Positions 1 to 64,000 of a stretch of DNA of 64,000 nucleotides are shown piece after piece. Within the stretch, counting starts at the first letter, position 1, and every line of letters begins with the position of its first letter. The stretch comes from Octopus vulgaris (lineage: Eukaryota), in assembly GCA_951406725.2 (NCBI GenBank), contig OX597814.1, positions 132,556,001 to 132,620,000 of the forward strand, written 5' to 3'. Below the pieces are notes generated by a model, which worked only from the letters and a program-made list of their open reading frames with translations, was not told where the DNA came from and made no database searches. A program made the position numbers and the translations under genes.

Positions 1-505
1 CAGTCATTCCCTTACTAGCAACTCTGCAACATGTCCCTTTATGTAGATAAAGCTAGATATATGGTTCCAGTACAATGAGGGTCTAGAAGATTGTCTGACA
101 TTAATTGATTTATCACCATCAACTAGAATAAAGTTAACAACTCCCAATGGATTTAATTCAAAAATAGTTGAAGACTACATCTTCTAAATATAAATAACTA
201 CATTACCATTCTTTTATCTTGACCCCCACTATTTTTCCTCTGCTACTCTCTAAATTAGAGGCAGGCTTAATAAGATATGAATTATTTTCTCAACTCATTC
301 TGCTACAGATATAACACAAGGAAACAACGTAATTATTTTAGTTTCTGTTATTGATGTAAATTTGTTGAAAATGGTTTATCCTTTATGTTTGAAATCTATA
401 TGGTCATCTGCATCTGAAGAGAATATTTTCTTTCAAATTGATATAGCGTTTTCATTCATCAATTAAATGGAGCCACTTGCAACAGCCATAATGTATTTAC
501 AATCC

Positions 506-521
506 TTCTCTCCCCCTCCCT

Positions 522-567
<46 letters not shown>

Positions 568-642
568 ATATACACACACACACACGCACATATATGTGTG
601 TAAGTATATAGACATACATATTGAGAGAGTGAAAGATACAGC

Positions 643-711
<69 letters not shown>

Positions 712-750
712 AAAAAGAAAGAAATAAAGAAAGAAAGAAAGAAAGAATGA
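506..750. repeat. Compound microsatellite (CT)n/(CA)n/(GA)n/(GAAA)n
   Basis: Directly visible; source of the spurious ORFs at 463-797. Confidence 0.95.
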
Positions 751-1192
751 CAAAGAGAGTTACATTGTTGGATATGTAGATACGTGGCAAAGATCATTTT
801 TATGCAAACTATTCATACACCAGCTAAAAATATGTGTATGGCTGCTTACGAAATACACTTAATGTTGATAAGCTAATATGTGTATAAGAGAGGTCTGGGT
901 TTTCCGATTTTCTGTATTATAGATACGACTGCTTTCAAATTACATACAAGTTACAATTCACTCGAGCGTGACTTAAAATGTTAGCTAAGTAAGGAAGTAG
1001 GTTAGGTACATTTTACTTTTCACTAAATACTGTTAGTAATGACAACATTTTCTTTTATCTATTTCATGTCACTACCTTACTCATATTTTCCATAATAACA
1101 AACAACAAGCATTAAGTTGCCCTGAAGTACATAAGATTTGAAATCTCTTTCTTACTATTTTATCTACGAAATTGTTGCTGGAGAACAAAACG

Positions 1193-1395
1193 ATGTCTCA
1201 CTATTCGATCTGCTTAATTATACTGTATATTTTACATGGTATCCTACAAGTATCGTGCTATAGCAATGGACATAATTTAAGAACAAAATCAATATCAGCA
1301 GGTGGAAAATGTCTAAAATATGATAGCTGTTCATGTACTTTCGAAAATGGTACAGAAATTAATCTACATTTTCTTGATACTAAACCAAGACCAAG
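1193..1395 (+). CDS. Exon 1 of ATG27/CD-M6PR-like type I membrane protein (signal peptide + start of MRH-like domain)
   Basis: ATG at 1193; MSHYSICLIILYILHGILQVSC hydrophobic leader, then GGKCLKYDSCSCTFENGTEINLHFLDTKPRP; donor AG|GTAAC at 1396; phase 2 matches exon 2. Confidence 0.85.
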
Positions 1396-1629
1396 GTAAC
1401 GCACTTTTTTATATTTTATGACAACTACGTATATTATTACTTCACTTAAGTTGTTAAAACGAATAGTTCTGTGTGAAGCTAGTTTGCTACGTGAGGTATA
1501 ATACTATTTTTGTAATCGAATTGATCTCTGTCTAATATAATTGCACGAGGCACAATAACTTAAACCATAACTAGATATGTGTTTTAACGATACAAATTTT
1601 TAAAGATGAACACAGCAATCATAACACAG

Positions 1630-2110
1630 ACCTGATCCCTGAAACACCACTCTGAACAATAATCATCATAAGGGACTTCGATGCAACCGGCTTCCCGTCA
1701 CAACGAGAGCCAGTAGGTCTTGATCACTGGGATGGTGAGTGCCTCGACATACTGACCCTCTTTCCATACGAGGGAGGCAGATCCTTATTCTTATACGCTA
1801 TACACTGCAACACATTTTCCGTCTCCAACCTTGCTGTATCGGTGTCAACCCAGCTACCGACACCCTTAACACAGAGGAGAGGAAGATATATAAACAAAGG
1901 GGCCTGACTGTGTTTGTACTAGTCGCCATTGAGTACGTAGGTGTTCTTGAACCCTACACTACTGATTTCCTCCGTAAAATAGGGATAATAGCAGCTCTTC
2001 TGAGAAATAAGACCTGCGTGGAGGGGTGGTTGTTGCAGCAAGTGTCGCAGGCCGTTCTTCCCAACAAGGCCTTTGCAATTGTGCCTGCAAGGTGCGACTG
2101 AACATACCAT
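1630..2110 (+). mobile_element. Degraded 3' fragment of a CRE-clade (RLE) non-LTR retrotransposon
   Basis: Frameshifted translation GFPSQREPVGLDHWDGECLDILTLFPYEGGRSL...EERKIYK...FVLVAIEYVGVL...LLQQVSQAV resembles the CRE-type restriction-like endonuclease (EPxGL..DG.RPD..T..P; E..K..KY; F.P.A.E). Confidence 0.65.
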
Positions 2111-2431
2111 TTGAACTGGGCTGTACAATATGTTACTTCCACCACATCCTCAATCATTTGTGACTGAATTCGCCCCACCCCACCTTTTTTCTTTTTCTTT
2201 ATTTCCTTGTTGAAGTAACTCTGGGATCTTTCTCCACAATTTAATCTTTTTTCTTCCTTTTCTTTTCTTCCTATAAAAATTGATGGTTAATAAAAGTTCG
2301 TTCGCCCCACCCTCAGGGGAAAAAAAACTCAGTCAAGTAAATTTTATGAAAACTGACTGAATGTCAAATGGACTTCCTGACTGATAAACGTACATGCATA
2401 AAACCTACACACATACATATGTGAATCTATA

Positions 2432-2564
<133 letters not shown>

Positions 2565-2711
2565 GGCCAAATTTACTAAATGTTACCTTACTTATAGGAC
2601 CAGACATAGCTGTGATGTTAAGAAGTTCGTTTCACAACCACGTGATTTCAGGTACAGAGCCACTGTGTGGCATCGTGGGCAAGTGTCTTCAATTATAACT
2701 TTGTAGGACCA

Positions 2712-2742
<31 letters not shown>

Positions 2743-2840
2743 TGATAAAACGGTAAGATAACAAAAGAAAGAAAGAGACCTCAATATTATGTAAATAGAG
2801 GAAATTTATCTATACAATATGTTACATTACTCGGTAGTCA

Positions 2841-2903
2841 AGATAAAACTCTGAGTTTCAGATGCCGAAGTGGAAATCCACAACACCATCTCATCGGTTA
2901 TCT
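2841..2903 (-). ncRNA. Degenerate minimal type I hammerhead-like motif in a (TA)n-embedded insert
   Basis: Minus strand: AGATAA-CCGATGA-GATG...CATC-T-GAAA-CTCAGAG-TT-TTATCT. Confidence 0.45.
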
Positions 2904-2924
2904 GGCTATTTGAAAACGTTATGA

Positions 2925-2955
<31 letters not shown>

Positions 2956-2975
2956 TAGACATATATATATATATT

Positions 2976-3370
2976 TTCTCTCTTTACTTGTTTCAGTCAT
3001 TTGACTGCGGCCATGCTGGAGCACCGCCTTTAATCGAGCAACTCGACCCCGGGACTTATTCTTTGTAAGCCCAGTACTTATTCTATCGGTCTCTTTTTTG
3101 CCGAACCGCTAAGTGACGAGGACGTAAACACACCAGCATCGGTTGTCAAGCGATGCTAGGGGGACAAACACAGACACACAAACACACATATATATATACA
3201 TATATACGACAGGCTTCTTTCAGTTTCCGTCTACCAAATCCACTCACAAGGCATTGGTCGGCCCGGGGCTATAGCAGAAGACACTTGCCCAAGATGCCAC
3301 GCAGTGGGACTGAACACGGAACCATGTGGTTGGTTAGCAAGCTACTTACCACACAGCCACTCCTGCGCCT
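2976..3370 (-). mobile_element. tRNA-derived SINE, family A (full length)
   Basis: Minus-strand head AGGCGCAGGAGTGGCTGTGTGG (A box) and GTTCAGTCCC (B box), CORE-like CTTGGGCAAGTG, (AAAAGAG)-type tail; many copies in the window. Confidence 0.85.
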
Positions 3371-3565
3371 ATGTGTGTGTGAGAGTTTGTGTGTGTGTGT
3401 GTTTGTGTATGTATTTGTATGTAGGTATGTCATAGTTTCCGTTTGTTGTCTTCTTTTTATTTAATCCTGATAATCGCACTCATTAATTTTTAACCCATCT
3501 GTAGAAATATTCTTGAAATATTTTTGTGCTACTCTGTCTTTCCTTTACTCTGCTTCTTTTAATTT

Positions 3566-3600
<35 letters not shown>

Positions 3601-3790
3601 CCCTTCTCCGACTATCACATAACCCATCACGACTTATACCGGTGTCATTCAGCCGCATTGCTCAATGCTCAAAGGGGTTTTATATACTTGAGTTTATATA
3701 TACATGTTTCTTTTCTCAGCCATGGATTAGGTCAATTGCTATACTGCAAGCAGCAAGGATGTTAACTGAGGTTCACTCCACTGTCTATAT

Positions 3791-3991
3791 CAGTGCTTTT
3801 CAACATTTTTGCTGGAGCGGAACCCCAAGGAAACATTCCACTGGTTCGAGGAACCCGTGTGCAATAATTTAATAGTCTTATGCACACATATCTGCACAGG
3901 AGAATTAAAAGTTACTGCCGATTTTAGCAGTTTTGTAACTTCTTGCGGAACCCTTGGACTGTACTGGCGGAACCCTGGTTTAAAACCACTG
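3791..3991. mobile_element. hAT (Charlie-like) MITE
   Basis: CAGTG...CACTG termini and 8-bp TSD GTCTATAT (3783-3790, 3992-3999). Confidence 0.85.
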
Positions 3992-4239
3992 GTCTATATG
4001 TTGGTTGTCCAAAGTAAATGTATCCGTCTATTACACTTCCATACAGAACCATAAAGTTACAGAATGATTTTCAGTCTTTAACTGTTGCAGATGTTTTTAA
4101 TCAGGATTATGACACTTTTGATGATTCCCCCTTTTGTAATTGCAGCGTTTTCCTGAGAGTGCTGACATTTCACAAATTCAACTAAAAATCAATCACGTTT
4201 TGTGTATCAGAAAATGGTAGAATTTGACTCAGAACATTT

Positions 4240-4668
4240 TATTCTTTTATTCTTTTACTAGTTTCAGGTATATTTGACGGAAGCCATGCTGGAGCACTGC
4301 TTTAAAGGGGTTTAGTCGAACAAATTGGCCACAGAACTTATTTTTAAAGTCTAGTATTTATCTATCATTCCCTTTTGCCCCACCGCTAAATTACAGAGAT
4401 GTAAACACCCCAACAACGGTTGTCAAGCAGTGGGGGGGGGAAACACTCTCACACACATATGTATATGTATATATATATATATACATACACACGCACACAA
4501 ATATATACAACGGGCTTCTTTTATTTTCTGTCTACCAAATCCACTCACAAGCCTTTGGTAGGCCTGAAGCTATAGTAGAAGACAATTGCCCAAGGTACCA
4601 CGCAATGGGACAGAATTCAGAACCATGTGTTTGGGAAGCAAGCTTCTTATCACACGACCACACCTGCC
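4240..4668 (-). mobile_element. SINE family A, diverged copy
   Basis: Aligns by eye along its length with 2976-3370. Confidence 0.8.
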
Positions 4669-4919
4669 CAATCTCTTCACAAAAATAACACGTTAAATAC
4701 AGTTTATATAAACAAGCACAAATTGATGGATTACATCAGTTGTGCGAAATAGTTCTCTCAGCGTGTCAGTAAAGATGCAACACAGAGAACAGTTTTGACA
4801 AAATTATACTACCAATATTTTCACTGGAACCTTTAGTAATAAAGTAAATGTTTATATTCAAATTTTTGCAAACACTAATTCTGTATCTAATATACATATT
4901 TTTCCTTTTCTCTTCAAAG

Positions 4920-5001
4920 ATTCACGATTGATTCAGAATTTCAAAAGTATTCTTGGAATCCCTGTACAGGTTATACAGTCGGTGATACAAAAGATGTTGC
5001 A
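4920..5001 (+). CDS. Exon 2 of ATG27/CD-M6PR-like gene
   Basis: Polypyrimidine tract + AG acceptor, GTAAGT donor; (R)FTIDSEFQKYSWNPCTGYTVGDTKDVA contains the YxWNPC motif typical of MRH/ATG27 domains. Confidence 0.88.
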
Positions 5002-5318
5002 GTAAGTGATGCTTGCTTTAATGTGTATATTTAATACAAATTTCCTGATGTTGTTCTTTTAAATGGCCCTTGTTTTACTTACATATGATTTATCTTACAT
5101 TATTTAATTGCTTTATCATTGCATTAAGACCACACGGCCATACTGGGGCACCACCTTGATGAGGTTGGTCAACCAAATCAATCACTACTTTTTTTTCTAT
5201 AAATCTAGCACTTATGATATCGATATCTTTTGCCAAACCGCTAAGTTGCCGCTGCGTAAACAATCCAGCAACGGTAGTGGGTGGACAAACATATGCGCAG
5301 AAACAAATATACACTCAT

Positions 5319-5399
<81 letters not shown>

Positions 5400-5529
5400 T
5401 GCATGTATGTATGTTTATTTATGCTGGACTCTCCCGTTGGTTTCGTTTCGTTGTATGAGGCTCCGACAACGTACTCTTTCTTTGTCAGTCATAATGCTTA
5501 TGTCGAATGTGACATTTAAGTCCTGCCAA

Positions 5530-6770
5530 CGATTTACAAAGGCTGCAGATGTTGCAAGTATGAAGATTACAGGCCAGTGTCGGTGATATATTTGCAGCCA
5601 CCTTTCTCCTTTGCTTTGCACCCCGAAGCCTGTTAATGCTGGTTGCAGCAAGATTTTTAATACTATTTTGAAATAACGACTTCCAATTTGTTCGTTCCAG
5701 GGCTGTTCGCTCAAAGGTGTTGCGAGCTCTCTTCCTTTCTAAGAGGTTACTCTTCAGCTTGTCCTTATAGCTGGGCCATGGTCGAACAACGTTCCTGTGC
5801 CCATTCTCAAACTGACTTTGGGTATTCTTTCGTCACTCATTCTGATGACATGGCCTGCCCAGCGCAATTGTGATTGTATAAGGAAGCTCTCAGTTCCACC
5901 AATGTTACACTTGCTAAACAAGTCGGCATCAGAAACTCTGTTTTTTAGTGAATAACTGCAGATTGTCCTCATGCAGTCTTTGTGGAAGATGTCTAGTTAG
6001 TTAATGTGTCGTCTATAGGGTATCCACGATTCTGAGACATAAAAGAGAGTAGTAAGAATGGCTGCTTTATAGACCTGTAGTTTGTTATCAAGTTTGATAC
6101 CCTTTTCATTCCATAGGCGATGGCGGACTTTGCCAAATGCTTTGGTTGCCTTTGCAAGACTGTTGACGATTTCATCACGAAGGGAAGCGCTCTACTTTCA
6201 CTTTATTATCAAGATATGTAAATGATTTCTCATAATTATCAGGAAAATCATGAACCAGTGGCTTCAGCTTGACACTTCGAATCTGTTTAAAAGTAGGGCA
6301 ATGTTGCTGGAGTGCTTCTATTTTCTTTATGTTGATGGTCAAACCAAAGGCTTTACACACAGCAGAAACTGGTCTAGAAGTTCCTGAGCTTCCTCTAAGG
6401 AAGTCGCTACTAGTGCAGCAGCATCTGCAGAAAGTAGATCACGAATGATGCTGGTGCATAGCAGTGTTCTGGCTTTGAAACGCTGATGATTGAATAGTCC
6501 ACCACTTGTTCGAAACTGGGATTTGACACCACTTTGTATGTCGCCAAAAGCATAACTCAGCATCTCTGAAAAGAAGAGTGCAAACAAAACAGGAGCTATA
6601 ACACAACCTTGCTTTGTGCCGTTTCTAACGTCAAATGAAGCCGAAGATTCCCCACCGGACACGAGAGCAGCCTTCATTCCCTCATGAAAGATGATAACAT
6701 TCCACATCTTGTCAGGTGTACCAAGCTTTTTCAGAACTTTCCATAGCTGTTTCTTGCAATACATACTAAT
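5530..6770 (-). mobile_element. RTE (BovB-like) LINE reverse transcriptase relic
   Basis: GTKQGCVIAPVLFALFF, FRTSGGLFN, IRDLLSADAAAL (FADD region), FGLTINIKK, QLRWAGHVIRMSDERIPK; frameshifted. Confidence 0.9.
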
Positions 6771-7937
6771 ACATAAATCTAAAGCAAATTTTTTTCAGGG
6801 ACCCTAAAAATATTTTTGCGGATCCCCATTCGGATCTTTTTTGTTTGGCTGCACTTTTTGAAATGTTAAAATTAAGTGAATATTTTCAAATTTGATGTTT
6901 TGATGTAATTTTTCATGCTAAATCTGAGGGCCTAATTCACTTGTCTCTGATTTTTTTTTTTTTTAAGTTGCAGAGATTTAAAGTTTGATCATTTTCACAC
7001 TGTCAGAAAACAAGATTTGGGACTTGTCATTTCGTGCATGACTGCTATCGTAAGACGACAAAACAATAATGCCAGCATTGCGACGATAGCACGTGTTTTA
7101 AATATTTAATAAGCGAAAATAACCAAAAATTTCAGTAAAGAACAAACATATTTCGTAGTTTTGAGTATTCAATATGCATTTAATGCGAAAAAAGAGTAAA
7201 CAATACACTATGTAGTTTTAAGAGCAGAAAAACAAATTGTAAGCAAATGAAATATTTGGTAAATATACATGTTTTATACAGGAAAGTTCCCAATGCATGT
7301 CCTGTTACTATGAAAACAGGTACCTATATGTCTGTGGCTTTCGACTGGCTAAAAATACCAAAAATTTGCACATTTTGAAGCTATTAACTATGGAGATGTT
7401 GCTTATTAATTACGTATGTAACAATTATTAAAAGTACTAAAAGAAAGCAATTATTAAAGGATTGGCCGTCTGAAAATATTTTTATAAATTCATGTTCTCA
7501 GAAATTTCCTATAACTTCAATTTCTCAAGTTTTTTGAATTTTCGTAACTCCAATTTCTCGCAAATTTAAATAATCATTGCATTCACTGCGTCCAATTCTT
7601 CACAGATTTAAATATTAATTGCATTCACTGCGGAGTATTCCAGTTTCATTTGCAAAGTCTTTCGCTTTCTCTTTTAGGTTTTAATTCGCTTTTTGGAAAA
7701 CCGATATTTTATTCTATTAATGTATGCGTTATATAAAAACCATATTTATTGAATTAAATTTTTTTTTTAAATACCCGTATAATTTTTGAACGCGGGATAG
7801 CTGTGAGAAGAACCTAGAAAGTTGGGTAATTACTATTAGAAGACGAGGAGAAAAAAGTTAACAAGTACTCGAAACTTGCATCATAGTCACAGTTTCAAAA
7901 CATTCTTATACCACTAAGCCAATATATACACAAACGA

Positions 7938-7959
7938 GTTGAAGGAACGCCTTCAACAG

Positions 7960-7992
<33 letters not shown>

Positions 7993-8172
7993 AATACATA
8001 CTCATGCACACACATGGATACACATACACGCAAATAAAAGGCCATGAATGTGTGTGTGTGTGTGTGAAGTTGAAGGAGCGACTTCAACAGTGACACACAC
8101 ACACACACCAATACATACTCACGCACACACAAAGATACATATAAACACAAATAAAAGGCAATGAATGTGTGT
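7938..8172. repeat. Two diverged ~130-bp tandem units with a GTTGAAG..CTTCAAC hairpin and (CA)n/(TG)n
   Basis: Unit GTTGAAGGA-CG-CTTCAACAGT(CA)nCCAATACATACTCA...AAATAAAAGGC-ATGAATGTGTG occurs twice. Confidence 0.7.
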
Positions 8173-8703
8173 GTAAGTGTGAATGTTTGTGTGTGCTCAC
8201 TGACAAAACTGACGAAGCCCAGAGACACACCCAAGTACCTTAATCTTATCTACCAAATACTTCAGTTCACTGACGGGATGGAAGTAGAGAGGGGTACTTT
8301 TGGCCTCTTGGCTGAAACAGCTGTAACAGACTATCCTACTTTCTATGCTCTACGTTATATATTTTAATAATTACTGGTACTTTATATATTACATATTATA
8401 TATGTAAAGCATAATACGTTATATATGTATGGATTATAATTGTTTTTATAAAAAATAAATAAATAGACATAATATAATGTCTAAAAGTTGATGAATACCA
8501 ACTCTTGATCCCCTGCATTTTCTTATTGCTGTATAAATTAAAGGTAAAAAACGGTTTACCTTCACACATTTATTACATTCAGTAGTGTAATTTCCATGTA
8601 AAGAAAAAACACTAGTGTATTAATAATTGTTTATTCTACCAGCAGTATATTGGATAGATATTATCCCTTAGTTGGTTGGATTCATAACCTCTAGTTCTCT
8701 TGG

Positions 8704-8746
<43 letters not shown>

Positions 8747-9043
8747 AATAAGGATAATATCGATATTTAAATATCGATATTATCAAGTGGTCAGCATGGG
8801 AATAAATACCATACAGAGGTAATAATTTTTCACAACTATAAATAAGGATATCTGAGAGACACCACCATGCCGAAATAGCAGTCAAACCCTGACTCTAAAA
8901 CCCCCTAAAATGTTCATATCGCACCACGAGATAAGACAGAGAGACAAAATAAACTAGCAAAAAGATATTACTGGATAATTCAAGATCCTGCTTCAAATAA
9001 GCTCTGCTTTCGTCAGTTGAATATACCACATTAGCACATAAAT

Positions 9044-9107
<64 letters not shown>

Positions 9108-9658
9108 CGAACGTTGTACTTACATATACGAACGTCCAAACATACATATATATGCACGTGTGTACAAGGTCAGATTTAAATTGCCCGCCAACTACCCTTA
9201 TATATATATATATATATATAATCTGCATACATTACATACCCTATCTCTTTCATCCTATACTTGCTTCAGTCATTAGACTGCGGCCATGCTGGGGCCCCGC
9301 CTTGAGTCGAATGAATGAATCGACACCAGTATTTCTTTTCTAAGCCTTGAACTTATTCTCTCCGTCTCTTCGTCGAACCGCTAATTTACGGGGACGCATG
9401 AATGTTTTGGCAAATTTGAATAGTGAAACCAAATTACATGAGTAAACTTACTCGTTAAATTATCTATATTATTATTTAATTCGTGTTTACTACATCGAAC
9501 ATTAGAGAACGAATGCAAAGCCACTGACTGATCCTAGTGTATTTTGAAATCTGAATGAAAAGATACGTAACCAAACAGCGAAATTTATTTTGTCCGGATT
9601 TCTATCTATTATAGAAATTTATACCACTATTACAATGAAACATAACTTTATTTTGTAG

Positions 9659-9747
9659 ATGGCTATGTCGGATATCGTTCTTGGTCTCCAAGCAAACGCT
9701 TCGTTTCGTACATTCGAAACTAATGACTTTGGTATATTCTATAGTAG
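9659..9747 (+). CDS. Exon 3 of ATG27/CD-M6PR-like gene
   Basis: ttttgtAG acceptor, AG|GTATGT donor; MAMSDIVLGLQANASFRTFETNDFGIFYS; phase 0 in, phase 2 out, fits neighbours. Confidence 0.78.
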
Positions 9748-9952
9748 GTATGTTTTCTTTTTATGAATATGTATGTCCATGGCTTCATATACACATATGC
9801 CTGTATTTCTGTTTGCGTGCTTATACTTAAAGGAATATGTTTATGTATGTGCATATAGAGAACAGATTCACGTGTCTTGTTTTGCGTACACGAAAACACA
9901 AATATATATAAACATATATATATGTATATATATATATATAAATATATATATA

Positions 9953-10022
<70 letters not shown>

Positions 10023-10108
10023 ATCCAAACAAGAAAGCACAAAAAAGCACAACAAAGCGAGGACGTGGAACAAATATAGTAGTATTGGACGCTGAGGAAA
10101 GAAGGAGG

Positions 10109-10143
10109 GTTTAACGTTTCGAGCGGGGCCCTTCGTCGGAAAC
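10109..10143 (-). ncRNA. Minimal type I hammerhead-like motif (Penelope pLTR-type)
   Basis: Minus strand: GTTT-CCGACGA-A-GGGC-CCC-GCTC-GAAA-CG-TT-AAAC; palindromic AACGTT stem III. Confidence 0.5.
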
Positions 10144-10210
10144 ATTGGAGAAGGAAAGATCCAGAGAAGGGAAGACAGAGGAAAAATATCGCCAACGGTA
10201 CGCACGAGGT

Positions 10211-10264
<54 letters not shown>

Positions 10265-10274
10265 AGGGTTAGCT

Positions 10275-10357
<83 letters not shown>

Positions 10358-10706
10358 AACACATACATATATATACTCTTTGACTTGTTTCAGTCATTTG
10401 ACTGCGGCCATGCTGGAGCACCGCCTTTAGTCGAGCAAATCGACCCCGGGACTTATTCTTTGTAAGCTCAGTACTTATTCTATCGGTCTCTTTTGCCGAG
10501 CTATGTTAGTGCAAAGAGGAAAAATAGAGCTCAAAATTCGAGTATTTGGATATTTTTATTAATTTGATGTGCCAACGCACGAAACTCTCGGTATTGCTTC
10601 TGCGCTGACAGTAAAGTATTATCACACTGAGTCAGTTTGCAACATTTCCTAATCTTTGGGATGTATGCGTGCATTTTAGAATGGTTATCTCCTCTTCAGC
10701 AACAAA

Positions 10707-11235
10707 CACCAGGAAGGCAGACGTTCTGAACTGACGCGAGGGACAAGTCCAAGGAAGACCGGCACACACACGCGCGCTTATTTGGTGAGGAGGGTGTTTA
10801 TTGGACACCCTGCGGGATGAAAAACAAAACCCGTCAAAGGGCAGAGGAACTCTTGAGAGTCAACGGCCATCCAATAAAAGTCTTAAGGCTGTATCATGCG
10901 CGGGGACATAGAAATAATCGGACTGAATACCCGATCGCGCGGTTAAACCATTGGGAGTGAAAGACTCCTAGCCTTTGTTAGGGCATCCTTCTAGGAGAAG
11001 TTAACTCAGGTAACTGGGATAACTCCGACATAAAACCTGCGGCTCAGTGGTTACCGATGATGTTGACTTGTTCTTCTTTTCAAATTATGGCTGCTGTTGC
11101 TTAGTGAGTGGGATTGACTCAGTGCACAGCCTTTCCTCACTTTAAAAAAATCTTCTTGCACAGGCATTGCACGATAACAACATTGATTAAGCTTCGTGCA
11201 ATGGCCATACACGATAACGAGGGGGCATCCACCAT
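10707..11235 (+). mobile_element. Probable RTE-derived non-autonomous element (5'UTR-like)
   Basis: GC-richer island containing GGGCATCCTTCTAGGAGAAGTTAACTC...AAACC, which resembles a recurrent RTE 5'UTR motif. Confidence 0.4.
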
Positions 11236-11384
11236 ATGTCAGGCTCTATAATTTTTTATACTAAACAGCATTGTAAGGCAGCTAGCTGGCAGAATCGTTA
11301 CTACGCCGGAAAAATTGTTTAGCGGCATTTTTTCTGGTTTTACGTTGTAAGTTCAGATTCCTCGGGAGTCAACTTTACCTTTCA

Positions 11385-11760
11385 TTCTCTCAAAATAGTT
11401 CCTTTCACTTTCGATACCACGCTTCCAAGTCTTTTTGTTTGTTTGTTTTTACTTTTTTTTAATTTTAAAACACTCTCTGGAAAACGCTTTAACGTTAATA
11501 CGAAGTTTCCGTGAAGAATTTTCTTCGATCCCTTCTACCACCTGAAATCGGTGACCATTCAAGGAAAATTCAATGACTGAGAACAAAGGAAGTCTGCAGG
11601 GAAAAACTTCAGAGTGTAGGGAGGCTGGAAATCGCGAGTGATCACGGTCTTTGCCATAAAATCGTAACAAGTGACGCGTAATAAGGTGCATGGTGGTAAA
11701 TAAAGCAGATTTTGCTTTATTCATGTCTCTTTCTTCGCTGTACCTAATTCAAATACTTGT
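11385..11760 (-). mobile_element. Mariner transposase C-terminal relic
   Basis: Degenerate PxxSxxxPC.(F)LF..L.GHRF..VE.I.ENS.R.L and terminal GNYFE motifs. Confidence 0.6.
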
Positions 11761-12303
11761 GTCCATCCATATAAAACTCATTCCTGGTCGCCTGACGACA
11801 TGAAAAAGAAAAAAAAGCGTGATAAACGATACCTCTCGATCAAAACAGTCTTGTGTGAATATTCCCTGTTTTGATTTTCGAGCGCGACTAAAATGAGCTC
11901 ATGTACTGCAGCCACTGCTCTTTTTGCCCTTTTTCTTTCGCGATAATGTAATCAGGCGCAGGAATGTTGAACTTCAAAAACAAAACATTGCACGACTTAA
12001 CTATCCCGATTAGAAATTGATGCTTTAGAACAGAAGTATGAATATGCTTTTTTACGTGTTGCTGTTATGAATTATGTACACATGTATGTGTACTTGTTTG
12101 TATGCAAGTAGTATGTATGTATTTATGTATGTATATATGTTTATATGCAAAAGTACTAGACTAGAATTTAACACGATGCTTCGAAATTTACACATTAAAA
12201 GTATTAACCACTCAACTATGTCTTATGTGTTTATGCATTTCTAAAATCACGCATGCGTTGAGGAGTAGATTGGTTAATATTCCATTTTTTTCTTTCTTGG
12301 CAG

Positions 12304-12388
12304 TTATGCTGTAGTCATACTAAATTGTAGTGATAATATGCGTATAAATTTCAAGTTGAAAGACAATTGCCCTCAAGGTATGATTCTG
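12304..12388 (+). CDS. Exon 4 of ATG27/CD-M6PR-like gene
   Basis: Long pyrimidine tract + CAG, G|GTGAGT donor; (S)YAVVILNCSDNMRINFKLKDNCPQGMIL. Confidence 0.8.
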
Positions 12389-12839
12389 GTGAGTAACTTT
12401 TAGTTTTAGTTGTTTTGGACGTGGAACAGTTTCGAGCCCTAGTCGGCTCGATCGAGCAGTCCTATTGTCAAATGCAGTCAGTCTATGGCCATCCTCAGAT
12501 CGTTTCTGAATAGATTACACTATCTAATGTTTCTTTTTTAATGTTATTTGAGTGAGATTTTGCATATATTTCGGAATAAGAATCACGTTGAAGCTCGTTC
12601 AGATGAAAATCGCATTTCAACTTGTTTCTTCAGACCCAGATAAAATATGTCTAGCTATTGGAAATTTAATCTGTTTTAGCTATATCATGATTTTTGAACT
12701 TGCTAATTCTAATTTAAACTTTATACTGTGCCATCTTCAGGATGTTCGAGCAACATTTGACCATATTTTATGTCTCCTTGTTCAGAAATAGCCTGATGTA
12801 TTAGTGAACAGTCAATGGTGATGGAGAGCATAAAAATAA

Positions 12840-13690
12840 AAGTTATAATTGAAAGAAAGTTAGCTAATATGGAGGACTGGAAGCCATCTGAATGTTGGAA
12901 AAAGATTGCCTTGTGTCACGATGATTTGTGCTGGGTATCGAAATGCCGACATTTTGACTGCCGCTCAATACTCTGTGAACACTGCACGGGCTGTAGAACG
13001 TGACATGGACAGTTACAACGAAAACTACGAAACTGTGGCCAGCGGGAAGGGACACAGCAGGCTTTCTGACTGCGATCGCATACCGGAATTCATCCCCACA
13101 TCTTTGAACAGGACCTTAATCTTAATTCAGACGATTATGTGAAACTTCTGGGTACTGTTGTCAAACCCTGACTGGAGATGTTTGTTGCTGAGAGATCATA
13201 TGTGTAGTAGCAGAATTAGGCTCCATGTCATGCCTCCAGAAAGAGTTAGAAGTGGTTTCTGGAGAATTTCTATGGCTTCCCCTGCCTGAATTTTTCTAGT
13301 TTCCTGATTTACCCGATTGTAATCTCATAGATTATTATGTGTAGGGCGCAGTTAAAAAAAGACACCAATCTCTCTGCCTGCAGCATTAAGCCCGAGCGGA
13401 TGGTCAAGTTCAAAGCGGTGTTCGAAGATCTTCTCAGAGATATGGTTAGGAACGCATGCAGCAGGTTCTGGAGTCATCTTGAGGCCATGGTAGAAGCTGC
13501 GGGTGGCTACTTTGAATAAAGCGTTATCTCTCAGCCATAATCTAGATGATATTTTATAATTTTTACAAAATACTTCGATTTTTGGATAGGATACTGTGTT
13601 TTCTTTTCCTTTTATACAAATGAACAAATTCAGCCTAAACATCCTTTTAAGTAGAAACTCACAAAATCTCAGCAAACTTTATAGCCCGCA
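12840..13690 (+). mobile_element. Tc1/mariner (maT/DD37D-like) deleted derivative
   Basis: PDCNLIDYYV, ACSRFWSHLEAMVEAAGGYFE-stop C-terminus. Confidence 0.65.
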
Positions 13691-13792
13691 GCACTCAGCA
13701 TATTTGACATCCAAATTTATTTTTAACTATTTGAAATAATGAAGGAGGAGCGCTAAGCCGTGATAAGTAAGGCTGCAATGTTATTTTCATCT

Positions 13793-14337
13793 GAATATGC
13801 TTGAGGCACGTTCGAACCTGTGAACAAGCTACTCATTGCGTTTTGTCACGGAAAATATATCACGTTTGTTGCCAAATGGTATGTATACGCCTACATCAGC
13901 TCCCAGCGCCATCTACCCAAACCGTGAGATGCAAGCATTTCGGAGTAGTTATCACGGATCTAGTGGAGGTGAATGGCTTAGTGGTTAGGGTGTCAGTATC
14001 GTGATCGTAAGATTGTGGTTTCGATTCCTGGACCGGGCGATGCTTTGGTTCTTGAGCAAAATATTTCATTTGACGTTGCTCCAGTCCACTCAGCTGGCAA
14101 AAATGAGTAAAGCTGCGATGGACTGGCATCCGCGTCCAGCTGAGGAACACATACGCCATTGAAACCGGGAAACTGGGCCCATGAGTCTGGCTAGGCTTTA
14201 AAAGGGCGTATTTATTATATTATTATCACGGATATATGTGTATATAAACCATTTGTTAACAAACGGGATATATTTTCCGTGACAAAGCGCAGTGAGTAGC
14301 TTGTTCACCGTTTCGAACGTGCTTCAAACATATTCGA
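13793..14337. mobile_element. MITE with ~95-bp terminal inverted repeats, interrupted by a SINE
   Basis: GAATATGCTTGAGGCACGTTCGAA...CAAATGGT mirrored by ACCATTTG...TTCGAACGTGCTTCAAACATATTC. Confidence 0.7.
13960..14222 (+). mobile_element. tRNA-derived SINE, family B
   Basis: TGGCTTAGTGG A box, GTTTCGATTCC B box; 11-bp TSD TTATCACGGAT (13949-13959, 14223-14233). Confidence 0.8.
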
Positions 14338-14444
14338 GCTGATGTTACATTACAGTTGAAAAATGGGTCCCAAGAGTAGATTCTGATTATAGAAATGCCA
14401 TACTGAATAATATGAAGCGTTAGACTAAATTCAATACTCTAGTT

Positions 14445-14663
14445 CAGTGGTTTTCTACCAAAGTTCCGCGGAACCTTAGAGTTCCGCCAGTACAGTCCAG
14501 GGGTTCCGCAAGAAGTTACAAAACTGCTAAAATCGGCAGTAATTTTTAATTTTCCTGTGCAGATATGTGTGCATAAGACTATTAAATTATTGCACAGGGG
14601 TTCCCCGAGCCAGTGGAATGTTTCCTTGGGGTTCCGCTCCAGCAAAAAGTTTGAAAAGCACTG
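14445..14663. mobile_element. hAT MITE, same family as 3791-3991, opposite orientation
   Basis: CAGTG...CACTG termini; 8-bp TSD CTCTAGTT (14437-14444, 14664-14671). Confidence 0.88.
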
Positions 14664-15416
14664 CTCTAGTTTCTTCCTGTTAGTTTCAGAATTCACATCA
14701 GAACAAGAACAGAGTCTTACTCTGTTCCTTTATCAACTTCTGCTTGATAAAATTAATAGCCGCAAGTTAGTAAAGTTAGTTTTAGCTTATTTAATTTATT
14801 GAGTATGAAATCGGAAGCTAGAAATCAATATGCGCTGAGAAATAAATACAAGAAGCAATGCCTAATATTATTTTAATTATATCGTTGAGTGCGTTTTAAT
14901 TATTTCGTCTGAAATTGCTTCGGTCTCATTAAGACCTCGACAGGAAGGTTGATATGAAGAATTGTAAGAGCATTAAACAAATAAATACTTCCAGTATCTA
15001 TACTAGCTCTTTGCCTTCTGTGTTCAAATTATGTCGTTTAAATTCCTCTGAGATCAACAAAATATAATACGAGTTAAGTTACTAGCACTGATTTAATCAA
15101 TTAATCGTCTCCCAAATGTGTGGCTCTGTGCCTATGTCGAGGAGGATCTGATTAGCAAACCATAATCTTTACACAGTGATGAGAAACGATTTAAGTAATT
15201 AAACAAGATTATGCACAAAGCGGCATAGAGAATGAAACTGTTTAATGAATAGTTGATTACAGGTGCAATCAGCAAGAAAAAATGACATGTTAAAATCTTT
15301 TATACTGATAATAATTTCTGTATATGTAATACATTTTATACAAATACAAAAAATATAAGAACCGAGAATTTATAAATTGTGTGTAATTTTATAATTTTCT
15401 TATATTTCCACCACAG

Positions 15417-15508
15417 TGCTTTGAATATTCAGGACCATGTCATCCAAAAACACCACATGTGCCTGTTGAACCAAAAAAGCTTTCTACTGGAAGTATAATC
15501 TCAATCGT
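15417..15508 (+). CDS. Exon 5 of ATG27/CD-M6PR-like gene (end of luminal domain, start of TM)
   Basis: CAG acceptor, GTAAGT donor; CFEYSGPCHPKTPHVPVEPKKLSTGSIISI, with LSxGS as in the juxtamembrane region of the M6PR/ATG27 family. Confidence 0.85.
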
Positions 15509-15792
15509 GTAAGTGTCAAGTTTATCACATATTCAAGCTAATTTCCGTTTGGCGGAACACTCACTGTTGACTTTTGTCCGTCTATAGATTTGTGGTGAGT
15601 AAATAAATAAAAGAAAGAATATAAAGAGATTTGAAACCTGCAATATACGATGTCGTGTGTATTTGTGAGCAAAATAGTAATAAATGGAAAACAATTAAAC
15701 ATAATAATTAGAGTAGAAATTAATATTATAAAAATATCAATTTCAACTAGTGGTCAGCATATTTATAAATGTCTGAGGACCGTGAATTCTAT

Positions 15793-15947
15793 TTAAATAT
15801 AAACAATATGAAAGATCACTATGTGGATGTCTTGTATGCTAAAAATAGACGAAAACCGTCTTACCACTAAATCGGTAAGACGGCTTGACGTCTATTTTTA
15901 GCATACAAGGAATCCACATAGTGATCTCTCATATTGTTTAGATTTAA
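15793..15947. repeat. Imperfect foldback inverted repeat (~73-bp arms)
   Basis: AAACAATATGAAAGATCACTATGTGGAT...CCGTCTTACC vs GGTAAGACGG...ATCCACATAGTGATCTCTCATATTGTTT. Confidence 0.85.
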
Positions 15948-15981
15948 CGTAATGTATATGTCAATTTTTTATTTGACCATA

Positions 15982-16378
15982 GAGTGGCTGTGTGGTAAGT
16001 AGTTTGTTTACCAAACACATGGTTCCGGGTTCAGTCCCACTGCGTGGCACCTTGGGCAAGTGTCTTCTACTATAGCCTCGGGCCGACCAAAGCCTTGTGA
16101 GTGGATTTGGTAAACGGAAACTGAAAGAAACCCGTCGTATATATGTATATATATGCGTGTGTGTGTTTGTGTGTCTGCGTTTGTCCCCCTAGCATTGCTT
16201 GACAACCGATGCTGGTGTGTTTATGTCCCCGTTACTTAGCGGTTCGGCAACAGAGACCGATACAATAAGTACTAGGCTTACAAAAAGAATAAGTTTCGGG
16301 GTCGAGTTGCTCGATTAAAGGCGGTGCTCCAGCATGGCCGCAGTCAAATGACTGAAACAAATAAAAGAGTAAAAGAGT
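15982..16378 (+). mobile_element. SINE family A
   Basis: Reverse complement of 2976-3370; A/B boxes and tail present. Confidence 0.85.
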
Positions 16379-18748
16379 ATATCGATAGTAACTGCAGATC
16401 TGTGAGATTCATTATCGTACAGCTCAAGGTATGGAAATCCGCATGTAATGCACAAGCACATCAGGTACAAGTCCTATGTGTAGAACATATGGCAGTTTAT
16501 ACCCGCCAAGATGCAGAAGAGCTATTTGTGTTGTTATGTACCTTGAACATCATATGACTTCTTTCCTCTCTTGAGTTGAACTTCCTGGACAGTTGTGTCT
16601 GCAACATCATCACTGGGATACCTGTCTAGCAATTCCATGGTGTCAAAGATGCGTGGATACTGTAAGTGGCATGGGACAATTGTTATCTAGTTCTCGTATA
16701 TCGGTGTGTTGAGGCTGCCAATGAGGTTCAGAACAATTTTTTGAATGGTTTTTTTTTTTGTTGAAACTACCTGCACGTGCACAGTCTTTCTCTAAGTATA
16801 TATTGTTTTATTTTTTTCTATTTGGTGACATGCTTTACCTTCTGATATTTTCCTTGTTCCCAAATACCATGTATAAATAGATTTTTTGAGTTTAAACTAA
16901 ATCAAGAAACATTGTCTTTAGAATTATAGTAATCGGAGACGCTCTTTCATTAACTTCCAAGGAAGATTAGTGTTTCTAATATAAATCAATAAGCGACATT
17001 ATTATCAATATTGTAATGAATTACAATTACTTTGTTATCTCAAAAAAAAGTTATACTGGCCAGCAAAATACTATCTTTTTCAGTTGCCAACAATATTTAA
17101 ATGAATTTGTGGTAATTTGGGAGCCCTAAATTTAAAAATTGCATTGTTTCACCAGATTGACTCCAGTTTTTGAAATGATGGATTCACCTTAAGCTCTTAT
17201 GTCACCTTAATACGATATACAGAGATATTTCAAAACAAGGTTAAAATGTAGATTAGGAGTAATGTTTGGTCAGAGATCATAGTACTTTGACAAACGAAAG
17301 ATTAATGATTTAGTGTTTATTATCAAATATGGAGCTCCCATATTCCAAGTGGCTACGCTATATTTTCTCAATATATTTGCTAGATGCTGTAGTGTTTTTA
17401 TCTACATATTTTACTCTTCTACAATATTATTTATTTTTTATTGCAAAACTAAATTTAAAATTATCTCTTTCATTTAATAATTCTTAATTATGGCAGGTAA
17501 TAAACTAGTAAAGATGAGTTCATCATAAAGAACCTGCTTGAATAAATAAAATGTTTTCTGTTGTATCTGTAGTGAATATACTAGAGAAAAGCATAGAAAA
17601 AAATATCATTGATTTTGTAAGCAAGCATATCTTTCTTATTTTGGAGAAAAGTTTGGATATCAAGTTAAGTCGTGAGTTCTCCATAATGTATTCAAAATCT
17701 AAGTAAATTCCTTTCGGCAATGGCCCAAAGACAAAAGAAAAAAATTAACGTCGGAGTGCCTATCGTGTGGTGAGATCTGTAAAATCCCTACGAATGATTG
17801 TTATTTTGTACTGTTAATATGAAAAGCTTCAATTACTATAAAATTACATAGGAATATCCTGATTTGGAATCTGCAAATCTACATACTAGGGAAGCTCTCA
17901 TGCTGGTACTTGCGTCTCTACCTGACCATCGCTTGTCAGATGTTGAAGAAATGCAAAGCTTAATGTCTACCACACATGGTAGCTTGGAAAATAATTATGA
18001 ATAATAAGTTTTTTGATACCAAAACTGTTCTCAAAAAAGGAAAAAAATAGGCATGATGTGTGTGCGTGTGTGTGTGTGTGTGTGTGTACGTGATTGCAAT
18101 TTATGCTCATCCACAAATTAGCAAGCATTTCGCTCAAATTTTAGGAGGACATTCGTCAACATCCTATCTAGGTTTTGTCAACTTATTTTTTTCCGGAGGC
18201 ACCCGCGGATAAGGTAAACATCTATTTTCAACCATAGCTTTTAGCCATAAAAAATATCAGCCATAGCTTTTTTGATGGCGTCTAACGAAAGAAAATACGA
18301 TAAAGAAAAGTGGGAAAAGGAGGCAGAGAGTTTCACGGGAAAGACAAAGTGAGAGAGGGAGAGAGAGAGCCATTGCTTTTTTGACGGCGTCTAACAAAAA
18401 AAATAAGATAAAGAAATGTGGAAGAAGGAGGCAGAGAGTTTCACGGGAAAGACAAAGTGAGAGAGAGAGTAAGTGACTACGTTCATAAAAATAAAATGTA
18501 AAATGTTTTGTTTTGTGTTTTTGAAAGGCACACTATATTTTATAATCATAGTATATATACTTTCTCACACAACAATTACAATATAACATAAGGGGGATCA
18601 GCCATCTGAATGTGGCTAGGGACAGGGCGGGGTGGTGGGGGTGTTACTGATGCATTTAGCCCCAGGCGATCATCGACGTCACCAGAAGGGCTGACACCAT
18701 CTCGGTGTCCTTGCCAGCCTGCAAAGGGAGATCAGCCTCCCCGAAGAT

Positions 18749-18812
18749 ACGGATACTACATACGGACCGGTTTCGAGGTATTTGCCTCTTATCAACGCAT
18801 GGTAAGCACCGT
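18749..18812 (-). ncRNA. Type I hammerhead ribozyme, copy 1 (U3-A8 variant)
   Basis: Minus strand: ACGG-TGCT-TAC-CATGCG TTGATAA GAGG CAAATA CCTC GAAA CCGG TC^CGTATG-T-AGTA-T-CCGT; predicted cleavage between 18765 and 18764. Confidence 0.85.
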
Positions 18813-19105
18813 TCTTCGTTGAGGGACCTTCTCTACAGGCTGGATATATATGGATTTTCACAGTAACCACAGTCACTGATGTAGAAAAACCGTTCGACAA
18901 CAATAATAAATCTCTGAGCGAGATATAAACAGTAACTGCTCTATAACATAAGGGGCATCAGCCATCTGAATGTGGCTAGGGACAGGGCGGGGTGGTGGGG
19001 GTGTTACTGATGCATTTAGCTCCAGGCGATCATCGACGTCACCAGAAGGGCTGACACCATCTCGGTGTCCTTGCCAGCCTGCAAAGGGAGATCAGCCTCG
19101 AAGAT

Positions 19106-19169
19106 ACGGATACTACATACGGACCGGTTTCGAGGTATTTGCCTCTTATCAACGCATGGTAAGCACCGT
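19106..19169 (-). ncRNA. Type I hammerhead ribozyme, copy 2
   Basis: Identical to copy 1; predicted cleavage between 19122 and 19121. Confidence 0.85.
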
Positions 19170-21950
19170 TACCGGTCCGTATGTAGTATCCGTATCTTCG
19201 GAGAGGCTGATCTCCCTTTGCAGGCTGGCAAGGACACCGAGATGGTGTCAGCCCTTCTGGTGACGTCGATGATCGCCTGGGGCTAAATGCATCAGTAACA
19301 CCCCCACCACCCCGCCCTGTCCCTAGCCACATTCAGATGGCTGATCCCCCTTATGTTATAGAGCAGTTACTGTTTATATCTCGCTCAGAGATTTATTATT
19401 GAATTACAATATATTTATTCTAAATCATTTATTTATTTTAAATCGTTCATCTCTCACACACAGTACTTTGGGTGCGAAAGAGTTTGTTTTTATTTTACGC
19501 CGAGTAAAAAAATGTTCTGTTGACAATCCATTTATTTAACAATAAAGAAGCAAAGAGGTGAGTAACAACTTGTCAGTGAATTACACAATATAAATGGGTA
19601 CAATTTGCGAGGCTTCCACCACACCCCACTCCGTTTCACGGTCCACAAAAAGGGTTTTGAGGCCAGAGTATTTGGTTCCATGCAAAAAAAAAAAAACGAT
19701 TTTTTTTTCTTAGTGAAAATTGTGCGAGTGTTAATCTACAAGTTTAACAACATTTTTTCCATTCATTTCTGTTTATGAACATGTATGCGTGCACAAAACA
19801 TGCAATAGGTGTACGTACGTACGTGTGTGTATGTGTGTTCGTGTCTATTTATATTATATTATATTATATTATATATAATAATAACTAATTTCAACGGATT
19901 TCGCCCAAATTTGACGTCTATGTTACTTAGTTTGGTTTGAAATAAAGAACTTGATTAACTTAATAATCGTAACTTAATCCCGGGCAAGGCCGGGTTATAC
20001 TGCTAGTCTGAAATAAGATCTCAGTCTCTCAAAGTAGTCTACTGAAACTTTGGCATTCAGGCTAAAAGAAAAGAACTGTCTACATGCAAGTTAAAATAAC
20101 AGCCTTGAAGAAAGAGAAGAGACATTTCTTCCTTATTCTATCAAACACGAAGATGTTGTCTACAGAAATAACATAGCTGAACTTTTCTCGAAATGTAACA
20201 ACTAGATTGTCGACTATAAGTATATACAGAGAGAGGTAAAGGGAGTGAATGAGAAAGAGAAAGAGCCACCTGAAGTTTGAAATGTATTTTATTACACTAT
20301 GGAAACTGTTATGTATCGTTACCAATTGGTCAGACAATATAAAGAACATAATTGTCTTTCAAGGACTCTGTTATCATGAGCGTCGGTGGTCTATTCACGT
20401 TGACTCAAAGATAGAGAATTTCTTGCTGGGATAGCAAAGTAGGAACACAAAATATCTTTGCTTCAAATGCTTGTGGGGCAAGAGAGCAAAGCAAGATCAA
20501 TTGAAAAACGTAACATGGCCTTCAATAGATAGAATAACCATAGGGAGACTGAACATCCTTTAATGGGCTATTGGCTCAAAGAGAAAATATCATTCTTCCT
20601 GTCCTCCATATTTATTTGAGACTGATGAAACAATTTGTTAAAGCTTTGAAAAGAGATGGTGATTGCTTCAAGTGCGTTTGTATCAAAAGTAGAATATCTA
20701 CTGCTGATCATATTTGTAAACTTACCAAAGATACTAGTTTTCAGAAATATATGAATGATATGGAAGTTTCTACTTGGTGTAGTTACACCTCAGTTATTGA
20801 AAACTTCTTGGGTGACAAGTAAGCAGACAATTGTGAAGAATTATGGAAAAGGTGCTCAATAACAGTATGAGTGCTGCGAGTAATATGGACATAAAAGTAC
20901 ACTCCATCCATAGGCAGTTGGACAAATTTCCACATAATCTTTGAGATTTATGTGACGAACAAAAGGTAAAGTTCCACCACGATATAACGATGATGGAAAG
21001 CTATCAAGGCAGAAATGGAATACATATAATGGCGGGACTACTGTTGGAACATTCCGATTATAGTCCTGCTACGCTACACAAAAGAAAATCATATGAACAT
21101 GAAGGACGTATATATTTTAATATTCTTAATTAGTCGATGCTATTGTCGATGCTATTGTCGTGAAAATTATTAGTTTAAAATGTCATCAAATATTTTGTGA
21201 TTAATTTTTGTTAGTTTTTTAATGTTACAATGTATACATGTTTTGGCATTTTATGTCAGAATGATCATTTTGTGTCAACATGCTTTAATAAAACTACAAA
21301 TATTTTAAATTCCATTATGTAATATGCAATTAATTAAATGACCCAATACCTAAATATCAATTCAGGCACAACTGTATCATAAAAATAAGAGGGGCTTGGA
21401 AGGCTAAGTGTTGCGAATTCTCAAATATAGGGCCTTTAAACATGTCAAAAATTAGTGCCAATGTAGGGAAACTAATGTCATTTTCAGATTCAGCACCGCA
21501 AAGTCACCCTTAAATAATTCCAATAACTTTGGCATCGAAAATAATGTGTCAATGCTACCAGCCGAATTGCCCGCTGTTCTTAGTCTGTTTCATATTTTGT
21601 CACTAGTGGGGTGCTCTACAGACAATGACTATGAGTGAGGAAGTTTTTTGTGTGCTTATTCAACTTGCCGGATATAGCAACCAAATTCTTTATTAAACAT
21701 TGGAAAATGTCATTTTTGAGCTATTGTTTGAAAACAAAGTCACAATCGTAGTATTGTGTCTATATTCTTCATTAGGAAATGTTTCACAGTGGCCGACTTA
21801 TCGAAGATGAACTGCTTTAACTCTTCTGTAGATACGTATAATGGATTCTGTCATCTCTACATGCGTACAAAGTAAATGTGTATAATTTGCATACAGCTTT
21901 AGAAAACAACTTCTTTGAAAATATCAATGTTTGAAACGATTATTTTTCAG

Positions 21951-22077
21951 TACATTTTCAATTATAATTGTATACCTTGTGGGAGGTTGCCTGGTCACTT
22001 CGTTTTACCTAAACTCGACTGGAATAGAACGATGCCCGAATGTTACACTTTGGAGCAAATTGGGTTCTCTTATAAAG
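21951..22077 (+). CDS. Exon 6 of ATG27/CD-M6PR-like gene (TM + cytosolic juxtamembrane)
   Basis: tttttcAG acceptor, AAG|GTAACT donor; (V)TFSIIIVYLVGGCLVTSFYLNSTGIERCPNVTLWSKLGSLIK matches the family pattern YxxxG...GxExxPNxxxWxxLxxLxK. Confidence 0.9.
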
Positions 22078-22219
22078 GTAACTTGAACATTTTATTTAGA
22101 AAATATTCTGCAGATTAAGTTTGCGCTGTCTGTCTGTAAATGTGTGTACGTGTGTTCGTGCATGCGTTCGTGCGTGCGTGCATGTGCATGTAGAGTGTGT
22201 GTGTGTGTGTGTGTGTGTA

Positions 22220-22683
<464 letters not shown>

Positions 22684-23726
22684 CCACTCCTGTTGAATAG
22701 AATATGAAGCGGTTCGAGTTTGAAATTGCTTTAGTCAATCTACGTTTATTTTGATGTTTGTCAGTATTGATTTCTCAACCACAATGTCACTTAGGTGAAG
22801 AAAAATAGATTTTGTAGACCCCAGTATTTAACTGGTATTTATTGCATTAAACTTGAGAGGATAATACACAAGTTAATATACAACGTCAACTTCGGAGAGA
22901 TTTATTAGTATTAAACGATTATTTGTGCTTCTAATTCCTATGCTGTCATTAACTTTTCTAGTCTAATTCCTTAAATACATCGTTTCTTACAAAGGAAATA
23001 AATATTTTACAATGTTTAACAACAATACTCGGCAATTAATTCCTTGTTTATTGTTTGTATTCAATAGAGTACAGTAATTTCTCGTTTTTTTTTTTTTTCA
23101 CCCGCTGCTTTGGAAATGTCCTTGGATAGCCCTTTATTTACATCAAATATGCAATAAAGAAATATTCCCCTCTCTGCATAACTACTGGTTAGATTTACTA
23201 ATTATATTTCACCATTCTTTTCTTTTTGCTTAGTTGTCTCCTGCAGTGCCGTCTTACAGCATGGACACACTGAATCTAGGGGCCCAATTCTGATTTATAT
23301 ACGATGTGGTTTGCTGTCAATAAATAAATACAATAAAACCCAATGCATCGATTTGCCCGGGTGCTTATAATGCTGCTAAGACAACTCTGATTTCTTACCG
23401 ATTAAATATGGCATTAGTTATTAATTCAACATCTGGAATTAATGTTTGAATTATAATCGCTTTTAATGAAAAGGAAGTGGGTTGGCAATATCATTAATTC
23501 GCTTAGTCAAGTAGTAGTTGATCAGCAGTAGCGTTAATTTGCTATGAGCAAAATGGCAGTAGATTAGCAACATAATCGTTAAAACGTCGAACAAAATGCT
23601 TTTGTTTCTTTATGCTCCTAATTTGAAAATCTGTTGTAGTTTACTTTTCCTTTCATCTCTCTAAAGAGTACATTGGTCAATTAAATCGTTCCCACAGACT
23701 TGTTCCAATCTTAATATCTAAGTACC

Positions 23727-23821
23727 AGTTACGCACTGGGATCGATATAATCGACTTAATCCCTTTGTCTGTCCTTGTTTGTCCCCTCTGTGTTTAGCCC
23801 CTTGTGGGTAGTAAAGAAATA
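23727..23821 (+). mobile_element. 5'-truncated SINE (family C variant) with Tx1-like 3' tail
   Basis: 14-bp TSD AATATCTAAGTACC (23713-23726, 23822-23835); tail TGTTTGTCCCCTCTGTGTTTAGCCCCTTGTGG. Confidence 0.75.
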
Positions 23822-23874
23822 AATATCTAAGTACCTATTGAACGGCGACCTTTCTACTGCATAGAAAAGAATGC

Positions 23875-24045
23875 ATAAAGGCATTTCTTCCCATTTCACG
23901 TTCTAAGTTCAAGTACCGCTGGAGTCGACGTTGCCTTTCGTTCTTTCGGGGTCGATAAAATAAGTATCATTTGAACATTGGGGTGCGATGTAATCAACAA
24001 GCCCCCTCCCGCAAACTTCAGGCCTTATGCCAATAATAGAAGGAA
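23875..24045 (+). mobile_element. SINE family C (Nin-domain-like) fragment
   Basis: GCCTTTCGTTCTTTCGGGGTCGATAAAATAAGTA central motif, repeated many times in the window. Confidence 0.7.
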
Positions 24046-24141
24046 TTACTAATGCTGGAAATTTTATGGTCGATTAATCGGTTTATCCTCTAATTTTACT
24101 TGTTGACAACACAATAAAGGATTTACTTAACTTTTTGCAAC

Positions 24142-24207
<66 letters not shown>

Positions 24208-24209
<2 letters not shown>

Positions 24210-24498
24210 AGCACTCCCTCGGTTACGACGACGAGGTCCCCAGCTGATACGATCAACGGAACAGCTTGCTCATGTAATTAACGTGCAAGTGACTGAGCAA
24301 TCCACAGACACGCGCACCCCTAACGTAGTTCTCAGGGAGATTCAGCGTGACACAAAGTGTGACAAGGCCGGCCCTTTGAAATACAGGTACAACTCATTTT
24401 TGCCAGCTGAGTGAACTGGAGCAACGTGAAATAAAGTGTCTTGCTCAAGGACAAGACGCGTCGCCGGGAATCGAACTCACGACCTTACAATCGTGAGC
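24208..24498 (-). mobile_element. SINE family B variant embedded in (TA)n
   Basis: Shares the GTTGCTCCAGT-CACTCAGCTGGCAAAAATGAGT block with 13960-14222; B box GTTCGATTCC. Confidence 0.75.
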
Positions 24499-24805
24499 CT
24501 ATATATATATATATATTCTCTTACAAAGATAAAAAGAACCGCTGCAATAAGTGTGTGAATCTGAGAGGGGGAATATGTTGAATAAAATCATAATTAACTA
24601 ATCCTCCAGTGTTTTCTTCTACTCAAGGCCAGGAACTTTTCAGTACCCCCTTGTACATCTTAAATTTAGTAGAAATAGTAAAAGATTAAGCAGTTCATTG
24701 TGAAGTGATATTCATATCATACTATTCAATGTAGATTCGAATTGGAACTTGGCATTATATTCTATCTGTTGCGTTTTATCTTCCATTTTCTTCTCTAATT
24801 TTCAG

Positions 24806-24871
24806 GACGGATCCTCTTACACGTTTTCTAAAGTCAAATCATCGTCAAGAAGTAGCTATGAGAGTATTTAA
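24806..24871 (+). CDS. Exon 7 (terminal coding) of ATG27/CD-M6PR-like gene
   Basis: ttttcAG acceptor; DGSSYTFSKVKSSSRSSYESI-stop; KDG across the junction and C-terminal YxxPhi (YESI) sorting motif. Confidence 0.88.
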   Translation, partial: DGSSYTFSKVKSSSRSSYESI

Positions 24872-24872
24872 G

Positions 24873-24878
24873 AATAAA
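24873..24878 (+). promoter_or_regulatory. Candidate polyadenylation signal
   Basis: AATAAA just after the TAA stop codon; weak evidence in AT-rich DNA. Confidence 0.3.
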
Positions 24879-24933
24879 ATTCAAAACTTAACATGAATTC
24901 ATCAAAATACTTCTATAAGAGCCCAACAACAAC

Positions 24934-24975
<42 letters not shown>

Positions 24976-25297
24976 TAACTTTTTTTTAAATTCTTATTTT
25001 TATTTATTTTTTTGATTTTTTATTATTTTTATGTATTAGACATTCACTAGTACAACACCAAAAAAAAAAAAAAACCAAATATATGGCACAGAACTTCCAA
25101 CCTGTTGTCTCTTGAGGTCTCTGGGTGAGACTTGGAGCCAACTTGTACAGACATAGAGCAAAAGTCAAACATAGAATAATAATAATAACAATAATAATAA
25201 TAATAATAATACAAGACTGAAGTTACTCTCCACGAAGGTAAAGATACTGTTAGAAACAATAAGAAGAATGCGACTGTTGTTGGTAATAAATAGAGTC

Positions 25298-25592
25298 AAC
25301 GGAAAGAAGATGTCATATAATATATATCCACGGATGTGTCTTTGTGTCTGTGTTTGTTCTCCCACCCTCAGTTTGACAACCAGTGTTGGCGTGCTTACGT
25401 CCTCATAACTTAGCAGTTCGCCAAAAGAATCAGAATAAATACCAGGCTAAAACAAATAAGAACTGAGCTCTATTCATTCGACTAAAATTGTTCAATGTGG
25501 TGCCCGGCATGGCCACAATCTAATGACTGAAACAAGTAAAAGATAAAAGATTATTATATTTTTAAAGTCATTATCATATTTTAAAATCATTA

Positions 25593-25638
<46 letters not shown>

Positions 25639-25709
25639 AAAGAGCGCGACTGTTATTGGTAATAAATAGAGATTGACTCTATTTATTACCAATAACAGTC
25701 GCGCTCTTT

Positions 25710-25758
<49 letters not shown>

Positions 25759-26051
25759 TGATTTTAAAATATGATAATGACTTTAAAAATATAATAATCT
25801 TTTATCTTTTACTTGTTTCAGTCATTAGATTGAGGCCATGCCGGGCACCACATTGAACAATTTTAGTCGAATGAATAGAGCTCAGTTCTTATTTGTTTTT
25901 AGCCTGGTATTTATTCTGATTCTTTTGGCGAACTGCTAAGTTATGAGGACGTAAGCACGCCAACACTGGTTGTCAAACTGAGGGTGGGAGAACAAACACA
26001 GACACAAAGACACATCCGTGGATATATATTATATGACAGCTTCTTTCCGTT
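25298..26051. repeat. Near-perfect long palindrome, ~374-bp arms, 5-bp spacer
   Basis: Arms 25298-25671 and 25677-26051 cover a SINE A segment, (ATT)n and unique DNA; only a few differences. Confidence 0.92.
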
Positions 26052-26268
26052 TCCGACCACCAAATCCACTCACAAGGTTTTTGGTCGTCCCGAGGTTATA
26101 GAAGAAGACACTTGCTCAAGGTGTCACATAGTAAGACTGAACCCGGAACCATGTGGTTAGGAAGCAAACTTCTTACCACACTGCCACGCATGCGTCTAAT
26201 AAACGTTTTGCCTGTCCGTTTTAAAATAATTTGTCACATCTGAGTAAGTACAAAAATCTTTTAAGCTA

Positions 26269-26980
26269 TGTTATAATATTCATTTGAACTTTGAACCCTG
26301 CATTGTGGTAGGGCGTGTGAGATAATTGTACACCCAGTTTTGGTGACAGTTTTTCTGTGAGACAAGGTTCAATTGGATTCTGGAAGCTGTGATTGCCTAT
26401 TTAGTTTCTGCATTTTGTGCTTTGTGTTAGACATTTGTGAAATTATTTTATGCTCCAGGAATTCGCCAGAACTTTTTGCTTGTCAGTTAAAAAATTTTCT
26501 GTGTCATATCGAAATCCAACGTTCTACATTCCAAGGTTCGGGACCCAAGGTTGAACAACGAATTGAAATACAAAGTTTATAACATTCCAAGGTTCGAAAC
26601 TCAAGGTTTAACACCGAATTGATAGACAGATTTTATGAAGTCACGGTTCGAAATCCACTGTCGAAATCCGACGTTTGAAAACCGAATGTTTACAAAACTG
26701 GAAATCTGGATTTTATGAAACCCAAAATTTTTGGAAAGCTACTTTTGAAAAACCAAGATATGGAGTCAGAACTTCTGAACGGTGTATATATGTTACCCTT
26801 GTAACTTTTGACTGCACGTTTGGTGTAGCCTTGGCTGTTTGTATATATATTTGTTGTAAGCTGTTTTTATGTTGATGATTAATAATAGTTTTATAAAGAA
26901 ATCATGGTGTTGTGTTGTTTTAAATTCACCCATTCCACGTTAATTCTGTGAATTCGGATTTTGGCCACCAGGTCGTAACA
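26269..26980 (+). mobile_element. Possible LTR followed by a PBS-like TGG
   Basis: TGTTAT...GTAACA termini, internal 56-bp tandem unit (ACATTCCAAGGTTCG), TGGCGC immediately downstream; no second LTR seen. Confidence 0.35.
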
Positions 26981-28139
26981 TGGCGCACTTAATTAAACAA
27001 AAGTCATCCTTTGCCGGGGCTCAGTGCACTACTACGTTACAAACTTCTGTTGCCAAACTTTTATTCAAACATACTAATGCTAAACTACGCCATTTGGAGC
27101 ACTAACTTTTTAGTTCTTGCCAAGTCCAATGTTTAAAATTGTGCACCCAAATCCATTCTTAGACACTGTTCATTCCTAGACGGGAATCACTGCGTTTCTG
27201 CGTTGAAAAACACTTCAAGGTTTTGAAACCCACATACTGACTGCAGTACTGTAAATCCCTTGAAACTTTGACAATGAAAATACTGCGTTTTTGCTTACTG
27301 CATTCAAAGTGGGCCGAAGTCAGGGCGATATTTGAACTCAGTTAATGCAGTCAGCCCATGTACCAATTTACATTGCACTTAGCTCGATACACTGTGTATG
27401 GAATCAGCAAAATATTGCAGTATTTATATGTTGACGTTTCATGGGATTTCCGGTAGATTCTCCCAATAATCAATTTTAGGTTAGACTCGGTGGTAAGACC
27501 GCTACTAAAACATTACTTACGACTGCAATGGTGCCCATGTTACACTCAAATGTCCTATAGCAGGGACAGGCCGCTTTCCGGCTTTCGATAGATGTCTTAC
27601 CTTTCATTGCTATCTTTTCTTTGAGGAGATCCTGGACTATATTATACTACAGAATTACGCATTTCACACCGCAGGAAAAGGCGGACCGGCGTTAACGGGT
27701 TACCGTTGGCGGGTCAGCCACTTATTGCAGTTCGACCGTGATACGATCTCCATTGCATAATCCCCGCCTTCTCGTGACCTCGGCCAATTGGCTATCCCCT
27801 TATGCACGTGTTCTCGTGTGTCCCTCCGGGTTATTTGGCTTACGGGGTCGATTTCCCTGTCGCAACGGCCCGTCCATTCGCTTCTACAAGCAAACAACCT
27901 TCTGGAAAAGTTTCTTAGAAGTCCTCCTGGTTAAAACAGTGTTGTGAATCCCACATTTCAGAAACACATCCAACCATTCGATTACTTCCCTCACAGTAAG
28001 TTGGTCATAGCCACTATTCGGTTTTTGCTTACATACTACCCATACATACATCATGACAACTAATCAACATTCAATCACTCTCCCCATTTTAATGACGGTC
28101 GTACTTAACGATTGTTTAAACAGCCCAATCCCCAGAAAT

Positions 28140-28520
28140 GCTCACTTGTGAAATACACATTTGATGACTCGCTCTCTGTGTCTACATCTGATAAACCCAA
28201 ATATAACCCTACACACCTTTGCAATGCTCACTACAACTTTGCATAATCGGATAGCGCCGGGCAGCACTGATACAGAGAGATATACAACACGAGTGACTAC
28301 ACGGACGGATAAATACTTATTTGTCATAGACTTAGTGATGTCAGATTGCATTGTCAACTCTAACCTTAACCTAAATAAAACTCTATAAAAAGTTGGAATG
28401 CCAAATTCATTTTTACACTACCGATTGAGGTCCGGACTGCTGTAATGTAGATTGAAACATAACTAGACCCTCTAAGTATTTACTACTTTGACCCGTGCAA
28501 CGCCGGGTATTATTGCTATA
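28140..28520 (+). mobile_element. Helitron-like non-autonomous 3' end
   Basis: ACCCGTGCAACGCCGGGT hairpin + TATTGCTA, similar to 19979-20006. Confidence 0.45.
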
Positions 28521-28959
28521 CACACACACACACACACACATACACACACACACACATACACACACACGCATACACGCACACATACACGCACACGCGCACA
28601 CGCACACACACGCACGCACACACACGCACACACATATATACTTATATGCCCACAGATGCAAATTCACTAACAAGGCATTAGTTGGTCCGGCACTATAGTA
28701 GAAAAACTCTTGCTCAAGGTGACGCACAGTGGGACTAAACCCAAAGCCAGGTGATTCCCAAAAGGGCTTCTCATGCCTGCAACTACGACTCTGTGTGTGT
28801 GTGTATGTGTGTGTGTGTGTGTGTCCCCGTCCGTCCGTCCGAACAGCTGAGTATTTTAGCTCAAATCTTGCTTCAGGAATATCTTTATGCGTAATTGTAG
28901 TTGCTCCTCCACTATCTTATGCGTGCATCACTCTAAGATGTATAGGTGAAATAAACATC

Positions 28960-30379
28960 AGGGGTGCTCCGCCTCAAACACAGACTGAAGCAGTTACTCA
29001 GAGATTTTGCAAGCTCTTCTAAACCCATTGCAATCGATTGCAAAGCTGGTTACACTTCCATATCGTCAGCAGTTATCCCAGGGTCACAAGCGTTTCGCTT
29101 CTTAGCCTGTATGCTTTGCACGAGTGGAGTACGAATGACTGAACGAATCTTTGCCGGCCAACCTGTGTACCTATATCCTAGGTGGCTTTCTTCAGCTGAC
29201 TGGGTTCCAGCCCCATCATCTGTAGGAAATAGCGCATCGACCACGCTCAAAAGGCTCGGTAACCGACTTCAATAGGAAATTAAACTGGGTACCATCATTT
29301 TGGCAAGAACCTTGTCGACTAAGCCCGAATATTTAGTTTTCCTTAGCTGGTGGGAAATATAGAATTTGTTCTCCAAGGGTACTGTGAGTTCGACTGCGAA
29401 GATTGCTTTCGTATTCTTTGAGAGCAGGAGCATATTGGATCGGCATGATGTTACCGCTATCTCTTCTGGGAAGATGAATCTGTCCTTCAGGTTTATTAAC
29501 ATATTTCAGTCAGAAGCTGGATGCAAAATATAAAACGGGTCCCCAGCATTTGTTTTCTTCTTTGGAGCCATGTTGCCATATCTTAGTAATCTGATACCGT
29601 TTAACTGTGGTGTTGGCTGGTATTTGTTCACCTTTAACCCTTTGCACATCAATCAACTAGGCGGTTTCTGCAAGGACCTTGTCGTGTCTCCACTTGTAGC
29701 AGCCTTCAGCCGGTGCCCTAGTGCACTCGATCAAAATGTAGTTACACACCGGTTGCAAGATGAGTCTTCTTTTTCTGTGCCCCATATTTTAAGGTTATTT
29801 GGAGTTGGCAAGAGGTCAGTGACAGCACGTAGGATGAAGGAAGTCTTCCCAGAGTTCTTTCCAAGAAGGCGGATGCTCCAGTGCCTAGTCCCACTATATC
29901 CAATGTCCCTAGTGTGTAAACTCTACTCCCTTCACCCAGAGATCTTAGTCTATTGAACAACGGATCCTTTGGTAAAAAGGTAAATAAGTCAAATATAGAC
30001 AAACCACAACTGGTGAGTGGGTTTACCCCTTTCGTTACTGTATTTATTTTGAGATGCTCTGTGTTTCTTTCAATTACTTTAAATATAACAAAGAATTTAG
30101 TAAAATAACCTAGTTATCATTCAGCTAGTGTTAGGAACATAAATTGTGACTAAGGTTTGATGGAAGATTTTAATTCAGAACTTATGAAAACAAGACATTT
30201 GTACTCAGAACCAGAGCCGGTTTCAGCCGGGTTGGTAACGAAAGGGTTAAAGGCATTGACATACCTTTTTGTCCTTTTTGTAAGCTTGTATGTATGTGTA
30301 TATATAAGTATACGTATCTGTACATTATATATATATATATGAGAGAGAGAGTGTGTGTGGTATGTGTGTGTGTGTGTGT

Positions 30380-30421
<42 letters not shown>

Positions 30422-31940
30422 TGTGTCTGTCTGTCTGTCTGACTCTCTCATCCTCAGACAAGCAAATTGCTAATTGCTCTTCCCTACGTGGCTTTGAATT
30501 CGTCTACTACTAACGAAATTGGTAGGCGGGACTTAGAAGCCTTGCCGTACAGATTGACTGAGCAAGAAGTTGCGGGAAAGCCCAGCCACCTTCGCACGAA
30601 TTCTCCACTGCCTCTGTCCGAGTCATGCCGAAGATGCAAAGTAAAAATGGCCACTACAGGCTGCGTATGACGCCATACTGGAAGCACCATACCTTGAAAT
30701 TTTAAGGTAGCTGGTTTTTATCAACTACCTTCAGCCAGTCTAGTTGAATTTTAGTGTCTTCGCCATTGTCAATATCCTTAAGGGTATATTCGTAATTTTT
30801 CTCAAGGCATCGGACTCCTTATTTTCTGAAATGCTTGAACTCCCAGAGCCCTGAATGCTGAAGATATCATTTATCAATATTCCTTTGAGGATATTCAAAC
30901 TCAGAGATTTCACTGAATTGAACTTTTAGAGGGACCATATCACCATCTTTTCCAGCTATCTCAAAGTCCTCCATTCCTCGTCGTCACGGAAGCACTGCAA
31001 AGCTAAACTTTCTGTGTTTTCGTTAGTTTTGGGCCTCCTTCCTACCTGTTGCAGTAGATTAATGGTCGCCACAAACAGCATCATGTAAATTAGGCATCTT
31101 GCCAATATACCTTCTTCCAGTCTCTGCCACTTAGTGGTTACATTTTCCACGGTGAACATAATCCTCAGCAAATCTGTGTGCCATTATGAGACCGATTACT
31201 TATGCTGGTATTTAGTAGTACTCGAATGCGCTTATGTCTATCTAGTCGGCACGCTTTGGCAAGAGCCAACTATACAACAAAGAAAGAGTTATTGTTCCTC
31301 TTGCCTTCTTAATGGCATTGCCGATGTGTGTTCGAGGCATCCAGAGTAGCCTGAGAACTCTCCTTTCTGGACACTCGTATCGATGCACTCGTTGGCCAGG
31401 AGATGTGATGTTAACCTTATAGCAATGGTTTTCCTAAAGATTTTCCCCTCAACATCTAAAAGAGAGATCGGAACTGTGGAAGTTTTTGAGTTTTCTTCTT
31501 TCGAAACGAAACAGCACCCTACGAGTGTCCAGAACAAGGTCTCCTTCTACTTCTTCCAGATCAAATGTGAAAGTTTTGCTATCCTACTCAACAGCAATAG
31601 GCATTTTTTGTTTGTTTTGTATATTCTATAAGCGGGACCAGATCGCTACGAAGCAGAACTTATGTGCGCTTTTACCACCACTGCCTCACTTTGTCGAAAG
31701 TGAAGTTTGCCGTGCTGAAAGGAGTATAAGGTTTGAGCATTGGCAGTGGAAATGGGAAATCATCTGCTAACGGAATATCTCTTCTGGGGTCACCATGCAT
31801 TGCTGCTAGTCTGCACTCCATCTCATCCCTGGAGCATATTAATTTCCCACTTTATGATTTTCTGGGGAGGTTAGCTGTGAACTGAAAGAGGTTGGCGTTT
31901 TTAAAAAAAGGTCTTACTTTGCCTCATGGCTCTAGTACTT
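28960..31940 (-). mobile_element. Degraded Hero-clade (RLE) non-LTR retrotransposon, interrupted at ~30025-30440
   Basis: ISLLDVEGKIF..RLTSHLLANECIDTSVQKG..GCLEHTS; TTKWQRLEEGI..LF; FPEEIAVT..ELTVPLE..RKTKYSGL. Confidence 0.8.
30027..30246. mobile_element. piggyBac-type MITE
   Basis: CCCTTTCGTTAC...GTAACGAAAGGG|TTAA; left TTAA is imperfect. Confidence 0.75.
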
Positions 31941-31959
31941 TCTAGTTCTAAAGAATATA

Positions 31960-32362
31960 CTCATTTACTCTTTTACTTGTTTCAGTCATGTGACTGTGGC
32001 CATACTGGAGCATTAGTCGAGCAAATCGACCCCAGGACTTATTCTTTGTAATCCTAGTACTTATTCTATCGGTCTCTTTTACCGAACCGCTAGATTACGG
32101 TGACGTAAACACACGATCATCGATTGTCAAGCGTTGTTGGGTGGGTAAGGGGTGTCAAACACAGACGCGCAAAAACATACACATATACATACATATATAC
32201 GACGGGCTTCTTTCAGTTTCCGTCTACAAAATCCACTGACAAGGCTTTGGTCGACCCGAGGCTATAGCAGAAGACACTTGCCCAAGGTGCCACGCAGTGG
32301 GACTGAAACCGAAACCATGTGATTCATAAGCACGCTACTTACCACACAGCCACTCCTACGTC
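31960..32362 (-). mobile_element. SINE family A
   Basis: Full-length similarity to 2976-3370. Confidence 0.82.
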
Positions 32363-32884
32363 TATAAAATGTCTACTCTTGAGAAATGGTAATGCGATTA
32401 TCAGAAATTGTGATACTTAGCGTCTATAGCAAATATCGGTTCATTTATAAAATAATGATCTAAGACCATATGAAATGCGTTATTGTGAACTTTAAGGAGA
32501 ATTGACTATCATTTCCTTATGGCAAGATATTTTCAGGATTACTGCTATGTTGGTCGTGTCTAATATGAAGTCTTTTAGTTGCATGAAAATTGCGTAGGGT
32601 ACGACAAACTCAAAAGGAGTGGAAAAATGTGGTATCATTTGAGGATTCGCATGTGTCATTCTAAGGTACGAAGCATAATTTAAGTTATATAAATGAAACA
32701 TGGATGTAGGTATGAGAGTACATCGACAACATTAATTGCAATGAAATGGTATCGTAGGAACGTTCCTACTCAAAAATGGAGCTCATGAATGGGTAGTCTA
32801 GATAGGAAGTTATATTGTTAGAGTGTATCAAAAGATGTTAAAAACACAAGAACACATTCGCTTGGTGTTATATTATATTCTTAT

Positions 32885-33067
32885 ATTTTGGAGCATCACC
32901 TTTAAAGATTTTAGTCGAGCAAATTGACTCCAGGACTTATTTTCTAAGTTTAGTACTTATTTGTTGTTTTCTTTTGCCGAACCGCTACTTTACAGGGACA
33001 TAAACACACCAGCCTCGGTTGTCAGGCGGTGATGGTGTGACAAACACAGACACAAAGACAAACATAT

Positions 33068-33068
<1 letters not shown>
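32885..33068 (-). mobile_element. SINE family A, 3' half (5' half at 40441-40592), split by LINE insertions
   Basis: Sequence resumes at 40441 with ATACGACGGACTTCTTTCA, where the intact SINE continues after its internal microsatellite. Confidence 0.75.
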
Positions 33069-33122
<54 letters not shown>

Positions 33123-33123
<1 letters not shown>

Positions 33124-34835
33124 CTTTTTTTATTGGCCACACACGGCTGAACACAGAGGGGACAAACACAAATGTAGAGCTTTTCTTTTAGAAAATGAAA
33201 AAGAAAGAAAAAAAAAGAGAAAAAAAAGTAAAATTCCGATCAAAAGGGATCGGAAAATAAAAGGTGATCAAAAGGGTTTGTGTATCACAGAAGAAGTTTT
33301 AAAATGTAAGAAGCAAGATTAGGTTTATCCGTGGAAAGAAAAGCCTACGGAAAAGACCACGGTAACCTCATGAGAGCAAAATGCTCTCTCTCTCTCTCTT
33401 CGATTTACAGCATCATGCTCAAAGTGGTTTCGTCACTCGCACGCACCATCTTTGCTACATCAACCAACCTTTTTTTGAAACATTCACGAGACAAAACCTG
33501 CCTCTTTATTCTCACCTTCCTTTACAAGTGGTACTTGAAAAAGTTAATGAGCGATTGTCCAGAGAGGTAAGTGTTTGTCTCTAGTCCTTTCGCTCGAGTC
33601 CACCACACACATTCTTTCATCATGGCCACCAGTACGATAAAGACTGCCTTGCCTTCCTGATTGAAGGAAGGTGGCGGAGTAACTGTGACGATAGACTCGG
33701 CCGACAGGCGGACTCGTTCCACACGTGACAGCAGCCGTTCAGCATAAGCCCACAGATCCGAAATGGTTGGACAATGAGCGAGTGCGTGCAGAACGGTTTC
33801 GTCGCTCTGACTGCATCTCGGGCAAGTCGGTCCGGTGTGTCTCGAACCGTGCCATTAGAACTTATCCTGAACAGGTAATGCTTCTCAATAGTACTGCCAG
33901 GCCAGGGATCGTTGGTGATTGTCCCTAGGTCCCAGTCCGAGAGTTGTCCTGAACAGGCGGGTCAGGTGTTCCTCGTCGACGCCCAGATTCTGCCCGAGAA
34001 CGTCGTCGCACCTCCCCTCCACTAATCCTTTATAGAACGCTTTTGTTGTAATGAAGTCGCACAAGTTTGATCCCGGACGGCACAGTTGATTGACAGCAAC
34101 GCGACACTCGCGGTGCCATTCGCCTAGCCTCGATCCACGACTGCAGTTCGGCCAAGGAGACGAGCTGCGGGAAAGCGCGCCTCACAAACGGCGACCACAC
34201 CTGTTCACCGTCGTCTGTGAAGCGCCGGAGATGCGCATGTCTTCGCATCATCAACTACGACATGCTAGTCCTCCATTTAGCGGGTTTCGACAGTAAATGT
34301 ATCGCCTAACCATCGGATAGCTTCCCTTCCACAAGAAGCGGAAGAGTATGCGCTCCAGTTTGGTGATGGTAGGGTCGGGACAAGGCACAACGATCAGACG
34401 GTACTCGATGACAGATGCGATGTACGCGTTCGCCATCTCCGCCCGACCTTTTAGGGATAGCTTCCTCTCGGCCCATTGCTGGGTGAGAGTGGCCAACCTA
34501 GTCGTTATTTCGCCCCAGTTCTTCTCCATTTGGAGGTCCGGACCGAACGAGACTCCGAGTAATTTAACTGGTCCGTCGGTCCAGCGTCCCACGATGGAGA
34601 CGCCTTTGGACGGCATGGAATTGCTTTTCCAGGTGCTGAGGCGCAAGCCCAATGATTTTTCCCGGTTAATTTTTGCTCCCGTTACCACTTCGTATTCTTT
34701 TAGTGTCTCGCCGACCAGGTCGATGTGCTTGTGACTCGACACTATGACGGTGACGTCGTCCGCCTGTGCAGACACGCACTTCCCAGCTCTCGTGGGATGC
34801 CCCTCAGCGTCGCCAGCTTCCGCAGTAGTGGCTCA
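33123..34835 (-). mobile_element. 5'-truncated L1/Tx1-clade LINE (copy B)
   Basis: SAQADDVTV, TGAKINREKS, ERKLSLKGRA, GGL; AATAAA then (TATC)n at the 3' end; homologous to copy A. Confidence 0.9.
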
Positions 34836-34839
34836 ATAG

Positions 34840-34927
<88 letters not shown>

Positions 34928-35077
34928 CTTTTTATTGTAGCCACACAGGGCTAAACACAGAATAAAAATGGACGAAATACAATGTAGAATTTTTTCTTTT
35001 CGAGGTGGGATGGGTGGGGCACAAAAAAAACACGTTTGATCAATAGGGATCTGTGGGTTGTGTGGTGTATAAAAAAG

Positions 35078-35115
<38 letters not shown>

Positions 35116-35208
35116 TCACAGTTTAAGTGTAGCCTTGGAAAGAAAAACCTACAAAAAAGACCAAGGTCACCTCAGACAATTCGAAAAAGAACACATGAGT
35201 AAGTCGCC

Positions 35209-38200
35209 TCACTTCTCGTTGTCTCTTTTGGTTACAGATTTATGCTTAATTTTTGCCACTTTTACCCCCTTTTTATTAAAACATTCGTTCGACAAAGCCT
35301 TCCTCTCTATTCTCATCCTCCTTTTCAAGTGGTACTTGAAAAAGTTGACGAACAGGTAGTGCGTCGTCCTGAACAGGCGGGTTAGGAATTTCTCGTCGAC
35401 GCCCAGGTTTGCCCCGAGTGTGTCGTCGGACCTCCCCTCCACTAGTCCTCTATAGAACGCTTTAGTCGTTTGTAAGTTGCACAAGTTTGACCCCGGTCGG
35501 CAGAGCTGCTGTAGAGCTTGGCGACACTCTCGGTGCCAATCGCCCAGTTTCGGTCTCTTTTTGATCCACGTTTGCAGTTCGGTCAGTGAGACGAGCTGCG
35601 GAAAGGCGCGCCTCACAAACGGCGCCCACACCTGTTCACCGTCGTCGATGAAGTTCCAGAGATGCCGCAGTCTCAGCGTATGCCTGCGCATCATCAACCA
35701 CGGCATTCCCAGTCCTCCATTCAACGAATGTTGACAGCAAATGGACTTCCTCACCATCGGAACGCCACCCTTCCACAGGAAGCGGAAGAGTATGCGTTCC
35801 AGTTTGGTGATGGTGGCGTCGGGACAAGGCACGACGGCCAGGCGGTAATCGATGACGGATGCGATGTACGCCACCTCCGCCCGGCCTTTTAGAGACAGCT
35901 TTCTCTCGGCTCATGTTTGGCTGAGAGCGACCACTTTACTCGTGATCTCGTCCCAGTTCTTATCCATTTGGAGGTCCGGACTGAACCAGACCCCGAGCAA
36001 TTTAACCGGTCCGTCCGTCCAGCGTCCCACTACTAAGCCGCAGTCGGACGGCATGGGCTTGCTTCTCCAGGTGCCGAGTAGCAAACCCACTGACTTTTCC
36101 GAGTTAATCTTCGCTCCCGTCACCGTTTCATATTTTCTTTGTGTCTCGCCTATCATCTGGATGTGTTTGTCGCTCGACACTATGACGGTGACATCGTCCG
36201 CATATGCCGACACGCTCGTCCCGCGACCCAGTTCCCGTGGGATGCCCCTCAGTGTCGCCAGCTTCCGCAGTAGCGGCTCGAGAGTCAATACATACAGAAG
36301 CGCCGACAGGGGACACCCCTGACGGACCGAACGCGTGATGTCAAACGGTTTCGACAGGTGACCGTTTACCCGAATCACCGATCGGATGCTGCTATACAAG
36401 GCAGCGATCCAACCGCGGAAGACGGGACCGAAGCCAGCCGCCCTGAGGACGGCCGCCAAGATCCAAATTTATCAGCGCCCCACCCATGCCAGGATCCTTA
36501 ACTACCCTGTCCACAATTTAGCGCATCAGATGGAGGTTGTCATGTATGGTTCTGCCCGGCACGGCGCATGTTTGAGCCCTGTCGACCAGTTTACCAATGA
36601 CAAGCGCCAACCTCTCGGCTATTACTTTGGCCAAAATTTTCAAATCTGCGTTGAGCAGAGTGATGGGCCTGAAATTATCTATAAAATTCTCCTTGTTTGG
36701 GTCTTTCTTCAGCAACGTCACTGCACCTCGGCTCACGAAACCGGGAATTCTCCCGTTTTGTTACCAGTTGCAGTAGAATGATGCCAAGAGGTCGTCAAAC
36801 AAGTCTGGCATTTGACAATACAGCTCGTAGGGTAAACCATCCAATCCAGGCGACTTATCCCTCGCGCAGCCCGCCATGGCATCCCGCACGTCAGCGGCTG
36901 TGATGGGACTTTCACAACACTCTGCTTCTCTTGCCGAGAGCCGCGGCAGGTCGGTCAGGTAGGCACTGAAATCCATCCCGCGTTCCGACCCACCACTCGC
37001 ACCAAACAATCGAGCAAAGTGCTGTTGAAAGGCCTCACACATCCTTTCGGGTTCGAGTAAACTGCATCCCTGTTGATCTATTAGAGACCGAATGGTGGCT
37101 CTGTTGCCACGCTGCGCCTCCGCTACCCGGGCCTCTCGCGCAGCTTCGATCCCTTCATTCCTTAAGGCACGCATTTTAGCTCTGACGACGCAACCTTCGT
37201 GCTTGGCGTTGAGGTGTTGGTCGAGGGCCATCCTCGCAGCCATCACGTTGGTTGCGCTGCCAGTGGTAAGTGCCTCTTCTAGTTTCTTAACTAGGTCTCC
37301 CTCTACTCTGTTTCGATCTATCGCTAATTCCTTGCTAAACCTAATTGATTCCGATTTTATTGCCATTTTCAGGGTGAACCACCAGCGGTTGTTAACGACG
37401 GCTCCCGTCAGCGCCCTCTTAATTAACTCGCTAATCCGGTTCCTGTAAACCTGTCGCGCTAAGAGCGACGTGTTCAGTTTCCAGTAACCGGGACCCTGTC
37501 TATGTGTCTTATCTAAGTCGAGCGTACACGTCACAAATTTGTGATCTGTGTAGCTGACTATTTTAAATTGTGGACATCCTACACTATCCCTATCCGCTGT
37601 CCTGCATAGAATTCTATCTAGATAAGATCTCGACGATCCGACGCGGTTTGTCCAAGTCCACGTTGGCACGTTCGGATGGTCGAGTCGGAACCTGTCAGAC
37701 AAATGGAAACGTCTGAGTAGGTCTTTGAGGCACTTACACCCCCTTCTATTCCTATCCATTCCCACATAATCTAGATGCGTGTCCAAGGTAGCGTTCCAAC
37801 GCCCTACTAACAGTAAAGGTCTAGACGTACCCAGGAAAACCTCTAGACGTCTGAAGAAATCCGCCCGACCCGTTAAGGACGGTGCATAAACTGCCATCAG
37901 ACGGAATGCACACCCATTTCTGCCATCCACGTCCAAAACAACCAGCCTACCCTCCGGGTCTAGGAAATTGTTCTTACTTTTACATTTAGACTCTTTCGAA
38001 AAAGCACCGCGGTACCTCCACCACCCATGTTCGGCAGACAGGGAGAAAAATAAATGTCAAATTGATCGCCAAACATGGACGCGAGGGCCCGCGGCTTGCT
38101 GAGTCTGGTTTCACTGATAGCTACTATATCCACGTTCAGTGACTTGATGTCGTTTAGAAGGTAACCTTGCTTCCAAGCCGACGCCAAGCCACGCGCATTC

Positions 38201-38220
38201 ACACAACCTAATTTAAGCAT
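35209..38220 (-). pseudogene. Disrupted LINE ORF2 (APE endonuclease + reverse transcriptase)
   Basis: GCVNARGL, IVAISETR, SYLDRIL, TDHK, GPGYWKLN, KSPGLDGLPYE, NFRPITLLNADLKILAK, SVRQGCPLS, YADD; broken across several frames. Confidence 0.9.
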
Positions 38221-38295
38221 AATTGACGTTTACGAAAATTGTGTTTCACACACAAACATTGGAAGAGACAAGAGGCAAGAGGGAAGGTCACTTAC

Positions 38296-40050
38296 TCATT
38301 TCGAAAGTTTCATTTTTTCTTCTTCTTTTGTAGTGTCTTTGATGTTGTGTTTGTATAGTTTTTTGGAGAGGTAACGTTGAAACCCGCCTACCGCATTTGG
38401 AAATATTGTTTTCAGTGTATGGTGTTGTGTTTGTGTTATGTGTACAATTTTTATGTGCTTCGGTGGTGTGGTGCGCGGATGATTGTTTGTCTTAAAGTCA
38501 TCTTCACAGATGTCCGTGTTGGATACAATATAATCCATTAATTTTTTATTGTCTGTGTCTATTGCAGTTAGTTGTGTGTGTGGTTTTGCGGGTTCATTGA
38601 TTTTTTGATTGTCTAGGGGGATGCTGTCCGGAGTTAAATATCTCCCTGCTTTACTTCCTTGTTTGGTGGACTTTTTTTATCTTTTCCTTTTACCCCCTGT
38701 GGCTATTTGCCATTCCGTCGAACTTTCGTCGTCCGACGTATCAGAAGAGGGTAAAAGCAAAGCATTTGTGTTAATATGTATGCTTGTAGAAATTGTTGAT
38801 GTTTTGTGCGGTGTTTGTGTTGTTATGGTGTTAGGGGTAGAATTTGTCTTCTCGTCACTGTTTTCTATCTTTTTAATTGTCGTCCTGGGTATTGGTGTGG
38901 GTCTATCTTTTGGTTCAGCATGATAAATTGGTTGCGTCGTCAACGGTGATTTTGTTGGTACTGTTTCTTTTCTTGGTGATGTTGTTGGGGTTTGTTTGCT
39001 GGTTTGTTGTTTTTCTTCTTGGCATTGTTCCATAATTGAGTGTGTTGGTGTTGTTTTCTGATTTGTTCTTTCTTGTTTTTTCTGTGCTAGAGCGCACTTG
39101 GCAATTTAATTCTCTGGGCTGCCACAGTTGTAGCATCTAGGCTTCTTGCCTTCTGCCACAACATATAGGCTTTGCCCATTTTCTAGGTGGATCCTATCGG
39201 GTAGGCTCTCGATAGAGGCCCCCTCAATCTGGATGGTCACTACTATTGTTTTTCCACCCCAATTGTCGTTTAGGTACACGGCTGTTTCTAAAATATTGAT
39301 CTTTTTCAAATGGTAACAGATTGCCCCTGTTATCCATTTGTTCGGGATCTCGGGGAGTACATTTTTAATAGTAATTCTACTCACTCTCTGGCCTTTGAAA
39401 TAAGGTACCATTTTGATATCATCATTTTCCAAAGACTCGGTAGAGTGAGCTTTTGCCATTTCCTGGTTAGTGAAGCGGACCACTACTGTGTTAAACTGGG
39501 GACCCCAGTTTATATATTCTTTTTATTTCATTATGCTTTTTAAACATTTTTCTATATCCGTTTTTGTAATCTGTTCATTTTGTTTTTTGTTTTTTCTTAT
39601 AATTTTATATATAATTGTCTTATTTTCTATTTGTTCCTTTATGTGTTGAGGTGTATGCAGCACTAAATCTTGCCCACGGGTTGTAAAGAGAGCTCTCGTT
39701 TCTATTAGCTCTTCATTTGTAAATGTTACTATTTCCTTCTTCTGACGCAGAGTATCAGCGAAATTTACTGGTGTTGTTGTTTTAATATTAACATCTTCAC
39801 TATTAGATAGTTCATTTTTATTGTTGTTCTTGTTGTTGTTGTTTTTCTTAATAGTATTCGCGTGAGTTTCATTTTTATCATTTATGTTGGTCGTGGTGGT
39901 AGTGGTGGTGGTGGTGGTGGAGGTGGTGGTGGTAGCAGTAGTAGTCTCGTTGTTGTTGTTAGTGGTGGTGGTGGTGGTGGTGGTGACAGGGCTGTTACCG
40001 CAAGTGGTTGCAGCGTTCACTACCACGTCATTCAGGTTTGCACTTTGCGT
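38296..40050 (-). pseudogene. Disrupted LINE ORF1 (Thr/Asn-rich N-terminus, CCHC knuckle)
   Basis: VVAEGKKPRCYNCGSPE...C knuckle; ORF fragments 39523-40026, 39106-39483, 38677-39033 and 38296-38538. Confidence 0.75.
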
Positions 40051-40351
40051 GCATACGTTCTTTTTTTTTCTCCTAGCGTTTCCAGACTAGGAAAATGCTG
40101 GTCCATAAAAGAACGCGACCAGCGTTCTACAATAAAATTTCTCGACATTAAAAAATGTCGAGAAGAAAATTACACAAATTAAATAGGGTTGAAACTGCCC
40201 CTAGGGGCGAATTCCTCCCTTGGAAAAGCACTCAAACGAAAGTTGGGTGTCTTACACACCTTATTTACAAAAATGTACACAAAATATGGGCTATAAATAG
40301 TCAAAATAAGCGATTACCTTCGGAGCCGAAGTGACAGCATGTCCGTAGATG

Positions 40352-40443
<92 letters not shown>

Positions 40444-40789
40444 TACATACGACGGACTTCTTTCAATTCCGTCTACTAAATCCACTTACAAGGATTTAGT
40501 CATCTCGAGGCTATGAAAGGTACCGTGCAGTGGGACTGAACCTGAAACATGTTGTTGAGAAGAGAGCTTCCTACCACACAGTCACACCGGTGTAATATAA
40601 TGAATTGGAAAATTACAATTGAGAGAGATTATCATGCAATCTGTTGATAAGAATTCACACTAGTGCTGTTTGTTTTAAAATGTAAATATAAGTAAGGAAA
40701 ATCACTCCAATGAAATCATCTATTTTTTTGTTTCTGAATTAAAACGAGGCAGTTGGGAATGGATCTTTGACTGACTGGTGAAAACAGTC

Positions 40790-41170
40790 GGGATTTTACC
40801 TTTAGAAAAGATTTTTAAAATAATTTTTTGTAACTAAATACTTTCAAACTTCGTATAATTGTAGAATGTGTCACTTAAAACATCTTTTACTCTGGGCGTT
40901 GTCGAGAAAATTCTGTATTTTGGAAGATATTTCTTGTTAAAGTTGTCGTATTTCAGTAACTTCAACCAATCAATGAAATGTATTCAGCTGACTAAAATTA
41001 CTGCCGTTGTTTGTCAAAAACAACTATCGGCGTTGTATATTTCGTTTGTCACTGTTATTTATGACATCGTTCGTGCGTTTGTACTGGTTTTAGCTTTAAG
41101 GTTTTAGGGTTAGGGTTTTAGGGTTAGGGTTAGGGTTAGGGTTGGGGTTTTAGGGTTAGAATTACGGAAA
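40790..41170. repeat. Repeat element ending in interstitial (TTAGGG)n-like tract (41100-41158)
   Basis: About 8 imperfect TTAGGG units; Helentron-associated-type element inferred. Confidence 0.55.
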
Positions 41171-44100
41171 AAGATGAGAAATGAAGCACGAACGTAAATA
41201 TGCTTCAGATACACTCGTTTATTCATACAAACGTAACTTAGATGAAAGGTAAAGATCCAACAGTAGATATATTAGAATCATGTTAGGTATCATTAGCAAA
41301 TTCAGAAGTAATCATTATGTACAGAAATACAGAAAAATGTAGTGATGCAGATTATGAATACCAACAATGTAGCTGAGAGAAGGTACATCAGAGGAATATT
41401 CTGTATGGTAAATACACATACAGTAGGGTCTAACATAAATTATGAAGTTTCATTTGATAGACACAATAACCTCATGCCCCACAATGTTAATATAGCAAGA
41501 TGCTGCAAGCTCACCATCAAACGGAAAAAAATTAAACTCCTATACTTTTTTCTTTTGTACTATGTACAAGGGATCTCTTTTTTTAAGTGGATGAAGAAAT
41601 GTGTAATTTATGAGTTTACTGAGATGATTTATATATTTGGAAGATTTTGAGGACAAAACTTGATTAAAATATGGAATTATTAAAAGCTTACCTGTTGCTC
41701 TCAAAGAAGCTGGTCACAATATCACCCTTGATATTGATTTCTATAATTGGTACAAGATCAAACAGTTTTTGGGAAGAATATGAATTGATTATCTTGACCA
41801 AGCATTTTTACTGGCATTTCATTTTATCATCTAAGCAAAGCCAATATCTGCAGGATTTGAACTGAAAATGTATGTTCATAACCAAAATATAGTAAGATAT
41901 TCTGTCCAACATTCCACCAATTATTCCAATCTACTGTCTTAAAATTGAATTACAAAACAGGAAATTGAAAATTTTTTGATATTATTAATTTTCCATTACA
42001 CATGTTTCATTTACTGATAGGAATTATAAAAGTCTACATGTTAGAAAGACATGTAAAAAATTTCCAATTAGAAATTCGTCAGAGCAAAAGAGTAAGAGAA
42101 AAACCAAATTATAAATAAAGACAACTAACAACATAATTGCGTCTTTTGATGCATTTATTTCAACAAAAGTTCGTTTCTTTCTACGAAAAACAGTTTATCT
42201 CTTTTACAGTAAATAATATTTGACATGTTACATAGCTTTACCCTTATATCAAGGTAGATAAAAAGACAATTGTAATAGCTGCCGGGATAGGAGGAAAAAA
42301 AGAGTCACTGAAATTGGGTCATTGAATAGGAAACTATTGGTATGATTTTGAAAAAAATCACATCAATACAAATTTGGAAAATTGGTTTATTTAGTAGTTT
42401 GTTTTTATTTTTCTTCTATAAATTTTGTATTTATCACATACATATCACAATACAAGGAGCTGCCAAATTTACAAAGAGGGCTATCGATGTTTTCACAAAA
42501 ATTCCGTCATATTGTTCTTGCCAGATAATGTCACAGACACTCTTCCTCACCTTCTACAGAAACATGATGCTATAGTTTCATACCTATTATCTCTCACCTT
42601 GCTCTAATGACATATAGGTTACTGGGGATTCTACACTATATGCACACATATACACACACATATATGTACGTACATACATATATACATACACACACACACG
42701 CATATATTTATAATATATAATATTTGTATATATATATATATATATCATACATAGGTGTGTGTGTGCATGATTTTTCTATGTCAAACCTCTTGTTTTCACA
42801 TACAATAATGGATATACATTAATAATGATGTCTTCATTAAGCAGATGCTCAATTGCTTTGTCATGGGAGAAGCATAGTTGACACCCAGCATACACAGGTA
42901 ATGTAGTGTATTGATCCCTCAATGAATAAAAGGCAAAATCAATTGCAATGGTATTCAAAATATGAACTTAAAGGGATGAAACTTAAAATACCATTGCAGC
43001 CAACTCAGGATCCTCAGTGTGATATCACTAATATTCATTTCTGTATTTAGGCTCAAAAAAATATATGCATGGGGGTAGTTATAGTTGATTCCATATCCTC
43101 CAGTATATGACTGGTTCATCTACTTTTGTCCCTGGAAGCATGACAAATGGAAATGACCTGGGTTAAATTCAAATTCAAAATATAGAGGAATGCAATTCAC
43201 TACTCTTGTTGCATTTACTCTTGGACTAAAAAATTACTGCTAAATTTTCATCTTTCATATAGCATTTTATTTAAAAAGAAAGTGAAAAATAGAATGAGTA
43301 TAATAACTTCAGTGCAAAAAGAAAACCTTTACATATTTTTCACATACCTTCAAGAATAAAGTGTTAATTTAGATTTTGTCTTAAATAAAAGAAAACAGCA
43401 AGGAAAAGACATTTAGCAAATAATGAACCCATAACTAAATATTTGAAATATACTCATATCTGCCAAAACCAGATAAGCACTTCTGATGTCATTTCTATAC
43501 ATGGTTCATTCCTTATCAGATACGTCAACATTATCTGTCTATATATCTTGGGAAAAAAAAAGTCATTTTTATTTGTATGTCATGAATCAACTGTCATTTT
43601 GTCGCACTAGGTTGTATTATAAAATCATGAACAAAGGTGGATGTATTTACTGGTTAGGAGGAGAAGGAAATATCACAAAAATATGGACCAAAAAATTACA
43701 GAGTTTTTGCCCCCTAAAATATCGAACAAGTCCTGGTGATGTTCATTCTTTATCTGAGTATTCATATCAGCTAATGCAAAACAGTGTTTAAATAGAGAAA
43801 ATACTGACCAATGCTTCTACTTTACAAACATCTGCCATAGATTCTGAGTTAATGAATTAAAATATTTTATTTTTAGAATATATCTGGTTATGAAAGCAGC
43901 TTATAAATTACTCTATGCAATAAATATTTGGGAGAGTTTCTCTATGCAATTAACATTTGGTAGACTAGAGTCCCACTCCATGGAGCACTTTGTTCTCATG
44001 TTGCGTAGTGCAGCAATAATTTCTCATAAGAATTGATCTAAGGTTTTTTATGACCAATGCATTGAAAAAGGACAAAATCATTTTTTTTTCATTCTATCCA

Positions 44101-44254
44101 AATGTTGTGATGAAATGTTTAAAAAGAGAAAAATAACATGTGGTAACATACAATAACAATAAATAACATGTTGTACATAGTGTGTGAATTAAAGATGGTG
44201 AAATGGGATGGAGAAGAAAAAGAAGTAACAAGCTGAGATATGTATATTTATGCA

Positions 44255-44293
<39 letters not shown>

Positions 44294-44480
44294 TGGTGAA
44301 AACCTTTAAGTATGCTATGTAAAGCTCATCCATAGTTAACAGTTACTGGATGTTAACATATAGTGGGAATGCTCTAATATATATATATATCTTACCGTTT
44401 TATCAATATATATATATATATATATATATATAATAGAAATATGTCACAAAAAGAAAATAAAAACTACACGTGGTAATGTA

Positions 44481-44868
44481 AGGGGAAAGTAAAAAAAAAA
44501 GACGAAAATGCACATTGTAAATCAAAAAAAGTAAAGACTTTTTATGCAAAGTAACAAAAGATATATACAATTAGATGAACTGATGTAGGAAAGAAAGTTA
44601 TAAAAGTCATTATTGTGAAATTATTAAAGAGATTCAAGCATACTGGTTTCGTAAGTTACTAATCATTAATTTGAATACAACTATTCATTGCTTTGAATTC
44701 AAAGCAATGAGTTTGAATCTCTTTAATAATTTCACAATAATGACTTTTATTATTTTTATTCCTAGCTCAGTTCATCTAAGTGTATACACCTTTCGTTACT
44801 TTGCATAAAAAGCCTATACTTTTTTTGATTTACCATGTGCATTTTCGTCTATTTTTCTTAGTTTCCCC
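44481..44868. repeat. Diverged foldback inverted repeat (~155-bp arms) between (TA)n tracts
   Basis: Arms 44481-44638 and 44713-44868; inner perfect palindrome TCATTGCTTTGAATTCAAAGCAATGA. Confidence 0.85.
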
Positions 44869-44869
44869 C

Positions 44870-44925
<56 letters not shown>

Positions 44926-45314
44926 CAGAGAGCAAGAATAAAGAGAAAGTGAGAGAAAGGCACAGAGAAAGAAGAAAATAGGTGGACAGAGAGAGATTTG
45001 TAAGTAAACACAAATAGATATTTTTCCCTCAACGTTTCATTAGGGGAAAATTATGAAATTAAAACAAAAAGGATCAAAGAAAAAGAAATGATGATTTCTT
45101 AATTAAGCTGGAGGCCAACTGTTTAGCTATGGTAAAAGTGTAGGCGAGTAAATTCACTCCCAATGTATCAATGACAATATATTTCATTGATCTCTGGTGA
45201 TGAAAAGCAAAAGGACTAATATATATGAAGCCAAATTTTCTGTATCAGTCAACTACTCTCTTTATATGTAGAAATATGTGTGTGTGTGTGTGTGTGTGCA
45301 TGTTTGTGTGTCTC

Positions 45315-45366
<52 letters not shown>

Positions 45367-45412
45367 CATGCTGTGTATGTATGCATAATGTGTGTGTATA
45401 TATATATATATA

Positions 45413-45497
45413 CTTTATTTAAAAGCATCAGAAATTCAACAGAACCTGTTACTCCGAGTAACAGGTTTTGTTGAATTTCTGCTGCTTTTAAATAAAG
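45413..45497. repeat. Palindrome, 42-bp arms
   Basis: CTTTATTTAAAAGCATCAGAAATTCAACAGAACCTGTTACTC-C-GAGTAACAGGTTTTGTTGAATTTCTGCTGCTTTTAAATAAAG. Confidence 0.9.
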
Positions 45498-45618
45498 CAT
45501 ATTACTCTACCCCTGGTATTTGAGTACTCTTTTTTCCACCTTGTTTCACATTTATGTGTTTACTCCGGTATATATATATATATATATTGGAAGGTTTGGA
45601 GATGATGTACAGGTATTT

Positions 45619-45762
45619 TATATTAGAAGAAATGAGGTACTCAGAAATTCGGATGGTTTTATATTTACAGATATTTATTTGCATATTACATGTAATATAC
45701 AAATAAATATCTGTAAATATAAAACCATCCGAATTTCTGAGTACCTCATTTCTTCTAATATA
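45619..45762. repeat. Spacerless palindrome, 72-bp arms
   Basis: Centre ACA|TGT at 45690/45691; one mismatch seen. Confidence 0.92.
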
Positions 45763-45791
45763 TATATATACATACATACATACATACATGC

Positions 45792-45869
<78 letters not shown>

Positions 45870-46238
45870 CTGTGCTTGTATAAGTACATACACTCACAAT
45901 AAAGAAAAGTAGACAAATCCAAAGATTATATGAATAAACACAGAAACACACATGAACTAGTATTGCTACATTATATATAAATACCAATTTTAATTTATCA
46001 AGCTTGCATTATTTGTATCATGAGCAACTGAAAATGTAAAGTGAATACAAATAGATTTGCTTCTTATATAACATATGTTAAAGAAATTCCATTCATTATT
46101 TGAATTTGATATGCATATATGCATACTTATGCACATATATAGCAGTAATTGTACATATTTACTTACACATACATCTACATAAATATATCTTTCTGTCTCC
46201 CTCTCTCACTCTCTCTCATATATATCTACATATGTGTA

Positions 46239-46269
<31 letters not shown>

Positions 46270-46595
46270 GTACAGAGAGATGAAAGTAGCTTTGAAATTA
46301 CTAGGTGGGGGGGTCACAACTCACTTAAGAGGTTGTGAAGGGCAAAAAAAGAGGTTTGACAAATGAACTAAGTGATTGACTGTTTAACGAGCATGTTAAA
46401 CAATCAATTGATTAATTAGTTAGATATTTAACCAATTGACTAATAATAAAGAAGTGGAATTGAACCTCTGCATGTGTTATTATTATTATTGGCATAATGA
46501 CTCTCTGAAAATACAACAAAATATATAAAACACATACATACATACACATATACATGATACATATACATACATATATGTGCATATGTGTTTATATA

Positions 46596-46628
<33 letters not shown>

Positions 46629-46860
46629 GGTTAATCCAAACGGGAAAACAGGAAAGACAACAACAACGTGTGGAACAATTACAGTATATATGTTTGTTTA
46701 TATATATATATATATAGATAGATAGATAGATAGATAGATAGGATCAGATTGAAGTCTGGTGCAGCCATCTGGTTCACCAGACCTCAGTCAAATCGTCTAA
46801 CCCATGCTAGCATGGAAAGCGGACATTAAACAATGATGATGATGATGATGATGATACATG

Positions 46861-46941
<81 letters not shown>

Positions 46942-47218
46942 GTGTGTGTATTGCTCAGTTTTGCATAAGTCAGGAGGAAAAACATTAAAAGAAATGTTAT
47001 GCTGTTATACATTCATGTTGTCAATTTTTGATACTTATGTATATATAAATTGTCTAGTTAGGGAGGTTTGAAATCTTTATTTGAGGTGTGACTATCTGAA
47101 ATCTTTCAACTAGATTCTGCTCTAATTTAGATGTTTACAGAAAATATAAAATAAATAAAATCTTGTGTTATGTACCATTTATTACTGATGCGATTATTTC
47201 TAATTATCAATACTTTAA

Positions 47219-47437
47219 CCCTTTCATTACTGTATTTATTTTGAGATGCTCTGTGTTTCTTTCAATTACTTTAAATATGACAAAGACTTTAGTAAATAAC
47301 TTAGTTATCGTTCAGCTAGTGTTAGGAACATAAATTGTGACTAAGGTTTGGTGGAAGATTTTAATTCAAAACTTATGAAAACAAGACATTTGTACTCAGA
47401 GCCAGAGCCGGTTTCAGCCGGGTTGGTAACGAAAGGG
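47219..47437. mobile_element. piggyBac-type MITE
   Basis: TTAA|CCCTTTC...GAAAGGG|TTAA. Confidence 0.85.
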
Positions 47438-47729
47438 TTAAAGGCATTGACATACCTTTTTGTCCTTTTTGTAAGCTTGTATGTATGTGTATATATAAGT
47501 ATACGTATCTGTACATTATATATATATATATGAGAGAGAGAGTGTGTGTGATATGCAATGTATGCCATCGATATTCCATGTATGAATGACTAATGTAATA
47601 AGCAGAAGGAACATGAACTTCAGAACATATAATATTAAGATTTTATCTATCAACAAGAGATCATTCAGCTTTAAGAATATAATCAATGAACAACAAGGCA
47701 AAAATGTACTTAAATCCTATTTCAAAAAC

Positions 47730-48025
47730 GCTTTGTAACTCATATTTAAACATTTTTTCATGCTAAGAGTTTCTGAAGTATGGAACAAACTGCCGGCATC
47801 AGTTGTTAATTGTCAGAGCACTGCATTCTTCAAAACTTCCATGCTTCTTGAGATTCGCCAAGACTACACCTGATTTTCTCCCCTCCATACACACGCAAGT
47901 ATGTATCTGACTCATGCATTGTTTGCTTTCCAGACATTTGTACATTACTGCATATGCTCTATATGCACTTTTGACAAGTTGTGGTGCACCTGAGCACTGT
48001 ATACAATAATTTCATTATTATTATT
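47730..48025 (+). mobile_element. CR1/L2-type LINE 3' end
   Basis: FFMLRVSEVWNKLPASVVNCQSTAFFK C-terminal motif, followed by 3'UTR and (ATT)n tail. Confidence 0.7.
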
Positions 48026-49534
48026 TAATCTAGAATATAATTGGTTTCAAATTTTGGCACAAGGCCAGCAATTTTTGTGAAAGGAGTAAGTCCCAGGGCT
48101 AAACTGGTACATATTTTATTAACATGGAAAGGATGAAAGGTAAAGTTGACTGTAGAGGAATTTGAATCCAGAACATAAAGCTGAACGAAATGCTGCTAAG
48201 CATTTTACCCGGGATGCTGACAATTCTGCCATCTCGCTGTCATAAATCTAAAATAATATTAATATAATAGTTAGTCACATCATCAGGAAATAAATCTATG
48301 ACAATTTTTAGCCAACCAATATTTATTAATACTGGTTTCCTATCACAGTGATAGTGAACCTATGTCATGTGAGCAAACAGTGACATGCCATAGGTTTCCG
48401 GGTGATAGTGATTAACTTTGAGAAAATTTACTCTGCAACATCACGAATACCTTGAGCTTATCTAGAAATATTTACTGAAATACATGTGATATTCTAATAA
48501 CAGAATTATCAAATAATTTGAAATTCCTTCATGTCAGATTTAAAAGGTTCAACGTGATTATGATTAATTTCAGCAATCACCTTTCAAAATTCTTTTCCTT
48601 ATTTTTCTCCTACTGTAGTATTTTCACCCTTCACTTCATTCTTTGATAAAAATAGATTCTTTTAATGGGTTTCTATTTTTGTGAATAAGGAAATTTATTA
48701 TTGTTACTAATGCGTGCCAGATGAGGGAGGGATGGCTTAGCAAGAAAACCATTCAATTTATAAATATATTTTGTAAATCCTTTTAAGAAAACATACTGGA
48801 AAATAAGCACGGAAAGAGTTATTGAAGGGAGGCAACTCTTTTCTTTTCGTACAAAATCATTCACTTGCACTTGCCGAAGTAGATTTTAATTGCAGCTGAC
48901 ATCAACTTGCTGGCATCTACGCGATACATGCTATGTGTATGAAATGGTTCAGATTCATAATCATTACTATTTGTATAAATTATGTTTTTGTGGTTTTAAA
49001 TATATCATTTTTTTTTCTTTCAAATTTTATTTCAGTATTTCTTTTACTTTACTTCATTGTTTGTGACACACCTTTCTCACTCATTCTTTCTTTCTCTCTC
49101 TCTCTCTCCATCTCTTTCTTTCGATTTTTTCTTTTCTTTTCTTTTAAACTAATGCACTGCCCATTTACTATGAGAGTCTCTTTGAAGAAGCAGCAACAAT
49201 TTTGTAGTAGACTTTGGTATATTTTTCCCAGTTCTATTAAGGATAAAGATGATGATGATGATGATGATGATAATGATAATATATTTTCCTAGTATCATGC
49301 TGATGGTTAAGAGAGAAGTCTTCATTATACTCCTATATACGAATGTAAACACACACACACACAGTTGTACAAAGAGATTTATACAAATGCAGGTATATAT
49401 GCATGTATATATATATATATGTATAAATATTTATTTATATATAGGGGAGAATTCACCAAAAAAACAAAAGATGAAGACAGGTGATGTAGGCAACAAACAG
49501 ATGTATTAGTCTAACACTCAGGAAGTGAAAAGGT

Positions 49535-49570
49535 CTTTAACGTTTCAAGCCTACGCTCTTCCACTGAAAG
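49535..49570 (-). ncRNA. Degenerate minimal hammerhead-like motif
   Basis: Minus strand: CTTT-CAGTGGA-A-GAGC-GTAG-GCTT-GAAA-CG-TT-AAAG; core mutated; same layout as 10109-10143. Confidence 0.35.
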
Positions 49571-49599
49571 GAACACAGAAAGAAACAAGGAGAGAAAAT

Positions 49600-49637
<38 letters not shown>

Positions 49638-49859
49638 ATTTAGGAATTTCACGTAAAAAATCTTGCAAAACAAATATATATATATATATATATATACATA
49701 TACATACATACATACATACATACATACATACATACATACATACATACATACATACATACATACATACATACATACATACATACATACATACATACATACG
49801 TACATACATACATACATACGTACGTACGTACATATATATATATATTCCTTATTCTTTTT

Positions 49860-50070
49860 TTTTCTTTTACTTGTTTCAGTCATTTGACTGTGGCTATACT
49901 GGAGCACCACCATTAGTCAAGCAAATTGATCCCAGGACTTATTCTTTGTGAGTTTAGTACTTACTCTATCGGCCTCTTTTGCCGAACTGCTAAGTTACAG
50001 GAATGTAAACACACCAACATTGGTTGTGAAGCGATGGTGGTGGGGGACAAACACAGACACACAAACTTAT

Positions 50071-50124
<54 letters not shown>

Positions 50125-50265
50125 GACATCTAATACGCTAGAAGGAGTAGCCAAAATCCAAACCACTATTAGGGGTAATTTCAAAGGGAATGAAAAATAA
50201 AAATATTTATCATCTTTCTCCTGGACCAAGGTTTCGAACTCTAATTAGCAAATAATGTAATTTGC

Positions 50266-50306
<41 letters not shown>

Positions 50307-50455
50307 CACAACAGACTTCTTTCAGCTTCTGTCTACCAAATCCACTCACAAGTCTTTGGTTGGCCTGAGGCTATAGTAAATGCCCTGCAGTGGGACTGAA
50401 CCTGGAACCATGTTGCTGGTAACCAAGCTACTTACCACACAATCACTCCAGTACC
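49860..50455 (-). mobile_element. SINE family A with an insertion in its internal (TA)n
   Basis: Both halves match family A. Confidence 0.75.
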
Positions 50456-50879
50456 TATATATATAATATTCATACATATATCTGTATATTTCATCATAGT
50501 ACTTTATTTATCAAAGGATGACCATATCTATACATACACCCCAGTGCTTGGTGGTAAGCATCAAGCTAAGACATGTACATTTTTGACTGATGAAGTTCAG
50601 TATTTCTGCACGTGCATGCCTCTTTCCTTGCTTCTCCAGATGATGTCAATTGTGTTTCTTCTCTATATTTCAATCCCTATCCCTAACTAACAATATATGG
50701 TAAGTACTGATATCTGCTATTCTTAAAGGGTTGATATTACTACTCTCCAAAGTAATCCAAAACCACTTTGAAATATTTCTTTCATCTTCGAGCCAGATGT
50801 TGGCAATGGTGAAACTGGTAGTTAAGGGTCTTATAGGAGGGAGGAAATGCAAGTTAGACTGGATTCACATTACATACCG

Positions 50880-51350
50880 AAAACCCTCTTGTTAATAGAA
50901 AGCTTTTGGAGAAATGCAGAAAGAAGGTAACATCACATTTGTGGATCTATCAAAACTTCCCTATTCAGTAAAAAGAGAACTTCTGTGGGATGTTCCAAGA
51001 AAATTTAGTTACATGACCAAATTCACAAATTCCTTTATCAATGATTTGCAAAAGGTCATTGGTTTGAGTTATCATTGGAGATCAGGAATCTGAGCCTTCA
51101 GAAAAAGAGAAAAAAATGGGAATGAGGCAAGACTGCATGCTGACTCCTATACTGTCTATTATTTTCTTCATCATTGTAACCATGCAAAAGAATAGGAAGG
51201 AAAATGGGAGTTACTACTTACTTTTGACTCAATAGGGTAGCATTCTAACATCAGAAAGTTGCATACCACCACTAAGATCAGATCAAAATAGATCACTGAC
51301 CTACAGTATATTGTATCATTGTACTATGGGAGCTCATACTCAAAGAATGG
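50880..51350 (+). mobile_element. Highly degraded RTE RT relic
   Basis: KLLEKCRK..FVDLSK...VKRELLWD..RKF; GMRQDCMLTPIL. Confidence 0.55.
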
Positions 51351-51649
51351 ACCTCAGAGTTTATATCCAACAGCATATGCTCTACTCCCAACTTTCTCAA
51401 TACTACAGCAACATCTAACCATACCCTTCCAATTCAGATCACTAGGTTACAGTCATTTCTAATAACTGCACATTGTGTGTGTGTGTGTGTGTGTGTGTGT
51501 GGTCCATACCTCACACACATACACAGCTAACACTGAGGACTTTAACATTTGGTGTCTTCAGCAGATTCTTCCCAGTCACCTGGCAAGATTAAATTACATT
51601 TAAACAACACAAACAGCAGTGAATCTTCACTAGATTCATTCACACACAT

Positions 51650-51744
<95 letters not shown>

Positions 51745-52052
51745 TGGTACAGAAACAATTGTAACTTGTAACTTATAATTAAAGATGTGTTAAGGAAATT
51801 TCTTTGTCTTTTTTCCTTTGGATACATACATACACCAGGGTCTCTCTTAAATCAAAAAGTCTTGCTGCTAATTTTAGCAACTAGCTTGAACTCTCTCAGG
51901 AAGAACATAAACTAAACTCCAAGAAAAATCATACATACACACACATACTTGCATACAACCATACTTATATACACCTATGTGAATATGCATTTTCAGATAT
52001 TTGCATCGTTATATATATTTGTGAGTATAAGTATATATATATATATACACAT

Positions 52053-52113
<61 letters not shown>

Positions 52114-52905
52114 TGTACACATATATATGCACATATATATATATTTTAAAATATTTTAGTTAAATAGCTGGCTGAATTAGAATGGTTAACCATCAGTTGA
52201 TAGCCCTAGTTTGGGCTCATAATAAAAATATTAGTGGCAGCTACAAGCCTTGTCTCTCAATATAGCTTCTAGCCAATCAACAGTGTTGTCCTTCCTATAT
52301 GTTGCTATATATATCCATACATACATAATATACATACATTTTTATATATATGATATATATATACACACATATACATACACACACATACATACAGGCATAC
52401 ATACATACATTTATTTATATATATATATATATATATATGTAAATGTCTATATAGTACTTGTTACAAATTTATGCATACAATAACATACGCACATATATCT
52501 TTTAGGTTTATAGAAGAAAATATGCTTTATACATTGATACACAATGATATATAATTCACAAATAATTATTACGTGACATATTTCATATATTTTATTGAAA
52601 TACACACCATGCTCTTGACCAATCATTCTCTCTTATCATCATGAAATCTGTGGCTGTTAAGCATTATGCAAATAATTATCAATTCTAATATCATCATTAT
52701 TTTCTCAGTCACTATGACTGTTCTGTTTCCTTAATTTTTTTTTTAAACATCACCATTTTCATTGATACCATCTTCACCATCTTCTTCAGTGTCATTATTA
52801 AAATCACGTTTAACGTTATTGTCAACATCATCATCCATGAATTAATATAATTACTGCCACCATCCCCAGTAGTGCTAACAGCACTGCCAATATCATAATG
52901 ATCAT

Positions 52906-52937
<32 letters not shown>

Positions 52938-53043
52938 TCATAATCATCTTCAAAATTGACATTGCTATAGTTAATATTTCAGGAAACAGCACTCGCCCGC
53001 ACTCTCAGCAGCTTAGTTATGTATAACTGCAGAATGTTAAACA

Positions 53044-53635
53044 TACATACATATGTTTGTGTGTATGTATGCATGTATGTATGTATGTATGTATGTATGT
53101 ATGCATGTATGTATGTATGAATGTATGTATGTATGCATGTATGAATGTAATGTATGTATGTATGTATGTATGTATGTGTGTGTGTATGTATGTATGTGTG
53201 TGTGTTTGTATGTATGTATGTGTGTATGTATGTATGTATGTATGTATGTATGTATGTATGTATGTATGTATGTATGTATGTATGTATGTATGTATGTATG
53301 TATGAATGAATGTATGTATATATGCGTGAATGTATGTATGTATGCATGTATGTATGAATGTATGTATGAATGTATGTATGAATGTATGTATGTATATATG
53401 TGTGTGTGTATGTATGTATGTATGTATGTATGTGTTAGATACATATGATGTATGTATGTATGTATGAATGTATGTATATATGTGCGAATGTATGTATGTA
53501 TGCATGTATGTATGAATGTATGTATGTATGTATGTATGAATGAATGTATGTATATATGCGTGAATGTATGTATGTATGCATGTATGTGTGTATGTATGTA
53601 TGTATGTATGTATGTGTTAGATACATATGATGTAA
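53044..53635. repeat. Long (ATGT)n microsatellite with higher-order variant blocks
   Basis: Directly visible; block ending GTTAGATACATATGATGTA occurs twice. Confidence 0.95.
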
Positions 53636-54432
53636 ACACTTACACAGGCACACATGCACACTGGCATATACACATGCATGATTACATTATATCTGTTTAT
53701 ATAGCTCATCAGTTCAGTACATCATCAGGCCACTTAATATTGCACAAATCCCAGCCTTAATGTACATTTCATTAAGTGATTCTCTAAAAGTTTTGAACTA
53801 ACAGATCACTATAAAAAGAAAAAAAATGTATCTTTGTTAATTAGATTTGCACTTATATTGACAGTTTAATATTAAGTCAGCTTAGCATACAGCTTTCTAA
53901 CTTAACAAAACTTGTCTGGCACATCATTAACAGCAATAATTTTAATGATCAATTTGAAGTAATATTCAACAGTCTGTGAAAAGGAGGAGAGTTATAGAAA
54001 GTATTTCAGCTGAAGAGCTTGTCATACATTTAGGTTAGAATGTTGGATTTACATCTGATTTTCCAGCAAATAACATCAAGCAAATATAAAATACACAGTA
54101 ACTGCATTTTCTTATATTTTGCATTACCCAGGTAGAAATAAAGTATAGTTACTTGTGATCATCTAAATATGTATGTAGATTAGTAACTATAATTGTGGCT
54201 GAACAACAAGTAATTTGTGGAATTAGGCATCCAGTTAAGTGTGTGTGCATGCGTATGCACATGCACACATGCATGGTTTCAGAGTTATCTTGGCTCAGAT
54301 AGAACAAAATTATTAGATAAGCAATGATATTTTTTTCTTAGCATTTAACAGCTAAAAATTATACGATCTAATTGACTGAATTCTTATATATTTCTGAATT
54401 TGAATAAAATAGGAAAATTGCTGAAAAGTACT

Positions 54433-55400
54433 TCATCATCATCATCATCATCATTGTTTAACGTCCGTTTTCCATGCTAGCATGGGTTGGACGATTTTGA
54501 CTGAGGGCTGGCGAACCAGATGGCTGGCTGCACCAGGCTCCAATCTTGATCTGGCAGAGTTTCTACAGCTAGATGCCCTTCTTAACGCCAACCACTCCGA
54601 GAGTGTAGTAGGTGCTTTTTATGTGCCACCGACACGGGATACTTGTGTCTCAGAAATGATGTATACTTACTTACTGTAAACAAATATGCAAATTGTTAGG
54701 TATATTTAATTTGGTATCTCAGTGTATCAGGAAAGGTATGTTAGCATTTAAAGCCAATGGTGCTATGAGAAATGCTGCCACAAGAATTTCTTCTATAAGA
54801 TTATAATTCATGTCATTTCTAATAAATCTAATATATTTGCAACATGATGGAAACATTATCACATAAGTAACTGAGGCAAGTATGTATTAGATCTCTCTCT
54901 TCCTTTATCCTCTAATTCACTCTCTTTATCTCCATTCTCTCTCTCTCTCTCTCTAAATCTTTATCTATCTATGTATCTATCTATCTATCTCTCCCTTTTG
55001 ATATATCTAATGCATATGATATATTCATAAATTTATATAAATATATATATATCATCATCATCATCATCATCATCATCATCGTTTAACGTCCGCTTTCCAT
55101 GCTAACATGGGTTGGTCAATTTGAGTGACGTCTGGCAAACCAGATGGCTGCACCAGACTCCAATCTGATCTGGCGGAGTTTCTACAGCTGAATGTCCTTC
55201 CTAACGCCAACCACTCCGAGAGTGTAGAGGGTGCTTTTATATGCCACCAGCACAAGGGCCAGTTATGCGGTACTGGCAACTTCCACGCTCAAATGGTCCT
55301 TTTTATGTGCCACCTGCACAGGAGCCAGTCCAGTGGCACTGGCAATGACCTCGCTCGAATGTTTTTTCACATGCCACCACCACAAGTGCTAGTAAGACAA
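54433..55400 (-). mobile_element. Two copies (54433-54635, 55052-55400) of SINE/RTE-tail family D with (ATG)n tail
   Basis: (CAT)n-GTTTAACGTCCG-TTTCCATGCTA-CATGGGTTGG; + strand fragments at 46741-46855 and 63432-63480. Confidence 0.7.
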
Positions 55401-57851
55401 TGCAGATATATATATGATATATACATACATACAAGAATATGTATATTTGTATGTATGTGCGTCCATATGTATAGTGTATATATACATAGAATTATGCTAA
55501 ATGTACTTACCTTTGTTTAAATTTGTACTGATTTAAGTGTATTGGTATATAACCAAGTCAATATATATATCCACATCCACGTGTGTGTATGTGCATGCAT
55601 GTGTCTATGTATGTGTGTGCATGCGCATATGTGTAATTAGAAACATAGTCTACAGTAATAAATGAAGATATATGATTTTGCATGAAATATATCTAATGGT
55701 ATGTTGAAAATAAATAATGCAATTTTTTTTCTTTCATTCTGCCTTTTTTTTTTTTTTTTTTCATTTTCTTTTGTCTGTTTTGTCTCCCCCTTCTTTCTTG
55801 CACACATAACAAAACAATCATAACTGAATTAAATTAGTTTTTCACTCATTCAATCTTATAAGTGTCTTCGGTCATACTGGGCTCTAGGATTTTTGTCATA
55901 CCGAACTGTCTGACACACATGAAATAATGAGGGACCACATGCAAAAGTAAAGATCAAAAATTGAAATAAGATATAGGATATAATATAACAGAACCGTGTA
56001 GAAGGTGATTTTTTTTTTAATTTCCTTTTTTTTTTTTTTTTTCAAATTATGAATAATGAATGTCAAAGATCCAAAATGATCATCAGATACTATTGTTTAA
56101 ACTCATAACACCTACATTAATTAAGCAATTAAAGGTTGGGAGATTGAATGACAAATATATTCTCTAGGATATAATGGGTAGTCATTTGAAGGTAACATAT
56201 TTAGACTATTAAACCTTTTTTTCATGTGAACATAATCTATAAAACAGTTGGTATATCTAATTTCAATACAGCTAAACAGGTATCATATAACTCTCCTCCT
56301 ATAGCAGGACAGAAGAAAAACTGGTATTTATTTGCAAGCATTTTGGTAATCTGAAGCAGTGAGAAATAAACTATTGTTCATTTTTCTTCAAATTCTATAT
56401 GCCCCCTGTAGAAATGTGGGCTTTAAAACAATGATGATGGTGAGGATACATGGACTTACTGATGTGCTTTAAACATGCCAAATGATTTACTGAATAGCCG
56501 TACACATAAAGACACACACATACAAGGAAATACAATCAAATATGCATCATGCATACAAACATACATACATACATGCATTATATATATGCATATATATATA
56601 TATATATATACATATATATGCACATATACAGAGAAAGAGAGAGACTGGAAGAGGAGAACAAAGTATCTTAAAAGTTTTCAGGTACTCACAAGCTGAAGCA
56701 AAATAGCTTATAAATCCCACAATGTACATAAATATATATGTATATACACACACATACACATATATATACACACATACGCATATATACATATGTACATATA
56801 CATATATACACATATGTTTACACATACATATACCTCTAATATCTACACATATGTATATATGTGTGTGCATAATTATGTGTGTATATGTATATACATATAT
56901 ATATCAATGCTTCACATTTAATTTACTACATAAATTATAACAAATTACCATAAGCTGGTTGTCATATTGTAACAGATATATATAGTGTTCTGACACCAGC
57001 ATGTGAGATCGAATAACGTGAAGAGACTGGCAACATAGTCAATCACCAAATGGATCTTGACAGAGGTTAAATTTCAGTCTGAAAATGCCTTAAATTTATA
57101 GCAATCAGAGGTGAATTCTACTTCATGTGTGCTATTTATCATTGCTATAAGTTAAGTATTATGCAAACAGACCTTCATATATGATATTGCATTCAGCACA
57201 TCACATATATAGTATATCTGTGACAAAGAAATTAAATTTAAGGATATGTTAAATCTTATAAGATATAGAAAGCTGCAGTAATATTTCTTGAATACGTATG
57301 CACAACATTAATTCTTTTATAATAGAAAGATAAATTCAAATTAGATAATTATTTGTATTTTTTTATTTTATTGAACTTTCTCCTATACAACAGACAAGTA
57401 AAGAAAGTCATTTGGTTTGATGTAAACTCTTAACATAAATAAAAGCAGTTGTACTCAGAGATAATTATATAAGCTGAAGAGCTCAGTATTATAAAGGTGA
57501 GAGATGTGACTATGTGGCATTTGTGTCTTTCGCAAACTCATTATTGATATATTGATAATATTGTAAGTGTGAAGCAAAGTGAAATAATATCATTAAGGTG
57601 CCAGGAAAAAGAGAGACTTCTGTAATACAATCAATTTTTAAACAGGTGCAATGTTTGAAGTTTAGAGAAGAAAAAGACTATCTAATAGTACAATATTCGC
57701 AACTTTTTACAAAGGTGTCACTGGTCCTATAATGGAAGGGAAATAGTTGTAACTTAGAATTGAAGTTAAATCTCAGAGTTGACATGCAGAAAAGAAAATG
57801 AGCTTCAAATAATTAACATTTTCATAGACACAAATTATTTGACATACAAAC

Positions 57852-58077
57852 TGTTGTGTCTGAGGAGAGTCATTATCTTTTTGCTCCTTATAATTTAACA
57901 CACTCACTGGTAAAATTTCCACTTATTTTTATTTTTATTTTCCAAGACTACTGAAAAGGTTGCAAGACGCAACGAAAATTTTAGGAAAATAAAAATAAGA
58001 AATAAGTGGAAATTTTATTGGCGAGTGTGTTAAATTATAAAGCACAAAAAGAAAATGACTCTCCCCAAACACAACAG
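57852..58077. mobile_element. Foldback insert with a minimal hammerhead-like motif in the loop (+ strand, 57948-57984)
   Basis: ~92-bp arms; CTA-CTGAAAA-G-GTTGC-AAGAC-GCAAC-GAAA-AT-TT-TAG; possible TSD ACA(T/C)ACAAACT. Confidence 0.6.
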
Positions 58078-58163
58078 AATATGCTTCAACACACAAACTC
58101 ATATAATGAATCTTGCAAACCAAATTCCAAAACGAAATATATATGTATATATATATATATATA

Positions 58164-58235
<72 letters not shown>

Positions 58236-58757
58236 ATAGATATATATATAGAGAAAGGGGGAGAGAGAGAAGGGGCAAAGTGTAGGGGACAATTTTCTTT
58301 ATTCATGTATCTATTTTTTAAAAGTGTAATATGATCAAATTCAATATGAAATATATTTTTACTAGATTACAAATCCAGAGTAAAGATTATACTAGTGCAA
58401 CTTCAGAAACACACATATGCATATGTGCACATACACATATACACATACAGTTATAGCTAAACACAGCCTCTACTCTGAACTTACAGAAGGTCACTGCCTA
58501 AGAAGTGCATTTAAGAAATACTTTCATGATTGCAACAATAGCAATCTGTCCTCATTCAATATACATCCTAACAAAAGTTAAAAAGTAAGCAAATACTTCA
58601 AGAACTGGAAGGAAGCAAGCATGCAGAACAGAAGCAAATCACATTCAGCACTAACAAGCCAAAGAAAAAGGAATAAAGAAAAAAGGAAAGAACTCAACAA
58701 TGACACGTAAGATAAAGACCATCTCCACAGCTTCAGTGCCAAACATCAGAAGGCACA

Positions 58758-58947
58758 TTATTTACATTATTTACATTTGACATATGTTTGTCCTCATCTT
58801 GTTTGTTGTTAACACGTTTCGGCTGATATACCCTCCAGCCTTCATCAGGTGTCTTGTTAACAACAAACAAGATGAGGACAAATATCTGTCAAATGTAAAT
58901 AACATAAATAATGTACATAATTCCTCATTTCTTAAATATTGAACTGT
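58758..58947 (-). mobile_element. Penelope-type foldback insert with hammerhead core and 13-bp TSD
   Basis: TSD ATCAGAAGGCACA (58745-58757, 58948-58960); arms 58767-58814 and 58855-58902; minus GACAC-CTGATGA-A-GGCTG..CAGCC-GAAAC-GTGTT. Confidence 0.75.
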
Positions 58948-59033
58948 ATCAGAAGGCACAGTTATGATAATGGAAATATCAACAACATCATTGAAGAAAC
59001 CCTGGAAATGTAATATACATACATACATACATT

Positions 59034-59065
<32 letters not shown>

Positions 59066-59394
59066 CACACACACATATATATATATATATATACATTTCT
59101 CTCACACAAATACTCTTTATAATGTATGTATGTATGTATGTATGTATGTATGTATGTATGTATGTATGTATGTATGTATGTATGTATGTATGTATGTATG
59201 CATGCATACATGCATGCATGTATGTATGTATGTATGTATGTATGTATGTCACGAGAGAAGTCTCCAACGATCAGTTATATCAAATTCTGAGTAACATCTT
59301 GCAAAGTTTTTCAGCTTCAATAAAATATTTTAGTCTACCTTTGTTTTTAGTATTTGAGTACTTTTTTCTCCATCTTGTTTTGTATTTATGTGCT

Positions 59395-59446
<52 letters not shown>

Positions 59447-60540
59447 TGTGTGTGTGTTTGTGTGTGTATGTCATTCATCATCATCATCATCATAGTTTTA
59501 CATACACTTTCTACACTAGCAAGTGTTCAATTGCTCATTACTGTCCAAGTTCAGTTTATATATTTTCTAGTCATAAATACTAGTCTTGTTACCTCTGTCA
59601 TACTTCTTTACTTTCAATCTTGTTTACATATTTATATACTTCTATCAATCTCTCCCCTGATTCTAATTCATCATATTCCCTAAATTTTGTCTCTCTTTAT
59701 TTCCTTTCTTACAATTATCCTTTCCCTACACTTAATATAACTCCATATTTTAATTGTTGTCATATACTTAGATATTGGTAGAACATAAGTTTTCTGATAT
59801 ATTTGATATTTAACTAACTCTGTCTTTCTTGAATCCTTATTCCTAATTTCAAGCCCTAAACATATAACATAAAAATCCTAATATTCATAAACTTCTATAC
59901 TTAATCCAATACTATTACAAACTACAAATATCATTAACCATTAAAAATGCATTCTCCTCATAGTTAATTCCTGGTCTTGAATTCATGTAATTCCAACCTC
60001 AGTACCATTACCTTTCTCAGTGGTAATCCCATTTTAAAGTCTATAGGTAAATATTTTGAATTTATCTCCCCTTCATTTCACACTCTCTATAAACATGTCT
60101 TATTTAAATAGTTGTCATTACATTGACCCATCAAAAGCACATCCTGGTTTCTTGAATATATTTATTCTCCAAATTAGCTTTAAATTTAAATCTATATGTT
60201 TTTCAATAACCGCTTCCCACCATAAACTATTATATTATTATTATTTATGTTTGACCTCTCAAAAGGTTCTTTAAACAATTACGATTTTTTTTTTAAAATT
60301 TCATGTTTTAAACTCCTACAATATTATCACAAATTTTAATAATGATCACAAAATTTACCACTAAAAATATTCAATTTTAATTTACAAACACCTTTCAGTA
60401 CAAGATGCATACAGTACAAGTCACATATACTCTACCATTCAGTATTTTAAATCAAATTCTAATAGCAGGATTAAATATTTGAACTACAAAGAAATATTTT
60501 TATATGTTGTAACATGCCTGCTACTCAACTACCACAACAA

Positions 60541-60541
60541 T

Positions 60542-60581
<40 letters not shown>

Positions 60582-60641
60582 GCTACTACTACTGCTGCTG
60601 CTACTACTACTGCTACTACTACTACTTTGCTGCTGCTGCTG

Positions 60642-60726
<85 letters not shown>

Positions 60727-60755
60727 AATTGCTGCTGCTGCTACTTCTGCTGCAA
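60541..60755. repeat. (TAC)n/(TGC)n trinucleotide tract
   Basis: Directly visible. Confidence 0.95.
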
Positions 60756-60789
60756 CTATTATTCAATATGAACAATAATTCTTTCAAAT

Positions 60790-61407
60790 TTTAGGACAAG
60801 GATAACAACACTAGTGGGAATGGATAGCTGATGACATCGACCTAGTACTTCATCTCATTGACCCTGAAGGGATGAATGGCAAAGTTGACTTGGCTGTATT
60901 TGAGCTCAGAGCATAAAGGGACAGAAACAATATCACAAGACATTTTTTTTCTGATACTCGAATTCCGGCAACCAGCTACCTTCACTATAGTAATAATAAT
61001 AATGTGTATTGCAAAAGTCAGCATTACTTGGAACTGCACACATATTGCGTAAAGTACTATCTGTCTGAGGTCCTTGTTGTGACTTGACAAACAGTACCTA
61101 CCCCCCAGAAGGCACAATGTCCTCAATCAACAGCCTCATGATATTGTATACTGTGCAACATCTATAATAAGGATAATAATAATAATCCTTTCTACTATAA
61201 GCACAAGGCCTGAAATTTTTGGGGAGGACACTAGTCAAATACATTGACCCTAGTGTTCAAATGGTACTTATTTTATTGACCTCGAAAGGATGAAAGGCAA
61301 AGTCAACCCCAACAGCATTTGAACTCAGAACATAAAATTGGATGAAATACTGCTAAGCATTTTGCCCACCATGCTAACGATTCTGCTAGCTCACTGTCTT
61401 CTTAATG

Positions 61408-61440
<33 letters not shown>

Positions 61441-61925
61441 TAGTAATAGTAATTCTTTCTACTAGAAGCACAAGGCCTCATAATTATGGGAAGGGATTAA
61501 GTCAATTACATCAACCCTAGTATACAACTGGTACTTAATTTATCGACCCTGAAAGGAAGAAAGGCAAAGTTGACCTCGGCTGAATTTGAACTCAGAACGT
61601 AGCAGCAGATGAAATACCTATTTCTTTACTACCCACAAGTGGCTAAACACAGAGAGGACAAACAAGGACAAACACATGGATTAAGTCGATTATATCAACC
61701 CCAGTGTGTAACTGGTGCTTATTTAATCGACCCTGAAAGGATGAAAGGCAAAGAGGACCTTGGCTGAATTTGAACTCAGAACGTAGCAGCAGACGAAATA
61801 CCACTAAGCGTTTCGCCCGGCTTTCTAACGTTTCTGTCAGCTCGCTGCCTTAATAATAATGATAATAATGATAAGGATTTCTTTATTAACCACAAGGGTT
61901 TACATAAAGAAAAACATTATGTGTA

Positions 61926-61956
<31 letters not shown>

Positions 61957-63410
61957 AAAGAAAGAGAGAAAGAAAGAGAGCGAGAGTAAGAGTGTAAGTC
62001 TGTGTACACATACACACACATATGTTTCACGCTCTCTCACTTTCAGCTATTTTGATGCCTGTGTAATAGGAAGTTACACCAGAGACTTGTTGACTTCTGA
62101 TACACTCCACCATCACTCCTTTGGACCAGTAACTATCACCCTCTCTCCCCAGGTTTCTTGTAATTGGCATCCACCATTCTCTCTATCTATTGACCACTTC
62201 TATGACTATCAGTCACTCACTTTCTTTCTGTTACCAGTGAACATGTAACTGCCATCATCTCTTCCATTATTCCCTGCCATTACTGTTTCTCTTAGATTAC
62301 TTTTTTCAGTACTTTTCCCTTCTACCACTCATTCCCATTCCACACTATCTCCTGAAACTGCACCTACTCTATTCCTCCCATCTCACACTAACAACATCCT
62401 CCCATTCACAGTTGTTCATCTTCTGCCATTGTTCTCTCTTCCATTCAATCTAAACAGTTTAAGCAGAAAAGAACTTTGTAGTCATACAAGATACAAGTTA
62501 ATCTCACTGTCACTGGCACCATATTAAAATGCACCCAATAAACTCTATAAAGTGATAGGAGAATAAATGAATACATAGTAATACCAAGAGTACCCCTTAC
62601 TCCTATTGAAGATAGGTCTCACTCTGTAGTTTTCATGCTGTGATAAGATTCACTCAGAAATTTTGCTAAGTGGTTGCTCTTATAAAGGATATCCAACCAT
62701 AGAAACCTTGTCATATGTAAAAGTGTAGCAACACCAAATAAGAACTGACCCCTTGCCAAACTGATAAAATGGAAACAAAACAATGATGATGATGATGATG
62801 ATGATGATCAACATATAATAATGATGATAATAATAATAACTATTTCAAATATTTGCCACAAGGGCAGCTTGAGGGAGGTGGGGATAAGTCAATTACATCA
62901 ACCCCAGTGTTCAACTGGTACTTACTTTATCAACCCTGAAAGGATGGAAGGCTAAGTCAACCTCAAATGATAATAATAATAATAAAAAATAACAATCTTT
63001 TCTGCTCTAGACACAAGGCCCAAAGTTTTGGGGAAAGGAGCCAGTCGATTAGGTCAACTCCAGTACACAACAGGTATTTAATTTATCAACCCTGAAAGGG
63101 AAGAAAGGCAAGGTTGACCTTGGCAGAATTTGAACTCAGAACGTAGCAACAGACAAACTACCGCTAAGCATTTTGTCAAATACTTAATAATAATAATAAT
63201 TGTAATAATAACAATAATAATAATGGTTTCACATTTTGGCCCAAGGCTAGCAATTTTAAAGGAAATGGTAAGTCAGTCACATTGACTCCAGTGTTCAACT
63301 GGTACTTATTTTATCGACCCCAAAAGGATGAAAGGCAAAGTTGAACTCAGCAGAATTTGAACTCAGAACATAATGACAGACAAAATTTTGCTAGGTATTT
63401 TGCCCAGTAT
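60790..63410 (-). mobile_element. Cluster of at least 7 co-oriented SINE family C copies interspersed with (TAA)n
   Basis: Repeated TTATCGACCC-GAAAGGATGAAAGGCAAAGTTGAC...TTTGAACTCAGAAC; groups at 60790-61850 and 62840-63410. Confidence 0.8.
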
Positions 63411-64000
63411 ATATATATATATATATATATAGTCCAACCCATGCTAGCATGGAAAGCGGACGTTAAATGATGATGATGATACATATATATATATATATAT
63501 ATGTATACAAACATTTATGCACATGCTTACAAACATACATACATATATATATTGTAATTGTTTTAAGATAAATTTTAATTGATCAACAATCACCATTGAC
63601 ATACTCAGGAAAATTATTTATTACCATGTATTCTTGGCTATTTCCAGTTGACATAATCAACTTGAAACAATGATTTTGAATGGTAAATAAAAATTCATTA
63701 AAACATTGATGAGGAATTTCGCTTTTATATTAAGAAACAAATCACAAAATGCAAGACAACAAATAAACAATAACTCTATAGTTAATTAATAGACATACAT
63801 ATATTATATAGATTATTATTCACAGATGTGTCCTTTATCAAAGATTCACTATTATACATGCAAATATAAGACAACAAATAAAATATAATGAAAATCTATG
63901 ACAATGATCTGTCATCAATTTGCATTATATGAAGTACTTGCATTATATAATCACAAGTAAATGATATGCAAAGTATATTATTTGGGATTTAAACATTAAT

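Follow-up and report, generated by a model that had tools for sequence, protein, structure and literature searches.

Architecture of the element

The window, i.e., the whole stretch of 64,000 nucleotides of Octopus vulgaris DNA analysed here, contains at positions 18586..19401 an element whose GC content is 51% versus 33% in the 2 kb on either side, in agreement with the GC-rich island described in the first-pass annotation. Both copies of the clean 12-bp target-site duplication reported there, AATTACAATATA, are present, at 18574-18585 and again at 19402-19413. A period of 360 is evident over 18586-18739 (152 of 154 bases identical at +360) and one of 357 over 18743-18813 (71 of 71 bases identical at +357). 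No stop-free frame of 100 amino acids is found within the element, and the unit lacks a long ORF. The features of the locus are arranged as follows.

18574..18585, plus strand: left copy of the 12-bp target-site duplication, whose terminal TATA also matches element end A
18586..19170, minus strand: long arm ending at fixed end A; in the direction 19170 to 18586 it consists of unit positions 312-360, a complete unit (357 nt, against 360 in the family), and 1-183
19106..19170, minus strand: hammerhead 1, with stem III ACCGGU and a predicted cut at 19122/19121
19158-19153 with 19121-19116, minus strand: stem I of hammerhead 1
19152-19146, minus strand: core UUGAUAA of hammerhead 1
19145-19142 with 19135-19132, minus strand: stem II of hammerhead 1
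19131-19128, minus strand: GAAA of hammerhead 1
18742..18813, minus strand: hammerhead 2, identical to hammerhead 1, with a predicted cut at 18765/18764; the Rfam HH9 alignment includes the stem I UUAC bulge
18765..19121, minus strand: predicted cut-to-cut monomer of 357 nt, both ends of which pair to give a long rod (-107.5 kcal/mol, z -3.1)
18899..18941, minus strand: the 43-nt tail that lies between ends A and B, in its internal copy
19171..19401, plus strand: inverted short arm (unit positions 354-360, then 1-224) with the 3' half only of a hammerhead, ending at fixed end B
19361..19401, plus strand: terminal tail (unit positions 184-224), present at this insertion end only and common to the sister families
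19402..19413, plus strand: right copy of the 12-bp target-site duplication

The element thus comprises approximately 1.6 units on the minus strand and an inverted arm of 231 nt (19171-19401). The 360-bp period proposed previously holds, whereas the description as plain tandem units does not, since the third arm is inverted. Likewise, a monomer of 357 nt is correct for the spacing in this copy but not for the family, as the 357-nt unit is private to the window copy and 3 nt short of the 360-nt family unit. The window copy is ~1% diverged from its own subfamily. Because the inverted arm is predicted to block one of the hammerheads, the upstream one, this copy would be a poor source and is probably an insertion product rather than a source. 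The release of a 357-nt circle predicted previously thus finds no support at this locus.

The element had also been described as intronic, a claim that finds no backing in its surroundings, where no host gene was found: none of 78 candidate frames, chosen from 193 with apparent transposon frames left out, matched Pfam. An exon-like frame at 17852-18001 gave weak atlas matches only, and the contigs on 16380-18040 yielded, in one run out of four, three pieces that were all unspliced and contained no joints, which still leaves room for a gene with long introns.

The hammerhead motif

The two identical minus-strand type I hammerheads predicted previously, with cuts at 19122/19121 and 18765/18764 (357 nt apart), are present, as is the palindromic stem III ACCGGT. 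The motif combines a U3-A8 core, the GAAA, a GUC triplet, and stems I-III of 6, 4, and 2 bp, respectively, and its core, UUGAUAA, differs from CUGANGA. In its helix sizes and in the bulge of stem I, the motif resembles the canonical full-length form rather than the minimal one. When an 86-nt stretch was compared with the Rfam model HH9 (RF02275), the whole model was matched with 28.2 bits and an E-value of 9e-6, a score under the gathering score of 52. Rfam scans of the whole window at gathering level and of 1.2 kb at E-value level listed no hammerhead, and the 86-nt stretch of sister family C gave no Rfam hammerhead match. A weak Hammerhead_1 match at another locus (L254) was discarded as a different, unrelated motif position.

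Stem III is restricted to 2 bp and a 2-nt loop, and is absent from the predicted monomer fold; a helix III that is short and palindromic implies cleavage as a dimer (PMC4209133). The 25 motifs compared across three families have C-G at pair 3-8 in 15 cases and U-A in 10, and 91% of cells pair, a covariation that rests on few events because the three families are related. Moreover, stem III is palindromic in the three families despite three different sequences. As judged from these sequences, the hammerhead is retained through compensatory change. Its type I form appears to be built for dimer cleavage, and self-cleavage is predicted. Private changes are equally frequent in the core (5/808) and elsewhere (109/17,737), indicating that copies decay neutrally once inserted.

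A dispersed family with two fixed ends

Genome-wide, 33 occurrences of the 37-nt hammerhead and at least 227 of the relaxed core were counted, versus 0 of the reversed control pattern in both cases. The window element is therefore one of hundreds of dispersed copies, which answers the concern of the first-pass annotation that no other copies might exist and bears out its view of a young, multi-copy, non-coding retrozyme family. Two sister families, B and C, are known, and the hammerheads of the three covary. All three families display two fixed 3' ends, designated end A and end B, which lie ~43 nt apart and delimit the equivalent of the Penelope tail.

Head-to-head loci represent 53 of the 102 examined, the window copy among them, and the remaining 49 consist of a single arm. 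The 53 head-to-head loci comprise 43 with end A on one arm and end B on the other (A+B), 2 A+A, no B+B, and 8 with a damaged or other end, so that A+B pairing is found in 43 of the 45 loci with two intact ends (p ~3e-11 versus independent draws). The same pairing occurs in 19 of 21 head-to-head loci of sister family B. In addition, whereas 3' ends are fixed, 5' ends are scattered, and the arms are unequal with different end points. With regard to the targets, 97 of 144 ends adjoin a TA run and 29 more are AT-rich (126 of 144 together). Duplications not composed only of TA were detected in 16 of the 53 head-to-head loci, 14 of them being 11-15 nt long, and in 6 of the 49 single-arm loci, versus 1 of 102 mismatched-flank controls. 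The inverted arm together with the two fixed 3' ends reveals the insertion mode of the element, and the fixed ends, the A+B pairing, the (TA)n or AT-rich targets, and the duplications match the published Penelope signature (PMC8557442, PMC3846280). The earlier link to Penelope-like elements is thereby strengthened, both the tail ends and the insertion pattern being in agreement with it.

Origin of the unit and nature of the template

The element contains no ORF for a reverse transcriptase (RT) of telomerase-like type or a GIY-YIG endonuclease and, thus, is not an autonomous Penelope-like element itself. It could, as the first-pass annotation had considered, be simply a pLTR, in this case that of an undiscovered autonomous Penelope element whose 5'-truncated remains would constitute the observed loci. 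The ends, the tail, and the inversion are exactly as in autonomous insertions, and the search for autonomous families covered, for each query, 148 to 150 scored candidates from among thousands. However, no RT gene joined to the unit was found in 185 loci. Penelope protein matches were present in 10 of these, in no case as an ORF attached on the upstream side in matching orientation; in the nearest case (L078), the unit had inserted into a TA run next to a disrupted ORF. The unit, devoid of a long ORF, is always preceded by another unit or by target DNA, and this origin is regarded as improbable. No autonomous element with the same tail was found in 164 stretches, some overlapping, around Penelope-type ORFs, and at the DNA level the unit resembled none of five further Penelope-type ORF families. 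One candidate helper (L211), with a 38-nt tail match, was rejected, since the match is a separate family C insertion 600 nt past the end of that candidate. The genome does contain intact elements that combine RT and GIY-YIG with a CxxxxCxxC linker and have both the UUGAUAA core and the (TA)n targets in common with the family. Intact ORFs of 781 aa and 775 aa (L202, L411) are among those present. Less probable still, to the point of being barely credible, is a DNA-level repeat (fold-back, MITE-like, or satellite) with an incidental hammerhead-like motif. Inverted arms with a duplication do resemble a MITE, the isolated 61-nt motif (-13.2 kcal/mol) has no folding advantage over shuffles (z -0.4), and the Rfam score lies under the gathering level, but such a repeat does not fit fixed 3' and scattered 5' ends, unequal arms, the share of single-arm copies, or compensatory changes in the ribozyme core.

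A more serious alternative, although one considered rather unlikely, accepts the same Penelope-mobilised non-autonomous family and differs in its template, which would consist of linear uncleaved multimers, the hammerhead having no role in the template and uniform arrays arising via template jumps, local duplication, or gene conversion. It is favoured by the observation that hammerhead mutants left in vitro insertion unchanged (PMC11167929), by the mosaic and block-wise arrays at L281 and L284, and by the rare alleles of family A, of which 211 are found in one unit only and 20 in two or more. The 5' ends are also of relevance, as 10 of the 25 family A arms of sufficient length stop 31-60 nt upstream of the second cut site (p 0.004, uncorrected for the ~12 bins), an excess at unit positions 301-330, downstream of a TATA-like run at ~272-281, that could represent the start of a linear transcript. 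Nevertheless, this excess is broad rather than sharp and absent from family B, and a sharp transcription start near unit position 302 was not established. An apparent pile-up of 5' ends at the cut site was an artefact of the query start that exact mapping removed, not one 5' end then coinciding exactly with the cut site. Against linear templates also stand the compensatory changes that keep the hammerhead and the fact that each round would cost a 5' part, yet ten-unit arrays persist. Furthermore, 26 loci of family B represent 17 haplotypes, for the most part uniform per locus and across both arms, with ~0.2% singleton divergence. In these 26 loci, 7 rare variants are shared by all units within a locus, both arms included for 6 of them (<0.3 coincidences expected), and 16 are confined to some units. 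Arms of family B run across as many as 11 cut sites, the crossing of one being partly built in because loci were selected for containing a hammerhead or a full unit. Arrays with multiple cut sites and rare variants in every unit favour repeated copying of one monomer, likely a circle, although a single circle does not account for the 16 variants confined to some units or for the 12-unit mosaic of family B (L281). Assembled contigs from three runs guessed to be RNA and one of unknown kind cover the unit and show the tandem joint, a joint that is present in the DNA as well; such contigs carry no information on ends, strand, circles, or levels.

Proposed mechanism

The reading that we favour, on balance, is that of a 360-base hammerhead repeat with hundreds of copies, which would be copied and inserted by a Penelope-like enzyme, probably of the Neptune type, from RNA predicted to self-cleave as a dimer and likely to circularise. 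Transcripts of tandem copies would cleave at paired hammerheads and subsequent ligation would, with reasonable likelihood, generate 360-nt circles. The helper endonuclease would nick both strands of AT-rich DNA ~12 nt apart, and each nick would then prime reverse transcription from an internal site of the RNA, A for one nick and B for the other, quite probably by means of an enzyme dimer. The enzyme would read through the ribozyme junction, completing up to about ten rounds, and the joining of the two cDNAs at their far ends would yield the head-to-head insertion.

A bolder proposal, held tentatively and with somewhat less than even confidence, is that these families are a genomic record of a Penelope enzyme copying retrozyme circles by rolling-circle reverse transcription with asymmetric double priming, in which one strand would always use A and the other B, with a stagger of ~12 bp. 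That the tail is often at one end only and the hypothesis of circles are both already in print; the strict A+B count and the argument from array uniformity were not found in the literature searched. If true, circles as template and Penelope as helper would become parts of a single testable mechanism, which would also explain in general why Penelope elements have a tail and an inverted 5' copy.

A retrozyme family with hundreds of copies is in itself ordinary, and mollusc retrozymes of this size have already been published. The importance of the octopus copies lies in their clean record of Penelope integration and in their use as a test system for two questions, how Penelope elements form their inverted ends and what role their hammerheads play; the helper of animal retrozymes is so far only proposed. 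Since the same genome combines hundreds of young copies of a 360-nt element and its two sharp start sites with young, intact Penelope ORFs, both questions become testable by means of short RNAs and a single purified protein.

Comparison with known systems

Metazoan non-LTR retrozymes (PMC7229834; 10.64898/2026.07.22.740005) resemble the octopus family in their non-coding tandem units of a few hundred bases (350-390 in mussel), each with a type I hammerhead, their self-paired monomer, a duplication of more than 4 bp, and a proposed Penelope helper. The U3-A8 core sets the octopus family apart, and the two fixed ends, the A+B pairing, the 12-bp duplication, and the (TA)n targets are not described for retrozymes in the parts of these papers that were covered. 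The GC content of the element (51%) is borderline with respect to the <50% given as a trait in PMC7229834. Of the Xenopus families, 24 of 57 match known elements according to 10.64898/2026.07.22.740005, whereas no pLTR of origin was found for the octopus unit; of the Xenopus retrozyme dimers reported there, only 1 of 9 was cleaved in vitro, which speaks against the favoured reading. U3-A8 is also reported in the Cercyon elements of Schistosoma among the Penelope hammerhead variants (PMC4209133), and the octopus core shares it.

The closest parallels in insertion are the endonuclease-bearing Penelope elements of the Neptune and Nematis type (PMC8557442; PMC3846280; PMC11167929). These, too, insert as a partial tandem accompanied by a 5' copy in inverted orientation, into targets that are AT-rich or microsatellites and with a duplication of ~8-15 bp; they have the tail at one end only, and their hammerhead lies upstream of the two start sites. 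Their tail measures 30-40 nt, compared with 43 nt in the octopus family, which, unlike them, has no RT or endonuclease ORF and repeats the whole unit instead of a pLTR plus ORF. The octopus data also match the in vitro results for the one purified Penelope system, namely two internal start sites, cutting of both strands of AT-rich DNA, and a predicted dimer, although the main substrate of that system was uncleaved RNA, which speaks against the favoured reading (PMC11167929). Finally, non-autonomous Chlamys elements such as MRC1 (PMC8557442) are also non-coding Penelope dependants with multicopy head-to-tail insertions, but their 3' sequence is usually common to them and their helper, and a canonical hammerhead is missing from most Chlamys elements.

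Architecture of the Element and Its Surroundings

The element spans 816 nt of the window, with 51% GC compared with 33% on either side, and is composed of two arms of a repeated unit (family A, numbered 1–360 from the predicted hammerhead cut) whose 3' ends point outward:

18586-19401: whole element
19170 to 18586, minus strand: long arm, with unit 312-360, one full unit, then 1-183
19171-19401, plus strand: short inverted arm, with unit 354-360, then 1-224
Either side of the element: target duplication in two copies, AATTACAATATA

The first-pass annotation had delimited this interval correctly, inverted arm included, but had left that arm out of its description. The 357 nt that it gave between cut sites is right for the window copy and not for the family, whose length is 360, the middle unit of the window copy being 3 nt short. 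Beyond this gap, departures from the subfamily majority number 5 in the middle unit, against 1 and 2 in the two remaining pieces.

A 108-bp tandem of unrelated sequence (1.9 copies, 91% match) lies just left of the element, at 18259-18469. Translations point to broken LINE-type frames for RT and endonuclease, together with a gag-like frame, at 33500-38100, 38300-40100, 5400-6800 and 28900-32000, and a short interstitial TTAGGG-type run is located at 41086-41159. Exon-like plus-strand frames with plausible splice signals stand on either side of the element (17852-18001 and 21456-21635); these frames matched nothing in Pfam, and spliced contigs were not seen for them. Neither Pfam searches of candidate frames nor contigs revealed a host gene around the element. 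None of the sequencing runs that contain the unit is recorded as RNA, and assembled contigs, which do not reveal ends, strand or circles, weigh neither for nor against its expression.

Copies and Sister Families

The initial reading had taken the element for one member of a family, and other copies do exist. The unit search of the 2.8-Gb genome gave 1,889 first-look candidates, 40 of them scored, while exact counts reached 33 for the 37-nt window motif and 227 for the relaxed core (reversed controls, 0 each). A 22-nt piece of the tail, the ~43-nt segment bounded by the two fixed 3' ends A and B, has 554 exact copies, sister families included (reversed control, 0). Loci fetched around copies or Penelope-type ORFs carry L-numbers.

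Sister families with hammerheads of their own
Family B: L007:2647-3006, L221-L250 and L281-L300; core C3-G8, position 4 being C; stem III ACCAUGGU
Family C: L252-L280 and L211:5576-5818; canonical core; stem III ACUCGAGU, palindromic

Family B, with 1,043 candidates and identities mostly of 97-100% among the matches listed, is much younger than family A (~0.2% singleton divergence) and is the best candidate for current activity. Its stem II base is U-U, and its arrays reach up to about ten units. Family C shares the tail and both ends with family A and is older, at about 85-92% identity. Further short relatives have the same tail and a different upstream part (L133:2170-2511; L371); the group comprises more than three families. 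Identical insertions and flanks at two places (L023/L024, L059/L060, L358/L359) represent segmental duplications or assembly duplicates.

Hammerhead Motif and Predicted Fold

Both window hammerheads contain a 6-bp stem I, the core UUGAUAA, a 4-bp stem II with a six-base loop, GAAA, a 2-bp stem III with a 2-nt loop, and GUC. A Penelope variant with U3-A8 replacing C3-G8 has been published (PMC4209133). Rfam hammerhead models gave no match at gathering level and none on 1.2 kb, and the HH9 model aligned over its full length, stem I bulge included, to an 86-nt stretch picked afterwards, scoring 28.2 bits against a cut-off of 52. The 61-nt motif alone is predicted to fold no better than shuffles, without stem III, and palindrome pairing between two copies is predicted at -9.7 kcal/mol; such pairing is what cleavage as a dimer would lead one to expect. 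The monomer is predicted to form a rod (z ~ -3), both linear and circular.

Across 25 motifs, chosen to represent distinct variants among 102 distinct motifs, bases pair in 91% of cells. At pair 3-8, 15 motifs have C-G and 10 have U-A; one stem I pair shows a parallel switch. The covariation score was reached by 0 of 500 shuffles, and it reflects few independent events because the motifs come from three related families. The stem II base is a G-C pair in family A and a mismatch in families B and C.

Minus-strand read-through of the window copy reaches the inverted arm first. In the whole-element ensemble, stem I of hammerhead 1 has a predicted probability of 0.00, and hammerhead 2 of 0.79-1.0; removing the inverted arm in silico lets both form. 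Since the inverted arm is predicted to block stem I and the long arm holds only 12 nt upstream of it, a 357-nt product would require transcription that begins more or less at the very point of inversion. Release of a monomer from this locus is improbable.

Insertion Anatomy

For family A, 120 loci were fetched and, after removal of 18 duplicates, 102 were analysed, one of which (L007) is mostly family B. The 3' ends cluster at two positions, A (about 183) and B (about 226). Among 53 head-to-head loci, the ends are A+B in 43, A+A in 2, B+B in 0, and include another end in 8, whereas the 49 single-arm loci end at A (39), at B (8) or elsewhere (2). The combination A+B in 43 of 45 loci compares with about half expected if ends were chosen independently (p about 3e-11); it recurs in 19 of 21 head-to-head loci of family B, and four family C loci carry the same pair.

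A TA run adjoins 97 of 144 ends; the rest comprise 29 in AT-rich sequence and 18 in neither setting. Among the 53 head-to-head loci, 16 have duplications not made of TA only, 14 of these being 11-15 nt long, as do 6 of 49 single-arm loci and 1 of 102 mismatched controls whatever their length; 29 more head-to-head and 12 more single-arm loci have duplications that are unreadable inside TA runs. At the inversion junction, 52 loci show overlaps of at least 2 nt (27), of 0-1 nt (13) or extra bases (12), these being raw counts with no null alongside.

Template of Copying

Copying that starts at A or B meets the ribozyme cut after 183 or 226 nt; arms longer than this cannot come from a cleaved linear monomer, which is ruled out as their template. 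At least one cut site is passed by at least 10 nt in 125 of 146 arms, the first crossing being partly built in by locus choice; 27 pass two or more, and no arm starts precisely at the cut. In family B, where loci were selected because they hold full units, an arm may cross as many as 11 cut sites. A set of 26 loci of this family comprises 17 haplotypes; in it, 7 rare variants are present in every unit of their locus (6 in both arms), 16 in some and 69 in one, with fewer than 0.3 coincidences expected. Family A units are 1.6% apart within an arm and 1.7% between arms, mostly through private changes, and 20 rare alleles are common to two or more units compared with 211 in one.

Repeated copying of one monomer would leave fixed variants in all units, and a circle would be the simplest way to achieve it; a circular RNA, as already proposed (PMC4209133, PMC7229834), is the template that we consider somewhat probable. 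A linear, uncleaved RNA is the less likely template. The mosaic arrays of L281 and L284, the broad excess of family A 5' ends at unit 301-330 and the use of uncleaved RNA in vitro (PMC11167929) all speak against the circle. A uniform source array would also hand its variants on to all units, although this only moves the repeating step back one generation, where it is still needed.

The long arrays at L281:1193-5448 and L284:738-2509 consist of blocks of different haplotypes, which suggests that templates were switched, that sequence was duplicated locally or that the assembly is in error. A TATA-like run on the minus strand (window 18852-18842, unit about 272-281), for which families B and C have AT-rich counterparts, lies ~30 nt upstream of the 5'-end excess and is a possible internal promoter.

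Origin of the Unit and Candidate Helpers

Vertebrate retrozymes derive from Penelope terminal repeats (pLTRs), according to a 2026 preprint (10.64898/2026.07.22.740005). That the octopus unit is just the pLTR remnant of an autonomous element is very unlikely: in 185 loci (families A, B and C plus tail-anchored picks), four Penelope proteins match in 10, none with a same-direction ORF joined upstream of the unit. Helper candidates were sought in 164 stretches around Penelope-type ORFs, some overlapping, which showed no DNA similarity to the unit beyond sister-family insertions and weak matches of up to 37 nt.

The genome contains several RT plus GIY-YIG families, and those with a CxxxxCxxC linker are, judged from sequence by this criterion alone (PMC8557442), of Neptune or Nematis type. 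One of the families with this linker, in which many 781-aa ORFs are intact, shares the UUGAUAA core of the element and ends in TA runs; it has its own tail, about 37 nt long, in which a small hairpin precedes UUAUUAU and which bears a loose likeness to that of the element, judged by eye after the fact. This family is a tentative candidate for the helper, the enzyme that would copy and insert the element.

By eye, autonomous Penelope-type families (L201-L220, L211, L219, L321-L350) appear to use several core variants, namely U3-A8, C3-G8 with C4, A3-U8, and GCAA replacing GAAA; the A3-U8 variant has stem III ACCGGU, as in the window. In a very young Penelope-type family (L411-L422), whose many intact 775-aa ORFs are nearly identical, no hammerhead was seen in the 1-kb 3' region. 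Another Penelope-type group (L151-L159), in which RT and endonuclease are separated by long asparagine-rich stretches and the one member tested gave no Pfam match, may resemble the Hydra clade.

Comparison with Known Systems

Mussel retrozymes of 350-390 bp yield circles (PMC7229834). An octopus repeat annotation describes 31 recently active Penelope-like families, and the word "ribozyme" is absent from its main text (PMC13282606); titles and abstract openings among openly accessible papers pointed to none on cephalopod retrozymes. The element is real and belongs to a new family within a known class of elements, and its value lies in the mechanistic record of insertion rather than in the family itself.

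Penelope elements form partial tandems, next to which stands an inverted 5' copy, and carry a tail of 30-40 bp, often at one end only (PMC8557442, PMC3846280). Purified lizard Penelope protein, a predicted dimer, cuts both strands of AT-rich DNA and begins to reverse-transcribe the RNA from two internal sites, which bound the tail (PMC11167929). In the octopus element, the tail at one end suggests that one DNA strand would be primed at A and the other at B. Its insertion anatomy agrees with the Penelope pattern in every testable point, and it is very probably a non-autonomous element mobilised by Penelope.
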